From: Rickettsiales bacterium
GTDB lineage: Bacteria; Pseudomonadota; Alphaproteobacteria; Rs-D84; CACZYB01
Reading direction: 5' to 3'
Assembly: GCA_031263095.1 (NCBI GenBank)
Contig: JAISGI010000019.1
Coordinates: 1 to 55,832, forward strand
Length of the DNA: 55,832 nucleotides
Made by a program: the position numbers and the translations under genes
In this document: positions 1 through 55,832 of the stretch, one piece after another
How positions within the stretch are numbered: position 1 is the stretch's first letter
Layout of the letters: every line of letters starts with the position of its first letter
Notes under the pieces: generated by a model
What the model saw: the letters and a program-made list of their open reading frames with translations, nothing else
Databases searched by the model: none
What the model was told of the DNA's origin: nothing

Positions 1-18
1 GGTTTCGCACGCAAATAA

Positions 19-61
19 CCAATCGAAAAAGACAAGCGAAGCGTAGTATTTTTCGATTGAG
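19..61. repeat. REP-like palindromic element, copy 1 (CAATCGAAAAA-loop-TTTTTCGATTG)
   Basis: Inverted repeat with GCGAAGC in the loop; near-identical arms recur at 26630, 36429 and 48606. Confidence 0.75.
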
Positions 62-69
62 GAGACATA

Positions 70-2508
70 ATGTTTTCAAAACCGCGCAGACTTATAAGAC
101 ATATAGCAAGCAAAGAGGACGCCCTGCCCGTCCTTCCACTAAGGGATATAGTCGTCTTCCCCGGCATGATGGTGCCCGTAGTCGTGCCCAAGGGCGTTCC
201 CGCGGACGCGATAGAGGACGCCGCCGCGAACGACGCACCAATCCTGCTTGTCGCCTGCACCGACGGAGGCGAACTCGGCTCGCCAGAGGCCCTGTTCGGA
301 GTAGGCGTCCGCGCACGCATTGTCCAATCCATAAGCGAGGGCGGCACGGAAAAACTGCTCGTCGAAGCAGACGAGAAAATGAGGATAAAGGGCGTCGAAA
401 TCATACGCGGCGCGCTTATCGCCCACGCCGAACCTCTGCCCGAGGATTTGAGCTACCCCGAACCCATGGGCGAGGAAATAGCCGCCCTCCGCCGCGCCGT
501 CCTGGCCGATTTTTACCGCTATGTCCGCTCGGGCCGCTCGATGGTGTCGGGCGACGCCGCCGGGCTGGAAAATATAGGAAACATCCCGCTTCTGATTGCG
601 ACCATAGCAATGGCCGTCCCCGGCAAAATGGCCAAAAAACAGATGCTCCTCGAGGAGCCGACCATCGCCGGCAAACTCAAGGGCCTGCTCTCAATCCTAA
701 GGGACGAGCTTGCCCAGATAAAAATCGACCGCCAGATACGAAATAAGGTGATAGAGTCCGTGAACCAAAACCAGCGGGAGTACTACCTGAACGAGGCCAT
801 GCGCGCGATTCAGAAAGAGCTCGGCGACGACGAGGCAAGCGAGATGGGCGAGCTTGACAAAAGGATAGAGGCCAAAAAGCTGCCCACCGAGGCCGCCCGC
901 CGCGCGAAATCCGAGCTTAAAAAACTCGCCAAAATGCACGCCCAGTCATCCGAGGCCGCGGTGCTCCGTGGATATATCGAGACGATTCTCGAACTGCCCT
1001 GGAGCGAAAAGTCCGAGCTTCAGACCGACCTCGAAAAGGCCGCCGCCGCGCTCGACAAAGGGCACTACGCGCTCGACAAGATAAAGGAACGCATCCTCGA
1101 ATTTTTGGCCGTCCAGAAACGCGCCGAAAAATCCAAGGGAACGATTCTCTGCTTCGTCGGCCCGCCCGGCGTAGGCAAAACAAGCCTTGGCAAGGTCGTG
1201 GCCGAGGCAACAGGGCGCAAATTCGCCAAACTCTCGCTTGGAGGGATAAGGGACGAGGCCGAAATCCGCGGCCACCGCCGCACCTACGTCGGCTCCACCA
1301 CCGGAAAGATACTCTCCACAATGAAAAAGTCTGGCGTCACGAACCCTCTTATCCTGCTCGACGAAATCGACAAGATGGGCTCCGACGGCTACCACGGCGA
1401 CCCCTCAAGCGCGATGTTGGAAGTCCTCGACCCCGAACAGAACGTCGCATTCGGCGACCACTACTTGGACTTGGACTATGACCTCTCCGGCGTGATGTTC
1501 ATAGCCACCGCCAACGGCCTCGACGGCATTCCCCGCCCCCTTATGGACAGGATGGAAATAATAGAGCTCTCCGGCTATACCGAGGCCGAAAAACTCGAAA
1601 TCGCCAAACGCCACATAGTGCCCAAAAGCCTCCTCAAAAACGCGCTCGGCACAAAGGAAATCGAAATAAGGGACGACGCGATAAAGCTTATAATCTCGAA
1701 ATACACGCGCGAATCCGGCGTCCGCGGGCTCGAGCGGCAAATAGATAGGCTCATGCGCAAGGCCGTCCGCAGCCTATTGGGAGGCGCAAACGCGCCGGTA
1801 AAAATCGGGGCCAAAAACCTCAAGGACTTCTTGGGCATCGAGAAATTCGACCACCAGGAGGCCGAAAAGGAGGACGCAATCGGCACCGTCTCCGGCCTCG
1901 CCTGGACCGAGGTCGGCGGCGAAATGCTCACCGTCGAGGCCGCGGTCATGGAAGGCAAGGGCGAGGCCCGCTTCACCGGCAAGCTCGGCGACGTGATGAA
2001 GGAGTCGATAGAAACCGCCAAATCCTACATCCGCTCCCGCTCGCGCCAGTTCGGCATCGACCCGAAAATCTGGAGCAAAATAGATATACACATCCACGTG
2101 CCCGAGGGGGCGACGCCAAAGGACGGCCCATCGGCAGGCATAGCCATGATGACCGCAATCGTCTCGGCCATGACGGAAATTCCGGTCAAGCACGATATAG
2201 CCATGACCGGCGAAATCACTCTGCGCGGCCGAGTTCTGCCAATAGGCGGGCTAAAGGAAAAACTCCTCGCCGCCGCGCGCGCAGGCATAAAAACCGCGCT
2301 CATCCCGTTCGAGAATAAAAAGGATCTTGAGGAGATTCCCGATATTGTCAAGGACAAGCTTAAAATCGTGCCGGTCAAGACCGCGGACGAGGTGCTCAAA
2401 CTTGTGCTTGCCGCGCCCTTGCGCCCGCTTGCCGAAACCGGAGGGTTTTTCGAAGGGCTGCTCTCCGAAATCCGCCTCGCCCGGCCGGGCGCGACAACTA
2501 GAATATAA
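70..2508 (+). CDS. lon: ATP-dependent protease La (Lon)
   Basis: LON N domain ([13 protein letters not shown]), Walker [16 protein letters not shown], catalytic PKDGPSAG and IGGLKEK; GAGGAG RBS. Confidence 0.97.
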
Positions 2509-2520
2509 AAAGGAGAGGAT

Positions 2521-2970
2521 ATGTTCACTGAAAAAGGATTCGAGGAGCTGGCCCTGAAATTTGTCCCTACGCTCGAGTTCGGCACATGGGAGCACGACCG
2601 CCGCACACAGGAGCCCAACATCGACATATATCTGAAAGATGTTTTCTACGACAACCTGACCGGCGAGGAACTTGCCAAATTCTCCGACCTCCTGGCCGAA
2701 ACGGACAAGGCGCTCGACTTCGACCTCCCCTTCGCGCAGATTTACACCGAGCTTGACAACACCCAGACCGCGGGACGCGTCGATCCATATATCTATATCC
2801 AGTTCAAGGACTCGGCGAACATGACGGACGATATGGTGGCCGAAACAATAGCCAGAATAAGCGGCATAGCGGACACGATGTCCGCGGCCTATCGGCAAAG
2901 CTTTATGGCCTCGCGCCGCCGCGAAGCCGACCGCCTCTCCGCCCACAGGCACAGGATGCTGCGCAGATAA
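2521..2970 (+). CDS. hypothetical protein (acidic body, Arg-rich C-terminus)
   Basis: 149-aa ORF with AGGAGAGG RBS directly after lon; no recognisable motif. Confidence 0.7.
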   Translation: MFTEKGFEELALKFVPTLEFGTWEHDRRTQEPNIDIYLKDVFYDNLTGEELAKFSDLLAETDKALDFDLPFAQIYTELDNTQTAGRVDPYIYIQFKDSANMTDDMVAETIARISGIADTMSAAYRQSFMASRRREADRLSAHRHRMLRR

Positions 2971-2977
2971 TTTTCAC

Positions 2978-3006
2978 TTGCAAGATAAGCGGACGACGGA
3001 TATAAT
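2978..3006 (+). promoter_or_regulatory. sigma70 promoter of tRNA-Gly
   Basis: TTGCAA-N17-TATAAT ending 10 nt before the tRNA. Confidence 0.7.
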
Positions 3007-3016
3007 CGCCCCACCT

Positions 3017-3090
3017 GCGGGATTAGTTTAGCGGTAAAACGCGAGCTTCCCAAGCTTGAGTCGGGGTTTCGACTACCCCATCCCGCACCA
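3017..3090 (+). tRNA. tRNA-Gly(CCC)
   Basis: Acceptor stem GCGGGAT/ATCCCGC, anticodon arm CGAGC-TTCCCAA-GCTTG, T-loop TTCGACT, encoded CCA. Confidence 0.92.
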
Positions 3091-3261
3091 AAAAATTTGC
3101 CACCCTTGAGGTGGCATAATTTTTTGGTACAGGAGGCAATCGAAACACCGAAGAAGGGGTTTCGGTATCGAGCGAAAGGCGGACGCAAGTACGCCGGTCG
3201 CCCAAAGGGCGATGAGCGAAGATGAACGCGCAGGGCGCAGCCCGAAGCGGACACTACCCCA
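3091..3261 (+). repeat. tRNA-linked palindromic element (antisense tRNA 3' half plus split T-arm copy)
   Basis: Hairpin TGCCACC/GGTGGCA; 3125-3149 is a degenerate reverse complement of the tRNA 3' half; GGGGTTTCG (3156-3164) and ACTACCCCA (3253-3261) copy the two halves of the T-arm around an 88-nt hairpin-rich insert. Confidence 0.6.
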
Positions 3262-3329
3262 CTTCTTCCTGCCCCTCCCCGTCGACAAAAAATATTGACA
3301 AATAAGCCAATACACGCTAATATCGCCAC

Positions 3330-3926
3330 ATGAAGAACGTAACGTTCCTTATAGACCTCGACGGCACAGTGCTTGACACGGCAATCGGAGTAATAAAAAG
3401 CATGGGCGAAATCGCCCGCCGCCTGCCGGAAATAAACCTGCGCAAAATACTTTTCCAAAGCGGCGCAAGGTTTGAAACCCTCGCCGCCAGAATTATGGAG
3501 AGCAAGGCTTTCAGCCGCGTTCCCGCCTGCCCCGGCGTCAAGGAGGCGCTCTACATGCTTGGCTCCAAGGGCAGTATCGAGTTCGTGACCGCCTCGCCTG
3601 ACAGCGAAAAGGCCAAACAGAACCGCCGCGAGAATATGGAATACCTCGGCCTCGGCCGCTATACGCTCCACTTCGACAGGTTCAAGTCCGACCGCAGCGA
3701 GCTGCTCTCCTCTCTGCCCGAGGATTATATATTGCTCGACGACTCGATAACCAACTGCAACGCCGCAAGAAAGCTTGGGCGGCCAGCCGCACATATATTC
3801 TACTGGAGCCGGCAGATAATGCCCCTGATCCAAACCGGCCGTCCGGCGAAACCGGTCAAGGGCATGACAAGCTATGAACGGCTCTACGACTACGCGTACG
3901 AGTATTGCGTTTGCAAACGCCTCTGA
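3330..3926 (+). CDS. HAD-superfamily hydrolase-like protein
   Basis: Motif I DLDGT, motif II VTAS, motif IV LLDDS; leaderless-type promoter TTGACA-N17-TAATAT ends 6 nt before the ATG. Confidence 0.7.
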   Translation: MKNVTFLIDLDGTVLDTAIGVIKSMGEIARRLPEINLRKILFQSGARFETLAARIMESKAFSRVPACPGVKEALYMLGSKGSIEFVTASPDSEKAKQNRRENMEYLGLGRYTLHFDRFKSDRSELLSSLPEDYILLDDSITNCNAARKLGRPAAHIFYWSRQIMPLIQTGRPAKPVKGMTSYERLYDYAYEYCVCKRL

Positions 3927-3954
3927 AATATGCTAATATGCTAAGTTGATAAAG

Positions 3955-4746
3955 ATGGGCAAGGTCATAACCATAGGAAACGAAAAAGGAGGCAGCGGCA
4001 AATCCACGCTGTCCATGCATCTTGCCGCGGCATACCTATATGCGGGCAAAAAGGTTGCGACCATAGATTTGGACGGCCGCCAGGGCACGCTTACCCACTA
4101 TCTGGAAAACAGGATAAGATATATAGACGAGCGCAAGCTCGCCCTCCCCGTGCCCGAGCATTTGGTCGTGACCCCGCCGGCTCTCGCCACGAAACGCGGC
4201 ACAGACGACGACCAGGCCCAGCTTGAAAGCGAGATAAAGGCGCTAAAGTCCGAATACGATATAGTGATAATCGACACGCCCGGGACGTTCAGCCACCTGT
4301 CCAATACCGGCCACAGGAACGCCGATATCCTGATGACCCCGGTCAACGATTCCCTTGTGGACTTGGACGTCCTTGCCAACCTCGACCCCGCCACGCACGA
4401 GATTCTAAGGCCGAGCCAGTACGCCGAGAATGTCAAGGCCATAGAGCAGACACGCCGCGCCGAGGGACGCGAGCCCTTGAAATGGCTTGTGCTTAGGAAC
4501 CGCATTTCCCACATAGACGCAAGGAACAAACGCGACGTCGACCAGATTCTTGGGCGCCTCGCTGAAACGCTTGGCTTCAAATATATAAGCGGCATAGGCG
4601 AACGCGTGGTTTATAGAGAGATGTTTTTGAAAGGGCTTACGATTCTCGACCTGATGAAGCTTGGCACCGAGGAGATTTCCATTTCTCATATCGCCGCCAA
4701 GAACGAGATTTCGCTAATCCTGAACGAAATCGGCATGTCTATCTAG
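3955..4746 (+). CDS. mipZ: division plane positioning ATPase MipZ (ParA family)
   Basis: GNEKGGSGKST deviant Walker A, IDLDGRQGTLTHYLENR, TPVNDSLVDLDVL, ERVVYREMFLKGLT: MipZ-type motifs. Confidence 0.88.
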   Translation: MGKVITIGNEKGGSGKSTLSMHLAAAYLYAGKKVATIDLDGRQGTLTHYLENRIRYIDERKLALPVPEHLVVTPPALATKRGTDDDQAQLESEIKALKSEYDIVIIDTPGTFSHLSNTGHRNADILMTPVNDSLVDLDVLANLDPATHEILRPSQYAENVKAIEQTRRAEGREPLKWLVLRNRISHIDARNKRDVDQILGRLAETLGFKYISGIGERVVYREMFLKGLTILDLMKLGTEEISISHIAAKNEISLILNEIGMSI

Positions 4747-5470
4747 CGCCCGAACGCCCTGCGATGATAAGCGAGTCAATCTCCGCGGCGATGTTCGGTT
4801 TATAGTGCGGGTCGCTCTCGTGCGTATAGCTTCGTACCGTCTTGACCGCGATGTCGTGGTCGACTGCATTCACCGCCCGCGCGACCGCCATTTTGGTAAA
4901 GAAATCCCGCCCGTGCAGGCTTTGCAAAACGGTATGAAGCGTGAACTCGCTCCCAATCCTAAGCTTCTCGGCGGCCGTCGCCTCGAAATACCCCTCCGGC
5001 AGCAATAGTTCCGCAAGCGCGAATACCTTGGGCGAAAAATGCGTGTCGGCGGGCGTCAACATCCCGATGAAAAAGTCGAGGTTCAACCCGGGGACAAACT
5101 GCATTACCGCGCGCCCAAGCTCGCTCATGTCGGAAAAGTGCCGCCCCTCCTTGATGAATACGACAAGCACCTCGCTCACAAGCGCCGCGCGGAAGCCGAA
5201 CTTGGGCGTAATCGCCCCCTTTTTATCAAGGTACCCCTCCGGAAGCAGGGGTATGATTGCCGCGCGTATTGCCGGGACATAATGCTTGGTGTTCATGCTG
5301 ATTTTGTTCGAGAACGTCGCCGCCGAAATCGAGGGATTCTCGGCACAAAGCGCGGTCTTGAGGGCGTTTATGTTGGGAAACTTCCGCCCTTCCTCGGCCA
5401 TTTTTTCAAGCGCCTGAAGTATTATCAGATTCGTGTCGTAATAATCGCTTCTGACCTTGTAAGTTCTCAT
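4739..5470 (-). CDS. hypothetical protein with three tandem ~80-aa repeats (possible HTH-like DNA-binding modules)
   Basis: Repeats GRKFPNINALKTAL / GRHFSDMSELGRAV / GRDFFTKMAVARAV, two ending LLPEGY; ATG 7 nt after a -10 box. Confidence 0.65.
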   Translation of the reverse strand: MRTYKVRSDYYDTNLIILQALEKMAEEGRKFPNINALKTALCAENPSISAATFSNKISMNTKHYVPAIRAAIIPLLPEGYLDKKGAITPKFGFRAALVSEVLVVFIKEGRHFSDMSELGRAVMQFVPGLNLDFFIGMLTPADTHFSPKVFALAELLLPEGYFEATAAEKLRIGSEFTLHTVLQSLHGRDFFTKMAVARAVNAVDHDIAVKTVRSYTHESDPHYKPNIAAEIDSLIIAGRSGAR

Positions 5471-5477
5471 AATCGAC

Positions 5478-5507
5478 AAAATACCCCCCCCCGTGTATTT
5501 TTGTCAA
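5478..5507 (-). promoter_or_regulatory. promoter with G9 tract in the -35/-10 spacer
   Basis: TTGACA-N18(contains G9)-TATTTT-GTC-N4-ATG; same architecture at 23410-23439. Confidence 0.6.
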
Positions 5508-5522
5508 TAAAAAATTTAAGGT

Positions 5523-5556
5523 AAGAAAAAGCGCCCTCCTGTTGCTGGGCGGGCGC
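5523..5556 (-). terminator. intrinsic terminator of ssrA
   Basis: GCGCCCGCCC...GGAGGGCGC hairpin followed by TTTTTCTT on the minus strand. Confidence 0.65.
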
Positions 5557-5826
5557 GGCCCCACTTTGGAAGTCCAAGATTCCCAAAGAATCTACGCGCT
5601 TTCCGGCTTAGGCAGCCAGGGCAAGCGCAGGACGATTGTCATTAGCATTCGTTCTTTTTAACCCGTTCGCTCGAAAGCAGGGCGGAATAATACCCTGATG
5701 CACGCCTATCCTTTATTGCACCCGTCGAAGCTGTTCATCCCCGTAAATGGTGGAGATGTCGGGAATCGCACCCGAGTCCGAAATGCCTATTCCAATATGC
5801 ATTTAGCATCATAGCCGTTGCCGGCA
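5530..5826 (-). ncRNA. ssrA: tmRNA, circularly permuted two-piece (alphaproteobacterial) form
   Basis: Acceptor piece ends CATCTCCACCA at 5748; 5-nt spacer; coding piece begins GGGGATG at 5742 (G3-U70 Ala identity); tag ORF 5646-5608 encodes ANDNRPALALAA*; ends approximate. Confidence 0.92.
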
Positions 5827-5832
5827 GGAACT

Positions 5833-5861
5833 ATTATAGTACAAAGTTCGACGGCTGTCAA
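5833..5861 (-). promoter_or_regulatory. consensus sigma70 promoter of ssrA
   Basis: Perfect TTGACA-N17-TATAAT. Confidence 0.85.
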
Positions 5862-5920
5862 CCGGAAATTTCCCCTTGACGCCACCGCCGCAATCCTATA
5901 ATCTGCCCTCAGAGGGAAAA

Positions 5921-8059
5921 TTGAGGAAGCTGCTGCTCATAATCGCCGTAATAATAAGCGTCGCAGGCATACGCGCGCAGACGCCGGTAAAAACCGCTTT
6001 CACATGCTATTCCTGCGCCGGAGGAAGCTACTGCCCCGCAAACTCGTCCGCACCGCACCCCTGCCCCGCAGGTTTCTATTGCCCCGCCAGAAGCGGCAAT
6101 AGGATAGTCTGCGCCCGGGGCGAATACTGCCCCGCCGGAACCCAGCAGAGCCACCCTTGCCCCGCCGGTTCATATTGCACCACCACCTCGCAGATAGCCG
6201 AATGCGACCCCGGCGACTATTGCCCTAAACGAAGCACGGCCAAGGAAAGGTGCCCTGCCGGCTCCTATTGCGCCACCCCGGCCGAAATCGCCCAGTGCGC
6301 GCCCGGCGATTCGTGCCCCGAGGGTTCGACCGAGAAAAGCCAGTGCCCGCGCGGATATTATTGTACCGCGATGGAGGCGGTTCCGGTTGAATGCACAGTG
6401 CCCAAGTCCTGCCCCGCCGGGTCAAGCGCCAACGGCTGCACAAGCGGAATGGCGTTCATCCCTGACGGAATCGAGGACGACTGGCCCACCTCGGGAGAGT
6501 GCAAAACCGCCCTGCCCGTACCCGGCGACCACGAAATTACAGCCGCAAGCGGCACCCTTGAACCCGGCTGGTACAGGATAACGCTGCGCTCCGGCCCGGG
6601 CGAAGCGGAATCCGCCTCCTGTCCCGCGCACGAGCACACGTGGGAAGAAAAGACTTTCACAGAATGCCAGGCAGACCCGGACGAATTCGAATGCGGGCTT
6701 GAAATCGAGGTTGGTACTTTCGGCACAAGCGCCGCCTGCGCCGCCGAATGCAAAATCGACGCCTACGACGACTTCGGCCTATGCGCGGCCAAGGGCAACT
6801 CGCACATCTGCGAAAATGACAATACCGAATACTCGAACGAGACATCCTGCCTGCTCAATTGCAAAACCGACGCACAGTACCAAAACGGCAACTGCACGCC
6901 AAGCGGGGGCGAATACTCCTGCAGCCTTTCGGAAATTTCGGACACGTTCGACACTTTGGGCGCCTGCGACTCCTCCTGCCAGAAAGAGGAAACAACGACC
7001 ACTCCGGGCAACTGCACGCCAAGCGGCGGCGAGTATTCATGCAGCCTCGCAGACATTTCGGACACGTTCAACACCTCGGACGCGTGCACATCCGCCTGCC
7101 AGACCGAGGAGGAAGTGACCACCGAGGGAACCTGTGCCCCCGACGCGGACGAGGAGGATAAATTCGCCTGCAACCTCGAAACGGTCGATTCGCTATTCGA
7201 CGACGAGGATTCCTGCACCTCCGCATGCCGTATAACCGAAACCAATACCACCCCGGGCTCCTGCACGCAGGCAAACATCGAATACTCCTGCGACATCCAA
7301 GGCATAGGCGAAACATTCGACACCGACGCGGCCTGCACCTCCGCATGCCAAACCACAAGCACCGATACCACAACCGGCACCTGCACGCAGTCGAACGTCG
7401 AATACTCCTGCGACATCCCGGGTGTCTCGGGCACATTCCAAACCGGAGAGTCCTGCACCACTGCATGCAAGGAGGAAACCTCGCCAAGCCAGCAGTTCGA
7501 GTGCGCCCCGGCCTACACATGCGACATCCCGGAAATATCCGGCTCGTTCAAGGGCGAGTCCGCCTGCGAAACCGCCTGCTTCCAACAGGTGCCCGAGGAA
7601 CAGGGAAACTGCACCAAGCGCGACACGACCTACACTTGCCCCGTCACGAACCAGGGCGAGTATCTGGACAAGCCCATGTGCGACGCCGCTTGTTTCACGA
7701 CTGCCGAGACAAGCGCCCAGCACGCCGAATACGCCTGCCCCACGCCCCAACCGGGCGGCAATGGCACCGAACTTGTCTATGTGCTTAGACTGACCGAACA
7801 CGCTGCCTACCAAATCGACACCTCCGGCCCGGACAAAAAGATAACAATCGCGGGCGTAGTGTACGAGGCTCCCGCCGGAGCCGACGGCGAACCAACGGCC
7901 GATTGGATAAACGACGATACAAGCGCCGGCCCTCCGTTCGGCACGTGCGAGTGTGGAGGCTCCCCGGGCGCGAACGCAACGCCAAGCCGCCCGTCCAACA
8001 GCTCCAATATCGACAACCTTACCGGCACCGGCGCCAAGCTCACGTTCATCGGGTATTGA
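5921..8059 (+). CDS. secreted Cys-rich repeat surface protein (CPAGxYCP repeats plus CxxxC acidic repeats)
   Basis: TTG start after AGAGGG, signal peptide (RKLLLIIAVIISVAGIRA), ~9 CPAG[SF]YC-type repeats, then ~40-aa G.CT....EYSC.....TF.....C...C repeats. Confidence 0.8.
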   Translation: MRKLLLIIAVIISVAGIRAQTPVKTAFTCYSCAGGSYCPANSSAPHPCPAGFYCPARSGNRIVCARGEYCPAGTQQSHPCPAGSYCTTTSQIAECDPGDYCPKRSTAKERCPAGSYCATPAEIAQCAPGDSCPEGSTEKSQCPRGYYCTAMEAVPVECTVPKSCPAGSSANGCTSGMAFIPDGIEDDWPTSGECKTALPVPGDHEITAASGTLEPGWYRITLRSGPGEAESASCPAHEHTWEEKTFTECQADPDEFECGLEIEVGTFGTSAACAAECKIDAYDDFGLCAAKGNSHICENDNTEYSNETSCLLNCKTDAQYQNGNCTPSGGEYSCSLSEISDTFDTLGACDSSCQKEETTTTPGNCTPSGGEYSCSLADISDTFNTSDACTSACQTEEEVTTEGTCAPDADEEDKFACNLETVDSLFDDEDSCTSACRITETNTTPGSCTQANIEYSCDIQGIGETFDTDAACTSACQTTSTDTTTGTCTQSNVEYSCDIPGVSGTFQTGESCTTACKEETSPSQQFECAPAYTCDIPEISGSFKGESACETACFQQVPEEQGNCTKRDTTYTCPVTNQGEYLDKPMCDAACFTTAETSAQHAEYACPTPQPGGNGTELVYVLRLTEHAAYQIDTSGPDKKITIAGVVYEAPAGADGEPTADWINDDTSAGPPFGTCECGGSPGANATPSRPSNSSNIDNLTGTGAKLTFIGY

Positions 8060-8090
8060 CTTCGGACTGAATCGGCACTATAATATAAAC

Positions 8091-8468
8091 ATGGGAAAAA
8101 TTTCGGAAGCCTTTGCCAATTTCATTACAGACGATAGCCATCGGGCAATCGCAAGCATAGCGGCCCAGAACGCGCATTGGGCGGTGGGCGGCGCGGCCGT
8201 CCCCGGCGGTATGGGTCTTTCCGGCCTGCTTGCCATGGACACGACGGATAAGGCCGGCAAAAAGCTGGTCGAGTTCAAGCTTATGAACGACCTCGAAAAG
8301 GCGTGGGACATCGCACTCGGATACGAGTATCTGAAAGACGAGGAGGCCTACAAGAAAATCCGCGCCAAAAATTGGAACATCGTCCACGGCATCGGCCCGC
8401 AAACGAACAGCATGCGCGATAGGTACAAGCTAAAGCCGTCCGACCTTAAACGCCCCAATACAAGATAG
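8091..8468 (+). CDS. hypothetical protein
   Basis: ATG 6 nt after TTGACT-N17-TATAAT (leaderless); 125 aa; no known motif. Confidence 0.65.
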   Translation: MGKISEAFANFITDDSHRAIASIAAQNAHWAVGGAAVPGGMGLSGLLAMDTTDKAGKKLVEFKLMNDLEKAWDIALGYEYLKDEEAYKKIRAKNWNIVHGIGPQTNSMRDRYKLKPSDLKRPNTR

Positions 8469-9119
8469 TTATTTGCTTATCTTGCCCGAGTCAACGCGCC
8501 CGTTGACCCGCCCCGTAAAGACATATTTCTCGCCCCGCTTGAACGAAAACCCCTCGCCGATAATCTGGCCGAAATCCGTGGTCGCGACGACCGGCGACGC
8601 GCCGTAGATTTCCGAGGTCGCGACATCCACGTTCGCCTCCTCGGTCGTCATCTTGCTGCCCGCGTCGTCCGAGATTCGCACCGACCCGCGCATTTCGAAA
8701 AGCTTTTTGTCCTTGAAAAACTTGCCCGCCCGCGCGGAAATGTCTATGCGGCTCGCATCCTTGAGAGTGATGTTTCCCTCGATTCGCGTGAACTCCACCA
8801 CCGGCGCCGCCTTGGCCTCGAACCCGGTCTTCATGTTCGCGGAAAAGACCGCGCCGTCGTCCCCCTGCCCGCGAAAGCTGCCCTCCTCCATGGTAAAGGA
8901 AATGTCCGCCACGCCAGTAATTTTCGGAATGGAAACCTTGACCCGCACGCGCGAGGCGAACCGCGGCAGCACAAGCGCGATTCCGACGAACAGCGCCGCC
9001 ACGCTCGGCAATAGGATTTTAAGGAGGAACACCGCCCGCGAATGCCCCGCAAGCTGACGGTATGCTTTGCGTATCCGCCGCACGGCAAGCGATGCCTCGT
9101 GCTTCACGAACGAAATCAT
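8469..9119 (-). CDS. lptC: LPS export periplasmic protein LptC
   Basis: N-terminal TM anchor (LKILLPSVAALFVGIALVLP) and beta-jellyroll-like body; downstream of kdsD as is usual in alphaproteobacteria. Confidence 0.78.
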   Translation of the reverse strand: MISFVKHEASLAVRRIRKAYRQLAGHSRAVFLLKILLPSVAALFVGIALVLPRFASRVRVKVSIPKITGVADISFTMEEGSFRGQGDDGAVFSANMKTGFEAKAAPVVEFTRIEGNITLKDASRIDISARAGKFFKDKKLFEMRGSVRISDDAGSKMTTEEANVDVATSEIYGASPVVATTDFGQIIGEGFSFKRGEKYVFTGRVNGRVDSGKISK

Positions 9120-10090
9120 ATAATGCCGGCCCGCATAAGGTCGTGGAACGAAATGATTCCGGCCGGCCGCCTCGCCGCGTCAATCACGAACAGGACCTGA
9201 ATCTTCCGCTCGTTCATAAGGCGCGTCGCCTCGGTCGCAAGCGTCCCCTCCTGGATTGAAATCGGCGAGGAGTTCATCACATCGCCAAGCTTCTTGTCCA
9301 TAAACTCGACCCGGTTTCTAAGCAGGCGGCGCAAATCGCCGTCAGTCAGAACGCCCGCGAAACGCCCGTCTGAATCGACCGCCGCGACACAGCCGAACCG
9401 CACCGGCCGGCTCATACACTCGAACACGTCATCCATGCTCGCGGCAAGCGGAAGCAGAGGCACATCGCCTCCGACATGCATTATTTTATCGACTTTCAAA
9501 AGCGACTTGCCAAGCGCGCCGTGCGGGTGCCAGTTGTGGTACCTGTCGGACGTCAGGCCCGATAGCTGCTCGAGCGCGACCACGAACGCATTCGCCATCG
9601 CCGAAATCAACACGATAGAGGCGGTCGGAGCCTTGCCAATTATGCAGTCCTCCGCCACCGCCGGAATGGGAACAATGATGTCCGCCGCCCGCCCAAGCGT
9701 CGATTCCGGCACCGAGCATATGGCGATAATCTTCACCCCGAACCGCTTCGCATAGTCGATGATGTTGAATAGCTCGGATGACTCGCCCGAGTTGGAAATC
9801 ATGATGATGCAGTCGTCCTCGGTTATGACGCCCATGTCGCCGTGGCTGGCCTCGGCCGGGTGCAGGTAAATCGAACGGATTCCGGTCGAGGATAACGTCG
9901 CAGCAAGCCGGTGCGCGATGTATCCCCCCTTGCCCATGCCCGTGACGATGACGTCGCCCTTTAGCTCTTCGGATATGTATTTGACAGCCTCGGCGAACCC
10001 GTCGGGAAAGTTGTCGCGCAGGATTTGCAGGGCGAACGCCTCGCTAGAAATCACACCCTCGCCAATGGCTTTGATGTCGGATAGTTCCAT
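9116..10090 (-). CDS. kdsD: arabinose-5-phosphate isomerase (KpsF/GutQ family, SIS + CBS pair)
   Basis: VTGMGK, HPAEASHGDMG, ISNSGES, TDGDLRR, C-terminal CBS HDLMRAGI. Confidence 0.9.
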   Translation of the reverse strand: MELSDIKAIGEGVISSEAFALQILRDNFPDGFAEAVKYISEELKGDVIVTGMGKGGYIAHRLAATLSSTGIRSIYLHPAEASHGDMGVITEDDCIIMISNSGESSELFNIIDYAKRFGVKIIAICSVPESTLGRAADIIVPIPAVAEDCIIGKAPTASIVLISAMANAFVVALEQLSGLTSDRYHNWHPHGALGKSLLKVDKIMHVGGDVPLLPLAASMDDVFECMSRPVRFGCVAAVDSDGRFAGVLTDGDLRRLLRNRVEFMDKKLGDVMNSSPISIQEGTLATEATRLMNERKIQVLFVIDAARRPAGIISFHDLMRAGII

Positions 10091-10130
10091 TTTTGCACCT
10101 CATAAAAACTGTAAAAGTTCGGCGGCTTTA

Positions 10131-10811
10131 TTACTCCACTATCGAGAATTCGACCGTATTGTCGGACTTGCCCGCCTCGTCCTCGAGGGTCAGTATCATT
10201 ATGCTGCTCGCCGGCACGTCCCTGTCCATAAGCGCCTTGCGCGCATTCAGGAGCCGCGCAAAACTCGCGTTGCGCCCACCCTCTTTGGTGTAATATGCGA
10301 TAGCTTTTATGGTGTATTCCGGCAAAGCTTTGGCTTTCTCCGCGAACGCGGCAAGCGACTTGACCTGCGATTCGTCAAGCTCTTCTACCGCCGCCGCGAA
10401 CTTCAGGATAACGGGCGATACAGACTTTGCACTCGGCGCGGGCGAGGGTTTTATAGGCTTCGGCGCCGCGGCCTCCTCGTGTCTGGGAACCGCAATCCCC
10501 TCGGGCTTCGGCGCAGTGGGTAGTGGCTCGACCGTAGGCATGGGCATAGGCTTTATATGGCTCATGTCAGAGATTACGGCGGGCAAATCCTCGTACTCCA
10601 GCTCCGGCTCAGCAGGCTTGACCGGTGCCGCTTCCTTGACGGCTTCACGCCGAGACGCAGGGGCGACAGGCGCACCCGCCCCGTCCTTGACACCGCCCGC
10701 ACGGAAATTTACGCCCGGACTCGGGTTGGCAAGCCTGACCGGAACCATAAGCTTTTCCGCCCTCGCCGCGACTCCTATGAATAGCAAAAATGCAAATATC
10801 GCCTTTTTCAT
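10131..10811 (-). CDS. exported protein with Pro-rich linker and C-terminal OmpA-like domain
   Basis: Signal peptide, Pro/Ala-rich linker, C-terminal F...L...L....I.AY...S.AR..NAR..L...V pattern of alphaproteobacterial OmpA-like domains. Confidence 0.65.
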   Translation of the reverse strand: MKKAIFAFLLFIGVAARAEKLMVPVRLANPSPGVNFRAGGVKDGAGAPVAPASRREAVKEAAPVKPAEPELEYEDLPAVISDMSHIKPMPMPTVEPLPTAPKPEGIAVPRHEEAAAPKPIKPSPAPSAKSVSPVILKFAAAVEELDESQVKSLAAFAEKAKALPEYTIKAIAYYTKEGGRNASFARLLNARKALMDRDVPASSIMILTLEDEAGKSDNTVEFSIVE

Positions 10812-11566
10812 TTGCTCCCTCGATGTTGGTCTTTCAATGATAAATCTTTAAGCCCGGGTTGTAAATAGTTATTTTCCACAAGCACGCGCGCCGCGCCGAA
10901 TACGTCCGAGGCCGCCGCGCCATCAACGTCCTGCGCCGATATTGCGCCCCCGGCCTCCTTGACAATTAACGCGCCAGCAGCAAGGTCGAAGACCGAGGTC
11001 TCGAGCGCGACATACCCGTCGGCCGACCCGCTTGCCACATACGCGCACGAAAGCGAGGCACAGCCAAGCTCGCGCCCGCCCTCGCCAAGCAGGAACGGCT
11101 CCTCCGCCCTGCGCGAAACCCGTATGCGCCGCTTCATCCGCGCCTCCGCAACGAACGCGCCGTCGCCCCTGCTCGCAAAAAAGGTCTTGTCGAGTAGCGG
11201 GCTATATACGACCGCCGCCGCAATGTACTTTTGCTCTTGCAAAGCGATTGTGATTGCGAACAGCGGCAACCCGCGCGCGAAGTTCGAAAACCCGTCGATT
11301 GGATTCACGATGAACCGGTGCGATATGTCCGCGCCCGCAATGGTCTGTGAAGGAGTCATTATACCGAACTTCGGCCGCGCGGCAAGCAGGGCCTCGACCA
11401 CGGTTTTCTCGATTTTCGCCCGACCGTTCTCGGCAAAACGGAGCCCTTGGTCGCGCGAGGACTGGAGCTGCTCAATCTCGCCGAAGTCGCGTATCGCGAA
11501 CCTCTCCGCCCCCGCCGCTGCGCCAGTCATGACCACCAGGTCGGATGATATGTTGCCCAAGTCCAT
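10808..11566 (-). CDS. suhB: inositol monophosphatase family protein (SuhB-like, degenerate catalytic motifs)
   Basis: RDFGEIEQLQ N-terminus typical of alphaproteobacterial SuhB; NPIDGFSNF in place of DPLDGTTNF; YVASGSADGY; FDLAAGALIVKEAGG. Confidence 0.75.
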   Translation of the reverse strand: MDLGNISSDLVVMTGAAAGAERFAIRDFGEIEQLQSSRDQGLRFAENGRAKIEKTVVEALLAARPKFGIMTPSQTIAGADISHRFIVNPIDGFSNFARGLPLFAITIALQEQKYIAAAVVYSPLLDKTFFASRGDGAFVAEARMKRRIRVSRRAEEPFLLGEGGRELGCASLSCAYVASGSADGYVALETSVFDLAAGALIVKEAGGAISAQDVDGAAASDVFGAARVLVENNYLQPGLKDLSLKDQHRGSK

Positions 11567-11617
11567 TTTGGCTCCTATTTACGATTAGGGGGATTATAGA
11601 GGCGCAAGCGCCGGGTG

Positions 11618-12970
11618 TCAAGGAGTATTGCCCAGCCGCCGCCAATCGACCATGCCCGCCATTTTGGGAAAGTTTTTGTCAAGCACAGCATACTGCACGT
11701 TCGCCTTGTCTCGCACCACCACGAACCGCGCCGCATCCGCCTCCGAAAGCTTCTGCGTCGGCGGCAGTTTCACGGTCAAAGGGTTGACGTGCGAGCCGTC
11801 CTTTATAATCTCATAGTGCAAATGCGGACCCGTAGAAAGCCCCGTGTTCCCAACATAGCCCACGACCTGCCCCTGCTGCACGCGCGAACCAACGCCGATA
11901 CCCGATTTGAACGAGCTCATGTGCCCGTACGCGGTGGAATAAGTCGCGTTGTGCCTGATTTTGATGTAGTTCCCATACCCCTGCTTCCACCCGCGGAAAA
12001 CCACGGTACCCGCGCCGCCCGCGGGAATAGGCGTGCCCGACGGAGCCGCGAAATCCACCCCCTGGTGCGCACGCGAATAGCCAAGCACTGGGTGCTTGCG
12101 CCAGCCGTACTTGGACGAAATCCGCGCCCCGTTTATAGGAGTTTTCTTGAGCGTTTTGCTGGCCGACTTGCCGTTCTCGTCGAAGTATTGGGCAGACCCG
12201 TTCGCCCCCTCGAACCGGTAAAGCTTGAACTCCCCCTTGCGCGAATTCAGGAACAACGAGGCATACACAAGGTCGCCGCTGCCAAGATATTCGCCCTTGG
12301 CGCTGTGGCGTTCCTGGTACATCACGCTGAACGTGTCGCCGGGATAGATGTCCCGCTCGAAATCAACGTCGAAGGAAAATATTTCATAGAATTTGTCGAT
12401 TATGTTATAAGGAATCCCGGCACGCGTCGCAACTTCGATAAGGCTCTCGCCCTTGGTGATTTCGCCCTCCTTGCGCACAAGCTCGGCCTGCGACTCGACA
12501 TGGATTTCCGAGGCGGCAAATCCTCCCTCGCCCCGCGCCGCAACTATTTTATAAATAGGAGAACGCTCGATTTCAAGACGCACAAGCTCCGCCCGGTCGT
12601 TTATAAGCGGCCGGTATTTGACGAAAATCTTGTCCTGCCCGGGCTTGAGCTCGTTGGGCTTGATAAGGCCGACAAGCGCCTTCGAAACCTCCAACACCTC
12701 GGCGTAATCTATGCCCAAAGGGGTAAGGAGCGAGGCGAACGAGTCGCCCTTTGCAATGGCAAGCTCCGCCGTCGCATTCTTGCCCACAAGGTCATCCAAA
12801 AGCGAAGCCAGAGCGAACGACGGCCGCGCCTGTATCGGCGACCCCGCCTCGGCCGGCTCATAGTGCCCGTCGCTTGGCCCAGAAAACCCGAGCGCAAACG
12901 AAAACAGGCAGAAAACCGCCGCCACAAGTGCGAGCGCTCTGTGCGCCCCTATGCGTTTCTTTGTTGGCAT
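11618..12970 (-). CDS. M23 family peptidoglycan DD-endopeptidase (MepM/Csd3-like)
   Basis: HQGVDF (HxxxD), GYGNY, YGHMS, STGPHLHYE; N-terminal TM/signal. Confidence 0.9.
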   Translation of the reverse strand: MPTKKRIGAHRALALVAAVFCLFSFALGFSGPSDGHYEPAEAGSPIQARPSFALASLLDDLVGKNATAELAIAKGDSFASLLTPLGIDYAEVLEVSKALVGLIKPNELKPGQDKIFVKYRPLINDRAELVRLEIERSPIYKIVAARGEGGFAASEIHVESQAELVRKEGEITKGESLIEVATRAGIPYNIIDKFYEIFSFDVDFERDIYPGDTFSVMYQERHSAKGEYLGSGDLVYASLFLNSRKGEFKLYRFEGANGSAQYFDENGKSASKTLKKTPINGARISSKYGWRKHPVLGYSRAHQGVDFAAPSGTPIPAGGAGTVVFRGWKQGYGNYIKIRHNATYSTAYGHMSSFKSGIGVGSRVQQGQVVGYVGNTGLSTGPHLHYEIIKDGSHVNPLTVKLPPTQKLSEADAARFVVVRDKANVQYAVLDKNFPKMAGMVDWRRLGNTP

Positions 12971-13009
12971 GACCAAATGATTATAATATATTTTCAAGGC
13001 CTTTTCAAC

Positions 13010-13648
13010 TCATAAATAATCATAGCGAAAGCGCGCCGCCATGTCCATAAAGCCCGGCACAACCTCGTACACCGACCACCCGCACTTGGCGTCGAAATAG
13101 GTTTTAAGCGACATGAACATCTTGAACCTGTCAAGCCCCGCCTCAAGCCGCCCATACCGAAACATCGAATCTATCGCCCGCTGCTCGAGCGTAACATAGC
13201 ACTCTTTAAGCGCTATCCCGTCCGCAAGCTGGACAAGACGGTCATAGTCGTCATACTCGATAGAGGCGAGGAATCCCGACACAAGCTCCCGCACCTCGGC
13301 TGGCGCGTCCGGCTCGGAAACGGTGGAAAGATCGCCTTGGTCGAGATACCCGTGCGTAATACAGTACCGCGCCCACTCCGGCCTGCCGCGGGACATAAGG
13401 AAGCGGAACCCCAAAACCTCGTGCCAAAACAGCGGCGCACCCCTGCCGTTCCCGCGCGGGTCAAACCGCCCGCAGTCATGCAGAAGCGTCGCGCAGTACG
13501 CACGCGTCCCGTCCATTCCCGCAAGCCCGGCCACCGCCCTCGCGAATTCTGCGGCATAGCGCGAATGCTCAGCCCAGCCGGTCGTGCAACCCGCCTCCGC
13601 GCACATCCGCACAGCTTCGGTTAGCAGTTTTTCAGCATCACGTTCCAT
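13010..13648 (-). CDS. HD-domain phosphohydrolase
   Basis: HS, LLHDCGR, H...G, CITH, LVQLAD motifs. Confidence 0.8.
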   Translation of the reverse strand: MERDAEKLLTEAVRMCAEAGCTTGWAEHSRYAAEFARAVAGLAGMDGTRAYCATLLHDCGRFDPRGNGRGAPLFWHEVLGFRFLMSRGRPEWARYCITHGYLDQGDLSTVSEPDAPAEVRELVSGFLASIEYDDYDRLVQLADGIALKECYVTLEQRAIDSMFRYGRLEAGLDRFKMFMSLKTYFDAKCGWSVYEVVPGFMDMAARFRYDYL

Positions 13649-13711
13649 ATCTGGAAAATTGTACTATTGCATTTGCCTCTTGTAAATGGTAAATTATCCC
13701 CGGAGGTTTCG

Positions 13712-14134
13712 ATGGACGACATAAAGGATATTCTCGGGGTGATAAGGGCTTGCCCGACCGTCCAGCTTGCGACATTCGCGCTTGACGGCTTTCCCGAAAC
13801 CCGCACGGTTATGAACGCCATGAATAGCGACGCCGAGGGCTTCCCCCTGCACTTCCTGACCTCGACAAGCTCGCATAAAATCGAGCAGTTGCGAAAAAAC
13901 CCGCATTGCTGCTTGTACTTTTTGGACATTGCGACCCGCCACGCCGCGACACTTTTCGGAACGATAAGCGAGATTTCCGACCCAGCGCGCAAAGTTGCCT
14001 CCTGGCGCCCCGACTGGACAGGCTTTGGATACGGAGGCCCCTCCGACCCCGAATACGACCTGCTCGAATTCTCGGCCGCGAAATACAAGTTCTACATAGG
14101 AAAAACCGAACACACAGGAGATATAAATGTTTGA
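13712..14134 (+). CDS. pyridoxamine 5'-phosphate oxidase / general stress protein 26 family FMN-binding protein
   Basis: LAT..DGFP.TR.M, TS.SS.K..QL..NP..CLYF, GGPSDPEY; GGAGG RBS. Confidence 0.78.
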   Translation: MDDIKDILGVIRACPTVQLATFALDGFPETRTVMNAMNSDAEGFPLHFLTSTSSHKIEQLRKNPHCCLYFLDIATRHAATLFGTISEISDPARKVASWRPDWTGFGYGGPSDPEYDLLEFSAAKYKFYIGKTEHTGDINV

Positions 14135-14687
14135 TATAAAAGACTTTCCGCTTCCATTCGAATACGACGCGCTCGCACCGCACATGTCGGCCCAAACCCT
14201 GACCTTCCACCATGACAAGCATTTGGGAGCATACATAAATAATCTGAACGCGCTCCTGCCCGGCTCGAAGTACGAGAAGATGTCGCTTGAGGAAATAATC
14301 GCCGCCTCCGCCAAGGATTCCGCCGCGCCCAAGGTCTTCAACAACGCCGCGCAAATCTTCAACCACGACTTTTTCTTCAAGTGCTTGAAAAAGGACAGCG
14401 CCGCGCCCGTTCCCGAGGCGGTAAAGCCCCTGCTGGCCGAGTTCAAGGCGGCGGCAACGGCAGTATTCGGAAGCGGCTGGACTTGGCTCGCCTTGGACGG
14501 CAAGGAGCTGAAAGTCGTGGCGACGCCCAACGCCGACACACCGCTCGCCCACGGTTTAAGGCCAGTTCTGACAATTGACGTGTGGGAGCACGCATACTAT
14601 TTGGATTACCAAAACCGCCGCCCCGACTTCATCGACGCGTTCCTGAACCATTTGGTGAATTGGGAATTCGTTGCCGGCAATTTATAG
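14127..14687 (+). CDS. sodB: Fe superoxide dismutase
   Basis: HHDKH, FNNAAQIFNH (Fe-type AAQ), FGSGWTWL, DVWEHAYYLDY. Confidence 0.93.
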   Translation: MFDIKDFPLPFEYDALAPHMSAQTLTFHHDKHLGAYINNLNALLPGSKYEKMSLEEIIAASAKDSAAPKVFNNAAQIFNHDFFFKCLKKDSAAPVPEAVKPLLAEFKAAATAVFGSGWTWLALDGKELKVVATPNADTPLAHGLRPVLTIDVWEHAYYLDYQNRRPDFIDAFLNHLVNWEFVAGNL

Positions 14688-14729
14688 CTTGCATTTCGCG
14701 AATTCCGATGTATTATAGCCCCGTTCTAT

Positions 14730-14805
14730 GGGCGCGTAGCTCAGTTGGTAGAGCAACTGACTCTTAATCAGTGGGTCGGGAGTTCGAGCCTCCCCGCGCC
14801 CACCA
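14730..14805 (+). tRNA. tRNA-Lys(CTT)
   Basis: GGGCGCG/CGCGCCC acceptor, ACTGA-CTCTTAA-TCAGT anticodon arm, GTTCGAG T-loop, CCA. Confidence 0.95.
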
Positions 14806-14866
14806 AAATTTTTCAAAAGGACAATTCTCCCTTGCAATTTTCCACACAAGCATATATGCTGAGTCC

Positions 14867-14960
14867 AGCAGTGCCGGAGAGCTTTGGTCGGACGCGCATT
14901 ATCACGGATAATAGAAAGCTCAATCTTCGGTATTAGTAATGCGCAAAGCGTCCGCCCACC
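14867..14960 (+). promoter_or_regulatory. structured 5' leader (candidate riboswitch) of QueD/PTPS-like gene
   Basis: Follows TTGCAA-N17-TATGCT (14832-14860); long stem plus potential pseudoknot CGGACGC/GCGTCCG. Confidence 0.45.
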
Positions 14961-14997
14961 TATGCAATAATCAACATGAATAAACAAGGAGAAAAGT

Positions 14998-15477
14998 ATG
15001 ATAACACAGACTACTTTATGTATAGAATACGCCCACCGCTTTTTGGAACACACGGGCGAGGCGCAGTACCTGCACGGCCACCACGGCGAGCTTACCGTCG
15101 AGGTGGAGGGCACACCGGACGAACGCGGCTTCATTGTTCCGGTCGGCGAAATCAAGAAAATCCTGTGGGATTACATGCGCAACTTCGACCACGCGCTCTT
15201 GCTTCAAGACACCGACCCGCTGCTTCCGGTTGTCCTCGCCATATATGAGAAGCAGGGAATCTTGCACGGCGCGCCTGACAATACGAACACGGGCGTGAAG
15301 TTCAAGTCCGAATTCGCAGAGGTCATGCCCGAATGCCGTCTCGTCATAACCAAGAAAATCACGACCGTCGAGAACATGCTCGAGATTTTCTACGCATATC
15401 TCAAGGACAGGCTCAACATCAAACGCATGCGCTTCCAGTCCAAGGACGATGTGGTGGCGGTGTTGGAAGTGAAATAG
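14998..15477 (+). CDS. 6-pyruvoyl-tetrahydropterin synthase / QueD-like T-fold protein (non-canonical active site)
   Basis: AHRF, LHGH, FDHA, TTVEN motifs; AQYLHGH lacks the QueD Cys. Confidence 0.8.
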   Translation: MITQTTLCIEYAHRFLEHTGEAQYLHGHHGELTVEVEGTPDERGFIVPVGEIKKILWDYMRNFDHALLLQDTDPLLPVVLAIYEKQGILHGAPDNTNTGVKFKSEFAEVMPECRLVITKKITTVENMLEIFYAYLKDRLNIKRMRFQSKDDVVAVLEVK

Positions 15478-15499
15478 CTCCTTCCTCCGCAAAGGTATG

Positions 15500-15537
15500 A
15501 AAAAGCCCCGCCACTGAGGAAGGCGGGGCCTTTTTTT
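15500..15537. terminator. bidirectional intrinsic terminator
   Basis: AAAAA-GCCCCGCC-loop-GGCGGGGC-CTTTTTTT between convergent genes. Confidence 0.8.
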
Positions 15538-15571
15538 CCGCTTCTTCCGAGGAGCGCGGAAATCCTTGGAA

Positions 15572-16954
15572 CTACACCTTGAGCTCGTAGAGCGAGGCGA
15601 AGCAGCCAGCACCGCCGGACTTGCCCGCAGCCTCTTGCCCCGGTGTGTTGTTCACTATTGCGGCATCGCCGTTTTTAAGCTCGTACTCGTCGGACTTTAT
15701 GCCGGTGCCTACGTCTATGCGGCCAGTATCGCTCTTGTCCAGAGTGTACTTGGTCTCGCTGGAAACCGCGAACACCTGGCTGTTCCAGTCGGAATCCGAG
15801 CACCACCCCTCCATCTTGTAGATTCCGGCGGGCACTTTCTTGGATACCTCCTTGGCCTCCGATGTGTCGAGAAGCTTCCACTTGGGTTCCTCGCCGACGC
15901 ACGCCTCGGCCTCTCCATAGGACAGGAACTTGTTCATGGAAAGGCAGGCGTCGCGGATAGAACCTCTGTGCTCGCCTTCGGCTTTGGCCAGCAGACGGTC
16001 CTTCTCCGCTTCGGCCTTCTCGAAGAACGCCTCGTCAAGCCCTTCGCGCTTCAGCTTGGCAGCGTCGCGCTCCGCCTGAAGCCCGGCGATGTGGGCAAGC
16101 CTGTCCGCCTCGGCCTGGTTTTCCGCCTCCTGCTCGAGAGCGTCCCTGTCGTTCTTGGCCTGGGCGATGTCGGACTTCAGCTTGTCGATCTGGACAAGCG
16201 CGTCCGCAGTGTCGGCGGCCTTGTCGGTCTTGGCTTTGGTGATGAGGATTCTGGCTTTCTCCATGAATACCGCGGTGTCGATGTCAAGCTGATCCGCGGC
16301 GTCGCGCGCTTTCTGCTCTTCCTTGACGCTCGACAGCTGGAACTTGGCTATCGAGGCGTTCGTGGCGGAAACGTCGGTCGCCGGGTCGGTGGCAAGCAGG
16401 GCCGCGGCCTCGGTATAGGCCTGGGATGCTTCGCCGCTGAACCCGTCGGCGGCATCGGCCGCTTCCTCTATCTTGTCGGCGGTCGCATCGGCAGTGTCGT
16501 ATGCGGCCTGCAAAATCTCCTTGTCCTTCTCGGTAAGGAATTGCTGGGAAAGCATGGGGCCAAGCCCGTCGACGCTCTTGCGCGCGTTGTCGGCATAGGC
16601 CCTTGTACGCTCGACCGAGGCTTCGATTGCCTCAAGCTCGGTCAAGGTGCTTGTCGTAGCGGCGGCGGCTTCGACACCCGCCGCTCCTGCACGACCCCCG
16701 TCGGCGGAACGTGCGGCGCCACGGCCACCTGCCCGGGCGGTTCCCGCTGCCCTCGCTCCGCGCCCGGTCGAGGCTGCGCGGGCCGAACCGCCCCTGCCCC
16801 TGGTCGTTGCGGCGGCGCGGGCCGAACCGCCCCTGCCCTTCGCAGAGCTTGCTGCGCGCGCGGGCTGTTTCTTTGTGCTCTTTTGCGGAGCCGCGTCGAT
16901 GGCCGAAGCCGCGACAAGCGCACCCGCGAAAAGTATTGCTGATAGTTTATTCAT
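15572..16954 (-). CDS. secreted protein: basic SARAA-repeat N-terminus, Ala/Glu coiled coil, Cys-containing C-domain
   Basis: Signal peptide, KKQPARAASSAKG shared with the upstream gene, heptad-rich middle; AGGAGA RBS. Confidence 0.8.
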   Translation of the reverse strand: MNKLSAILFAGALVAASAIDAAPQKSTKKQPARAASSAKGRGGSARAAATTRGRGGSARAASTGRGARAAGTARAGGRGAARSADGGRAGAAGVEAAAATTSTLTELEAIEASVERTRAYADNARKSVDGLGPMLSQQFLTEKDKEILQAAYDTADATADKIEEAADAADGFSGEASQAYTEAAALLATDPATDVSATNASIAKFQLSSVKEEQKARDAADQLDIDTAVFMEKARILITKAKTDKAADTADALVQIDKLKSDIAQAKNDRDALEQEAENQAEADRLAHIAGLQAERDAAKLKREGLDEAFFEKAEAEKDRLLAKAEGEHRGSIRDACLSMNKFLSYGEAEACVGEEPKWKLLDTSEAKEVSKKVPAGIYKMEGWCSDSDWNSQVFAVSSETKYTLDKSDTGRIDVGTGIKSDEYELKNGDAAIVNNTPGQEAAGKSGGAGCFASLYELKV

Positions 16955-16967
16955 TTCATTCTCTCCT

Positions 16968-18830
16968 TTACATGCGTTTCAGGGTTACCCAGCCGGGCAT
17001 TCCGCCGTTGCCGCTGCCCGAGCCGCCTTTGGCGCCCAGGCCGGAACCATACAGAACTTGGGCCACGGGGCCGGTCGCCTCGCCGGACTTCATCTCTTTA
17101 AGCGAGCCATCCGAGGGAACGCTTGAAACAGCCTCGACTATGCCCTGTGTGATGCCTTCGGTCGCCAAACCGGCGATAGCTCCTCCGGCTGCTCCAATTC
17201 CAGCAGTTATGGCAACGTTGGCGGCAACAATTGCACCGGTACCAGAAATAACACCCCAACCGCCGGCGCTTGCAAGACCTAATACCCCAATACCGGCAGG
17301 AGCGAATAGAACGGTTGCGGCGACGCCCGCGACTGCAACCAAAGGAGTGATTATGTCGGTCCAGCTGAATCCATTTCCGCCGCCACCTCCGCCGCCATAG
17401 GCGCCGAATCCGCCGAAGCCCTCGATCTCGGTTCCGTCGGCAAGCGTAAGCCCGAACGCCGAATATCCGCCGCCCGCGCCGCTTCCGCCTTTGCCGAAGC
17501 ATCCGGCGTTGCTGCCTCCGCCGCCCGCTGCGCCAAGCGTGCGGGTGTATTTATATTTGAGCGGGTTCTTCAGGTCTTTCTTGCCGTCCTCGCCGATTCT
17601 ATAGGTCGGCAGGCTGAACCACACGCGGGAAATGTCCGCGCGTCCGCCCGAGGCGCCGTCGCGCTTGGTCCATGCGCATTTATAGCGCCCGCCTCCGCCT
17701 CCTCCTCCGCCTGATACTTCAAGATAATAGAGTCCGCCAACAATCTCGCCCGTGCTGCCAAGCTCGATTGGCCCGGTCGGCATCGAGCTTTCGACTTTCG
17801 CGATAAGCGCTTCGATTTCCTTGTTGCGCTTGTCGGCAAGCTCGTCCGCCGCGGCGTCCTCCTTGCGATAGTCGAAGTCCTTGACCTGGTTCTCGCGCCC
17901 GATTTCTATGGTTTCCATCTGGGTTTTAAGGTCGCGGTACTTCGCCGACTGTTTCAAGGGGTCTTTCTCCTCGGAATCTTTGGCGTATGTCGGAATGGCT
18001 ACAAGCTGCCTGTCGAGCTTCGCAAGCTGGGTGCTGTAGTCGTCCAGAACCGCGGCAAGCGACTTCGCCCTCGCGCTCGGCGTCGCGGCCATATAGGCAT
18101 CGTATGCCGTGCGGAAGTCGGCGTACCCGTCCGCCTCTCCAGTGGGCGTAAGCTTTGCGGGCGGAGTGTATTTGACCCCGGTTTCATCCTCGAACAGCTC
18201 GTACATCCCGGCTATGCCCTCGATTTTAAGCGTTTCCGCGTCAAGCTCTTTCTGAACCTTGTCGACTTCCGCCTGATTCTTGCCGTCCTTGGCTGCCTGC
18301 ATCTGGGAGCGCAGTTCGCCTAGCCTTCCCCCTGTCCTCTCGCCGGTAAGCTCGTCTTCTTCTCCTGCAAGGTTGGTAAGATGGGTAGAGAGTTTGTCCC
18401 TCTCGGCCGCGGCCTTGTCTGCGTCTTTGGTAAGCGATTCGGCCTCAACGTACATCTCGATGTCCGCACGCGCCTTGGCAAGTGCAGCCTGAAGCTTGGC
18501 GGCTTTGTCTTCCGCCGTGGATGTCGACACCGCCGCGGTCGCTACACCCGGAGCTCCGGCCAAGGGTATGGCCTCCTCGGTTTGAGCAGCACCCCTGCCC
18601 GCCCCGCGCGAGGCGCCCCTTGTAGCGCTGCCGCCGCGCGTTCCTGCCGCCCGGGCCGAGCCAGCGCCCTTGCCCTTGACCGCAGCGCGCGCAGATTTGG
18701 CGCCACCCTTTGCCGAGCTTGCCGCCCGCGCCGGTTGTTTTTTGTTGTTGTTCTTTTTGGGCGGAGGCGCCGAAACGACCGAAGTCGCCGCGACGATAAG
18801 CCCTAAAAGCAATGCAAGTTGTTTTTTCAT
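16968..18830 (-). CDS. secreted protein: basic N-terminus, coiled coil, Gly-rich domain with hydrophobic glycine-zipper insert
   Basis: Signal peptide; KKQPARAASSAKG; YYLEVSGGGGGGGG...GWVTLK Gly-rich domain; ~65-aa hydrophobic segment. Confidence 0.8.
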   Translation of the reverse strand: MKKQLALLLGLIVAATSVVSAPPPKKNNNKKQPARAASSAKGGAKSARAAVKGKGAGSARAAGTRGGSATRGASRGAGRGAAQTEEAIPLAGAPGVATAAVSTSTAEDKAAKLQAALAKARADIEMYVEAESLTKDADKAAAERDKLSTHLTNLAGEEDELTGERTGGRLGELRSQMQAAKDGKNQAEVDKVQKELDAETLKIEGIAGMYELFEDETGVKYTPPAKLTPTGEADGYADFRTAYDAYMAATPSARAKSLAAVLDDYSTQLAKLDRQLVAIPTYAKDSEEKDPLKQSAKYRDLKTQMETIEIGRENQVKDFDYRKEDAAADELADKRNKEIEALIAKVESSMPTGPIELGSTGEIVGGLYYLEVSGGGGGGGGRYKCAWTKRDGASGGRADISRVWFSLPTYRIGEDGKKDLKNPLKYKYTRTLGAAGGGGSNAGCFGKGGSGAGGGYSAFGLTLADGTEIEGFGGFGAYGGGGGGGNGFSWTDIITPLVAVAGVAATVLFAPAGIGVLGLASAGGWGVISGTGAIVAANVAITAGIGAAGGAIAGLATEGITQGIVEAVSSVPSDGSLKEMKSGEATGPVAQVLYGSGLGAKGGSGSGNGGMPGWVTLKRM

Positions 18831-18873
18831 TTTTTCTCCTTCCTTCCATCCGCCGATTCGGAAAACCTCTCAA

Positions 18874-18894
18874 TAAACGGACGAATATTTGAAA
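18874..18894 (-). other. putative invertase recombination site A (inverted relative to B and C)
   Basis: Reverse complement TTTCAAATATTCGTCCGTTTA matches site B TTTCAATTAAACGTCCGTTTA at 18/21 positions. Confidence 0.65.
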
Positions 18895-19014
18895 CGGTTC
18901 CTAGGAATAAAAATGTTGCGGGAAATTCCGCCCGGAATAAGGAAATTTTTTGCCCACAAGTAGTTGAATTTACTTGCTTACCCCCCCCCTATATTGCTTT
19001 TGGCAGTATTTTTC

Positions 19015-19082
19015 CTATTGAATTGTTTTCAGATTGTGATATATTTTCAATTAAACGTCCGTTTAATTTTATGCTATCATTA
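19015..19082 (+). repeat. direct repeat copy 1 (promoter-like sequence plus recombination site B at 19045-19065)
   Basis: Near-identical to 20434-20499; contains TTGAAT-N16-TATATT with extended TG and the AAACGTCCGTTT core. Confidence 0.85.
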
Positions 19083-19120
19083 TAGTTGCAGACCAAGGGA
19101 ACATCTGGTAGGAGAATAGA

Positions 19121-19726
19121 ATGATAGTGGCCTATGAGCGCATATCCAAGAATACCGAGCACCTCGAAAACCAGAGGCACCTCATAATGCGCTATACCGC
19201 CGAGAACAGCATAATTATAGACAAGTGGGTATCCGAGGTCAAATGCGGCGCCGCCCCGCTCGAGGGCAGACGCCTGAACCAGGTCCTGCGGCGCATAAAG
19301 CGGGACGACATAAAGCTTATCGTCGTGGCCGAACTCTCCCGCCTCGGCCGCTCGCTATACCAGGTCATGGGCATAATCGACAAGGTGCTCTCCTCCGGCT
19401 GTGCCCTGTGGATAGCCAAGGAAGACCACAAGCTCGACACCGGCACAATCTCCCAGATGCAGTGCTTTGCATGGAGCCTGTCCGCACAGATAGAGCGCGA
19501 GCTTATCTCCTCGCGCACCAAGGCCGCCCTCGCAAGATTGAAGGCCGAGGGCAAAAAGCTTGGCCGGCCCGTTGGCTCGCGCACGGCGTTCCGGCGCCTC
19601 GACGGCAAGCGCGAGCATATCCTCTCCCTGCTCTCCGGCGGCATGGCGAAATCCACACTCGCCAAACGGCTAAGGATAAGCGTCCCGACCCTCTATCGCT
19701 TTCTCTCTGAATATGAACATGCGTGA
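19121..19726 (+). CDS. serine recombinase, Mpi-like DNA invertase family
   Basis: AYERIS (catalytic Ser), ENQR, ELSRLGRSL, AQIERELISSRTKAALARLKAEGKKLGRP, C-terminal HTH. Confidence 0.9.
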   Translation: MIVAYERISKNTEHLENQRHLIMRYTAENSIIIDKWVSEVKCGAAPLEGRRLNQVLRRIKRDDIKLIVVAELSRLGRSLYQVMGIIDKVLSSGCALWIAKEDHKLDTGTISQMQCFAWSLSAQIERELISSRTKAALARLKAEGKKLGRPVGSRTAFRRLDGKREHILSLLSGGMAKSTLAKRLRISVPTLYRFLSEYEHA

Positions 19727-19760
19727 ATAAGAATCTTGCATTTTTATTTATAATTTTCTA

Positions 19761-19789
19761 TTGTAATTCTTACTCTCAAAAGCTATAAT
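19761..19789 (+). promoter_or_regulatory. sigma70 promoter of the structured RNA / small secreted gene
   Basis: TTGTAA-N17-TATAAT; predicted +1 near G19796, the first base of the RNA closing stem. Confidence 0.7.
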
Positions 19790-19795
19790 ATATTT

Positions 19796-19977
19796 GTACC
19801 TAAATAGGTACGGGGCTAATTTGTAAGGCCCTCTTGTTTGCAGTGCGATGTGCACTGAGATTCACATCCCCAATACTTGGGGAGGCTTCGGTGTATGTTC
19901 AAGGGATTTATCCCTAAAGACTGGAGCGAGTCTTTCAAACAAGAGATTCTTACAAACTCCCCGACTTTTTTAGGTGC
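19796..19977 (+). ncRNA. unassigned ~180-nt structured RNA / 5' leader
   Basis: Long interrupted closing stem (GTACCTAAA/TTTAGGTGC, CGGGG/CCCCG, TTTGTAAG/CTTACAAA, CTCTTGTTTG/CAAACAAGAG) enclosing four perfect hairpins. Confidence 0.6.
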
Positions 19978-20004
19978 CAACTTAAACTTAAAAAAGGAGT
20001 AATC

Positions 20005-20376
20005 ATGAAAAAAGTATTATCAACCTGTTTATTGGCCTTGACGCTTTCGTCAGGCGCAGGCGCGGCCGTGAACTGCCGCAATACAACCAGTACAAAAAAA
20101 TTGGAGGGCCAGCTGAACCAGTTTACCAAAATTTGCGGGGTGATTGTCGATCATGATTATGCTGGCAAATATGTGCCGGATACCGTAATCGGATGCATAT
20201 ACGATGTCCTGAAACCATGCCATGTCAAGGGCAGGAACATAAATATGGTTTACGATTGGATGATTGGAACCGGAGGCACTTCTTGGAGCGGTCCGGTCGA
20301 CAGCACATGCGTGGACAAATTGTATACGACTTCCAAAGTTGCGGATGCCATAGTGAATTGCGGCAAGAAAAAATAA
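20005..20376 (+). CDS. small secreted Cys-rich protein
   Basis: AAGGAG RBS, signal peptide (MKKVLSTCLLALTLSSGAGA), six Cys in the mature part, lower GC than flanks. Confidence 0.8.
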   Translation: MKKVLSTCLLALTLSSGAGAAVNCRNTTSTKKLEGQLNQFTKICGVIVDHDYAGKYVPDTVIGCIYDVLKPCHVKGRNINMVYDWMIGTGGTSWSGPVDSTCVDKLYTTSKVADAIVNCGKKK

Positions 20377-20393
20377 CGCGGCATGGATAAAGG

Positions 20394-20433
20394 AAAACGC
20401 TCTGTAGCCACATTTAGGTGGGCAGAGCGTTTT
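20394..20433 (+). terminator. intrinsic terminator
   Basis: AAAACGCTCTGT...GCAGAGCGTTTT hairpin directly abutting repeat copy 2. Confidence 0.7.
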
Positions 20434-20499
20434 CTATTGAATTGTTTTCATATTGTGATATATTTTCAAGAACGTCCATTTGATTTTATGCTGTCATTA
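20434..20499 (+). repeat. direct repeat copy 2 (promoter-like sequence plus degenerate site C at 20464-20481)
   Basis: Near-identical to 19015-19082; core GAACGTCCATTT. Confidence 0.85.
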
Positions 20500-20539
20500 C
20501 GGGAAGGCGCAGGGACAAGCTTGAAAGGAAATTTTCAAA

Positions 20540-21508
20540 ATGCAGTCTTACTCGATAACCGACGTCCTCGGCTTCTCCCTGATAGTGGCGCTCTGCCTCG
20601 CCATCGACCTGTTCGCGCACAAGAGGGACAAGGAGCCATCCGCGAAATCCGCCGCCGCCTGGACCCTGTTCTGGATAGCGGTGTCGCTCGCGTTCGCTAT
20701 GTATATAAGGCACACCCGCGGCGCGCCTGACGCCTACGCATTCCTTGCCGGATACGTGCTTGAAAAGACCCTCTCAATAGATAATATATTCGTCATCATG
20801 GCCATATTCGCAAGCTTCGATATACCGGCAAAGCTCCAACATAGAGTCTTGTACTACGGAATATTGGGCGCGCTGGTACTAAGGCTTGTGTTCGTCGCAG
20901 CAGGAGGAGCGTTCGTAGAGGCCATGGGCGGCACCGCGCTCGCCGTCTTCGGCCTGTTCATACTCTGGTCGGCGGTAAAGATGATGGAGGCCGCCGGAAT
21001 CTGGTTCCTCGCCTGGTCGGTGTTCAAGAAAGAGCAAAAACCGCAGGAGCAGGACTTCAAGAACCACTGGTCGCAAAGGTTTTTCAAACGCCTGTTCCCC
21101 ATAACGCCGAAACTTGAAGGACATAGGTTCTTCATAGGCAAGGCCGCGACACCACTGTTTTTGTGCCTGCTTACGATAGAGTTCGCGGACATTATGTTCG
21201 CCTTCGACAGCATTCCGGCCGTCATAGCCGTAACCGAAAAGCCGTTCCTGATATACACAAGCAACGTCTTCGCGATATTGGGCATGAGGTCGCTGTACTT
21301 CTGCCTTGCCGCGGCCAAACGCTCGCTTGTCCATTTGGAAAAGGCGGTCGTGGCGATACTGTTTTTCATAGGCTTGAAAATGCTTGCCGAAGTGTTCTTC
21401 AAGGCTCACGTTTCGCCGGGCGCCTCGCTTGCCGTGATATTTTCCATGGTCGCCGCGGGTGTCGCCGCCTCGCTCATCTGGCCGGGAAAGAAAAGCGAAA
21501 ATGCCTAG
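20540..21508 (+). CDS. TerC/Alx family metal (Mn) homeostasis membrane protein
   Basis: GYVLEKTLSIDNIFV, QHRVLYYGILGALVLR, DIMFAFDSIPAV, YTSNVFAILGMRSLYF. Confidence 0.92.
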   Translation: MQSYSITDVLGFSLIVALCLAIDLFAHKRDKEPSAKSAAAWTLFWIAVSLAFAMYIRHTRGAPDAYAFLAGYVLEKTLSIDNIFVIMAIFASFDIPAKLQHRVLYYGILGALVLRLVFVAAGGAFVEAMGGTALAVFGLFILWSAVKMMEAAGIWFLAWSVFKKEQKPQEQDFKNHWSQRFFKRLFPITPKLEGHRFFIGKAATPLFLCLLTIEFADIMFAFDSIPAVIAVTEKPFLIYTSNVFAILGMRSLYFCLAAAKRSLVHLEKAVVAILFFIGLKMLAEVFFKAHVSPGASLAVIFSMVAAGVAASLIWPGKKSENA

Positions 21509-22443
21509 CGCCCGCCACGCTCGGAAATTACGCGCGCCTGACGCTTGAGGGCAAGCACCGCCTCCGCGACCTTGACGGAATCGCTCTCGTCCTCCGGACG
21601 CGCGGCAAGCGCCTCTATAATCGCGTCCGGATTGTGGGTCAAGAGGAGTATCTGCTCCTCAAGCAGAAGCTTGTTCACGACGCTTTTCTCGTTCCCTTTT
21701 GAATAGCCTGGCATGCCTTGCAGCCTTTTGCCAATCTCGACCACGCTGCCGTCCGCGCGCCTGTTGTAAAGCTGCCCTCCGACTGCCCGCGGCTTGGAGA
21801 AAAGGTCGTCCTTATAGATGACCAAATCGCCGGCCGCAAGCGAAAGCGGGGAACGCCGCCCGATGGTCTTTCCGTCCTCAAGAACGATTGCCGCCGGCGC
21901 CACGGACTTGACATAACTCTCGCGGTCTGCTTCGTGCATGCTTACATTCGCGATAGGCAGGACGAAAGCCTCTATAATTCCGCCTACTATCGCTACTAAG
22001 ACGATGGTCTCTAGGTTGTGGTTGAAAAACTTCACTATCCCTTCGCCCGCCTCGCCAAGTTTGGCAAGCACGGGATTGAGCCTCTTTTTCTTGGGCAGGA
22101 ATTCGCCCAGCCTCTCGGCCATAGGGCGCGACTGCTCGGCAAGCGCGAACTGCGAAAGCTTTATGTCCGCGCCGTCCCTGTACCCCTGGAACTTGTTCCA
22201 ATGGTCGGCATGCGCGTCAAGCTTTTTCGATATGACGGAAAGTCGCCCTATGGCCTCCTTCACCGCCTCCCTGTTCTTGCCCCCCCCCGCAAGTAGTTGC
22301 GGCAGACGCGAGGCTATCTGCACCGCCTCGGACTTTTCGGAATCGGAGAGGACGGGCTTCCCGTCCGCATCACACACGCCGAGCACGTCGCCGAAGTCGT
22401 CTATCGTCCGCTCTATCGAGACTTTTTTAATTATCTTTTTCAT
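21505..22443 (-). CDS. hypothetical membrane-anchored protein (internal G9 tract)
   Basis: 312-aa ORF with one TM segment (TIVLVAIVGGIIEAFVLPIA); start overlaps the stop of the upstream gene. Confidence 0.7.
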   Translation of the reverse strand: MKKIIKKVSIERTIDDFGDVLGVCDADGKPVLSDSEKSEAVQIASRLPQLLAGGGKNREAVKEAIGRLSVISKKLDAHADHWNKFQGYRDGADIKLSQFALAEQSRPMAERLGEFLPKKKRLNPVLAKLGEAGEGIVKFFNHNLETIVLVAIVGGIIEAFVLPIANVSMHEADRESYVKSVAPAAIVLEDGKTIGRRSPLSLAAGDLVIYKDDLFSKPRAVGGQLYNRRADGSVVEIGKRLQGMPGYSKGNEKSVVNKLLLEEQILLLTHNPDAIIEALAARPEDESDSVKVAEAVLALKRQARVISERGGR

Positions 22444-23402
22444 CTTGTCTTCCTTGCGTTCAAGGCCGCCCTGCGTGCCTTTTCAACATCGCCGAATTTA
22501 TGCTCGTCCCAGATATTATCGACCACGTACCGCCCGCCGTTGCCGATGTGCAGTCCAAGCGTCTTGTTGACATAGCTTTTCCCGCGCCCGGTCATGAATT
22601 CGGCATAAGTTGTCGCGTCCTTGAACAGCTCGGCGACCTGGGCGAACCCGACCGTCGCCTCCTGTGTGAACATAAGTGTGCGCCCGGACTCTTCAAGCCG
22701 TCGCCTCTCCTCGTTGACGGAAATGCCGTCGGTCGTGGCCAAAAAGGCAATCCTCGCCGCAAGACGATTCGCACGCGCCAAGCGAAGCTCCTCGGGCGCA
22801 AGAACCCTCGCCTCGTCCTGTATGTCGAGGTAGAAAGGCATGTGCGACAGGTCTTGCGCAAGCTCCATGAACGACGGCGCGAACCGCTTCATTGTTATGG
22901 AAATAGGAGGGATTATATGCCCCTTGGCAATGTCCGCGACATCATAGCCCGGCCCGACCATCTCGATTGAGATCTCATCCTTGCTGACAAAGCATATGGT
23001 CGCCGCGCCCGAACGCTCCGTACGGAAATTGTCGAACGCGAACAGCGACGGCGCCCACCCCTCGGCGAACGCCCGCTCCGCAAGGCTCCGTATCTCCGCC
23101 ACTCCCTTGAGGTCAAGATGACCGGAACTGTACTTTTGAGGAGGCAGATAGGGGTGGTCGTATCGCATCGACGCGCCCACGGCACCATTAGCACGCGCCT
23201 TCTGCCCGAACGTGAAGATTTTAAGCGCCAAGCCAAGCTTGCCGTCCCGCGGATCCAGCAGCAACGCATCATTCGTCGGCAGCCCGGTCTGGTACAGCTC
23301 GACCGCGCCGTTCCACTTGAGGAAATTCGATTTTTTAAGCGACTCAAGCACGGCGGAATCCGCAGGATTGAATTCCGATAGCGCTTTGGAATGTATTTTC
23401 AT
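22440..23402 (-). CDS. hypothetical protein
   Basis: 320-aa ORF; ATG 7 nt after the G9-spacer promoter; no confident family. Confidence 0.7.
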   Translation of the reverse strand: MKIHSKALSEFNPADSAVLESLKKSNFLKWNGAVELYQTGLPTNDALLLDPRDGKLGLALKIFTFGQKARANGAVGASMRYDHPYLPPQKYSSGHLDLKGVAEIRSLAERAFAEGWAPSLFAFDNFRTERSGAATICFVSKDEISIEMVGPGYDVADIAKGHIIPPISITMKRFAPSFMELAQDLSHMPFYLDIQDEARVLAPEELRLARANRLAARIAFLATTDGISVNEERRRLEESGRTLMFTQEATVGFAQVAELFKDATTYAEFMTGRGKSYVNKTLGLHIGNGGRYVVDNIWDEHKFGDVEKARRAALNARKTR

Positions 23403-23409
23403 ACTGGAC

Positions 23410-23439
23410 AAAATACCCCCCCCCGTCGGTTTTTGTCAA
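23410..23439 (-). promoter_or_regulatory. promoter with G9 tract in the -35/-10 spacer
   Basis: TTGACA-N18(contains G9)-TATTTT-GTC-N4-ATG, same as 5478-5507. Confidence 0.6.
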
Positions 23440-23515
23440 GCGAAAAAAATGGTAAAAACCCCTTGCTTTTTCCGCCCCTCTTGGCTAGAATTCCCCTATT
23501 AAAAAGGAGAAAATC

Positions 23516-26260
23516 GTGAGCGACCTGTTCGATACCAAGCAGCCCGAAACGCCGCCCCAGGGCGTCAAGCTCGCCCCTATTGTGCACGAGATGAGGACAA
23601 GCTATCTCGACTACGCGATGAGCGTGATAATAAGCCGCGCCCTCCCCGACGTAAGGGACGGCCTTAAACCCGTCCACCGCAGGATAATATATGCGATGAA
23701 GGAGAACGGGTTCGAGTACGGCAAGCCGTTTAGGAAATCCGCCCGCGTCGTCGGCGATGTCATGGGTAAATACCACCCGCACGGCGACGCCGCCATATAC
23801 GACGCTATGGTCAGGATGAGCCAGGATTTCTCCATGGGCCTGACTCTAATCGACGGCCAAGGAAACTTCGGCTCGATGGACGGCGACTCCGCCGCGGCCA
23901 TGAGGTACACCGAGGCTCGCATGAGCAAATCCGCCGCCTACCTCGTCGAAGACCTTGACAAGGATACTGTCGAGTGGCGCCCGAACTACGACGAGAGCAC
24001 CAAGGAGCCCGAGGTCCTGCCCGCCCGCTTCCCCAACCTGCTTGTCAACGGAACCCAGGGCATAGCGGTCGGCATGGCCACCAATATCCCGACCCATAAT
24101 CTTGGCGAGGTAATCGACGCCACAATCGCGCTTGTTGAAAACCCGGATATTGGCATAGACGAGCTGATAAAGATTATGCCCGCGCCCGACTTTCCCACCG
24201 GCGGAATAATATTGGGCCTCTCCGGAAGCTACTCGGCATACACGACCGGCCGCGGCAGCGTGATAATCCGTGCGAAAACCCACTTCGAGGAAGTCCGCGC
24301 CAAAACCGCGATAATCGTCGACGAAATCCCCTACCAGGTCAATAAAAAGGTGATGATAGAGAAAATCGCCGAACTGGTCAAAGATAAAAAGATAGAGGGC
24401 ATATCCGACGTCCGCGATGAATCAAGCCGCGAGGGCGTCCGCGTCGTGGTCGAGCTTAAAAAGGACGCCATCCCCGACGTAATCCTGAACCAGCTCTTCA
24501 AGTTCAGCCAGCTTCAGTCGAGCTTCGGAATAAACATGCTCGCCATCGACCGCGGCCGCCCGGGTCTGATGACCCTGAAACAGGTTCTGGCAAGCTTCGT
24601 CGAGTTCCGCGAGGACGTGATAAGGCGCCGCACAAACTTCGAGCTTGGCAAAAGCCGCGCCAAGGCGCATATCCTCGTCGGCCTGTCGATTGCGGTTGCG
24701 AATTTGGACGAGGTGATAAGCCTGATAAGGAACTCCTCCGACCCCAACGACGCCAAGGACAAACTAATGGCGCGCGCCTGGCCCGCCGCCGACCTGCGCC
24801 CGCTTATCGAGCTTGTCGACGACCCCGACAGCCATATCGCCGACGATAATACCTGCGTGCTTACGGAGACCCAAGCCAAGGCTATCTTGGAGCTGAAACT
24901 TCACCGCTTGACAGGGCTCGAGCAGGACAAGCTCGCCGATGAGATAAAGCAGACCGGCAAGGATATAGAGGAACTGCTCTCAATTCTCCTCAATCGCTCG
25001 AAACTCATGGGCATATTGAAGAGCGAGCTGCTGGAAATAAAGGAGAAATTCGCCGTCGCAAGAAAAACCGAAATCGTGCCAAGCGAATTCGAAACCGACC
25101 TCGAGGATTTGATTGCGAAAGAGGACATGGCAATCACGCTTACCAACACCGGCTATATAAAACGCGTCGCCCTCTCCGTCTATCGCGCCCAGAACCGCGG
25201 CGGCAAGGGACGCAAAGGCATGGAAACGCGCGAGGAGGATTACGTAACCAAGGTCTTCGTCGCCAACACCCACACGCCGCTGATTTTCTTCTCCAACCGC
25301 GGCATAGCCTACCAGCTCAAGGTCTATAGACTGCCGCTCGGCACACCGACAAGCCTTGGCCGCGCGCTGATAAACATGCTCCCGCTTCAGCAGGGCGAGA
25401 CGATTTCCACCATCATGCCTCTGCCCGAAGACGAGGGCGAATGGGACAACCTAAGCGTCATGTTCGCCACCAAAAAGGGTACGGTAAGACGCAACAAATT
25501 GTCCGACTTCATAGGCATACACAAGAACGGCAAAATCGCCATGAAGTTCGAGGACGAGGGCGATAGCTTGGTAAGCGTCATGTCCTGCGACGACAGCGAG
25601 GACGTGTTCCTAGCCTTGAAAAACGGTCGCTGCATAAGGTTCCCCGTATCCGAAGTCCGCGTCTTCCAAAGCCGCGCCTCGACCGGTATCCGCGGGGTCA
25701 AGCTCGAGGACGGCGACGAGGTGATTTCCATGAGCATAATCGCCCACACAAACGCCGACGCCGACACACGCGCCTCGTACATAAAGCAGTCGCGCGCTCT
25801 CCGGCGCGAGGACGACCTGCCCGAGGCCGAAGAAAAATCGGACGAAGAGACGACAGCGACCCGCACGCTTTCAGACGAAGAGTTCGCGAAACTCGCCACC
25901 GCCGAACAGTTCATACTGACGATAACCGAGTCCGGCTTCGGCAAACGCACGTCCAGCTACGAATACCGCACCACCCACCGCGGCGGCTCCGGCATCGCTA
26001 ATATAAAGCTGGCAAGCAAAGGCAAAGTCGTGGTCTCAAGCTTCCCGGTCGAGCCCGGCGCCAATATCTTGATGGTCACCGACGGCGGCAAGATGATACG
26101 CCTAGGCATAGACTCGATTCGCATAGCCGGCCGCCAGACCCAGGGCGTAACCTTGTTCAAGACCGCGGACGACGAACGCGTCGTCGCCACAGCGATTGCC
26201 GAGGCCGACGATGAGGGCGAACCCGCGACCCAAGATAACGCCGCGCCGCAGGAGGTCTAA
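23516..26260 (+). CDS. gyrA: DNA gyrase subunit A
   Basis: [24 protein letters not shown] catalytic Tyr, GyrA-box QNRGGKG, C-terminal pinwheel repeats. Confidence 0.97.
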
Positions 26261-26581
26261 GTGTTCGGGATTTCTTTCGACGAACTGCTGGTAATAGTCC
26301 TAATCGCCGCAGTGCTGATACGACCAAAGGACGTGCCCGCAATCGCGCGCTTTTTGGCCCGCATAGCCAAATGGACGAAACGCACGGCGGCCAAATTCTC
26401 GGCATACATAGAGGACGCCGCAGGCGAGCAGGACGAACCGCGCGAAACCTTCCACCAGCAAATCGAACGCATGCGCGGCGAAATGCGCCTCGACCCCCGG
26501 CTCGACCTGTACGGCGAGATAAAGGACAAAAAGACGCCGACCCTCAATATCGACGCCAAAAAGAAGAAAAATAAAAGATAA
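26261..26581 (+). CDS. tatB: Sec-independent translocase TatB-like subunit
   Basis: MFGISFDELLVIVLIAAVLIRPKDVP N-terminus followed by an amphipathic helix. Confidence 0.7.
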   Translation: MFGISFDELLVIVLIAAVLIRPKDVPAIARFLARIAKWTKRTAAKFSAYIEDAAGEQDEPRETFHQQIERMRGEMRLDPRLDLYGEIKDKKTPTLNIDAKKKKNKR

Positions 26582-26586
26582 GAAGC

Positions 26587-26619
26587 GAAAAAAGGCCAGG
26601 GTTTCCCCGGCCTTTTTTC
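26587..26619. terminator. bidirectional intrinsic terminator
   Basis: GAAAAAAGGCC-AGGG...CCC-CGGCCTTTTTTC. Confidence 0.75.
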
Positions 26620-26629
26620 TCCTATTTCC

Positions 26630-26663
26630 CAATCGAAAAAGAGCGAAGCTATTTTTCGATTGA
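26630..26663. repeat. REP-like palindromic element, copy 2
   Basis: CAATCGAAAAA-GAGCGAAGCTA-TTTTTCGATTG. Confidence 0.75.
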
Positions 26664-27041
26664 GTGAAGCTCTTCCGCCCTGCACTGCCACATATAGTCC
26701 ATGTGAACCTTGACATCTTCGACGGTGAAGCCCCAGTCGTTCAAACGCTCGCTCGCCTCAAGCGCCTCTATCGACATCTGGATTAAAGTAAAAGGAGCCT
26801 TGACGCCGTGCTCCTTCCAACTGTCCCGCAAATTCGCAAGCTCTTGCGAGGTCGTCCTCTGCCCCGTGTTTCCGTGGGCCTGGTCGCAGTAATAGTGCGC
26901 GAACAAAGTGCTCGTCCCACCCTTTGACTTGGGGATTGGAAAATGGTCGTGCGTCGCCCACTCAAGCTTGTAGATTGGAAGACCGCAACAATGGCAGAAG
27001 AGCTTGTTCGCTTTAAGTATCTCTTTTTCTATCCGCCTCAT
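26649..27041 (-). CDS. small HNH endonuclease-like protein
   Basis: CxxCG...T.DH..PKSKGG...AHxxC motif; 3' end runs into the REP-like element. Confidence 0.65.
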   Translation of the reverse strand: MRRIEKEILKANKLFCHCCGLPIYKLEWATHDHFPIPKSKGGTSTLFAHYYCDQAHGNTGQRTTSQELANLRDSWKEHGVKAPFTLIQMSIEALEASERLNDWGFTVEDVKVHMDYMWQCRAEELHSIEK

Positions 27042-27062
27042 CCGCGATTTCCCTTGGATTTT

Positions 27063-28385
27063 TTAGTAGCGTTTCACTCCGAACGCGCCGCGTATATCCG
27101 TGCCCGTCCCCGCGTGCGAATACTGGAACCGGCCAAGCGCCTCGTACGCCGCACCGCTGCCGTTCACGACCGAGTTCGCCTTGAGCCCGTAATAAGTCGC
27201 GTCGAACGTCCCCTTCCCGCCGGCAAAGTTGTCGAAACCGGAAACAGCGCCCGAAACCTCGACCGCGTTATTCGTCTTGAACACCATGCCAAGCCCGCCG
27301 AACGCAAGCGCAAGCGTGTCGTCCTTGCGCGACTTCGGGTTGAGAGTCAAGACCGCGCTGCCCGACAGGTCGGCCGCGCGCACGAAACTGGTGCTCTCGT
27401 CGGCAAAGCCAAGCGCGGAAACTTTCTGCGTAATCCCGCCGACCGCCTTGCCGGTAAAGGTGTACGAGGCCTGGTTCATGCCGACGAAATTGTTCGTTAT
27501 CTGGCGCGCCGCGTCGCCCTTGACATAGCCGTCATAGGCAATCGCGCCGCCGTCCTTGAACGCGGACAAACCGTTCAGGGCATAAAGCCGCTTGCCCCAG
27601 TCGATTAGCGCGAACTTTAGCTGGTCGTCGCTTACCGCCGCCTTTGTGTCCAATTCGGCAAGGAACTGCGCCCTCGAGGCGTCGGGGTCTGTCATTTTTG
27701 CGAACAGAGGCCACACATCGGTAATAATCTTCGCCGCTCCGTTGGAGCCAAGGAACGCGGCCAGTCCGCCACTCGCACCGCTAGGGTTGCTCATATAGGC
27801 GTTCACGGCGGCAACCACCGCGGCATAGTCCCCTCCCGCAGTCATCGTCCCGACTGCGGTTTTGAGCGCCGCAAGGTTGGCATTTATCCAAGCAATCTTG
27901 TCGGCGGGTATCGCGGTGGCAAGCTCGAGCATCTTGTAATCCTTGGCCCCGTCGTTATAGTTCTTGCTCCACACGTTGAGCGAGGTATAGCCGAATTCGC
28001 TCTCCGACTGCAGCCCGGCATTCCCAATAACGCGATTGAGCACGATTTTATCCACAAGCAGATTGCTCGAGATAAGCTTGCCCTGCGCGTCTATGACCTC
28101 GCTTGCGAAAGGCTCGGAAAACTTGGTTTTGATTGAGGAAAGCCCGGTCGTGACCTGCGCTTTGTCTTGAAGCCCGGAAAACGCGGACAAAGGCGAGGAA
28201 ACCGCCTCGCCGACGAACTTATGTGTATCGCGCGTCTCGTCTATCGGAATCCGCTTCGACGCACGCTGACCCTCGGACGGCGAGGAATGCCCGCCGCTTG
28301 GCGCAATGCCCGTCGAGCCGCCGTCGCTCGCACACCCGGCCAAAAATGCCGCAATCGCCAAACCACTGATTGAATATCTGTTCAT
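27063..28385 (-). CDS. surface lipoprotein with C-terminal transferrin-binding-protein-like beta-barrel
   Basis: Lipobox FLAGC, Ser/Gly linker, C-terminal YTFTGKA...FD..YYG...E..G.F......GAFGVKR pattern. Confidence 0.7.
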   Translation of the reverse strand: MNRYSISGLAIAAFLAGCASDGGSTGIAPSGGHSSPSEGQRASKRIPIDETRDTHKFVGEAVSSPLSAFSGLQDKAQVTTGLSSIKTKFSEPFASEVIDAQGKLISSNLLVDKIVLNRVIGNAGLQSESEFGYTSLNVWSKNYNDGAKDYKMLELATAIPADKIAWINANLAALKTAVGTMTAGGDYAAVVAAVNAYMSNPSGASGGLAAFLGSNGAAKIITDVWPLFAKMTDPDASRAQFLAELDTKAAVSDDQLKFALIDWGKRLYALNGLSAFKDGGAIAYDGYVKGDAARQITNNFVGMNQASYTFTGKAVGGITQKVSALGFADESTSFVRAADLSGSAVLTLNPKSRKDDTLALAFGGLGMVFKTNNAVEVSGAVSGFDNFAGGKGTFDATYYGLKANSVVNGSGAAYEALGRFQYSHAGTGTDIRGAFGVKRY

Positions 28386-28501
28386 CTTCTTCCCTCCTTT
28401 TATATCGAAAATTCCCTATTTTATAGTACCCACCTTACCCCCCCCCGTGTCAAAGTCAAGTAAAAATTGACTTTGCGCACGGCATGCGCTATACTCGCGC
28501 C

Positions 28502-29248
28502 ATGAAGCAAAAAGAAACACTTGCGCAATTGCCCCTGTTCGACCACTTCTCCGAGCTCCGCTCACGCGTAATCGGCTGCGCCGTGTTTTTTGCAATAGCG
28601 TTCGTGCTGTTCTATACGATGAGGGCGGATATATACGACTTCATGACGGCCCCTCTCGCCAAGGCATTGAAGGATAACGGCCTGCCCCCGGCGCTGATTT
28701 ATACGCGCCTGACCGAAGCTTTCACCTCGAGCCTCTCGCTCGTGCTCAAAACAGCCCTGCTTGCAAGCATGCCGTACTTCGCGGCCCAAGCCTGGCTCTA
28801 CGTCGCGCCCGGTTTGTATAGGGACGAGAGACGCGCCGCCGCGCCCTATGTGATTGCCGCGCCGATACTCTTCACGCTCGGCATGGCGTTCGCCTATACG
28901 CTTGTTCTGCCCATGGCGTTCAAGTTTTTGACAAGCTTCATAGATAATTCCGCGGTCGAGACGCCCCTCGTCTTGCAGGCAAAAATAGGGGAATACGTCG
29001 CGCTCGCCTCCTCGATGCTCTTCGCATTCGGAGTATGCTTCCTGACGCCGCTGATATTGGTCTTCACGGTCAGGGCCGGAGTAGTTTCGTGCGAAACTCT
29101 GCGCCGCGGCCGCAAATATTGGATTGTCGCCGCGTTCGTAATCGCGGCAGTCCTTACCCCTCCCGACGTCGCAAGCCAAGTTTTATTGGCGATCCCCTTG
29201 ATACTTATGTACGAGGTCGCGATATTGCTTACACGGCGTCCAAAATAG
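28502..29248 (+). CDS. tatC: Sec-independent translocase TatC
   Basis: HFSELRSR, W.YVAPGLY.DE, AAVLTPPDVASQ; leaderless promoter TTGACT-N17-TATACT. Confidence 0.95.
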   Translation: MKQKETLAQLPLFDHFSELRSRVIGCAVFFAIAFVLFYTMRADIYDFMTAPLAKALKDNGLPPALIYTRLTEAFTSSLSLVLKTALLASMPYFAAQAWLYVAPGLYRDERRAAAPYVIAAPILFTLGMAFAYTLVLPMAFKFLTSFIDNSAVETPLVLQAKIGEYVALASSMLFAFGVCFLTPLILVFTVRAGVVSCETLRRGRKYWIVAAFVIAAVLTPPDVASQVLLAIPLILMYEVAILLTRRPK

Positions 29249-30506
29249 GTTCTAGTCTTTCCATAACCCTATCTAAAACTCCCGACTCCCTGTCCGCAAT
29301 CTTCTTTGCGCGCATGGCATAGCCCGCAAGCTCCTCCGGCTCGGAAAATAGGCGCGCCACATCGTTGCCAAGCTCGGTCTCGTCCTCGACCATGATTACC
29401 GCATCCTCGGCTTTCATGATGTCGTAGGTCTCGGCAAAAGACGACACGAACATACCCGAAAGCACCGCATCGCCAAGCTTCGCCGGCTCGAACGGATTGT
29501 GCCCGGCAAGGTTGGGAAGCAGCGAGCCGCCAACAAACGCCACCGGCGCAAGCTTGAAGAAAAGCCCAAGCTCGCCAAGCGTGTCCGCAATATATACCGC
29601 CGTCTCGGACGTGATTTTTTGACCCGTAGAGCGCACGGCGACACTGTACCCCCGCTCCTCGAACATCTTGGCAATCTCGACCCCGCGAGCGGGATGACGC
29701 GGCGCGATGATAAGGAGCGCATCCGGATGCGCCGCCCGCACCACACGGTGCGATATTTCAAGCAGGGCTTCCTCCCCTTCGTGCGTGCTCGCCGCGACCC
29801 AGGCCTTGCGCCCGCCGAGGGATTTTTCAAGCGCGCCAAGCACCTTTTCGTCATATTCCAAAGGAGGCACGCCGTACTTCAGGTTTCCGACGCACACGAC
29901 CACTTTCGCACCCATGCCGAGGAGCTTTTTCTTGTCCTCGTCCGACTTCGCGAATAGATAAATAAATGTCGATAAAAGCTTAGCCGATACGTTCCGATTC
30001 TTCATCCACCGACGATACGAGCGGTCAGAAATCCGACCGTTCAGAAGCACAAGCGGAACCCCCCGCCGCGCACTGGAGAGCATAAGGTTCGGCCAAAAAT
30101 CGCTGTCCACGAAGAACCCCGCCGACGGCTTCCAATAGTCGAGAAACCGCTTCACATACGCGCCCCTGTCCACAGGCAGGAATTGGTGTATCGCCCGCTT
30201 GTCCTTGAGCTTCTTGGACATAACCTCCGCGCCCGTAAGCGTCGTGGTCGTGACAAGGGCATACACGTCCTTGTACCGCGCAAGCACCCGCTCGACCACC
30301 GGGACGATAGAGTTCGCCTCCCCGACAGACGAGGCGTTAAACCAGAATATCCGCCCCTTGGGACGGATAACCGAAGCAACGCCGAACCTCTCCTCCATGC
30401 GCGGCGGGTCGGAGCTCTCAAGCCCGCGCCGACGGCGCAGCCACAACGCCGGCCGCACGAACGGTTTGGCAAGGAACATCAAAAGCCTATACAAGAATAA
30501 TTTCAT
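29229..30506 (-). CDS. waaA: Kdo transferase
   Basis: WFNASSVGE, NGRISDRS, GNLK, AASTHEGEE, APRHP.R, DTLGEL, GGS...GHNPFEPA. Confidence 0.93.
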   Translation of the reverse strand: MKLFLYRLLMFLAKPFVRPALWLRRRRGLESSDPPRMEERFGVASVIRPKGRIFWFNASSVGEANSIVPVVERVLARYKDVYALVTTTTLTGAEVMSKKLKDKRAIHQFLPVDRGAYVKRFLDYWKPSAGFFVDSDFWPNLMLSSARRGVPLVLLNGRISDRSYRRWMKNRNVSAKLLSTFIYLFAKSDEDKKKLLGMGAKVVVCVGNLKYGVPPLEYDEKVLGALEKSLGGRKAWVAASTHEGEEALLEISHRVVRAAHPDALLIIAPRHPARGVEIAKMFEERGYSVAVRSTGQKITSETAVYIADTLGELGLFFKLAPVAFVGGSLLPNLAGHNPFEPAKLGDAVLSGMFVSSFAETYDIMKAEDAVIMVEDETELGNDVARLFSEPEELAGYAMRAKKIADRESGVLDRVMERLEPILDAV

Positions 30507-30561
30507 TTTTATCTCCGCTTGGGAAAATTGTATTCAATCATATACGGATTTGGGATGTTTG

Positions 30562-30957
30562 TCAAGTTCGGGGTTTTCCCTGGATTTTTGCAATGGCCGA
30601 GGATATTCCGACCATCCTGTTTGCCGACAATGCGCTCGCAAGGCCAATCCGCTCGAAAACGTCCATCGCGTCCGCCGCCACGATTTCCGCGTCGGTCTTA
30701 TTGTCGAAAATCAGATATAGGATATAGAGAAGCCCACGCACAATCTTGGCGTCCGACTCGAACAAAAACCGCCGACGCCCGCCCTCCTCACGCGCGGAAA
30801 TCCACACCGACGAAGCACAGCCGACGACACGGTTTTCCTCGGTTTTAAGCTCGGCGGGAAACGACGGCAACGCTTGGCCAAGCTCGGCCAGATACGCAAA
30901 CTTCTCGTCCCAATCCGGAAGTGCCGCGAACCCGTCGTATAGCTCTTGCAAAGTCAT
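30562..30957 (-). CDS. sufE: Fe-S cluster sulfur acceptor SufE
   Basis: WDEKFAYL.ELG, V.GC.S.VW, ESDAKIVRGL, LS.NR..G. Confidence 0.9.
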   Translation of the reverse strand: MTLQELYDGFAALPDWDEKFAYLAELGQALPSFPAELKTEENRVVGCASSVWISAREEGGRRRFLFESDAKIVRGLLYILYLIFDNKTDAEIVAADAMDVFERIGLASALSANRMVGISSAIAKIQGKPRT

Positions 30958-30981
30958 GCATGACATTATATAATAGCACAC

Positions 30982-31911
30982 ATGTTATTTCAACAACCAA
31001 AGTTTTGGCAAAGAAAGGGGATAATCGCCCTCGTCCTCTTCCCTCTCTCGCTGCTATACAGATTCGCCGCAGCGGTAAAACGCATGCGCGCAAGCCCGTA
31101 CAGGGCGAAAATCCCGGTCGTGTGCATAGGGAACATAAGCATAGGCGGCACAGGCAAAACCCCGATTGTCGAGGCTGTCGCAAGGTTCTATATCAAGAAA
31201 CGCGCCCGCGTCGCCATCCTCTCCCGCGGCTACGGCGGAAGCGCTAAAGGCCCGCTAATCGTCAGGCCCGGCAAACACACGGCCGCAATGGTCGGGGACG
31301 AGCCGCTTATGCTCGCCACCGCCCTGCCCCGCGCGAAAGTTGTGATATGCGCCGACCGCGCCGCCTCCGCAAAGTTGATAGAGAACCGCGCGGATGTGAT
31401 TGTAATGGACGACGGACTCCAAAATTTTACCCTCGCCAAGACTTGCCAAGTCTGCGTTGTGCGCGGCCTCGGCAACGGTCTCACTCTGCCCGCCGGCCCT
31501 CTGCGCGAGCCCGCTTCTGCGCTGAAAAAAATGGACGCCATAATCGCGCCCGAGGGAATGAAATTCAAGGGCGCACACGTCTTCCATTCACGGACAAGGT
31601 TTGTCAAAAGGCCGAAACACGCCAGCAGCGCGATGGCCGGCATAGGCGACCCGCAAAGGTTTTTCAGCCATGTCGAGAGCGTCGCACGCACGAAGTTGAC
31701 GCACGCTTTTGCTTTCCCCGACCACCATTTTTATACCGACACAGAGCTTGAGGCCGTCGCAAAATTCGCGCCCGTCTATACCACGTCCAAGGACTTTGTG
31801 AAAATCCCCGACCGGCTGAAAAAATATTTTATAGAGGTGAAAATCAAAGCTGAAGTTGACGACGAATTTTTTCGAATTCTGCCCAAGTTAAATCGAGCGC
31901 GGCCGCGTTAG
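30982..31911 (+). CDS. lpxK: tetraacyldisaccharide 4'-kinase
   Basis: GNISIGGTGKTP, LSRGYGG, GDEP, MDDGLQ, PAGPLRE, FPDHH. Confidence 0.95.
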   Translation: MLFQQPKFWQRKGIIALVLFPLSLLYRFAAAVKRMRASPYRAKIPVVCIGNISIGGTGKTPIVEAVARFYIKKRARVAILSRGYGGSAKGPLIVRPGKHTAAMVGDEPLMLATALPRAKVVICADRAASAKLIENRADVIVMDDGLQNFTLAKTCQVCVVRGLGNGLTLPAGPLREPASALKKMDAIIAPEGMKFKGAHVFHSRTRFVKRPKHASSAMAGIGDPQRFFSHVESVARTKLTHAFAFPDHHFYTDTELEAVAKFAPVYTTSKDFVKIPDRLKKYFIEVKIKAEVDDEFFRILPKLNRARPR

Positions 31912-33031
31912 GCCTCAATAAATTTACAAAATTCTCCGCCGCAGTATAGCCAAGGGAATTGCGGAAATCCGCGCACGGAGCAAGCTTGCCCATAACTTGC
32001 GCATATTTCGCACGCTCCAAAATGTCGCCAGGCACGTCCGACACATCGACGATAATATTGTTCATGGAAACAATACCGACAAGCGGACATTTACGCCCGC
32101 CGATGTCCGCATAAGCACGCGTATATCCTCCGCCCGCATGCAGCTTCGCGCGGATGAAATTAAAGAGCCCGTTCGTCTTCGAAAGGCCGCGCGAATACCC
32201 GTCCGCATACCCAAGACACAACACCGCGACTTTCATTTTGCGCCGCGCAACATACTCGTCCGAATAGCCGATAGTCTCGCCCTTTACTACTTCGCGAACC
32301 TGCAAAATCCGCGCATATACATCGACGATTTGCTCCATCCCCGAAGCAAATCCATATAGTGCATAGCCAGGCCGCACAATGTCGAAATGATACTCCGCGC
32401 CAAGACGCAAAAGCCCGCTCGACGCCGCAAGCGACATCTCCGCCTTCGGCAGCGGCGCAACCATCGACGTGAAATTTTCAAGCTGCGACTTGCAATATTT
32501 GCCATACGAAAACGGCCCATGCAGGTGCGAAATATAAAGCACAATCTCAAGATTTCCCGCAAGCTTTTCAATGTCGCTCGCAAGCTCCCGAGCGTCTTGC
32601 ACCGACAGCCCCGTGCGGTTCATCCCTGTGTCGAAATGCACGCCCACCCGTGGCTTGCGCGACCGCCCCGCCGCCGCGGAATTATACGAGGCAAGCTGCG
32701 AAAGAGACACGCAAACCGGCACGATACCGCTCTCGATATAACGCTCCTCCTGCCCTTCCATAACGCCGGAAAAAGTGAACAGATTCGCACCCTTCACGCT
32801 CGCAAGAGAGGGCAAAACCACTTCCGCCTCGGCAAGCGTTTGCACAAAAAAGTCGCGCACTCCCTCGCGCACAAGAACGCCAGCGGCACGCTCCGCGCCG
32901 AACCCGTACGCATTGGATTTTATCGTAGCGCCAAGCCGGGCATGCGTAGCGCCCGCCGCACGCCTGACGTTCCTCGCGAACGCCTCCTCGTCATAAACCC
33001 GGATTATGTCGAAATTATCCTTGTAAATCAT
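31844..33031 (-). CDS. PLP-dependent amino-acid racemase (Alr fold, atypical specificity residues)
   Basis: IKSNAYG (PLP Lys), DTGMNR, VRPG..LYG, IGY (catalytic Tyr), GYADG, VSMN; leaderless promoter TTGTAA-N17-TATAAT. Confidence 0.85.
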   Translation of the reverse strand: MIYKDNFDIIRVYDEEAFARNVRRAAGATHARLGATIKSNAYGFGAERAAGVLVREGVRDFFVQTLAEAEVVLPSLASVKGANLFTFSGVMEGQEERYIESGIVPVCVSLSQLASYNSAAAGRSRKPRVGVHFDTGMNRTGLSVQDARELASDIEKLAGNLEIVLYISHLHGPFSYGKYCKSQLENFTSMVAPLPKAEMSLAASSGLLRLGAEYHFDIVRPGYALYGFASGMEQIVDVYARILQVREVVKGETIGYSDEYVARRKMKVAVLCLGYADGYSRGLSKTNGLFNFIRAKLHAGGGYTRAYADIGGRKCPLVGIVSMNNIIVDVSDVPGDILERAKYAQVMGKLAPCADFRNSLGYTAAENFVNLLRPNAAALDLTWAEFEKIRRQLQL

Positions 33032-33075
33032 AAGGCGATTATATACAATAAGCACAGGTTTTACAAGGAATTATT

Positions 33076-36006
33076 ATGAAGTTTTCAGAGCTCCTCTCTC
33101 CGCTAAACATAACTCCCGCCGCCGACGCCGAAATAACCGGCATAGCGAATAACTCTGGCGAGGTCTTGCCCGGCTTCCTGTTCATCGCGATAAAGGGATA
33201 CAGGTTCGACGGAGCAGATTTTATACCCGAAGCCGTGAAAAATGGAGCCGCCGCCATCCTCGCTGACCGCTCGGCAAGCGCGCTCGCAAACAAGTTCCCA
33301 AACACCGCGTTCGCCTTCGCCGACATGGACATGAGGCTCGCTGAAAGCAGGCTTGCGGCCACATTCTACCCCGACGCGCCAGCATTCGTCTGCGCCGTGA
33401 CCGGCACGAACGGCAAGTCCTCGGTCGTCAATTTCGCACGGCAATTGTGGGAGTTCGAGGGTACAAACGCCGCCTCGATTGGCACCGTCGGTATAAAGTC
33501 CAAGGTCCTCTCCGGCGGCAAAAGCCTGACCACGCCCGACGCGCTCGATTTGCATAGGAATCTCGAGGACTTGGCCCGCCTCGGCGTCTCCCGCGTCGCA
33601 CTCGAAACCTCAAGCCACGGCATAGAGCAACATAGGGCCGACAGCCTGAAAATCATGGCCGCAGGCTTCACGAATCTTTCGAACGACCACCTCGATTTTT
33701 ACAAGGACGTGGACGAGTATTTTAAGGCCAAACTAAGGCTGTTCAAAGAACTGCTCGACCCCTCCGGCACCGCGGTCGTGAACATCGAAGATCCCCGCGC
33801 AGACCAAGTAATCGAAGTTTGCCGCGCACGTAATATCAAAGTAATCGCATTCGGCGAACATGATAATGCCGACATAAAGCTGGTCTCTTATGAAATAAAG
33901 GGATATAAACAGCAAGTAAAACTCTCCGTCTTCGGAAAAATATTCGAAACGGAATTGAATCTGGTGACCAAATTCCAAATCTCGAACCTCATGTGCGCAA
34001 TAGGGCTGTTCGTCGCAGGCGGCGGCAGCATCGAAAAGGCCGCGCCACGCCTGCCCGAACTCGAAAACGAAAAGGGCCGCATAGAGTACGTCGCCACCGC
34101 GCCAAGCGGGGCAAGGATTTACGTCGACTTCGGCCACAACGGCGACGGCATAAAAAAATTGCTGACCGAGTTCCGCCCGTACGTCAAACACACCCTGACT
34201 TGCATAGCGGGCAGTAGCGGCGAACGCCCCGAAATCCGCCGCATAGAAATCGGCCAAGTCCTAAACGCCCTCGCCGACAAGGTGATAATAGTAGACGATA
34301 ACCCGCGCGCGGAAGACCCCGCGAAAATCCGCGCGACATTGCTGAAATACTGCCCCAAGGCGCGCGAAATCCCCGACCGCGAACGCGCGATAGAGGAGGC
34401 GATAGACACCTCCCGCGGCTGGGATTCAATAATAATCTGCGGCACCATGTACGAGAAAGACAAGGAGTTTATAAGGCAAAAGCTCGCCCCGCGCACCGTC
34501 CCGCTCGACCGGCTCCTGAACGAATCCGGCCTCACAAGCGCACCGTCCGCCGACGCGCGCACAATCGCCAACGTCTCCATGAATTCGCAGGGCATAATGC
34601 CGCCAGCGGTGTTCGTGGGCATACAGGGCTTCACGAAAAACGGCTCCGACTTCGCGGCCGAGGCCATCGGAAACGGCGCCGCCGCTCTCGTCGTCCCAAC
34701 CGATTACGAATTCGACGCACCAACGGCCAAACTGATAGAAGCAAAAAAAATCCCCGTAGCCCGCGCGAAGAGCACAAGGAAAGCCTTTGCCGACCTTGCC
34801 TATAACTTCTACGGCCGCAGCCAACCCGACACGGTTTGCGCTGTCACCGGCACAAGCGGCAAGTCCTCGACCGTGGATTTTTTGCGCCAGATGTGGGCGC
34901 TCCTGAAGCTGCCCGCCCTCTCCGCCGGCACCATAGGAGTGATTGTGGATAATGTCTACTCCGAGGAGAAAATCGTCAAATACGCCGAAGACCACACCTC
35001 GCCCGTCGGGGACGAGATTTATAAGAACCTCGCCTACTTCAAGGGCAAAGGTGTCGAACACGGCGCGCTCGAAATGTCAAGCCACGGCATCGATCAGCTC
35101 CGCGCGGAAAATATAAGGATACGCGCCGCAGGATTTACCAACCTCGGCACCGACCACGTTGACTTCTACGGCTCGCCCGAAAAATATTTGCAAAGCAAAT
35201 CCCGCCTGTTCACCGAATGCGTCGATGACGGCGGCGCGGCAGTCCTCAACGCCGACATTCCAGAATACGAATTCCTGCGCCAAGTGTGCGAAAAACGCGG
35301 CCTGCGAGTAATCGCCTACGGCCGTGCCCCCACCGCCGACCTGAAAATCATATCGCAGGAAATCAGCCTCGACGGCCAGCGCGCGGAGGTCGAATTATTC
35401 GGCAAACGCCATACGCTCGAGCTTAAAATTTTGGGCCGCTTCCAACTGATGAACCTGCTCTGCGCCATCGGCCTCCTCGCCGCCACAACACCGGATTGGG
35501 AGCAGGTTTTGCCAAGACTTGGCCTGCTCAAGAACGCCCTCGGCCGCTTGGAATACATGGGCCGCACAAAAAGCGGTGCAAGCATTTATGTCGACTTCTC
35601 GTACAAGGGCGACGCACTCGAAAGCACGCTCAAAAACTTGCGCTCGATGTCAACCGGCCGCCTGGTGCTTGTATTTTCCACCTGCGGCGACGTGTACGAA
35701 ACAAGACGACGCAAGGAGCTTGGCGAGGCCGCGCGCGACTTCGCCGATGTGGCGATACTTACCGACGACAGCCCGCGCACCGAAGACCCGCAGAAAATCA
35801 GGGACGAGATTCTCGCCCACTGCCCCGGCGCACTCGAAGTGAAAACCGGCCGCCGCGACGCTATCGCCAAGGCAATCAAACTCGCCCAGGCAAACGATAT
35901 AATCCTCGTCGCCGGCAAAGGCCACGAGGATTATATTACGATAGGCGAGGAGAATATCCCATATACCGACCAGGATACGATTCGCGAACTACTTCTTCGG
36001 CCATAA
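33076..36006 (+). CDS. tandem MurE-MurE fusion (two complete Mur ligase units)
   Basis: Two P-loops (GTNGKS, GTSGKS), two E.SSHG, two FTNL..DH.DFY, DDNPR and DDSPR; one terminal AGKGHE. Confidence 0.88.
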   Translation: MKFSELLSPLNITPAADAEITGIANNSGEVLPGFLFIAIKGYRFDGADFIPEAVKNGAAAILADRSASALANKFPNTAFAFADMDMRLAESRLAATFYPDAPAFVCAVTGTNGKSSVVNFARQLWEFEGTNAASIGTVGIKSKVLSGGKSLTTPDALDLHRNLEDLARLGVSRVALETSSHGIEQHRADSLKIMAAGFTNLSNDHLDFYKDVDEYFKAKLRLFKELLDPSGTAVVNIEDPRADQVIEVCRARNIKVIAFGEHDNADIKLVSYEIKGYKQQVKLSVFGKIFETELNLVTKFQISNLMCAIGLFVAGGGSIEKAAPRLPELENEKGRIEYVATAPSGARIYVDFGHNGDGIKKLLTEFRPYVKHTLTCIAGSSGERPEIRRIEIGQVLNALADKVIIVDDNPRAEDPAKIRATLLKYCPKAREIPDRERAIEEAIDTSRGWDSIIICGTMYEKDKEFIRQKLAPRTVPLDRLLNESGLTSAPSADARTIANVSMNSQGIMPPAVFVGIQGFTKNGSDFAAEAIGNGAAALVVPTDYEFDAPTAKLIEAKKIPVARAKSTRKAFADLAYNFYGRSQPDTVCAVTGTSGKSSTVDFLRQMWALLKLPALSAGTIGVIVDNVYSEEKIVKYAEDHTSPVGDEIYKNLAYFKGKGVEHGALEMSSHGIDQLRAENIRIRAAGFTNLGTDHVDFYGSPEKYLQSKSRLFTECVDDGGAAVLNADIPEYEFLRQVCEKRGLRVIAYGRAPTADLKIISQEISLDGQRAEVELFGKRHTLELKILGRFQLMNLLCAIGLLAATTPDWEQVLPRLGLLKNALGRLEYMGRTKSGASIYVDFSYKGDALESTLKNLRSMSTGRLVLVFSTCGDVYETRRRKELGEAARDFADVAILTDDSPRTEDPQKIRDEILAHCPGALEVKTGRRDAIAKAIKLAQANDIILVAGKGHEDYITIGEENIPYTDQDTIRELLLRP

Positions 36007-36360
36007 CAGCTTGAAGCACATCCCGACGATGATGAGAAGGCCGACGTTCCACGCAAACGCAATCAGCGGAATCATGAATATCCCCTCCGCGAATTCCATA
36101 AGGAACGCAAGCACCCCGCACAGCACATACATGTTGATTGCGCTTAGTTTCGAGAGCGTAGAAACAGCGGCTTCTGACAGCCTCATGCCAAGACCAATGA
36201 ACTTGACTGCATAGTCCGGCGCACGAAAACACAGACACCATAAACAGGTGAACGAGGCAATCGCAACCATCTTCGATTCCGTTGGAGCAAGCAGGAACCT
36301 CGGACTCAAAATCGCAATCGGAATGAACGCCGAATATTTTTTTAAGAGTTGCCAGTCCAT
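35989..36360 (-). CDS. small hypothetical membrane protein
   Basis: 123-aa hydrophobic ORF with GAGGT RBS downstream of the rpoC terminator. Confidence 0.55.
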   Translation of the reverse strand: MDWQLLKKYSAFIPIAILSPRFLLAPTESKMVAIASFTCLWCLCFRAPDYAVKFIGLGMRLSEAAVSTLSKLSAINMYVLCGVLAFLMEFAEGIFMIPLIAFAWNVGLLIIVGMCFKLLWPKK

Positions 36361-36383
36361 ACATACACCTCAAAAATCAAGAT

Positions 36384-36418
36384 GTGAAAAACCCGCGACA
36401 TGTGCGTGGGTTTTTCAC
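36384..36418 (-). terminator. intrinsic terminator downstream of rpoC
   Basis: GTGAAAAACCCGCG...CGTGGGTTTTTCAC hairpin. Confidence 0.75.
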
Positions 36419-36428
36419 TCTAATTTTC

Positions 36429-36460
36429 CAATCGAAAAAGGCGAAACATTTTTCGATTGA
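36429..36460. repeat. REP-like palindromic element, copy 3
   Basis: CAATCGAAAAA-GGCGAAACA-TTTTTCGATTG. Confidence 0.75.
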
Positions 36461-36466
36461 GTTCTA

Positions 36467-40633
<4,167 letters not shown>

Positions 40634-40643
40634 TTTCGGCTCC

Positions 40644-44795
<4,152 letters not shown>

Positions 44796-44929
44796 ATTTT
44801 AGACCTTTCTTGTTTAACTTGAACTCTAAAAGTTTATCATCTTTTTAGGGGTCAAAGTCGTGGTATAACTTTGCTGCGCGTTCCGTATGATGCGGAAAGT
44901 TCGGAAACGCTCGAACCTCCTCCTATGAT

Positions 44930-45268
44930 TTATAAAGTGTTCGCGCGGTTCATCACTTCGCAGACTTTGTAAAGCGCGCTGAGGGCCGCCTTGTTCGCCT
45001 TTGCGTCAAGCCGCGATGTCGACCGCTTCAGTTGCTCTTCGAACAATGCGATATCAAGCTTGACCCTTTCCGACGTTTCATGGAGCCCGAACTTCTTCAA
45101 ACTCTCCATAGTGCGGAAAAACACGCCTCCTTTCGCCTCCGCCGCTACGGACAAGCGTCCTCTGGCAAAGTTGTTCAAGACATTATATTGCGACTGACAA
45201 TAAAGCCTTGTGAACAATGCCCACACAAACTCGCACCGATCCATGGTCCTGCTTATGTTGACTTTCAA
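44930..45268 (-). CDS. hypothetical protein between rplL and rpoB
   Basis: 112-aa ORF (TTG start, AAAGG RBS) filling the spacer; no motif. Confidence 0.5.
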   Translation of the reverse strand: MKVNISRTMDRCEFVWALFTRLYCQSQYNVLNNFARGRLSVAAEAKGGVFFRTMESLKKFGLHETSERVKLDIALFEEQLKRSTSRLDAKANKAALSALYKVCEVMNRANTL

Positions 45269-45341
45269 GCTTTTGCCTTTCTTTTATTATTGTTGGAAAG
45301 CCTGTGAAATCCAAGCTTTCCAACATAAGCTCTTCCGGGAT

Positions 45342-45710
45342 TTACTTCAGTTCTACGCTCGCGCCAGCGGCCTCAAGCTTCGTCTTCATCTCCTCGGCCT
45401 GGGCTTTGGCGACGCCCTCTTTCACGGCCTTCGGCGCGCCGTCAACAAGGTCTTTGGCTTCTTTAAGGCCAAGCCCGGTTATCTCGCGCACCTCTTTGAT
45501 GACGGCGATTTTGTTTCCGCCCGCCGAGGTCAGCATGACGGTAAAATCGGTCTTCTCGGCCTCGGCCGCTCCGGCACCGCCAGCGGCGGCAACCATTACG
45601 GGCGCGGCGGCGCTAACGCCCCAACGCTCTTCAAGGGATTTGACAAGCTCGACGATGGTCTTGGTGTCCAGAGTGTCAAGCTCTTCCATAATCTTGTTCA
45701 AATCAGCCAT
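45342..45710 (-). CDS. rplL: 50S ribosomal protein L7/L12
   Basis: [27 protein letters not shown]. Confidence 0.98.
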
Positions 45711-45727
45711 TTTTTTGTCCTTCCAAT

Positions 45728-45752
45728 GTCATTCCCGCGAAGGCGGGAATCC
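45728..45752. repeat. GTCATTCCCGCGAAGGCGGGAATCC palindrome (dRS3/RPE-4-like REP)
   Basis: ATTCCC-N8-GGGAAT in the rplJ-rplL spacer. Confidence 0.7.
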
Positions 45753-45767
45753 GGTTGTTCTTATAAA

Positions 45768-46256
45768 TTATGCCGCAGAGGCGAGCTTTTCGCCCCGCGC
45801 GTTTAGTGCCCGTACCAGGTTGCCCATAAGAGTTTTGAGCAGGGCGAGCAGCTGCGCGCGCGCCTCGTCAAGCGTCGGCAGAAGGGCGAAGTCCTGTACT
45901 CCTGCGGCGTCGAGGATTTTACCCTCCGACGCGCCGCCAAGTACGACGACCTTCTGGTTGTCTTTCGCATACCCGAAGATAATCTTGTGGCTGATTATCG
46001 GATCGTCCGAATAGGCAATCAGGGTCGAGCCGGAAAATAGAGGAGCAATGCCCTCGAACCGGGTTCCCTTCAAGGCAAGTTTGGCAAGACGGTTCTGCGT
46101 GACCTTTATGCGTGCATTCTTTTCGCGCGCCCGATTTCTCAAGTCCGAAAGCTCGGCGACTGTCAAAGCGGAAAAATTCGCAACCGTCACCGACTCGGAT
46201 TTGGAAATGTCGGCGGCAAGAGCCTGCACCCAGGTCTTTTTCGAGTTCCGGTCCAT
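45768..46256 (-). CDS. rplJ: 50S ribosomal protein L10
   Basis: MDRNSK start with AAAGG RBS, LTVAELSDLR, NRLAKLAL, LPTLDEARA. Confidence 0.95.
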   Translation of the reverse strand: MDRNSKKTWVQALAADISKSESVTVANFSALTVAELSDLRNRAREKNARIKVTQNRLAKLALKGTRFEGIAPLFSGSTLIAYSDDPIISHKIIFGYAKDNQKVVVLGGASEGKILDAAGVQDFALLPTLDEARAQLLALLKTLMGNLVRALNARGEKLASAA

Positions 46257-46325
46257 TTCAAACCTTTCTTTGTCGTTAGTATTTGATTCGCCCTGCGGCG
46301 AACCGCCTTTTTGCCCAATTTTTTT

Positions 46326-46375
46326 GGTCTCGGCAGGTAGTTTCCAATTATCCTTGCGGCCCTGCTGTCTTGGAC
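46326..46375 (-). promoter_or_regulatory. L10 leader (ribosomal protein autoregulatory RNA)
   Basis: CCAAGACAGCAGG...TAA...CCTGCCGAGAC upstream of rplJ matches the L10-leader pattern. Confidence 0.75.
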
Positions 46376-46403
46376 AAAATCTTGTCCCCCGCATAGACGG
46401 GGA

Positions 46404-47093
46404 TTATTTGACCTCGCTTACGTCGAGTTTAAGCCCGACGCCCTGCGTAGTGGAAATCGACGCGCGCTTTATATAGACGCCCTTGGCCGCCGCAGGTTTC
46501 GCTTTCGCCACCGCCGAGGCAAGCGCCTTGAAGTTTTCAAGCAGCTTGTCGACGCCAAAGGAAAGCTTGCCGATTCCGGCATGAACTATGCCGGCCTTTT
46601 CCGCACGGAATTCCACTTCGCCAATCTTGGCACGCTCGACCGCACCCTTGACGTCCATAGTGACCGTGCCAAGCTTCGGGTTCGGCATAAGCCCCTTGGG
46701 GCCGAGGATTTTCGCAACCTTGCCAAGCGCCGCCATCATGTCGGGCGTCGCAATCACACGGTCAAAGTTTATTTCGCCCTTGAGCACAGCGGCGATAAGC
46801 TCGTCATCACCGTAAAGGTCTGCACCCGCGGCCTTGGCCTCGTCCGCCTTCGCACCCTTTGCAAACACCGCGACACGCACCTTTTTCCCGGTGCCGTTGG
46901 GAAGAGTCACCATCCCGCGTACATTTTGGTCGGATTGCTTGACATCAACGCCAAGCGAAATCGCCACGTCAACCGTCTCGTCGAACTTGGCCGACGCCCG
47001 TGCTTTAAGAGTTTCAAGCGCCTCGCGCACAGAGTAAATCTTGGCCTTGTCCAAGCCGTCGTTCATCTTTTTGATTCTTTTCGATACGAACAT
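46404..47093 (-). CDS. rplA: 50S ribosomal protein L1
   Basis: [30 protein letters not shown]. Confidence 0.98.
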
Positions 47094-47096
47094 TTC

Positions 47097-47531
47097 TTAG
47101 CCCTCCACCGCGACGGACATAGAGCGGCACTGCCCCTCGACCTGGGACATCGCGGACTCGATTGTGTGGCAATTCATATCCACCATCTTTTCCTCGGCAA
47201 TCTTGCGGATTTGCGCGCGCGTAATCTTGCCCGCCTTGTCACCCTTGCCTGGGGTCTTCGAGCCGGATTTGATTCCCGCCGCCGACTTTATCAAATAAGA
47301 TACCGGCGGATGTTTGGCCGTGAACTCGAATGACTTGTCCTTATAGACCGTGATGATTACAGGCACGGGCGAGCCCTTTTCCATGTCCTTCGTCCGGTCG
47401 TTGAAAGCCTTGCAGAACTCCATTATATTCACACCCGCCTGGCCAAGCGCGGGACCCACAGGCGGAGAGGGCGAGGCCGCCCCGGCCGCAATCTGAAGCT
47501 TGACAAGCTTCGTTATTTCTTTCTTCGCCAT
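47097..47531 (-). CDS. rplK: 50S ribosomal protein L11
   Basis: [24 protein letters not shown]. Confidence 0.98.
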
Positions 47532-47590
47532 TTTATTTCCTTTCAGTTTAAGGGTGCAGTGCGGCTATGGCAAGCCTGCTGCGGTTGAAT

Positions 47591-47770
47591 TTATCTTTTA
47601 TTCTCAAGCGTCCGACGGCTAATCTCGGACGAAACCTTGGTCTTCGGCACATATGCGGCGCCGACTTTCACGAAAGTTCCGAGATACTCTACCTTGAAGT
47701 GCTTCCCGTTCGACCTTTTGGCCTTTTGCCTAGCTATAAGACCGTCGCCGTATTTGATTGTTATGACCAT
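47591..47770 (-). CDS. small basic hypothetical protein (59 aa) coupled to nusG
   Basis: TAATG stop/start overlap with nusG, GGAGA RBS; fills the nusG-rplK spacer. Confidence 0.5.
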   Translation of the reverse strand: MVITIKYGDGLIARQKAKRSNGKHFKVEYLGTFVKVGAAYVPKTKVSSEISRRTLENKR

Positions 47771-48345
47771 TATATTTTCTCCACTTGGCTGTATGATAAA
47801 TCTACCTGCGTCGGCCGTCCGAATATTGAAACGGAAACGGAAACGCGCTGCTTCTCGGCATCGACCTTTTCGATGACCCCGTTGAACGAGGCGAACGGCC
47901 CTTCGGTAACCTTGACCTGCTCCCCGGTCTCGTATGTTATGTCGAGGGCGAAAGTGTTCTCCTCCGTGTTCTCGAGCCGGTGGATAAGGTTCGCGGCCTC
48001 CTTTTCCGAAATCGGCGTCGGCTTCATGTGCGAGCCGAGGAATCCGGAAACAAGCGGTATGTCCCGCACCATGTGCCACGTCTCGTTGTTCATAATCATG
48101 CGGATAAGCACATACCCGGGAAAGACCTTTTTGTCGACCTTTACTTTTTTGCCATGCTTCAGCTCGACCGCCTCCTGCGAGGGGATGAGGATTTCCTCGA
48201 ACTTGTCCTCGGCTTTAAGCTTGCGGATTTTCTCTTCAAGCCGGGTAACAACTGCCTTTTCGCAGCCGGAATGGACATAGACCACGTACCAGCGGGCTTC
48301 CGGCTTGGTATCCACGGCGTATTTTACGGCGATTTGTCCACTCAT
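47770..48345 (-). CDS. nusG: transcription termination/antitermination factor NusG
   Basis: WYVVYVHSG.E, FPGYVL, KOW GPFASFNG, VSIFGRPT. Confidence 0.97.
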   Translation of the reverse strand: MSGQIAVKYAVDTKPEARWYVVYVHSGCEKAVVTRLEEKIRKLKAEDKFEEILIPSQEAVELKHGKKVKVDKKVFPGYVLIRMIMNNETWHMVRDIPLVSGFLGSHMKPTPISEKEAANLIHRLENTEENTFALDITYETGEQVKVTEGPFASFNGVIEKVDAEKQRVSVSVSIFGRPTQVDLSYSQVEKI

Positions 48346-48357
48346 TGCTTTTAACCC

Positions 48358-48546
48358 CTAGATGTTGAACGCGAAACCGAGTATCCACACGAAAATCTGA
48401 TCCACCAAAAGGAAGAACGCGGCGGCCACTACGGAAAAGATGAATATCATAAGGCTGGCCGATACCGTCTCGCGCCGGGTGGGCCACACGACCTTTCCGA
48501 CCTCTTCTTTCACGCTTGCGAAGAAACCTGCGATTTTTTTAATCAT
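48358..48546 (-). CDS. secE: preprotein translocase SecE
   Basis: KVVWPTRRET followed by a TM helix; upstream of nusG. Confidence 0.93.
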   Translation of the reverse strand: MIKKIAGFFASVKEEVGKVVWPTRRETVSASLMIFIFSVVAAAFFLLVDQIFVWILGFAFNI

Positions 48547-48605
48547 CTCAAAACCTCAATCTGTGAGCAAGTCAGGGTCCCCCTGACCTTGCGAACGCTT
48601 ACTCC

Positions 48606-48643
48606 CAATTGAAAAAGCGAGCGCAGCGCTGATTTTTCAATTG
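48606..48643. repeat. REP-like palindromic element, copy 4 (compensatory variant)
   Basis: CAATTGAAAAA-loop with GCGCAGC-TTTTTCAATTG. Confidence 0.7.
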
Positions 48644-48651
48644 CTCGGTTT

Positions 48652-48725
48652 TGGCAGGGGTAGAAGGAATCGAACCCTCATCCTTGGTTTTGGAGACCAG
48701 TACTCTACCACTGAGCTATACCCCT
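48652..48725 (-). tRNA. tRNA-Trp(CCA)
   Basis: AGGGGTA/TACCCCT acceptor, CTCCAAA anticodon loop, GTTCGATT T-loop, GCCA end; upstream of secE. Confidence 0.95.
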
Positions 48726-48928
48726 AACTCACTGATTTTACACATTTTCGACTGGCCAGCCTGCCAAAGTAGCAAAATGATAGCCGACAACCGCCGCAAA
48801 ATCAAGCAAAATCTTGATAGGCAGGATACAGGAATGGTTTTGCATTTGCAAGCTAAAAGAAAATGTTGATTTCCGCTATTTACAACGCCCGATTTTTATG
48901 CTATACTACACCGTAAGGAGAAGAGGTT

Positions 48929-50485
48929 ATGAGTATAAAAGTCAAGGCTGCTCTGGCATTTATGGCATTCGCAGCGATACCGCCTGGCGTGAGCGCCCAG
49001 GGAACAAGCGACTATTACGACTCTTTCTACAGCGATTATTACAAGTCATATCCCGTCGCGAACAAGCCTCAGGCCCTATCTCCAAGCTTGCCGCGGAATA
49101 TGGAGTTTGTCTCGCCCGGCTCCGTCCCGGCCCAGGATGTGGGCAGAGCCGCGCCGCTTGCGACCCCTGTCGCAGCAATTCAGGAACCCGCGCCCATGGG
49201 CGCGCCGACACAGGCGGGCCAGCCGGTGATAACGAAAAAGCAGGTAACCTACAAACCGCCCTCCGAGGTGGATTCGCACTACAAAAGCGTAACCCACGAC
49301 ACCAAGACTTGGGATGTCGAACTTCTATACCAGCAGGGCTGGGGCCAGTTCAGCTTCCTTATGGACGTCGGCTCGATTCTCAACTGGGACGAGTCCAGCA
49401 ACAACCAGGCGATAGTAAGGCTCTCTAGGGACTTCCTGTTCAAGAACCGCCAGATTGTGTTCAGCGCCTCGTTCGGCCAGGGAAAGCTTACCACCGACCG
49501 CACCTCGGACGACGATATTTTCAACGAGCTCCACCTGATTTCCCTTGGAAAAGGAAACGCTAACCTCCAGGATTGGTCGGTAAGCTTGGGTCTTCGCAAT
49601 TGGACGCGCTGGGCCGGCTGGGACATCACGCCGATGATCGGCCTCAAAAAGAAAATTCAGAAGTTCGAGATGTACGACCACGTAGCCCCCGCGCCGTTCT
49701 ACTTCGAGGCGCTCTGCTACGAGGATGACTACGGCACCTGCGCCGACATCGACCTTACCAACATCGACGGCATAGACTACTCGGATCTGGTATATATATA
49801 TGACGATGAAGGCGAATACTGGTACGTCGACATGTCGGCCGAAGATCAGGCGTATTATAACGAGGGCGGCGCCCTCCTGACCATTCCCGGCTGGGGCTAC
49901 GACGCCGAAGCAGACGCGGACGTCGAAAACATGTTCTATGGCATGCTTATACCCGAGGACGACTTCTGCTATTACACGGTGCTTGGCGACTACGCTTGCC
50001 TAGCGAACGAGGATAACTCGATTCTCTACGCTTTCGGCGGCGTGTCCAGCCTGAACGAGCAGTGGGGCATAACGCACATTTATTATGTCACGTGGTACGG
50101 CCCTTTCCTCGGCATGAATTTCGAACGGGCTATATCGCCGCGCGAGCTGGTCAATGTGTACCTCGAGCTTTACAGGCCGAAATATACCGTCTGGGGCAAC
50201 TGGCCCAACCGCGACGACTGGATGCACGACCCGTCCTTCTACGACAAGGGCTCCGACGCTTGGGGCTACCTGGTCGAGCTGAAATACAAATATATGTTCA
50301 AGCCCGGCGCGGAATTCATAATCGGCGCCAACTGGGAGTATATAAAGGTTGAAAACGCCGACACGACGCTGTTCTTCGCCGACGGCCGCGGCATGCTCGC
50401 GGGCGAGGAGTTCATACCAAACTCGATATTGCACGCAAGATGGTACAACGTCGCAGTCTTCGCGGGCCTAGGGTTCAAGCTATGA
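48929..50485 (+). CDS. outer-membrane beta-barrel protein (omptin-like) with acidic Tyr/Asp-rich insertion
   Basis: Signal peptide, Pro-rich linker, amphipathic strands, terminal AVFAGLGFKL strand; family assignment tentative. Confidence 0.65.
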   Translation: MSIKVKAALAFMAFAAIPPGVSAQGTSDYYDSFYSDYYKSYPVANKPQALSPSLPRNMEFVSPGSVPAQDVGRAAPLATPVAAIQEPAPMGAPTQAGQPVITKKQVTYKPPSEVDSHYKSVTHDTKTWDVELLYQQGWGQFSFLMDVGSILNWDESSNNQAIVRLSRDFLFKNRQIVFSASFGQGKLTTDRTSDDDIFNELHLISLGKGNANLQDWSVSLGLRNWTRWAGWDITPMIGLKKKIQKFEMYDHVAPAPFYFEALCYEDDYGTCADIDLTNIDGIDYSDLVYIYDDEGEYWYVDMSAEDQAYYNEGGALLTIPGWGYDAEADADVENMFYGMLIPEDDFCYYTVLGDYACLANEDNSILYAFGGVSSLNEQWGITHIYYVTWYGPFLGMNFERAISPRELVNVYLELYRPKYTVWGNWPNRDDWMHDPSFYDKGSDAWGYLVELKYKYMFKPGAEFIIGANWEYIKVENADTTLFFADGRGMLAGEEFIPNSILHARWYNVAVFAGLGFKL

Positions 50486-52536
50486 TGAGGCGGACACTGA
50501 CATCGCTGTCTCTGCTCCTGCTGGCCTCGACGCCGGCCGTTTCCGCGCCGAAGAAGTCGAACAAGGCCGAAATGCTCGAGGCCGCGCGCGCCGCGAAAAA
50601 AGGTGGAAAGCCCAAGACTGCGGCCCGCCCGCCGGCGAACTCGAACAAGCCGACCACGGCCGCCGCTGCGACCACTACGAAACGCGACTTCAAGGGCAAT
50701 ACCCAGGTCGAGGTCGATACGATAGCCAGCGACTTGATGAGCATGTGCCTCTCCTCACGCTGCGACGGCGACATAGCGTACAGCAACTGCTTCACGAAAG
50801 AAAAGATGGAAACGGTAATAGCCTCCGATTCAACATGCAAGGCACTGATGTCCGAGGCGACCTCGCCCCAGACGGCACAACTGATAAAAACCGAAACCTG
50901 GCGCCAGATGCAGCGCAGGTTCGAAAGCGCTTGCTCGAACGCCAATGGGACAATCCAGAACGGCGAGTGCATGATAAAGATTTGCTACAGGGCGACTGTC
51001 CCTCCTGGCGCGGGCGAAGGCGGGCCGATACAGAATTGCAAGCCGATGAGGATAGGCACGAACGTTATGTGCAGCTATACTACGTTCGGGTTCAGCGAAG
51101 GCGATATGGAATTCAAAGCCAAGGCCACCGCCGAGCAGGAAGCCGCCAAAATCGCCGCCACCATGACCCTCATCACCGGCGGTATCGAGGCCGGCATGAA
51201 CGTGGTCACTATGATTAAAACCTCCGCCGAGCTAAAGAATGCGAGTAAAGGCGAAGGAGATATTATATACTTCTTCAGTAATAAAGGTATTAGCGAAGGA
51301 AAAACATGCCTTACTAAAACCTACGATAAGGAAATTGTGAAAAACGGATGTGAGGGCTACGACAACGACGAGCCGGATAATGATGAAGGTGGAAAATTCT
51401 GCTCGAAAAAAACATCCTCTTACAATACTTATGAAAAGATTTGTAAAGGGGAAACGACTACAGGCGCGCTAGGGGGAGGGGACAGCAACGATGATATGCC
51501 CTCATGCAATGATACAACATATAGCGAAAGTGAAGAATTCGATACGGCTTCTCCATATCAAAATGGGAAATCATGCTGGGTATTCATAAAGAACTCGAGC
51601 GAGCTTGCAAAAACAAACAAGGCTAACGAGCTTGTAAGGAAGTTCGGAGCCATGAACAACCCCGAGGTGGAAGAAGCACGCGAACGCGTCAATATGATGA
51701 ATGCGATAGGCGCGCAAACAACGGCCGGTATGTACGCGCAGGGACTTGGAAGCACGTTTAGCAGTAGTGGCGGTTCTGAGGACTGTGCAACGGCAAGAAG
51801 CATTTATGCGACCAACAACACCTTGCTCAACGAAGTAAATACTTATAACTCCCAGAACCCCTCTGAAAAGTTGAATCCAGGCACCTGTAAGCAAACGGGC
51901 ACAAAGGTTGGGAACGGTTTCGAGTACACTTGCCTGACACAAGCCACTACCGCTAACGCCTGCAAATTCGAAAAGAATAGGTATGTCAAGATAAACACTG
52001 ACGCTGGTACATATGCTTCGACCTATTCATATAAGTATATATGTACGGGTGATTGCAATGATTGTACAGTACAAAATACGCCAATAGATCATATGAAATA
52101 TAATAGTCTTTCTGCTGCCAATAAAAAATGCTATGAGGTACAAGGGACTGCTACAGCAGGCGGAGCGACAAATATTATGAATATGTCCTACGACATAAAG
52201 CAGATGAATAATGAAATAAAGACGCTTACCAAAGAGGATAGAAAAACTATATGGGAAGCCGAGCGTGCAGAAGCCCAATACAACGAGAACCAGAAAAAAA
52301 TAAAAGAAAAGAACGAAGAGATAGCCTCCCTCAAAGCCCAAAAGGAAGCCTCTATGTCTGCAGCTATACAGGGTGGAATGAATACTGTTCTAAACGGAGG
52401 TCTGGCTCTTTCCACTGCCAATAAGGCCATAGAGGCCAACCGCGGCCTGCGTACCGGCATGTGCTGGGTGGGCGAACCCTCCAAAGGACTCCAGTTTGCC
52501 ACAGAGGGTCAGGCCAAGGCTGTCGGCTGGAGATAG
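50482..52536 (+). CDS. secreted Cys-rich protein with basic N-terminus and low-GC central segment
   Basis: ATGA overlap with the barrel gene, signal peptide, APKKSNK...AARAAKKGG, many Cys, coiled coil near the C-terminus. Confidence 0.8.
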   Translation: MMRRTLTSLSLLLLASTPAVSAPKKSNKAEMLEAARAAKKGGKPKTAARPPANSNKPTTAAAATTTKRDFKGNTQVEVDTIASDLMSMCLSSRCDGDIAYSNCFTKEKMETVIASDSTCKALMSEATSPQTAQLIKTETWRQMQRRFESACSNANGTIQNGECMIKICYRATVPPGAGEGGPIQNCKPMRIGTNVMCSYTTFGFSEGDMEFKAKATAEQEAAKIAATMTLITGGIEAGMNVVTMIKTSAELKNASKGEGDIIYFFSNKGISEGKTCLTKTYDKEIVKNGCEGYDNDEPDNDEGGKFCSKKTSSYNTYEKICKGETTTGALGGGDSNDDMPSCNDTTYSESEEFDTASPYQNGKSCWVFIKNSSELAKTNKANELVRKFGAMNNPEVEEARERVNMMNAIGAQTTAGMYAQGLGSTFSSSGGSEDCATARSIYATNNTLLNEVNTYNSQNPSEKLNPGTCKQTGTKVGNGFEYTCLTQATTANACKFEKNRYVKINTDAGTYASTYSYKYICTGDCNDCTVQNTPIDHMKYNSLSAANKKCYEVQGTATAGGATNIMNMSYDIKQMNNEIKTLTKEDRKTIWEAERAEAQYNENQKKIKEKNEEIASLKAQKEASMSAAIQGGMNTVLNGGLALSTANKAIEANRGLRTGMCWVGEPSKGLQFATEGQAKAVGWR

Positions 52537-53417
52537 CTGATTACGAAAATCGCCCCCATGGCAAGCGCGATTCCCCATACTATAGCGGGCCCGGTCGCAA
52601 GGTCGAAGTAGAACGAGGCAAACAATCCGCCGACAAGCCCCGCCATTGCTCCCGCATACTCAAGCGCCCTGCGCCGGAACTTGCCCCGCACGAAATACGT
52701 TCCGACCGCAGGAAAGACAAGCGACGCGAACACAAGATACACCCCGCAAAGCTGGACTGACACCGTTATGACCGCCGCGATGACAGGATAGAACCACCGC
52801 CCAAGGAACAGCGAGGGCTTTGAGTAGACAAGCGCCGCCGCGACAATGAAAATCCCGCCCGAAAACAAAATCCTGCCCCAATCCGCAAGCAAAAGCTGCC
52901 CGGACAGGATATTGTTTATATGCTCCGCCCCGTGCGGATTGACGCTAAGCACAAGCAGGACGAACGCGGTCGAAAGCACGAACGTGCAGCCTATCGCAAC
53001 CTCGTTCCACTTGATAAGCGAAACCCCTACGGCAAGGCGCACAACCTCCGGCGGCGCGTCCTGCAACGACGGGGCAAGCATAAGCGAGGTCGAACTTGGC
53101 TTGACTGCCGCCAACTGTTTTCCCTGCGCATTGCCGCGCCCGTCGTTTATGGCTTTCTCAATATCGACATGCTTTCGCTCGAGCCATTTGAAAAGCAGCG
53201 CACCCAAAAACGCGAAGAAAAACGCGCTCGCCTGCGTGGCGAAAAAAGGCATGCCGAGCACCTCCGCGAATATCGCGCCCATCGCCGCAAGCTGGGCAAG
53301 CGACAGGTCTATGAATACGGCGCCGCGCCGCAATACCTCGCGCCCAAGCGGCACATGTATAAGCAGCATAAGCGCGCCGGCCACGAACGCGGGCACAAGT
53401 ATCGCGATGTCGCCCAT
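52509..53417 (-). CDS. metal (Zn/Mn) ABC transporter permease, ZnuB-like, with ~51-aa palindrome-encoded insertion
   Basis: HVPLGREVLRRG.VFIDLSLAQLAA.G, PHGAEH, GVYLVFASL..PA, DL.TGPAIV. Confidence 0.85.
   Translation of the reverse strand: MGDIAILVPAFVAGALMLLIHVPLGREVLRRGAVFIDLSLAQLAAMGAIFAEVLGMPFFATQASAFFFAFLGALLFKWLERKHVDIEKAINDGRGNAQGKQLAAVKPSSTSLMLAPSLQDAPPEVVRLAVGVSLIKWNEVAIGCTFVLSTAFVLLVLSVNPHGAEHINNILSGQLLLADWGRILFSGGIFIVAAALVYSKPSLFLGRWFYPVIAAVITVSVQLCGVYLVFASLVFPAVGTYFVRGKFRRRALEYAGAMAGLVGGLFASFYFDLATGPAIVWGIALAMGAIFVISYLQPTALA
53011..53161. repeat. in-frame ~150-bp imperfect palindrome inside the permease gene
   Basis: CGGCAAGGCGCA/TGCGCATTGCCG and GGCGGCGCGTC/GACTGCCGCC arms; coincides with the hydrophilic peptide insert. 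Confidence 0.6.
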
Positions 53418-53418
53418 G

Positions 53419-54231
53419 TCATTCCCCTTTCATTGCCTTGATTGTGTTCTCGAAAAGCGCATACAAATCGGCCGCGCCCTCTCCAACGGTAAAGGGAAGC
53501 TTATAGGCGGGCTTGCCAGTCTTTTCGGCAAGCCATTTCGCCGCATCGGGATTCTCGAACGGAGCATATAGTATAATGTCCGCTTCGATTCCGACAAGTT
53601 GCGACAGGTGCGCCGCAGTCGGAGGAATTCCCGGCTTCGGCTCAAGGTTTCCAACCTCGTCCATCCCAAGCCACACAAAAAGATACGCCATGTTTTTATG
53701 GTGTGTAATCGCGCGCTTGCCGCGAAGGTTTTTTGCCTGAGCCTCCCATTTTTTCATCGCCGTCGACCACTTTTTCTTGAACGGCTCCGCTTCCACGCCA
53801 AGCCGCGCCGCAATCGCATCTGCAATAGGCAAAATGTTGCGCGGATCAAGGTGGACATGAGGATTTCCCTCAGGATGGACGTCTCCATGTGAACGGCTGA
53901 CGACAGCGGGCTTTTCAAGCATGTCCACGTAATTCGCGGCATAAAGGACGTCGGAATCGCTCCTTCCCACCTTCTGCAAAAGCACGGGAAGCCAACCAAT
54001 CTCAAGCTCCGCGCCGGTGCAGATTATCACGTCGGCATTGCGCACGCGGGCGATAAGCGACGGCTTCGCGCTTATGACATGCGGATCTTGAAGCGCGGTC
54101 GTGGCGGAGTATATGTCCGCCGCCGGGTCAAGCTCCTGGACAAGCGCCGCCCATTCCGGCTCGCACGTGAAGACACTCTTGGCAAAAACAATGCCGGGCA
54201 AAAGCAGGAATATAAATAGAAACTTTTTCAT
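53419..54231 (-). CDS. metal ABC transporter substrate-binding protein (ZnuA/TroA family)
   Basis: QDPHVISAKPS, GAELEIGWLP, GDVHPEGNPHVHLDP, EPKPGIPPTAAHL. Confidence 0.9.
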   Translation of the reverse strand: MKKFLFIFLLLPGIVFAKSVFTCEPEWAALVQELDPAADIYSATTALQDPHVISAKPSLIARVRNADVIICTGAELEIGWLPVLLQKVGRSDSDVLYAANYVDMLEKPAVVSRSHGDVHPEGNPHVHLDPRNILPIADAIAARLGVEAEPFKKKWSTAMKKWEAQAKNLRGKRAITHHKNMAYLFVWLGMDEVGNLEPKPGIPPTAAHLSQLVGIEADIILYAPFENPDAAKWLAEKTGKPAYKLPFTVGEGAADLYALFENTIKAMKGE

Positions 54232-54240
54232 ATTGCCTCC

Positions 54241-55185
54241 TTAAAAGTTGTGCGCTGCATGCGCGCCCATCGAAACGGTGTATTGGAGCATGGCTCGCGA
54301 TTCGTCGCCGAATCCATATTGCAGACGGAAACGCCCGAACTCGCTCGTATTGTATTCAAGCATGGCGACATGCTCGTCCGTACGCTCGTCGGACAAAATC
54401 GCGGAATACATGTATCCGCCGCGCCAACGCTCGGCCCACTTGTACGTCGCAGCAGCATAAAATCCGCTGTCGACTTCTTGGCGCCGTACATATTCGCCGT
54501 AAAGCGAGGCCTCGGTTTCCTTGCTGTTCCCGTTTGGCGAATACGAATATTTGAAATCCGCCCCGACGAATTTTTGCTCAGGTTCAATGAACCCGAATTC
54601 ATCCTCGACTTCGCCCCTGTGATAATAGGACGCGCCAAGCCGCCAGGCATGCGCGTTTCCGCCGCCGATTCGGACGTATGCCGTAAGGTCGTTTTGCCCG
54701 AACGCTCCACCGCCAATCTCGCTGTAAAGCGCGCTCGGCAAGACTACGGAAGCCTGCACTCCGTCCGCATTAAAGAATCCCTCGGAGCCGAAATAGTCCC
54801 TCATGACAAGCGGTCGGAGCGCAAAGTCGTCCGTATGCCGGTGCTTTTCGTTCAGGTATCCGAATATCGGAAGCATGCGACCAATGCTCAAAGTCAAGCC
54901 GTTTTCAAGCGAGGTCGTACGTATGAACGCCTCCTCGATTTCCGCTGCTTCGTCGTCTTTTAGTGCCACTGTAAAGTTGCCTTTAAGGTACGGGTCTATA
55001 TCCGCGTTGATGTTCAGCTCCGACTCGCCTATAGAAAAGCCTTTCGGAATTTCGTCGTTTTCCCTGTCCGCCAAAAATCCGTTCAGGACAAGGCCTATAT
55101 TGGGGTTGAGCGGCTTGACAGTATCGGCGGCGTTGGCCCGTACGGCCGCCGCAAGCGCCAGCATGGCGCAAAGGTATTTTCGCAT
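54241..55185 (-). CDS. outer-membrane beta-barrel protein of the metal-uptake operon
   Basis: Signal peptide, NP.I..VL, E.EL....IDPY, EEAF, FGYLN..H.H, C-terminal GAHAAHNF. Confidence 0.75.
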   Translation of the reverse strand: MRKYLCAMLALAAAVRANAADTVKPLNPNIGLVLNGFLADRENDEIPKGFSIGESELNINADIDPYLKGNFTVALKDDEAAEIEEAFIRTTSLENGLTLSIGRMLPIFGYLNEKHRHTDDFALRPLVMRDYFGSEGFFNADGVQASVVLPSALYSEIGGGAFGQNDLTAYVRIGGGNAHAWRLGASYYHRGEVEDEFGFIEPEQKFVGADFKYSYSPNGNSKETEASLYGEYVRRQEVDSGFYAAATYKWAERWRGGYMYSAILSDERTDEHVAMLEYNTSEFGRFRLQYGFGDESRAMLQYTVSMGAHAAHNF

Positions 55186-55224
55186 TTCATACTCCTTGTT
55201 GCGTGATTCGATTGTAGTGTGAGG

Positions 55225-55497
55225 TCAAATCGACGCAGGCGGAGCGGTGGAAAAGTAATCGTGCGGACATCCGTCCGCGACAAAATACTCAAGCTCTATA
55301 GGGGCAAGCTCCGCCAAACGCGAAACGGGCACGGGCGCTTCGACTTCGGACGGCGCACCGGCAGCGGTATCGCTTATGAAGTGGCACAGCTCGCAGTCGT
55401 TGTGGTACGCATCGTCGTCCATATGGATATGCGCCGCCGCAGCCATCTGAACGGCCAGGAACGCTATAACGAAGAAATGTGCAAATGCTTTCCTCAT
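55225..55497 (-). CDS. small His/Cys-rich DUF2946-like leader protein
   Basis: Hydrophobic N-terminus, HIH, HNDCELCH, C-terminal STAPP; first gene of the metal-uptake operon. Confidence 0.65.
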   Translation of the reverse strand: MRKAFAHFFVIAFLAVQMAAAAHIHMDDDAYHNDCELCHFISDTAAGAPSEVEAPVPVSRLAELAPIELEYFVADGCPHDYFSTAPPASI

Positions 55498-55590
55498 GGC
55501 TTGGTATTCTAAGGCATGCCGCGCAGATTGCAATTTATTTTTTCTGGAAAATTCCTTGGCAATTTCCATTTGCTCAGGTATAATTTCATC

Positions 55591-55832
55591 ATGAAACGAG
55601 TTTTCGATATACCGCTTTCCACGCCGTTCTTGCCGACCCTGTCCCGGTTTATATTGGACAAGGGAGAATTGTCCGACCAGACCGTACTCCTGCCCACTCG
55701 CCGTGCCTGTCGCGCGTTCAAGGAGGAGCTTCTGCGCGCCTCGGGCGCCAGGGCGATTTTCCTCCCGAAAATCCTGCCGCTTGGCGATGTAGAGGAACCC
55801 GAGGATTTGCCCGATATGGACGCCGATTCGCC
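55591..55832 (+). CDS. addB: double-strand break repair protein AddB (5' part, truncated by window end)
   Basis: My translation MKRVFDIPLSTPFLPTL...VLLPTRRACRAFKE...FLPKILPLGDVEE matches the alphaproteobacterial AddB N-terminus; ATG 6 nt after TATAAT. Confidence 0.8.
   Translation, partial: MKRVFDIPLSTPFLPTLSRFILDKGELSDQTVLLPTRRACRAFKEELLRASGARAIFLPKILPLGDVEEPEDLPDMDADS

Follow-up and report, generated by a model that had tools for sequence, protein, structure and literature searches.

A putative invertible promoter beside an Mpi-like recombinase gene in an alphaproteobacterial termite-gut symbiont

Genes, repeats and promoters at the locus

The window analysed here, a stretch of 55,832 nucleotides, comes from a small alphaproteobacterial termite-gut symbiont with a genome of about 0.9 Mb. 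It carries a gene for a small serine recombinase (P0001), followed on the plus strand by a structured leader RNA, the gene of a secreted-looking protein (P0002) and a terC-family gene, and a divergently read pair of genes encoding the putative secreted proteins P0003 and P0004 (Table 1). We found no Pfam or NCBIfam match for P0002, P0003 or P0004, and all their Atlas rows stayed under the naming bar, so that the resemblance of a low-confidence Atlas model of P0003 to Gly_rich_2-type domains is a lead only. P0004 has a basic region rich in Ala, Arg and Gly, coiled-coil-like repeats, and a C-terminal domain common to a family of small secreted proteins (residues 331–409 share 40% identity with a G9-tract family member, E 9e-9). 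The P0002 gene is lower in G+C than its surroundings and had no counterpart in 40 relatives. Among the reading frames tested near the locus, no transposase family was detected; the neighbours were SOD, PTPS, TerC, GyrA or family-less.

Table 1. Features of the locus, with positions in the window
Feature	Position	Strand	Details
P0004, second gene of the pair, 460 aa	15572–16954	-	signal-peptide-like N-terminus
P0003, first gene of the pair, 620 aa	16968–18830	-	signal-peptide-like N-terminus, glycine-rich C-terminal half
Site A, putative distal recombination site	18874–18894	-	14-mer 18874–18887, TAAAC-GGAC-GAATA
Proposed invertible segment	18888–19051		between the two 14-mers; crossover centres ~178 bp apart
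C9 homopolymer tract	18981–18989	+	within the segment, between TTGAAT (18964) and TATATT (18990), 20-nt spacer
P1, promoter-like	19018–19045	+	TTGAAT-N16-TATATT, TG before -10; 9/12 consensus matches
Site B, putative proximal recombination site	19051–19066	+	perfect 16-nt palindrome TTAAACG-TC-CGTTTAA
P0001, small serine recombinase, 201 aa	19121–19726	+	Pfam Resolvase 1.2e-23, HTH_7 8.6e-6
Consensus promoter match toward the operon (candidate only)	19214–19242	-	TTGACC-17-TATAAT, 11/12, inside the recombinase gene
Structured leader RNA upstream of P0002	19796–19985	+	MFE -83.3 kcal/mol, z -7.6
P0002, secreted-looking, 123 aa	20005–20376	+	six cysteines after the signal peptide
Direct-repeat copy of promoter and site-B region	20421–20499	+	contains P2 (20437–20464) and site C
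terC-family membrane protein gene	20540–21508	+	Pfam TerC 1.1e-45; downstream of P2

Sites A and B form a 21-nt inverted repeat (18874–18894 and 19045–19065) with 18/21 matching positions (86%) and 150 nt between the arms. This match, proposed in a first-pass annotation of the DNA, was borne out by a repeat search and by re-reading of the letters, and the distance from A to the first ATG of the minus-strand pair (18830) is 44 bp, in line with the roughly 45 bp given there. On repeat length alone the pair is unexceptional, as the same search returned a second 21-nt pair with 86% identity. The outer half-site of A is perfect, the inner one keeps 3/5 positions (GAATA versus GTTTA), and the centre of A, in reverse complement, equals that of B. 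Site B in turn overlaps the position at which P1 transcripts are expected to begin.

When 165 core-bearing candidates from the genome (854,641 bases searched, 88.6% complete) were ranked by their match to the palindrome, B came first, A third and the degenerate site C joint fourth. The scan for further site pairs that had been recommended thus turned up, besides these, only rank 2 in a GC-rich stretch of contig 19. This candidate, with two mismatches to the palindrome, was rejected as a target in trans and ascribed to chance, since the stretch is GC-rich and apparently coding and the site has no partner. Of 4,206 genome windows, 2 combined a perfect 5-4-5 palindrome and an inverted partner with the same centre; the A/B locus was one of them.

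The first-pass annotation had also placed a TTGAAT-N16-TATATT promoter ahead of both B and C. We recovered both copies, P1 and P2, on the plus strand and with a TG before the -10 element; they are identical at 35/37 positions. In the assembled state P1 aims at the recombinase gene. At the level of consensus matches, the accompanying statement that no good promoter faces the operon did not hold: the best-scoring consensus match of the region (11/12, 19242–19214) does face it. Given this candidate inside the recombinase gene, the operon may not depend on P1.

P2 and site C belong to a direct repeat of about 80 bp that also covers the promoter; its copies, 19002–19082 and 20421–20499, are 88–90% identical and align with a 2-nt gap at the site. 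The 14-mer of C (20469–20482, AGAAC-GTCC-ATTTG) is degenerate; it shares the centre GTCC and, as first described, the orientation of B.

The locus was contained in one sequencing run (share 0.96), as contigs of about 6x depth, and two other runs of the same study were almost without it. A check for both orientations, suggested at the outset, returned the assembled form and no strand-changing joint. The lack of an inverted joint or loose end at A or B in 13 contigs of this run (depth ~5.5–9), and at A, B or C across all three runs, carries no power and is not evidence of absence, because contigs drop rare variants. A short variant contig (~18947–19041) showed five substitutions at 18977–19008, at a depth of 4.8 versus 5.7 alongside. 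Contig break points in this stretch fit no simple A x B crossover and carried no weight in our reading.

The recombinase and the Mpi family

P0001 has the plan of a small serine recombinase, with a Resolvase domain at residues 2–146 and HTH_7 at 158–196, and is the only protein of the genome with a Resolvase-domain match. Its sole strong NCBIfam match was NF009949 (Mpi), with 189.6 bits and an E value of 5.1e-56 (residues 1–198 on model positions 1–196 of 203); the next family reached 28 bits. The score lies below the curated cut-off of 272 bits, and P0001 thus fails to enter the family by score. When ten homologues were scored against the same model, eight exceeded the cut-off: two from genus g4 (275.2 and 276.4 bits), one from another alphaproteobacterial metagenome-assembled genome (MAG; 316.3 bits), four from Bacteroidales (279–313 bits) and one from Treponema (305.4 bits). 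The other two fell below it (256.5 and 265.6 bits).

The alignment adds a shared motif. All 21 Mpi-like rows, P0001 among them, carry E-[LI]-S-R-[LM]-[GS]-R instead of D-R-L-G-R, a clade signature that we defined from the present alignment and not from the literature; the enterobacterial outgroup rows (L095, L102) read L-D-R-L-G-R. The reading frame of P0001 is intact, with its E-L-S-R-L-G-R-S block kept, and its Arg7 and Ser9 fall opposite the catalytic residues Arg and Ser in invertases of solved structure. Glu6, Lys10 and a 2-aa insertion are oddities of this protein. In the PDB its best matches were the DNA-invertase chains 4m6f_A (E 5.7e-9) and 3uj3_X, which we take to be Gin (residues 1–193, 39 bits), and the gamma-delta and Tn3 resolvases matched weakly (E 1e-6 to 1e-5). 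Judged by its sequence, P0001 is a divergent member of the Mpi clade. The Mpi-like features noted earlier were therefore substantiated by the only strong family match, which is full length, and by the E-L-S-R-L-G-R block, with the score below the cut-off.

The repeat core of Bacteroidales Mpi sites follows the consensus ARACGTWCGT. The core of site B, AAACGTCCGT, agrees with this consensus at 9/10 positions and has C at the W position. We searched for the consensus in four Bacteroidales genomes with a P0001 homologue. Spaced pairs were found only in a Parabacteroides MAG (three +/- pairs, 187–188 bp apart), whose homologue passes the Mpi cut-off. In 2/4 genomes the totals were not above a reversed-pattern control. 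Three of the four homologues were scored against NF009949, and all three passed.

Site modules and segment orientation in relatives

Relatives of the same family have a site-promoter-site module adjoining Mpi-family recombinase genes. Perfect 5-4-5 palindromes that have an inverted partner sharing their centre were present in 6/41 windows upstream of recombinase genes versus 1/348 control windows drawn from the same loci. Each of these modules encloses a promoter of the TTGACT-N17-TAnnAT type. The 4-bp centres vary from locus to locus (GTCC, CTCC, CACC/GGTG, GTTG) yet match between the arms of each pair, and distal sites with one weak half-site are the rule. Most products of the divergent genes are signal-peptide proteins or glycosyltransferases. 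One module, G007:C5, has two tandem proximal sites, and genus g4 contains orphan modules without a nearby recombinase gene. An upstream repeat at L005 was excluded as a module, since it shares a half-site and not the centre.

With L185:5530–5900 as query, the homologous segment was reversed in 2/8 recombinase-adjacent modules, G007:C5 and G011. In G007:C5 both flanks aligned in plus orientation (E 4.6e-52 and 1.7e-4) and the segment (residues 24–75) in minus orientation (E 7.5e-6). In G011 the leader gave a minus-strand match (E 2.3e-18), against a plus-strand match for the segment (E 1.2e-15). In both, the promoter is directed at the divergent genes. The recombinase gene of G011 is cut to 21 codons, and by its sequence this module looks like a locked state; two contigs with a 55-nt overlap end there, their ends coinciding exactly with the outer border (the far edge) of the 14-bp site. 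The remaining 6/8 modules, like the present locus, were assembled with the promoter toward the recombinase. A free-flipping latch might be expected to accumulate in the state other than the assembled one, a point that speaks against the inverton reading proposed below.

For the locus itself, we found no closer relative that would allow an orientation comparison; the best identity reached 45% among contigs of genomes and 43% among those of metagenomes. The two congeneric genomes gave no match to the recombinase, TerC, P0002 or P0003 as queries. Synteny with G002 gave no result for the island boundaries, as gyrA stands at a contig start in that genome. Among about 41 strong recombinase matches in relatives, about ten genes lie within 1.5 kb of a contig end. 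Inversion heterogeneity may lie behind this placement, or just paralogous repeats, and it was left out of the evidence.

Competing readings and relation to known switches

We interpret the locus as a local inverton, that is, an invertible promoter beside a recombinase gene, and put the probability of this reading at roughly 0.65. The sequence has the corresponding architecture: an inverted-repeat pair, a short segment bearing a promoter (by consensus match) and a neighbouring gene that could be driven. For the homologous module both orientations were seen, in G007:C5 and G011; the present locus appeared in one, in contigs of about 6x depth from one run. The A x B promoter inversion originally put forward is thus backed by the architecture of relatives, the matched centres and the two orientations there, but not by an inverted joint in the ~6x contigs of this locus.

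In the proposed mechanism, dimers of the recombinase would bind the palindromic site B and the inverted site A, about 178 bp away. Strand exchange at the matching asymmetric centre (TC/GA) would then flip a segment of about 165 bp together with P1. In the assembled orientation P1 would read the recombinase gene, and the genes at 18830–15572 would be left without a segment-borne promoter. After inversion the distance from P1 to the downstream ATG at 18830 would be about 55–60 nt, and P1 would drive the secreted-protein pair. The loss of P1 would lower the supply of recombinase, and the switch would act as a latch. That inversion still occurs in this genome, that P1 is a working promoter and that the latch operates are points we infer.

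Three other explanations have to be weighed against the local inverton. The switch may be fossil or locked, inversion having ceased in the lineage, with P1 now serving the recombinase gene and its duplicate serving terC. G011 with its truncated recombinase is a precedent for such fixation, and the degenerate inner half-site of A, the divergence of the recombinase (189.6 bits versus 275–316 for relatives) and the single orientation in the ~6x contigs point the same way. However, the recombinase gene has kept an intact frame that encodes Arg7, Ser9 and the E-helix motifs, the palindrome of B is free of mismatches, and A retains its exact centre and 8/10 half-site positions; a weak half in the distal site is also the rule in relatives. 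We therefore regard a fossil switch as unlikely. Sites A, B and C could also be binding sites only, operators or res-like subsites of an autorepressor or of a resolvase that excises the B–C cassette, and not the substrate of an invertase. Tn3-family resolvases are known to bind subsites between divergent genes and to autoregulate, B overlaps the expected start of P1, and the recombinase gene is flanked by B and C as direct repeats. Such a role would leave unexplained why the asymmetric centres are identical between arms across loci with four different centres, and why in two relatives the inverted stretch is bounded precisely by the sites. P0001 matches an invertase family best, no transposase was found among the tested neighbours, and the layout of a Tn3 res site (three subsites in ~120 bp) differs from the present one, in which a promoter separates two sites spaced by 178 bp and the third site is 1.4 kb distant. 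This makes mere binding highly improbable.

The first-pass annotation had favoured a multi-state switch in which C works as a third site. A x C recombination would then invert about 1.6 kb with the recombinase gene and P0002, turning the terC copy of the promoter toward the operon, and B x C recombination would delete a 1.4-kb circle. C does keep the centre GTCC and the orientation of B, ranks joint fourth among the 165 candidates and is accompanied by the 35/37-identical copy of P1, and extra site copies are known from G007:C5 with its two tandem proximal sites. Yet C resembles B by descent, through the duplicated block of ~80 bp, and its likeness is therefore no evidence of use. Differences from B fall on 5/16 positions of the site (including the 2-nt gap) versus 3/53 positions of the flanks (Fisher p = 0.014), and because the changes cluster in the site itself, C appears decayed. 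Both of its half-sites match at 3/5 positions, and the G adjacent to the centre, kept in every other site listed, is lost. No A/B/C joint was present in the contigs, a comparison of low power. A working third site is accordingly quite unlikely, and this part of the original proposal was not sustained; most likely, C is left over, in decayed form, from a duplication that would have handed terC a copy of P1.

The proposed local inverton resembles several known systems. Mpi (ssr2, finA) of Bacteroides fragilis is described as acting on 13 distant regions (PMC4747536), where it flips short promoter segments with about 180–190 bp between the repeats and thereby controls surface structures (PMC4747536, PMC10403206). 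P0001 is likewise a serine recombinase of about 200 aa and has the E-L-S-R-L-G-R block in common with Mpi. Unlike that 'master' enzyme, it is associated with a single locus with sites in the 88.6%-complete genome, its flipped promoter is proposed to alternate between the recombinase gene and target genes, and its host is a ~0.9-Mb alphaproteobacterial gut symbiont and not a member of Bacteroidales. With Hin, Gin and Cin (Salmonella hin-hix, phage Mu gin-gix) the locus shares the chemistry, the domain plan, inverted half-sites around an asymmetric 2-bp crossover and the possibility that inversion switches which gene a promoter drives. The similarity to these enzymes is distant (39 bits), with S-R-L-G-R here versus D-R-L-G-R. 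The hin gene sits inside its invertible segment, whereas the recombinase gene here lies outside. In the E. coli fim switch, orientational control of fimE makes recombinase supply depend on the orientation of the element and so biases switching. Supply would be tied to orientation here as well, going by promoter geometry, but fim uses tyrosine recombinases and control at the mRNA level.

Recombinase-adjacent invertons from read-based surveys (PhaseFinder, PhaVa, DeepInverton) have the same elements: a repeat pair, an internal promoter, an invertase neighbour and surface-related targets. Thousands of such elements are on record from many phyla: one survey gives 4,686 invertons in 54,875 genomes (PMC11868660), and invertons are reported in Proteobacteria (PMC11602134). 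The accessible survey text names neither this lineage nor Mpi-family invertons of alphaproteobacteria, although supplementary tables may list them. The earlier remark that no such system is described in alphaproteobacteria stands in so far as we found no describing paper; the presence of the Mpi family there is already implicit in annotation, because MAG proteins from this class exceed the cut-off of the NCBI model. The locus is probably an ordinary kind of switch in an unusual host.

Mpi-type invertible promoters are a hallmark of gut Bacteroidales. The genomes of the present lineage are very small (0.8–1.1 Mb), gut-associated and equipped with local and orphan modules. This would suggest that, within gut habitats, the Mpi toolkit has spread from phylum to phylum, and that strongly reduced genomes still retain the means to vary the cell surface stochastically. 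The form with one enzyme and one locus would suit the study of site recognition and directionality of Mpi-type recombination.

Other features of possible phase variation were observed in the same genome. Homopolymer tracts of C or G with a length of exactly nine number 107, the C9 tract of the segment among them, and in the family of small secreted proteins 39 of 43 genes are out of frame at G9. One could imagine a two-layer, self-limiting switch in which the latch is combined with slippage at the C9 tract and with a rarer 1.6-kb A x C inversion, in a genome built around phase variation with the G9 family and the leader RNA; this extended scheme appears doubtful. If it were true, several independent stochastic systems would serve one surface-protein repertoire.

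The C9/G9 tracts and the leader RNA may be more novel than the inverton. Between positions 18000 and 22000, Rfam gave no match at E<=1. The exact nine-C/G tracts and the unlisted leader suggest an unusually elaborate control of surface proteins in this lineage. The leader RNA is a multi-copy motif of the bacterial order and precedes genes for secreted proteins; covariation was detected in 16/30 of its predicted pairs, and the model matched 29/41 genomes.

Proposed recombination sites at the recombinase locus

The locus has the components of a probable promoter-inversion switch: two inverted sites, A and B, whose asymmetric centres match, a serine recombinase gene alongside that is intact and Mpi-like, a promoter-like element (P1) between the sites, and homologous modules in related genomes in both orientations. 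The host assembly (G000) comprises 854,641 bases in 44 contigs, with 55% G+C and a completeness rating of 88.6%. The first-pass annotation had proposed a self-latching, multi-state promoter switch using A, B and a third site, C.

Features of the locus, in order along the contig
Feature	Position	Strand	Remark
Superoxide dismutase gene and PTPS-family gene		plus	first in the gene order
C/G nine-tracts	5484-5492, 18981-18989, 22280-22288, 23416-23424, 28438-28446
P0004, signal-peptide protein gene	15572-16954	minus	operon
P0003, signal-peptide protein gene	16968-18830	minus	operon
AT-rich gap			between P0003 and the serine recombinase gene
Site A	18874-18894		TAAAC-GGAC-GAATA
Direct repeat, copy with B	19002-19082
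P1	19018-19045
Site B	19045-19065		TAAAC-GTCC-GTTTA
Perfect palindrome within B	19051-19066		TTAAACG-TC-CGTTTAA
P0001, serine recombinase gene	19121-19726	plus	201 aa
Operon-facing promoter match	19242-19214		within the recombinase gene
Promoter-like site before the leader RNA	19761-19789
P0002 leader RNA	19796-19985		core 19876-19965
P0002, small secreted-looking protein gene	20005-20376
Direct repeat, copy with C	20421-20499
Site C			AGAAC-GTCC-ATTTG
TerC-family gene	20540-21508
Two unassigned frames		minus	between the TerC-family gene and gyrA
gyrA			last in the gene order
Second copy of the leader RNA motif	G000 contig 28, 454-551

A and B form an inverted repeat at the positions first proposed, matching at 18 of 21 nucleotides. 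What is special about the pair is the content of its sites, not the length of the repeat. By length alone it is unremarkable in the AT-rich gap, where a second 21-nt pair of 86% identity is listed. When the genome was scanned for the core, B ranked first, A third and C joint fourth among 165 candidates carrying it (second place goes to a site on contig 19, in GC-rich and apparently coding sequence). Of 4206 overlapping G000 windows, two, this locus among them, hold a perfect 5-4-5 palindrome whose inverted partner has the identical centre. The 4-bp centre is asymmetric: A carries it in the opposite direction to B, and C in the same direction as B.

The promoter-like sequence TTGAAT-N16-TATATT, with a TG ahead of the -10, was confirmed upstream of both B and C. 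It had also been stated that no good promoter faces the operon. This held inside the segment between A and B, where we found no acceptable one, but not for the region, whose best consensus match (11/12) does face the operon.

B and C lie within a direct repeat of about 80 bp, whose two copies are identical at 35 of 37 positions in the promoter and 15 of 16 downstream. The C site itself differs from B by a 2-nt gap and three substitutions, so that changes are concentrated in the site (5/16 positions versus 3/53, Fisher p = 0.014). Both of its half-sites stand at 3/5, and it has lost the centre-adjacent G that every other site retains. On the simplest reading of these sequences, terC gained its version of P1 through a duplication, and the site that was duplicated with it is now in decay or selected against. 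Such selection may act because recombination between B and C would delete the recombinase gene. That C takes part in recombination appears quite unlikely.

The recombinase and related modules

P0001 is the only Resolvase-domain match in G000 (Pfam Resolvase, 1.2e-23; HTH_7, 8.6e-6), and its best PDB matches are solved DNA-invertase chains (E 5.7e-9). Only one NCBIfam model, 'master DNA invertase Mpi family', matches it strongly; the alignment spans the full length and scores 189.6 bits, under the curated cut-off of 272, and the next family reaches 28 bits. Homologues score 275-276 bits in genus g4 (same family), 316 in another alphaproteobacterial MAG, 279-313 in four Bacteroidales and 305 in Treponema, and of the ten homologues scored, two stay under the cut-off. 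All Mpi-like rows in a 23-homologue alignment, P0001 included, have an E-L-S-R-L-G-R block, where two enterobacterial outgroup rows read D-R-L-G-R. P0001 retains Arg7 and Ser9 and is unusual in having Glu6, Lys10 and an insertion of two residues. The label 'Mpi-type' is thus justified as a statement of kinship, but not of membership by the curated threshold.

Homologues of P0001 were found in 26 of 41 related genomes (its own counted), often several per genome, and at least one is present in 13/14 genomes of g4 and 9/11 of a second genus, g7. The nearest (41-45% identity) belong to g4, where the layout is the same: a distal site, about 100 bp with a TTGACT-N17-TAnnAT-type promoter, a proximal perfect palindrome, a conserved leader of about 90 nt and the recombinase gene. 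Strictly defined, such modules occurred in 6 of 41 recombinase-upstream windows, compared with 1 among 348 control windows taken at these loci; two more loci (L187 and L192) fit at one or two mismatches. The centre varies by locus (GTCC here; CTCC, CACC/GGTG and GTTG elsewhere) and is identical across the arms of each pair. Strand exchange with a 2-bp overlap demands exactly such matching, which binding alone does not.

The comparative evidence that we regard as most telling came from a BLAST search with one module (L185:5530-5900). In two places, G007:C5 and G011, the segment matches in reverse orientation relative to its flanks, with the promoter toward the divergent genes in both. At G007:C5 there is a glycosyltransferase operon, and the proximal site is present twice in tandem. 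In G011 the module spans the end of contig 17 and the start of contig 11 (L216, L229), and only 21 codons of the recombinase gene remain; with its promoter toward the divergent genes, the module has the look of a switch locked by nature. There is a 55-nt overlap between the two contigs, and the break falls exactly behind the 14-bp site. A graph branch from mixed orientations would be placed there, which is no more than suggestive because the other junction is unbroken.

In the eight recombinase-adjacent modules examined, the promoter points toward the recombinase gene in six and away in two. Three orphan modules have no recombinase gene nearby (G007:C3, L228; G007:C12, L232; G010:C2, L234); in each the promoter points away from the adjacent gene and the module abuts a divergent gene start. 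This arrangement suggests that the reach of Mpi-family enzymes in g4, like that of their Bacteroides counterparts, extends in trans to several loci. Divergent genes at modules mostly encode signal-peptide proteins.

The proposed switch and the search for inversion

We propose, as the most likely mechanism, that the recombinase inverts the segment of about 165 bp between A and B. In the assembled state, P1 would read through B into the recombinase gene. After inversion, its -10 would lie about 13 nt from the centre of A, giving a leader of about 57 nt ahead of the ATG at 18830. Since B extends over the expected start point of P1, the recombinase, when bound, may double as a repressor of its own promoter. 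This geometry is what leads to the latch idea, in which the ON state of the operon would be a state without invertase. A different promoter may serve the recombinase gene, and the 11/12 match inside that gene may feed the operon regardless of orientation.

The locus occurs in one public run (X1), from a termite gut metagenome and in the form of contigs only. None of the 13 contigs from it that were aligned here (depth about 5.5 to 9) has a strand-changing joint or loose end at A, B or C, a result uninformative either way since such contigs lose rare variants. In the searched collections there was no nearer relative of the locus (top identities 45% and 43%), and the recombinase gene is absent from both same-genus genomes. 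A short variant contig in run X1 covers 18947-19041 with five differences (18977, 19000, 19001, 19006 and 19008), every one of them within the segment proposed to invert. This contig has a depth of 4.8 versus 5.7 for the reference version, and flanking contigs stand at 5.5-6.7; it could represent two haplotypes or an unassembled second copy.

The mechanism proposed for this locus resembles that of Mpi switches, of Hin/Gin invertase switches and of the many recombinase-adjacent invertons catalogued in read-based surveys. What we take to be the Mpi repeat core agrees with B at 9/10 positions. In four Bacteroidales genomes this core gave three inverted pairs 187-188 bp apart, all in one genome, and showed no overall excess over control in two of the four. 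Our literature searches returned no description of such a system from this lineage.

Nine-base tracts, secreted proteins and a structured leader

Runs of C or G in the 855 kb of G000 show a sharp spike at exactly nine (length 6, 20 runs; 7, 1; 8, 3; 9, 107; 10, 9; 12, 1). Exact C9 tracts number 121 in a same-genus genome (G002) and 22-31 in some g4 genomes. Among the 120 tracts of at least eight, 17 occupy the spacer of promoter-like sites, with TTGACA on one side and a TAnnnT -10 on the other, and 43 lie a few codons into genes of a small secreted-protein family. At G9, 39 of these 43 genes are out of frame, some needing one G fewer and others one more. The pattern resembles that of slippage-controlled contingency loci, in which case the set is very large, or that of programmed transcriptional slippage. 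Comparable cases are the poly-G promoter tracts of Treponema pallidum tpr genes and the poly-C tracts of Bordetella fim promoters; our literature searches found no paper on this lineage.

The C-terminal domain of P0004 is a member of the same small secreted-protein family, and the proposed invertible segment contains one C9 tract. A third gene with a signal peptide and a basic Ala/Arg/Ser-rich N-terminus like those of P0003 and P0004 runs off the start of G000 contig 1 (1-400, L238). Its upstream region holds TTGAATTTAC-N9-C9, similar to 18964-18989 here and, in both places, on the strand directed away from the gene. The Gly-rich C-terminal half of P0003 (residues ~350-620) resembles Gly_rich_2 / ALK_LTK_GRD-type domains, which are frequent in phage tail-fibre-like proteins; as a low-confidence Atlas model with all rows below the naming bar, the resemblance counts only as a lead.

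The 190-nt leader of P0002 is predicted to be strongly structured (MFE -83.3 kcal/mol, z -7.6 versus shuffles) and had no match in Rfam 15 at E<=1. In a 13-copy alignment of the motif, 16 of 30 predicted pairs show compensatory changes. The motif is a candidate for a new cis-regulatory leader of secreted or surface proteins. A covariance model of its 90-nt core matched in 29 of the 41 related genomes, the copy number rising to 30 in G003, and 14 of 21 sampled instances, judged by eye, have a signal-peptide protein gene directly downstream.

Follow-up and report, generated by a model that had tools for sequence, protein, structure and literature searches.

A leader RNA with two competing folds in a Rickettsiales bacterium belongs to a widespread, uncatalogued family

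The described RNAs closest to the one analyzed here, sRNA-Xcc1 and the Brt RNAs of Bartonella, have been treated as genus-level small RNAs, and no catalogue holds the family at full length. sRNA-Xcc1 is an 88-nt RNA of Xanthomonas campestris that Northern blotting reportedly revealed as a discrete species of about 100 nt (PMC2996969). It lies upstream of symE in the most widespread integron cassette of Xanthomonas (bioRxiv 10.1101/2025.06.18.660453), and seven copies are reported in Xylella, where the C4 and IsrK RNAs are annotated beside it in a prophage region (PMC12189769, Table 4). The Bartonella RNAs Brt1-9 (194-203 nt) are described as abundant transcripts, each 10-18 nt ahead of an XRE gene that is itself poorly transcribed (PMC5387305). 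Deletion of the 3' stem-loop of brt1 reportedly raised transcription of the downstream gene, trp1 (PMC5387305; reviewed in PMC8070961). Furthermore, the activity of a reporter is said to rise with falling haem, and a haem response of Brt1 is suggested in the review only (PMC8070961). The Brt genes were reported to be specific to Bartonella and always to precede XRE regulators (PMC5387305). In the literature searched, we found no paper joining sRNA-Xcc1 and Brt.

We analyzed a 55,832-nt stretch of DNA (the window) from a Rickettsiales bacterium, in which positions 19796-19977 had been singled out as a multi-hairpin RNA of about 180 nt assigned to no recognized family. Our results identify 19796-19977 as an ordinary member of a large, widespread and uncatalogued family of two-state leader RNAs. 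The absence of a known family was confirmed in Rfam: a search of the whole window at gathering thresholds had no match at the locus, and E-value scans of 601 nt and 121 nt around the element returned chance-level matches only (ARRPOF, MEG8, IS128, a CRISPR repeat and TLS-PK6). The ARRPOF match, for example, scored 16 bits, and the gathering score of that family is 127. However, the element is a distinct branch of the sRNA-Xcc1 kind, and probably of the Brt kind, and is not wholly new.

The leader and its flanking genes

The 182-nt plus-strand segment at 19796-19977 has a minimum free energy (MFE) of -81.8 kcal/mol compared with a mean of -47.0 kcal/mol (sd 4.1) for dinucleotide shuffles (z = -8.55, n = 200), and none of the 200 shuffles folded as well. 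The reverse complement also folds strongly (-73.4 kcal/mol, z -8.4), because helix-rich DNA would fold either way. The plus strand is the probable RNA strand, given the G-U pairs kept across homologues, the promoter and the constant orientation toward the downstream ORF. The MFE fold is a long rod with four closing helices and three hairpins (P4, P5 and P6) at its tip (Table 1). The shuffle statistics are thus joined by a promoter-like site and by covariation across the family in support of a real structured RNA forming a 5' leader, as the original prediction had proposed.

The sigma-70-like site upstream places the expected +1 near 19796, the first base of the structure, where transcription had been predicted to start. 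A simple pattern search also found a TATAAT-like hexamer at an equal offset in 12 of 21 homologous copies. At the other end, the last base of the structure lies 16 nt upstream of the AAGGAG motif, in good agreement with the claim that the structure stops just short of the ribosome-binding site (RBS), and the ORF starts at 20005, 28 nt after position 19977. The AAGGAG is unpaired in every fold that we computed.

Table 1. Features of the leader RNA and its flanks in the window (P0-P7, helices and hairpins of the leader)
Feature	Coordinates	Strand	Basis
Small serine recombinase (Resolvase + HTH_7)	19121-19726	+	Pfam; outside the family's conserved context
Promoter-like site TTGTAA-17-TATAAT (sigma-70-like)	19761-19789	+	10/12 positions match
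Outer closing helix	19796-19804 with 19969-19977	+	MFE fold
P0, 5'-terminal hairpin GTACCT-AAAT-AGGTAC; strands pair alternatively with the 3' tail 19964-19977	19796-19811	+	Folding, own-tail test
Conserved core of the leader RNA	19811-19964	+	Full-length match to models R1 and R2
5' strands of P1-P3; alternative fold is the local hairpin GGGGCT...GGCCCT	19811-19840	+	Covariation; family hairpin test
P1, long-range helix	19811-19815 with 19959-19963	+	MFE fold, covariation
P2, long-range helix	19820-19828 with 19948-19956	+	MFE fold, covariation
P3, long-range helix	19831-19840 with 19936-19945	+	MFE fold, covariation
P4, variable hairpin (19841-19857); loop GATGTG 19847-19852 pairs with CACATC 19863-19868	19841-19868	+	Covariation
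P5, hairpin TCCCCAA/TTGGGGA with invariant GGGGAG 19879-19884	19867-19884	+	GGGGAG invariant in 21/21 copies
P6, helix 19885-19892 with 19920-19927, and inner hairpin 19902-19915	19885-19927	+	Two helices 95.5% and 98.5% paired
P6 invariant loop nucleotides G.ATGT.CA and AAAG	19893-19901 and 19916-19919	+	Alignment of copies
3' strands: GAGTCT 19928-19933, P3' 19936-19945, P2' 19948-19956, invariant CTCCCCG 19957-19963	19928-19963	+	
P7, local hairpin of the alternative fold: GAGTCTTT with AGAGATTC (19942-19949)	within 19928-19963	+	
3' tail ACTTTTTTAGGTGC, complementary to P0; T6 run 19966-19971 right after the G+C-rich closing stem	19964-19977	+	
AAGGAG RBS (19994-19999) and 123-aa ORF (20005-20376) with signal-peptide-like N-terminus	19994-20376	+	

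Four perfect hairpins had been predicted within the rod. Three of them (19841-19857, 19867-19883 and 19902-19915) are present and covary, but AAAGACT/AGTCTTT is not a conserved hairpin: the conserved partner of GAGTCT is AGATTC, available in two copies (19858-19863 and 19944-19949), either of which can pair with it. The proposed C-UUCG-G loop was also reassigned, as its bases are part of the 5' strand of the conserved outer helix of P6. By contrast, the alternative pairing GATGTG/CACATC between the P4 loop and the strand that follows it is supported, with 95.8% of alignment cells pairing versus 21-56% in controls with slid partners and with double changes in four of six pairs (8-sequence subgroup). 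The P6 helices have double changes in 10 of 14 pairs. All of the invariant blocks (GGGGAG, G.ATGT.CA, AAAG and CTC.CCG) are present in the window copy.

The gene downstream codes for a 123-aa protein that belongs to no Pfam family and lacks a paralogue in its own genome. This layout is general in the order, where an ORF with an RBS follows 42 of 43 copies at 20-90 nt and always on the same strand. A crude signal-peptide pattern matched 24 of these 42 ORFs, the remainder including methyltransferase-like and helicase-like genes (by eye). In the wide set of genomes, the downstream genes code for small membrane proteins, lipoproteins, prepilin-like proteins, XRE regulators and PAS proteins, names that were given by eye from the N-termini unless the protein was scanned with Pfam. 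Such a set is compatible with the control of accessory and surface genes. It lends no support to the antitoxin-like role once suggested for the RNA, since most of the genes code for long secreted proteins and the others are a mixed cargo. Of the generic features of riboswitches, a conserved structured core and invariant unpaired nucleotides are present and a common pathway or transport function of the downstream genes is not. A classical metabolite riboswitch is disfavored, because the downstream genes share no pathway or function.

Upstream of the leader is the small serine recombinase of what had been described as an invertase cassette. Of 151 genomes of the order, 115 have resolvase homologues. 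However, tblastn found a resolvase homologue within the retrieved flanks of none of 20 other RNA copies, and the RNA was found at none of 11 resolvase loci of the order (about ±1.5 kb). The element is therefore not private to the cassette, nor is the resolvase part of the conserved gene context of the RNA family. In the window, resolvase, leader and ORF are together bounded by two repeats of about 80 nt (19002-19082 and 20421-20499) that are 88-90% identical and that each contain a promoter-like site. A TerC protein, sought for an empty-site comparison of this repeat-bounded block, had no match in five genomes (G001-G005) with the query used.

Members and distribution of the RNA family

A blastn search of the source genome (854,641 bases, 88.6% complete) matched the element itself and nothing else. 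Genomes of the same family yielded many partial matches, and all 20 places that we retrieved carried the element. The aligned copies have the same order of parts: a -10-like hexamer, the 5' hairpin, CGGG, variable strands, the invariant blocks, the RBS and the ORF. Furthermore, copies with very different sequences folded singly into the same architecture. RNAalifold predicted 55 pairs from the eight closest copies (MAFFT-based alignment), 28 of them with compensatory changes.

We built a covariance model (R1) from the eight closest copies and realigned 22 copies to produce a second model (R2). In the 22-sequence alignment, 93.1% of cells pair compared with 39.6-53.4% when the partners are slid by one to three columns; both sides have changed in 43 of the 55 pairs, and none of 500 shuffles reached the observed values. 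The covariation expected of a true RNA family was thus found among the homologues, with the qualification that this alignment was fitted to the model and leans toward it; the single-sequence folds and the MAFFT-based RNAalifold prediction are free of that bias. The window copy scores 147.6 bits with R1 and 142.8 bits with R2 (model positions 1-157 of 157), but as a seed sequence it scores highly with its own model by construction. The covariance model recognized two copies in the source genome, the second (G000:C28:455-641) also upstream of a secreted ORF. This genome is alphaproteobacterial, as judged by its two-piece alpha-type tmRNA. The single sequencing run that contains the DNA is a DNA run of a termite-gut metagenome, which may be its source.

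R2 matched 120 of the 151 genomes of the order (E <= 0.001), including one with at least 19 copies; copy numbers from this search are lower bounds, as 19 candidates were scored per genome. In a sample of the class with one genome per family, R2 matched 21 of the 151 genomes, a tally that includes an unpublished genome (G191). A pattern scan of named genomes extended the distribution to at least 121 places. Among the 80 loci listed from that scan, 79 had a full-length R2 match (40.7-108.8 bits) and the 80th a partial one, and 12 loci searched against Rfam had no family at threshold. The labels of the 80 listed loci comprise about 60 Alphaproteobacteria (Rhizobiales, Rhodobacterales, Sphingomonadales, Caulobacterales, Rickettsiales-labelled genomes and gut MAGs), 11 Verrucomicrobia and five Acidobacteria. 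Cultured isolates carry the RNA as well, for example Celeribacter ethanolicus NH195, Microvirga vignae BR3299 and, among the Acidobacteria-labelled loci, Granulicella rosea DSM 18704. One 6.3-Mb genome (that of locus L148, an Allorhizobium strain) has 11 copies.

Competing folds and the 3' tail

Two folds of the core, A and B, are mutually exclusive and both are conserved across the family. In fold A, the 5' strands of P1-P3 (19811-19840) would pair with the 3' strands at 19936-19963 to form the long rod and close the three-hairpin junction. In fold B, the same P1-P3 strands would be sequestered in two local hairpins, and GGGGAG would pair with CTCCCC, closing a 3' domain like that of sRNA-Xcc1. 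RNAalifold predicted this alternative pairing of GGGGAG (19879-19884) with CTCCCC (19957-19962) from the first alignment (A1). The 5' local hairpin, which runs from P1 to the start of P3 and shows the P2 strand in its loop, was found in 129 of 131 distinct members versus 58.2 expected from shuffles. The 3' local hairpin, a P7-type structure that follows P6 and encloses the P3 3' strand, was found in 122 of the 131 members versus 39.9 expected, with arms that vary by branch (AGUCAU/AUGAUU, GGUCGUC/GGCGGCU and GCCGU/ACGGU). Among the eight closest sequences, this hairpin is always paired but scarcely varies, and the result is not significant (equaled by 105 of 500 shuffles). Because both the long-range fold and the fold with two local hairpins are supported by covariation, the RNA is a conserved two-state element.

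The two states are not equally stable in the window copy. Its 3' domain folded alone (19876-19977) has an energy of -34.4 kcal/mol and forms the GGGGAG-CUCCCC closing stem with two hairpins, a structure different from the ground state of the full RNA. Forcing the whole RNA into fold B gives -63.9 kcal/mol compared with -81.8 kcal/mol for fold A. As fold A is 18 kcal/mol more stable, fold B may be a mere folding intermediate in this copy.

The core is flanked by sequences that could couple its state to expression. The P0 flank (28 nt upstream of the core) pairs with the 45-nt tail of its own copy at -17.0 kcal/mol and with the tails of other copies at -14.1 kcal/mol. The own tail was the better partner for 93 of the 129 copies (Wilcoxon p = 3e-10, a value that is overstated since the copies are related). 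Because P0 is complementary to the sequence just past CTCCCCG, what the 3' tail does would depend on the state of the core. In many members, this tail is a predicted intrinsic terminator or adjoins the RBS; in the window, it is a T6 run. In the order, 31 of 43 copies have terminator-like features behind them, as a U-run directly after P1 in 19 and as a hairpin with a U-run in 12. Such features follow 13 of 86 copies in free-living taxa, many of which have instead a second conserved hairpin and use GGGGAG as the RBS (by eye). The copies of one large genus of the order end in a canonical hairpin-plus-U terminator with a 5' arm complementary to P0 (by eye), and fold A extended by P0 would serve there as the antiterminator.

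The T6 run of the window copy (19966-19971) may be an intrinsic stop, and we treat it as a candidate, though a terminator scan of the window did not flag the site. The run is possibly present merely as the complement of the A-rich P0 loop, which makes the output step weakest in this copy.

Function, alternatives and relation to known RNAs

Our preferred reading, held with moderate confidence, is that the family comprises two-state RNAs of about 150-200 nt with their own promoter that act in cis as leaders or attenuators, in this locus gating the secreted-protein gene at 20005-20376. Most likely, transcription would end prematurely and yield a stable RNA of about 175 nt, with read-through into the gene under certain conditions. 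The analysis demonstrates the structure, its conservation, the two folds, the complementarity of P0 and tail, the promoter-like site and the gene context, and from these we infer transcription, termination at the T6 run, which fold is 'on' and the trigger; our guess for the last is a factor that would read the invariant bulge of P6.

The features that suit a leader could also describe a gene that chiefly makes a trans-acting sRNA ending at the T6 run, with the anti-Shine-Dalgarno-like CUCCCC or the P6 bulge acting on other mRNAs and the ORF as a passenger. sRNA-Xcc1 and Brt1 have been described as trans-acting sRNAs of this sort. The promoter-like site and the G+C-rich stem followed by T6 are consistent with such a gene, as are the discrete sRNA-Xcc1 species on the Northern blot (about 100 nt; PMC2996969) and the reported abundance of Brt RNAs in front of a gene with hardly any transcription (PMC5387305). 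The single-stranded nucleotides that are invariant point the same way, and a trans-acting sRNA would be compatible with an additional role in cis. We nevertheless consider a trans-acting sRNA unlikely, because an ORF with an RBS on the same strand, 20-90 nt behind 42 of 43 copies, is the layout of a leader and because the variable strands match their own downstream region no better than those of other copies. Hfq was not found in the source genome, which at 88.6% completeness shows little. The predominance of fold A in the window copy, by far its most stable state, would also agree with a static 5' structure that promotes mRNA stability or processing without switching, and neither a ligand nor a common function of the regulated genes is evident. 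Yet a static structure hardly explains why a second, exclusive set of hairpins is kept (129 and 122 of 131 members, with 58 and 40 expected) or why nucleotides are invariant while unpaired and terminators are placed against P0. Its probability is correspondingly low, below that of the sRNA.

The remaining alternatives have little to commend them. Adjacency in the window (resolvase at 19121-19726, RNA at 19796-19977) is what suggests that the RNA is a guide, bridge or cofactor of the serine recombinase. The 0/20 and 0/11 linkage, despite resolvases in 115 and the RNA in 120 of 151 genomes, argues against any systematic association, and the recombinase-associated RNA of the original prediction is thus extremely improbable. 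So is a MITE or other palindromic repeat acting as DNA rather than RNA, an outcome that had been named as a possible refutation. The RNA is multicopy in relatives (at least 19 copies) and rod-like, and both strands fold, but its helices covary among differing sequences with G-U pairs on one strand, and its position between a promoter-like site and an ORF is constant. Moreover, the source genome has only two copies, both upstream of secreted ORFs, and members in three phyla score 41-109 bits without sequence identity. A C4-type antisense device is very unlikely too, if slightly less so. In phage P1, the 3' domain of the C4 RNA pairs with a second target set (a2/b2) located at the downstream RBS. 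The architecture here is C4-like in having upstream decoy strands complementary to the 3' domain of the RNA. However, duplexes with the own downstream 130 nt (-10.9 kcal/mol) are hardly better than those with the downstream regions of other copies (-10.6 kcal/mol; better in 71 of 129, p = 0.15), the window duplex with its own downstream region reaches only -5.3 kcal/mol, and there is no Rfam C4 match. These own-versus-cross energies do not support a second target set in cis over the downstream RBS.

The cis-acting leader that we favor has implications beyond this locus. What is new is an RNA of 150-200 nt that covaries strongly, has invariant unpaired nucleotides and conserves two competing folds, and that is present in three phyla, with at least 19 copies in one 0.8-Mb genome. 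Recognition as one family would make the attenuator result of Bartonella testable in easy hosts and would point to secreted-protein control in small-genome symbionts. The window copy adds an ordinary member to the family and removes the suggested recombinase link. A bolder proposal, which we regard as doubtful, is that the family represents a class of signal-sensing RNA switches not described so far (riboswitches or switches triggered by a protein or RNA), in which the invariant P6 bulge would read a global cue and so coordinate the expression of surface, secreted and mobile-element genes in Alphaproteobacteria, Verrucomicrobia and Acidobacteria. In the termite-gut genomes, which measure about 0.9 Mb and carry at least 19 copies, it would then be the main regulator of the secreted proteome, and sRNA-Xcc1 and Brt would be its first-seen fragments.

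Several known RNAs share parts of this design. The C4 antisense RNA of phages P1 and P7 (RF01695) and IsrK are, like the RNA described here, structured RNAs embedded in a leader with upstream decoy strands in the same transcript. Unlike C4, the window copy has no Rfam C4 match and no supported second target set downstream. The Brt RNAs resemble the family in their stable fold, multiple copies and position directly upstream of a gene without its own promoter. Their 3' stem-loop is a transcription attenuator, whereas the window feature is, by sequence alone, a G+C-rich closing stem followed by T6. Furthermore, the gene behind the window copy codes for a 123-aa secreted protein 28 nt away rather than for an XRE regulator at 10-18 nt, although XRE-type regulators also follow several family members (L080, L101, L128 and L077). 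The BrtR reverse primer (24 nt; PMC5387305, Table S6) reads GGGAG-N8-ATGTCCA on the RNA strand, closely matching the GGGGAG-N10-ATGTNCA of the family with a spacer 2 nt shorter. The reverse complement of this primer had no match in 401 genomes of one family sample and was absent from L223, and the BrtF primer was absent from L225. R2 searches of five small genomes of that sample returned one 32-bit match, which is not a Brt. The family is probably a sister branch of the Bartonella Brt RNAs, a likeness that rests on the one 24-nt primer.

The relationship to sRNA-Xcc1 extends over the whole 3' domain. The Rfam model (RF02221; gathering threshold of 53 bits) did not match the window copy even at E = 10, and its sole match in the whole genome lies elsewhere (14.4 bits). 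At relaxed thresholds, three of five relatives nevertheless aligned their 3' half along the whole of RF02221, with sub-threshold scores of 36.3, 24.6 and 22.8 bits. RF02221 matched 26 of the 151 genomes in the class sample, five of them above the cut-off. R2 recognized one of 20 RF02221 loci (30 bits) and none of the five above the cut-off (L205-L209), but elements in two genomes (G198 and G287) were matched by both models. The conserved bulge also differs, being GUAUGUUCA/AAAG in the family and AUAAUACAAGA/GAAUAG in one RF02221 copy. Both RNAs occur in several copies and are associated with accessory or mobile genes. Like sRNA-Xcc1, the family has in its 3' half the G+C-rich GGGGAG/CUCCCC closing stem, a long and irregular hairpin that carries an asymmetric bulge, and a short second hairpin, and the 3' domain of the window copy folded alone forms the same three-way junction of about 87 nt (closing stem and two hairpins). 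True RF02221 copies (57.9-70.3 bits) carry, in turn, a strand about 100 nt upstream that is complementary to their 3' part, which amounts to the same two-state layout (by eye). Rfam models the 87-nt 3' domain alone and files it as a trans-acting sRNA. The two are sister branches of one design.

Direct repeats flanking the resolvase-leader-ORF block

The small serine recombinase (resolvase) gene, the two-state leader RNA and the secreted ORF lie between a pair of direct repeats of approximately 80 nt that are 88–90% identical. Both copies carry a promoter-like, TG-extended sequence (TTGAAT-16-TATATT). One precedes the resolvase gene and the other the TerC gene; thus, a copy of the TerC promoter region stands on either side of the resolvase, leader and secreted-ORF block. 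Recombination between these copies could lead to the loss of the block. A run of nine cytosines lies outside it.

Coordinates of features in the window
Feature	Position	Strand	Location or remark
tmRNA	5528–5865	minus	two-piece (permuted)
Nine-C run	18981–18989		G9 on minus strand; between repeat copy 1 and the gene of a 620-aa secreted protein (starts at 18830, minus strand)
Repeat copy 1	19002–19082		upstream of resolvase gene
Resolvase gene	19121–19726	plus	
Repeat copy 2	20421–20499		upstream of TerC gene (20540–21508)

The small resolvase family (the window gene and loci L227–L237) is present in 115 of the 151 genomes sampled from the same order, with up to six matches per genome at 35–45% identity. 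The family is very common in this order, whose genomes are ~0.9 Mb.

A second hairpin downstream of the leader

In Alphaproteobacteria and Acidobacteria, many copies of the leader (loci L110, L117, L121, L127, L130, L139, L140 and others) have a second conserved hairpin 20–70 nt on their 3′ side, followed by GGGGAG and then the start codon. The loop of this hairpin, GCGGGGGCG(T/C)ACCGC, and the GTACGC-type loop at the tip of the same copies' 5′ hairpin are complementary, making a kissing-loop contact between the two hairpins possible.

Secreted proteins encoded after the leader

The second leader copy of the window's own genome (L045 1–1350, G000:C28, minus strand) also precedes a secreted ORF, which matches Pfam Mtd_2nd (PF21916, 32.8 bits), the fold of target proteins of diversity-generating retroelements. 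Upstream at this locus are genes for a 255-aa ATPase-like protein and a 189-aa protein. In several genomes, the leader is followed by a recurring family of cysteine-rich secreted proteins with the motif L-x-x-Y-C-(V/I)-P (L037, L038, L051, L054, L055, L056, L060 and L111).

tmRNA and tandem sRNA-Xcc1 copies

The window also encodes an alpha-type tmRNA (RF01849, 153.6 bits; RF04321, 124.1 bits). For the related RNA sRNA-Xcc1 (RF02221), locus L207 (G165:C1:749745–751817) contains three tandem copies at 994-nt spacing, all above the Rfam cut-off (53 bits). A similar tandem arrangement has been reported from Xylella.

Follow-up and report, generated by a model that had tools for sequence, protein, structure and literature searches.

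The window analysed here is a stretch of 55,832 nucleotides from a Rickettsiales bacterium (JAISGI010000019.1:1-55832), in which a racemase gene and a double-length ligase gene lie head-to-head. The features of the locus are as follows, with positions counted from the first letter of the window.

31844 to 33055, minus strand: Alr-fold PLP racemase (PF01168 and PF00842); longest ORF 403 aa from GTG 33055, probable start ATG 33031, giving 395 aa
33021 to 33066, no strand assigned: compact divergent control region with a sigma-70-like site on each strand, the two overlapping (consensus matches only)
33076 to 36006, plus strand: murE-murE ligase, a single ORF of 976 aa with two complete MurE-type ligases (Pfam, TIGR01085)
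33076 to 34470, plus strand: unit 1, residues 1 to about 465 (TIGR01085, alignments to solved MurE structures, family conservation)
33397 to 33423, plus strand: unit 1 P-loop VTGTNGKSS, residues 108-116; xTGTNGKSS in 23/23 full-length family proteins
34297 to 34308, plus strand: unit 1 DNPR, residues 408-411; DDNPR in 22/23 family proteins, DDDPR in 1/23
34471 to 34560, plus strand: junction, a helix and linker between the unit 1 C-terminal and unit 2 N-terminal domains, residues about 466-495
34561 to 36003, plus strand: unit 2, a full-length MurE, residues about 496-976 (TIGR01085, E. coli MurE alignment, family conservation)
34843 to 34869, plus strand: unit 2 P-loop VTGTSGKSS, residues 590-598; TG[TS]xGKSS in 23/23 family proteins
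35767 to 35778, plus strand: unit 2 DSPR, residues 898-901; DDSPR in 23/23 family proteins

The ligase is a true MurE-MurE tandem, as the original prediction had it. Mur_ligase (PF01225), Mur_ligase_M (PF08245) and Mur_ligase_C (PF02875) each match two stretches of the protein, and when it was scored as two halves (residues 1-476 and 477-976), unit 1 and unit 2 reached 333.3 and 345.8 bits against TIGR01085 murE, both above the cut-off of 257.3, with the same outcome for both units in a search of the whole genome. Against TIGR01143 murF both halves fell below the cut-off of 288.6 (104.6 and 85.5 bits), and their matches to NF008896 (bifunctional MurE/MurF; 354 and 339 bits vs a cut-off of 1023) were confined to its MurE part. 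The two units are 39% identical. In the tree, both lie in the starred clade (97) with single MurEs from sister families, and ten MurF halves are split from both by a branch with support of 100. By the TIGR01143 scores and this branch, neither unit groups with MurF, an outcome that would have spoken against the original prediction. The AF2 model of the whole ligase (pLDDT 89.2, pTM 0.80) yields halves that superpose on product-bound E. coli MurE (1E8C) with a TMt of 0.83 and an rmsd of 2.7 Å. The bounds of the junction are where MurE alignments of unit 1 stop and those of unit 2 begin, and the modelled pLDDT there is 77-92.

Judging from the residues they keep, both units look active as ligases. 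The P-loop, the E-SSH and DH motifs and the Lys of Y..AK..LF are retained in both units of the 23 full-length family proteins, with the exception of one unit-1 sequence that has EASNYG instead of ETSSHG; we take the Glu of E-SSH, the His of DH, the carbamylatable Lys and the P-loop to be the ATP and catalytic motifs. PMC9434261 is one source for these roles and lists the UDP-MurNAc-binding residues in E. coli numbering (S28, HQA45, NTT158, S184 and QxR192). Equivalents of S28, TT158, S184 and QxR192 vary little or not at all in either unit across the family (S27/S504, T152-T153/T641-T642, S179-S180/S668-S669 and Q185-R187/Q674-R676 in unit 1/unit 2), and the HQA45 triplet is conserved in neither unit.

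All of the nearest stand-alone MurEs (112/112) carry DNPR, the DYAH His, the GGDRD Arg and GKGHE. Unit 1 of the tandem reads VDFGH, SGERP, DDNPR (407-411) and CGTMYE, and unit 2 reads VDFSY, CGDVY, DDSPR (897-901) and AGKGHE; every ligase motif quoted beforehand, including the two intact P-loops, is present. Judging by their conservation, the departures in both units are a real remodelling of the amino-acid pockets, in line with what had been claimed for these domains. Contacts to meso-DAP in E. coli MurE are made by G464, E468, D413, N414, R389 and R416 (PMC9434261), and the DNPR motif is a mark of meso-DAP-specific MurE (PMC3829189, PMC3681970). Taken as a feature of this MurE subclass, the contact set is complete in unit 1 (6/6; R384, D408, N409, R411, G456 and E460) and incomplete in unit 2 (4/6), which keeps the equivalents of R416, D413, G464 and E468 and has Y874 for R389 and S899 for N414. 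Unit 2 also has Y843 at the His of DYAH and retains both GKGHE and the C-terminal tail. Unit 1 has GTMYE for GKGHE and a Pro in place of the Asp after the GGDRD Arg, and it lacks the usual MurE C-terminal tail of roughly 30 aa. As the pocket motifs are fixed per unit in the family and unlike those of the 112/112 relatives, they look like two different optima rather than drift.

Both units are present in 15 of the 17 family genomes with a match, and the frame is open without an internal stop in 15 family genomes. Across the four closest species pairs, dN/dS was 0.045-0.127, which indicates strong purifying selection on both units; the values for unit 1 (0.07-0.13) are similar to those for unit 2, and the median dN over 66 pairs (0.237 for unit 1, 0.231 for unit 2) was taken as equal. 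The sister species G014 and G016 (support 99) have lost the N-terminal and ATP-binding domains of unit 1 by deletion and kept unit 2, with a degenerate remnant of the unit 1 C-domain persisting as an N-terminal extension of unit 2. Because most of unit 1 is gone from these two genomes and no MurE match other than unit 2 was found in them, unit 2 appears to suffice and is predicted to be the indispensable unit of the tandem.

The locus lies outside any dcw cluster, as noted earlier, between tatC, waaA, sufE and lpxK to one side and rpoC and rpoB to the other. The host family consists of uncultured, host-associated alphaproteobacteria with genomes of roughly 1 Mb. The genome containing the window is 88.6% complete. 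A check for separate canonical genes divided: a membrane-anchored MurF-like ligase exists for the D-Ala-D-Ala step, this genome has a second Alr, and the tandem is the only MurE of the host. The pathway is otherwise ordinary (MurB, MurC, MurD, MraY, MurG, Ddl and MurI). Absence of the Dap/Lys pathways was judged from three marker families: DapF and DapA were each found in 0/16 family genomes, and LysA above its cut-off in 0/25 genomes searched. No DAP importer was identified. In the sister family f2, the single MurE has D/I-SPR at the DNPR site and DapA and DapF were not found either; in the sister family f6, DapF is present and MurE has DNPR. Since none of DapA, DapF and LysA turned up in the family, the altered peptidoglycan of the original prediction is plausible.

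The racemase carries both Ala_racemase_N (PF01168) and Ala_racemase_C (PF00842) over their cut-offs. It is separated from the ligase by 44 bp when counted from ATG 33031, the spacing given originally, and by 20 bp from GTG 33055; the ATG is preferred because it better fits the two overlapping divergent sigma-70-like sites (2 found vs 0.2 expected). An AAGGA lies 7 nt upstream of the ligase ATG, and the adjacency of racemase and ligase is kept in every family genome in which both genes were located. Against TIGR00492 alr, the racemase of the window scores 151 bits vs a cut-off of 168, which is reached by the orthologues of six relatives (G005, G006, G009, G010, G012 and G013), four of them only after summing neighbouring same-frame matches. 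Its sequence reads VGIVSMNN and VHFDTGMNRTG, bearing out the reported GIVSMN and the missing Lys before DTG, and a family-specific insert of roughly 17 aa stands ahead of the GIVSMN strand. In 3KW3 and other solved alanine racemases, the motifs of the PLP-binding Lys and the second catalytic Tyr align with KSNAYG and GYADGY, which are conserved in the three family racemases aligned.

The closest solved relative of the racemase is 3KW3, an alphaproteobacterial alanine racemase (E 1e-37), vs 1e-13 to 1e-10 for solved broad-spectrum (Bsr) and lysine racemases. No hydrophobic leader or export signal was found at the N-terminus, which aligns directly with cytoplasmic Alr from residue 20, whereas the broad-spectrum racemase of P. 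putida is periplasmic (PMC6034422). On these two grounds, the lack of an export leader and the closer kinship to 3KW3, a Bsr or P. putida Alr type is not supported. The racemase is the sole Alr homologue in 14/15 other family genomes, which also have Ddl; the genome of the window is alone in the family in having a second Alr above the curated cut-off. As a sole Alr homologue alongside Ddl, its simplest job would be D-Ala supply, and it is probably a housekeeping alanine racemase. This distribution and the kinship to 3KW3 tell against the idea that it makes an unusual D-amino acid.

Given the observed architecture, conservation, selection on both units, pocket differences and loss of unit 1 in a subclade, and with DapA, DapF and LysA not found, we tentatively favour, with slightly less than half of our confidence, two parallel position-3 MurE ligases with different pockets, of which unit 2 is indispensable, together with a housekeeping alanine racemase. 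Duplication of the order's own murE would have given the two ligases, joined head to tail, that we infer from their sequences to be catalytically competent. Both most likely act on UDP-MurNAc-L-Ala-D-Glu, and each would attach the third residue, in parallel rather than in series. Unit 1 could use scavenged DAP, given its full meso-DAP contact set, and unit 2, with two DAP contacts lost and two tyrosines gained, probably accepts or prefers another residue of the DAP-less cell, for example a lysine- or ornithine-type diamino acid. The divergent racemase would feed Ddl. MurE specificity is poorly predicted from sequence motifs: S. aureus MurE has little structural specificity for lysine (PMC3829189), and T. 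maritima MurE takes DAP in vitro despite its DDPR (PMC9434261). For unit 1 a plain DAP ligase is an extrapolation, given GTMYE and the Pro after the GGDRD Arg. Unit 2 may likewise use DAP, given the retained R416, D413, G464 and E468 equivalents. Two stem peptides per cell would demand tolerance from MurF, MraY and the transpeptidases, which counts against parallel ligation, as does the lethality of a lysine-adding MurE in E. coli (PMC3829189). Going further, the third stem-peptide residue of the family may have changed or be changing, with unit 1 as the old DAP-type enzyme fed by scavenged DAP, unit 2 as a new non-DAP MurE of lysine or ornithine type (possibly even taking a D-amino acid made by the racemase), and the old unit already dropped by one subclade. 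We regard this bolder version as somewhat unlikely.

Rather unlikely, in our judgement, is that the two units attach one and the same residue, such as scavenged meso-DAP, with the fusion serving dosage, stability or Mur complex assembly and the motif changes reflecting compensated lineage drift. Unit-specific pocket motifs that are fixed across the family and differ from those of the 112/112 relatives speak against this, even though equivalents of D413, R416, G464 and E468 occur in both units and DAP is still accepted in vitro by the DDPR-bearing T. maritima MurE (PMC9434261). Other Mur chimeras are thought to aid assembly and stoichiometry (PMC10214165), and unit 1 has been lost without replacement; yet a redundant copy would be expected to decay, and the dN/dS of unit 1 is like that of unit 2. 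A source of DAP was also not found in the family genomes by way of DapA, DapF and LysA.

Ligation of two residues in sequence, as originally predicted, was not supported for the N-to-C order, as unit 2 is the sole MurE in G014 and G016 and a separate MurF-like enzyme already covers the next step. A version in which residue 3 comes from unit 2 and unit 1 extends the nucleotide precursor by another, dispensable residue, for instance at a free stem-peptide carboxyl, is compatible with the loss of unit 1 in those genomes if its step is optional, and two active-looking ligases per chain recall the consecutive steps fused in MurE-MurF (PMC10214165). Such a dispensable second step by unit 1 is conceivable but improbable: unit 1 keeps the UDP-MurNAc/dipeptide-binding residues together with every DAP contact of a position-3 ligase, channelling would call for the reverse order in that the indispensable first step would belong to the C-terminal unit, and the modelled arrangement of the units is unlike 8F5D (rmsd 16.7 Å over 832 columns). 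A shade less probable still is a non-catalytic role for one unit, most likely unit 1, as a scaffold or regulator that docks other Mur enzymes, leaving unit 2 as the only ligase. A scaffold would need none of the P-loop, metal and acyl-phosphate residues and six amino-acid contacts that unit 1 holds family-wide, nor does purifying selection as strong as that on unit 2 suit it, despite the missing GKGHE and C-terminal tail, the dispensability of unit 1 in a subclade that still keeps a C-domain remnant ahead of unit 2, and the precedent of two moss MurE paralogues, one of which is apparently no ligase despite its DNPR (PMC9434261). We hold it to be most doubtful that a broad-spectrum racemase supplies D-Ala plus another D-amino acid (such as D-Lys) for insertion by one MurE unit, since head-to-head pairing in all family genomes with both genes located, the insert, SMN for SMD, the second Alr confined to the window's genome and the departure of the D-Lys-adding T. 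maritima MurE at the same two DAP positions as unit 2 (PMC9434261) are set against the racemase's status as sole Alr homologue in 14 relatives whose Ddl requires D-Ala, far closer kinship to an alphaproteobacterial alanine racemase, no export signal where the P. putida enzyme is periplasmic (PMC6034422), and a missing Lys before DTG that is shared with 3KW3.

In total, the locus suggests that the third cell-wall peptide residue of this family is unusual or comes in two kinds. MurE sets which amino acid carries the cell-wall cross-link, and bacteria normally have one MurE of near-absolute specificity. A conserved, differently remodelled MurE homo-tandem in cells where neither DAP nor lysine synthesis is detectable offers a natural experiment in specificity change, in which the family displays duplication, pocket divergence and then loss of one copy, and it predicts that this uncultured, host-associated group has an unusual or mixed peptidoglycan. 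Should the third residue indeed have changed, the family would offer a naturally occurring MurE of dual specificity together with a non-DAP cell wall in Proteobacteria, caught at three evolutionary stages. The two units are ready-made enzymes for asking which pocket residues set MurE specificity, a question left unsettled by S. aureus MurE mutagenesis (PMC3829189).

The Bartonella henselae alanine racemase (3KW3) aligns with the racemase over residues 20-360, shares its PLP-Lys and GYADG motifs and likewise lacks a Lys before D-T-x-M, and differs in having GHISMD for GIVSMN and no 17-aa insert. The MurE1/MurE2 pair of Physcomitrium patens also provides two paralogues per genome with DNPR-type residues, only one of them needed for peptidoglycan; these are separate eukaryotic genes, however, and MurE2 has extensions and another role (PMC9434261), whereas ligase motifs are under purifying selection in both tandem units. 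Canonical meso-DAP MurE (E. coli 1E8C, M. tuberculosis 2WTZ) has the same three-domain fold (TMt 0.81-0.83), catalytic motifs and UDP-MurNAc contacts, and its six DAP contacts are all found in unit 1; in contrast, unit 1 is without GKGHE and the C-terminal tail, unit 2 is without two DAP contacts, and the tandem's host is without a detectable DAP pathway. Closest to unit 2 in its pocket is the L-/D-lysine-adding Thermotoga maritima MurE (4BUB), which is altered at the same two DAP-contact positions (PMC9434261): with DDPR and GGNSD, the Asn is changed and the Arg kept as in the DSPR of unit 2, and the GGDRD Arg is replaced in both. This enzyme is nevertheless single-unit and from another phylum, has Asp and Ser where unit 2 has Ser and Tyr, and lacks the His-to-Tyr change; its substrates have been measured, whereas the specificity of unit 2 is a sequence-based prediction.

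The nearest counterpart to the whole chain is the MurE-MurF of Bordetella pertussis (8F5D; PMC10214165), in which two ligases of the MurE/MurF branch are joined head to tail in a chain of some 950 aa. By both sequence and fold this chimera is the top match to the 976-aa ligase, the next-best database matches being other MurE-MurF fusions at about 30-33% identity, and this chimera type is common in Proteobacteria (PMC10214165). The second unit of the tandem is a MurE, not a MurF, so that paralogues for the same step are joined rather than consecutive enzymes, and the relative orientation of its units in the model differs from that in 8F5D. The chimera types that the available part of PMC10214165 names, from a survey that excluded unidentified species, do not include MurE-MurE, and the tandem described here extends the catalogue of Mur fusions by one type.

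The gene pair in the window is made up of a ligase gene and a divergent racemase gene, on contig C11 of an assembly of 854,641 bases in 44 contigs (88.6% complete):

33076..36006, plus strand, murE-murE, a 976-aa ORF
31844..33055, minus strand, racemase, a 403-aa ORF with an alternative start at ATG 33031

All three Mur-ligase Pfam domains are present twice in the 976-aa protein, and both alanine-racemase Pfam domains are present in the 403-aa ORF. Head to head, the genes are 20 bp apart if the racemase begins at the GTG of its longest ORF and 44 bp apart if it begins at ATG 33031; given two overlapping divergent sigma-70-like sites (two found versus 0.2 expected from shuffles), the ATG would fit better as the racemase start. 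One flank carries tatC, waaA, sufE and lpxK and the other rpoC and rpoB, which places the pair outside any dcw cluster, as the original prediction had it; the motifs quoted there were also all found where they had been placed. The lpxK gene (30982..31911, plus strand) and the racemase gene run convergently and overlap by 68 bp at their 3' ends. Elsewhere in the window, 19121..19723 (plus strand) matches a master DNA invertase, an Mpi-family serine recombinase, at 190 bits, below the 272-bit cut-off.

For scoring, the 976-aa protein was divided at residue 476. The two halves, unit 1 and unit 2, reached 333 and 346 bits against the curated MurE model TIGR01085 (cut-off 257.3) and 105 and 85 bits against the MurF model (cut-off 288.6), and each aligned to the MurE part alone of the bifunctional MurE/MurF model; aligned to each other, they are 39% identical (E 2e-106). 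These scores, together with a tree in which MurF splits off with a support of 100, rule out that one half is a MurF, and the predicted MurE-MurE nature of the protein holds. A separate canonical murE, which might have stood elsewhere in the genome, was not found; the only matches above cut-off were the two units, with MurC, MurD and a MurF-like gene as the other matches to the MurE model, and relatives of 94-97% completeness likewise showed the two units alone.

Unit 2 was used as a query against 61 genomes of the same order. Within the window's family (f1), 17 genomes gave matches, the window's own among them, and 15 of these carry both units in a single open frame of 913-1056 codons that is stop-free or cut at a contig end; the other two, G014 and G016, have unit 2 alone. 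Two f1 genomes, 70% and 61% complete, gave no match. In the sister families f2 and f6, MurE is a single-unit protein, and a further family, f4, yielded no MurE at E <= 1e-20 in 32 genomes (96-100% complete), nor Alr, MurI, DapA or DapF in the two genomes searched, so that peptidoglycan synthesis has probably been lost there altogether. Among the protein database matches listed, 29 were f1 proteins at 51-64% identity, four of them under the NCBI names MAG Rickettsiales bacterium (two), Alphaproteobacteria bacterium and "bacterium"; ordinary MurE-MurF fusions followed at ~30-33% identity, and within the best 120 of 1252 matches two strong MurE units occurred in f1 proteins only. The tandem is a family trait, not an assembly accident.

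Both units look like working ligases. Throughout 23 full-length f1 proteins, both units retain the P-loops, the E-SSH Glu and Ser-Ser-His, the DH motif and the Y..AK..LF Lys, with the exception of one unit-1 sequence that has EASNYG for ETSSHG. The residues that bind UDP-MurNAc include S28, HQA45, TT158, S184 and QxR192 (PMC9434261); the equivalents of all but the HQA45 triplet, which is conserved in neither unit, show little or no variation in both. Pairwise Nei-Gojobori comparison of 12 genomes (66 pairs; five genomes with a partial copy or without unit 1 were left out) gave a median dN of 0.237 for unit 1 and 0.231 for unit 2, and dN/dS in the four closest pairs (dS 0.55-0.99) was 0.066-0.127 and 0.045-0.081, respectively. 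An AlphaFold2 model built on a 19-sequence alignment was confident, with a pLDDT of 89.2 and a pTM of 0.80. The best Foldseek match of the whole model was the MurE-MurF chimera 8F5D, over 832 columns, but the rmsd of 16.7 A shows that the two units are placed differently with respect to each other; taken singly, units matched product-bound E. coli MurE with a TMt of 0.83 and an rmsd of 2.7 A.

The units part ways in their predicted amino-acid pockets, which differ from each other, each in a family-fixed way. In E. coli MurE, meso-DAP is contacted by G464, E468, D413 and N414 at its D-centre and by R389 at the L-centre carboxylate, with R416 contacting both (PMC9434261); the distal carboxylate is bound by the Asn and Arg of DNPR (PMC3829189). 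Unit 1 has an equivalent of each of the six contacts (R384, D408, N409, R411, G456 and E460) but carries GTMYE for GKGHE, has Pro where Asp normally follows the Arg, and lacks a counterpart of the final ~30 MurE residues. Unit 2 keeps GKGHE and the C-terminal tail; in it, R389 and the DYAH His are both replaced by Tyr, and N414 by Ser. DDSPR and STCG[DN]x[YL]E were found in unit 2 of all 23 f1 proteins, with Tyr standing in for R389 in 22 of them, and DDNPR was found in unit 1 of 22, while DNPR, GKGHE, this Arg and this His are present in every one of the 112 nearest stand-alone MurEs. The single MurE of f6 has DNPR, and that of f2 (genomes G019, G024, G028 and G031; loci L029 and L049-L051) has DSPR or ISPR. 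MurE specificity is weakly predictable from motifs (PMC9434261 and PMC3829189).

Which unit is needed is indicated by G014 and G016, where a single open frame (658 and 632 codons, respectively) contains a degenerate remnant of the unit-1 C-terminal domain, which in both begins near residue 335 of unit 1 and has no DNPR; after it comes an intact unit 2. No further MurE match was found in either genome; unit 2 is therefore the indispensable MurE, and unit 1 is dispensable, though conserved wherever present. The two genomes are sisters nested in genus g4 (support 99), and their unit 2 sequences sit on long branches and are just 61% identical, so the state without unit 1 is evidently old and viable. 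The same layout is seen in three database proteins of 618-639 aa. MurI was not found in G014 (93% complete), the sole such case among 15 other f1 genomes searched.

In the rest of the pathway, the window's genome has MurC, MurB and MurG on contig C13, MraY and MurD on contig C30, MurI, UppP, and a Ddl at 246.6 bits (cut-off 245.65). Contig C13 also carries, at 12799-13410 and 16401-17261 (locus L058), the N- and C-terminal pieces of a T7-type phage terminase large subunit flanking ftsZ and another ORF, which is either a misassembly or what is left of a prophage that was split or rearranged. Canonical MurF was absent from the four f1 genomes searched (G000, the window's own, G010, G014 and G016), each of which has a MurF-like protein instead:

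G000 C17:24068-25783 (= L060:7069-8781), plus strand, MurF-like gene adjoining uppP, with relatives in loci L033, L034 and L035

These proteins of 530-570 aa align to MurF model positions ~65-403 (182-215 bits), and ~190-215 aa with 4-5 hydrophobic segments replace the N-terminal (UDP-binding) domain. As this architecture recurs in Atlas clusters from Pseudomonadota, Bacillota and Campylobacterota, the protein is probably a working MurF variant, possibly one that is anchored in the membrane and adds D-Ala-D-Ala. The idea that one MurE unit replaces a missing MurF was rejected because of this ligase in G000 and the three other f1 genomes.

None of 16 f1 genomes gave DapF, versus two of two in f6; DapA was likewise found in 0 of 16 f1 genomes, and LysA above cut-off in none of the 25 genomes searched. 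Thus f1 seems unable to make DAP or lysine, as judged by three marker families in draft genomes mostly 92-97% complete. No L,D-transpeptidase (YkuD) was found in five genomes searched. Full-length MurF above cut-off is present in f2 and f6. In G019, the one f2 genome searched for both MurF and Ddl, canonical MurF was present and Ddl was not found, and neither G019 nor G024 gave Alr, MurI, DapF or DapA; f2 seems to run its peptidoglycan pathway without the usual sources of D-amino acids.

We tentatively favor a reading in which unit 1 and unit 2 would act in parallel with different amino-acid pockets, the substrate assignments being ones that we infer. It is suggested by two active-looking MurE units with MurE-type nucleotide-substrate residues, by amino-acid contacts that differ and are fixed, by one unit sufficing alone, by a separate MurF-like enzyme, and by cells with no DAP supply of their own. 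Simple redundancy, favored by the loss of unit 1 in two genomes but opposed by pocket motifs fixed separately in each unit, appears unlikely. A dispensable second or branching step performed by unit 1, close to the sequential ligation originally predicted, is somewhat less probable; the loss of unit 1 would be compatible with an optional step, but unit 1 retains every DAP contact. That unit 1 is non-catalytic seems more doubtful still, its missing C-terminal residues and altered GKGHE standing beside conserved catalytic motifs and low dN/dS.

The racemase is the sole Alr-family match in 14 of 15 other f1 genomes (the fifteenth is 70% complete), and it adjoins the ligase gene in each of those 14, as it also does in G016. 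The window's copy scored 145-151 bits against an Alr cut-off of 168, which was reached in six relatives, in four of them only by adding neighboring in-frame matches. Among solved structures, the racemase is closest to the Bartonella henselae alanine racemase 3KW3 (E 1e-37), which likewise lacks the Lys before D-T-x-M and has GHISMD; solved broad-spectrum and lysine racemases matched more weakly (1e-13 to 1e-10). No export leader was found on the racemase, whereas the P. putida broad-spectrum enzyme is described as periplasmic (PMC6034422). An insert of ~17 aa and the change of SMD to SMN are specific to f1. Since Ddl requires D-Ala and MurI supplies D-Glu, the simplest role would be that of a housekeeping alanine racemase, and its substrate range may be broader. 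A module fed by the racemase with an unusual D-amino acid, as first proposed from the gene pairing and the SMN change, is very unlikely beside the closer match to 3KW3. A second Alr was found in G000 alone among 16 f1 genomes searched:

G000 C28:11505-12551 (= L062:2482-3564), minus strand, second Alr, 181 bits, above cut-off
L062:1841-2482, minus strand, D-Ala-D-Ala-dipeptidase-like (DdpX/VanX-like) gene, weak at 72 bits

It lies downstream of an unnamed 502-aa ORF and directly upstream of the DdpX/VanX-like gene, in an apparent operon with the latter, and the cluster may serve D-Ala-D-Ala salvage or catabolism.

The origin of the tandem was addressed with a quick IQ-TREE (LG+C20) of 12 of the 23 full-length f1 proteins, each split into its two units, six single MurEs from f2 and f6, 24 MurE halves out of 82 MurE-MurF fusions (the first six and 18 random), and 10 MurF halves as the outgroup. 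Both units, f2 and f6 formed one starred clade (97) within MurE, and unit 1 and unit 2 were each monophyletic at 100. Acquisition from a distant donor is unsupported, as both units fall inside the order's own MurE clade, so the tandem arose from duplication of the order's own murE. In the unconstrained tree f2 joined unit 1 (support 87), and neither a clade of unit 1 with unit 2 (p-AU 0.44) nor one of unit 2 with f2 (p-AU 0.42) was rejected; the duplication dates either to f1 or to slightly earlier.

Full-text literature searches turned up no description of a tandem MurE. The DUF1727-type "second murE" of Streptomycetaceae is, we take it, MurT-like. A survey of natural Mur chimeras, which left out unidentified species, names MurE-MurF, MurC-Ddl, MurC-MurB, MurG-MurC, MurD-FtsW and MraY-MurG in its accessible portion, and MurE-MurE is not among the types named there (PMC10214165); the Streptomycetaceae gene is a Mur ligase homologue of the DUF1727 type (PMC7601586). 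MurE-MurE is a Mur-ligase chimera of new composition, and its setting points to altered stem-peptide chemistry. Among known enzymes, the MurE of Thermotoga maritima is changed at the same two positions as unit 2 (DDPR and GGNSD), and it incorporates both L- and D-Lys into the wall, with DAP still accepted in vitro (PMC9434261).
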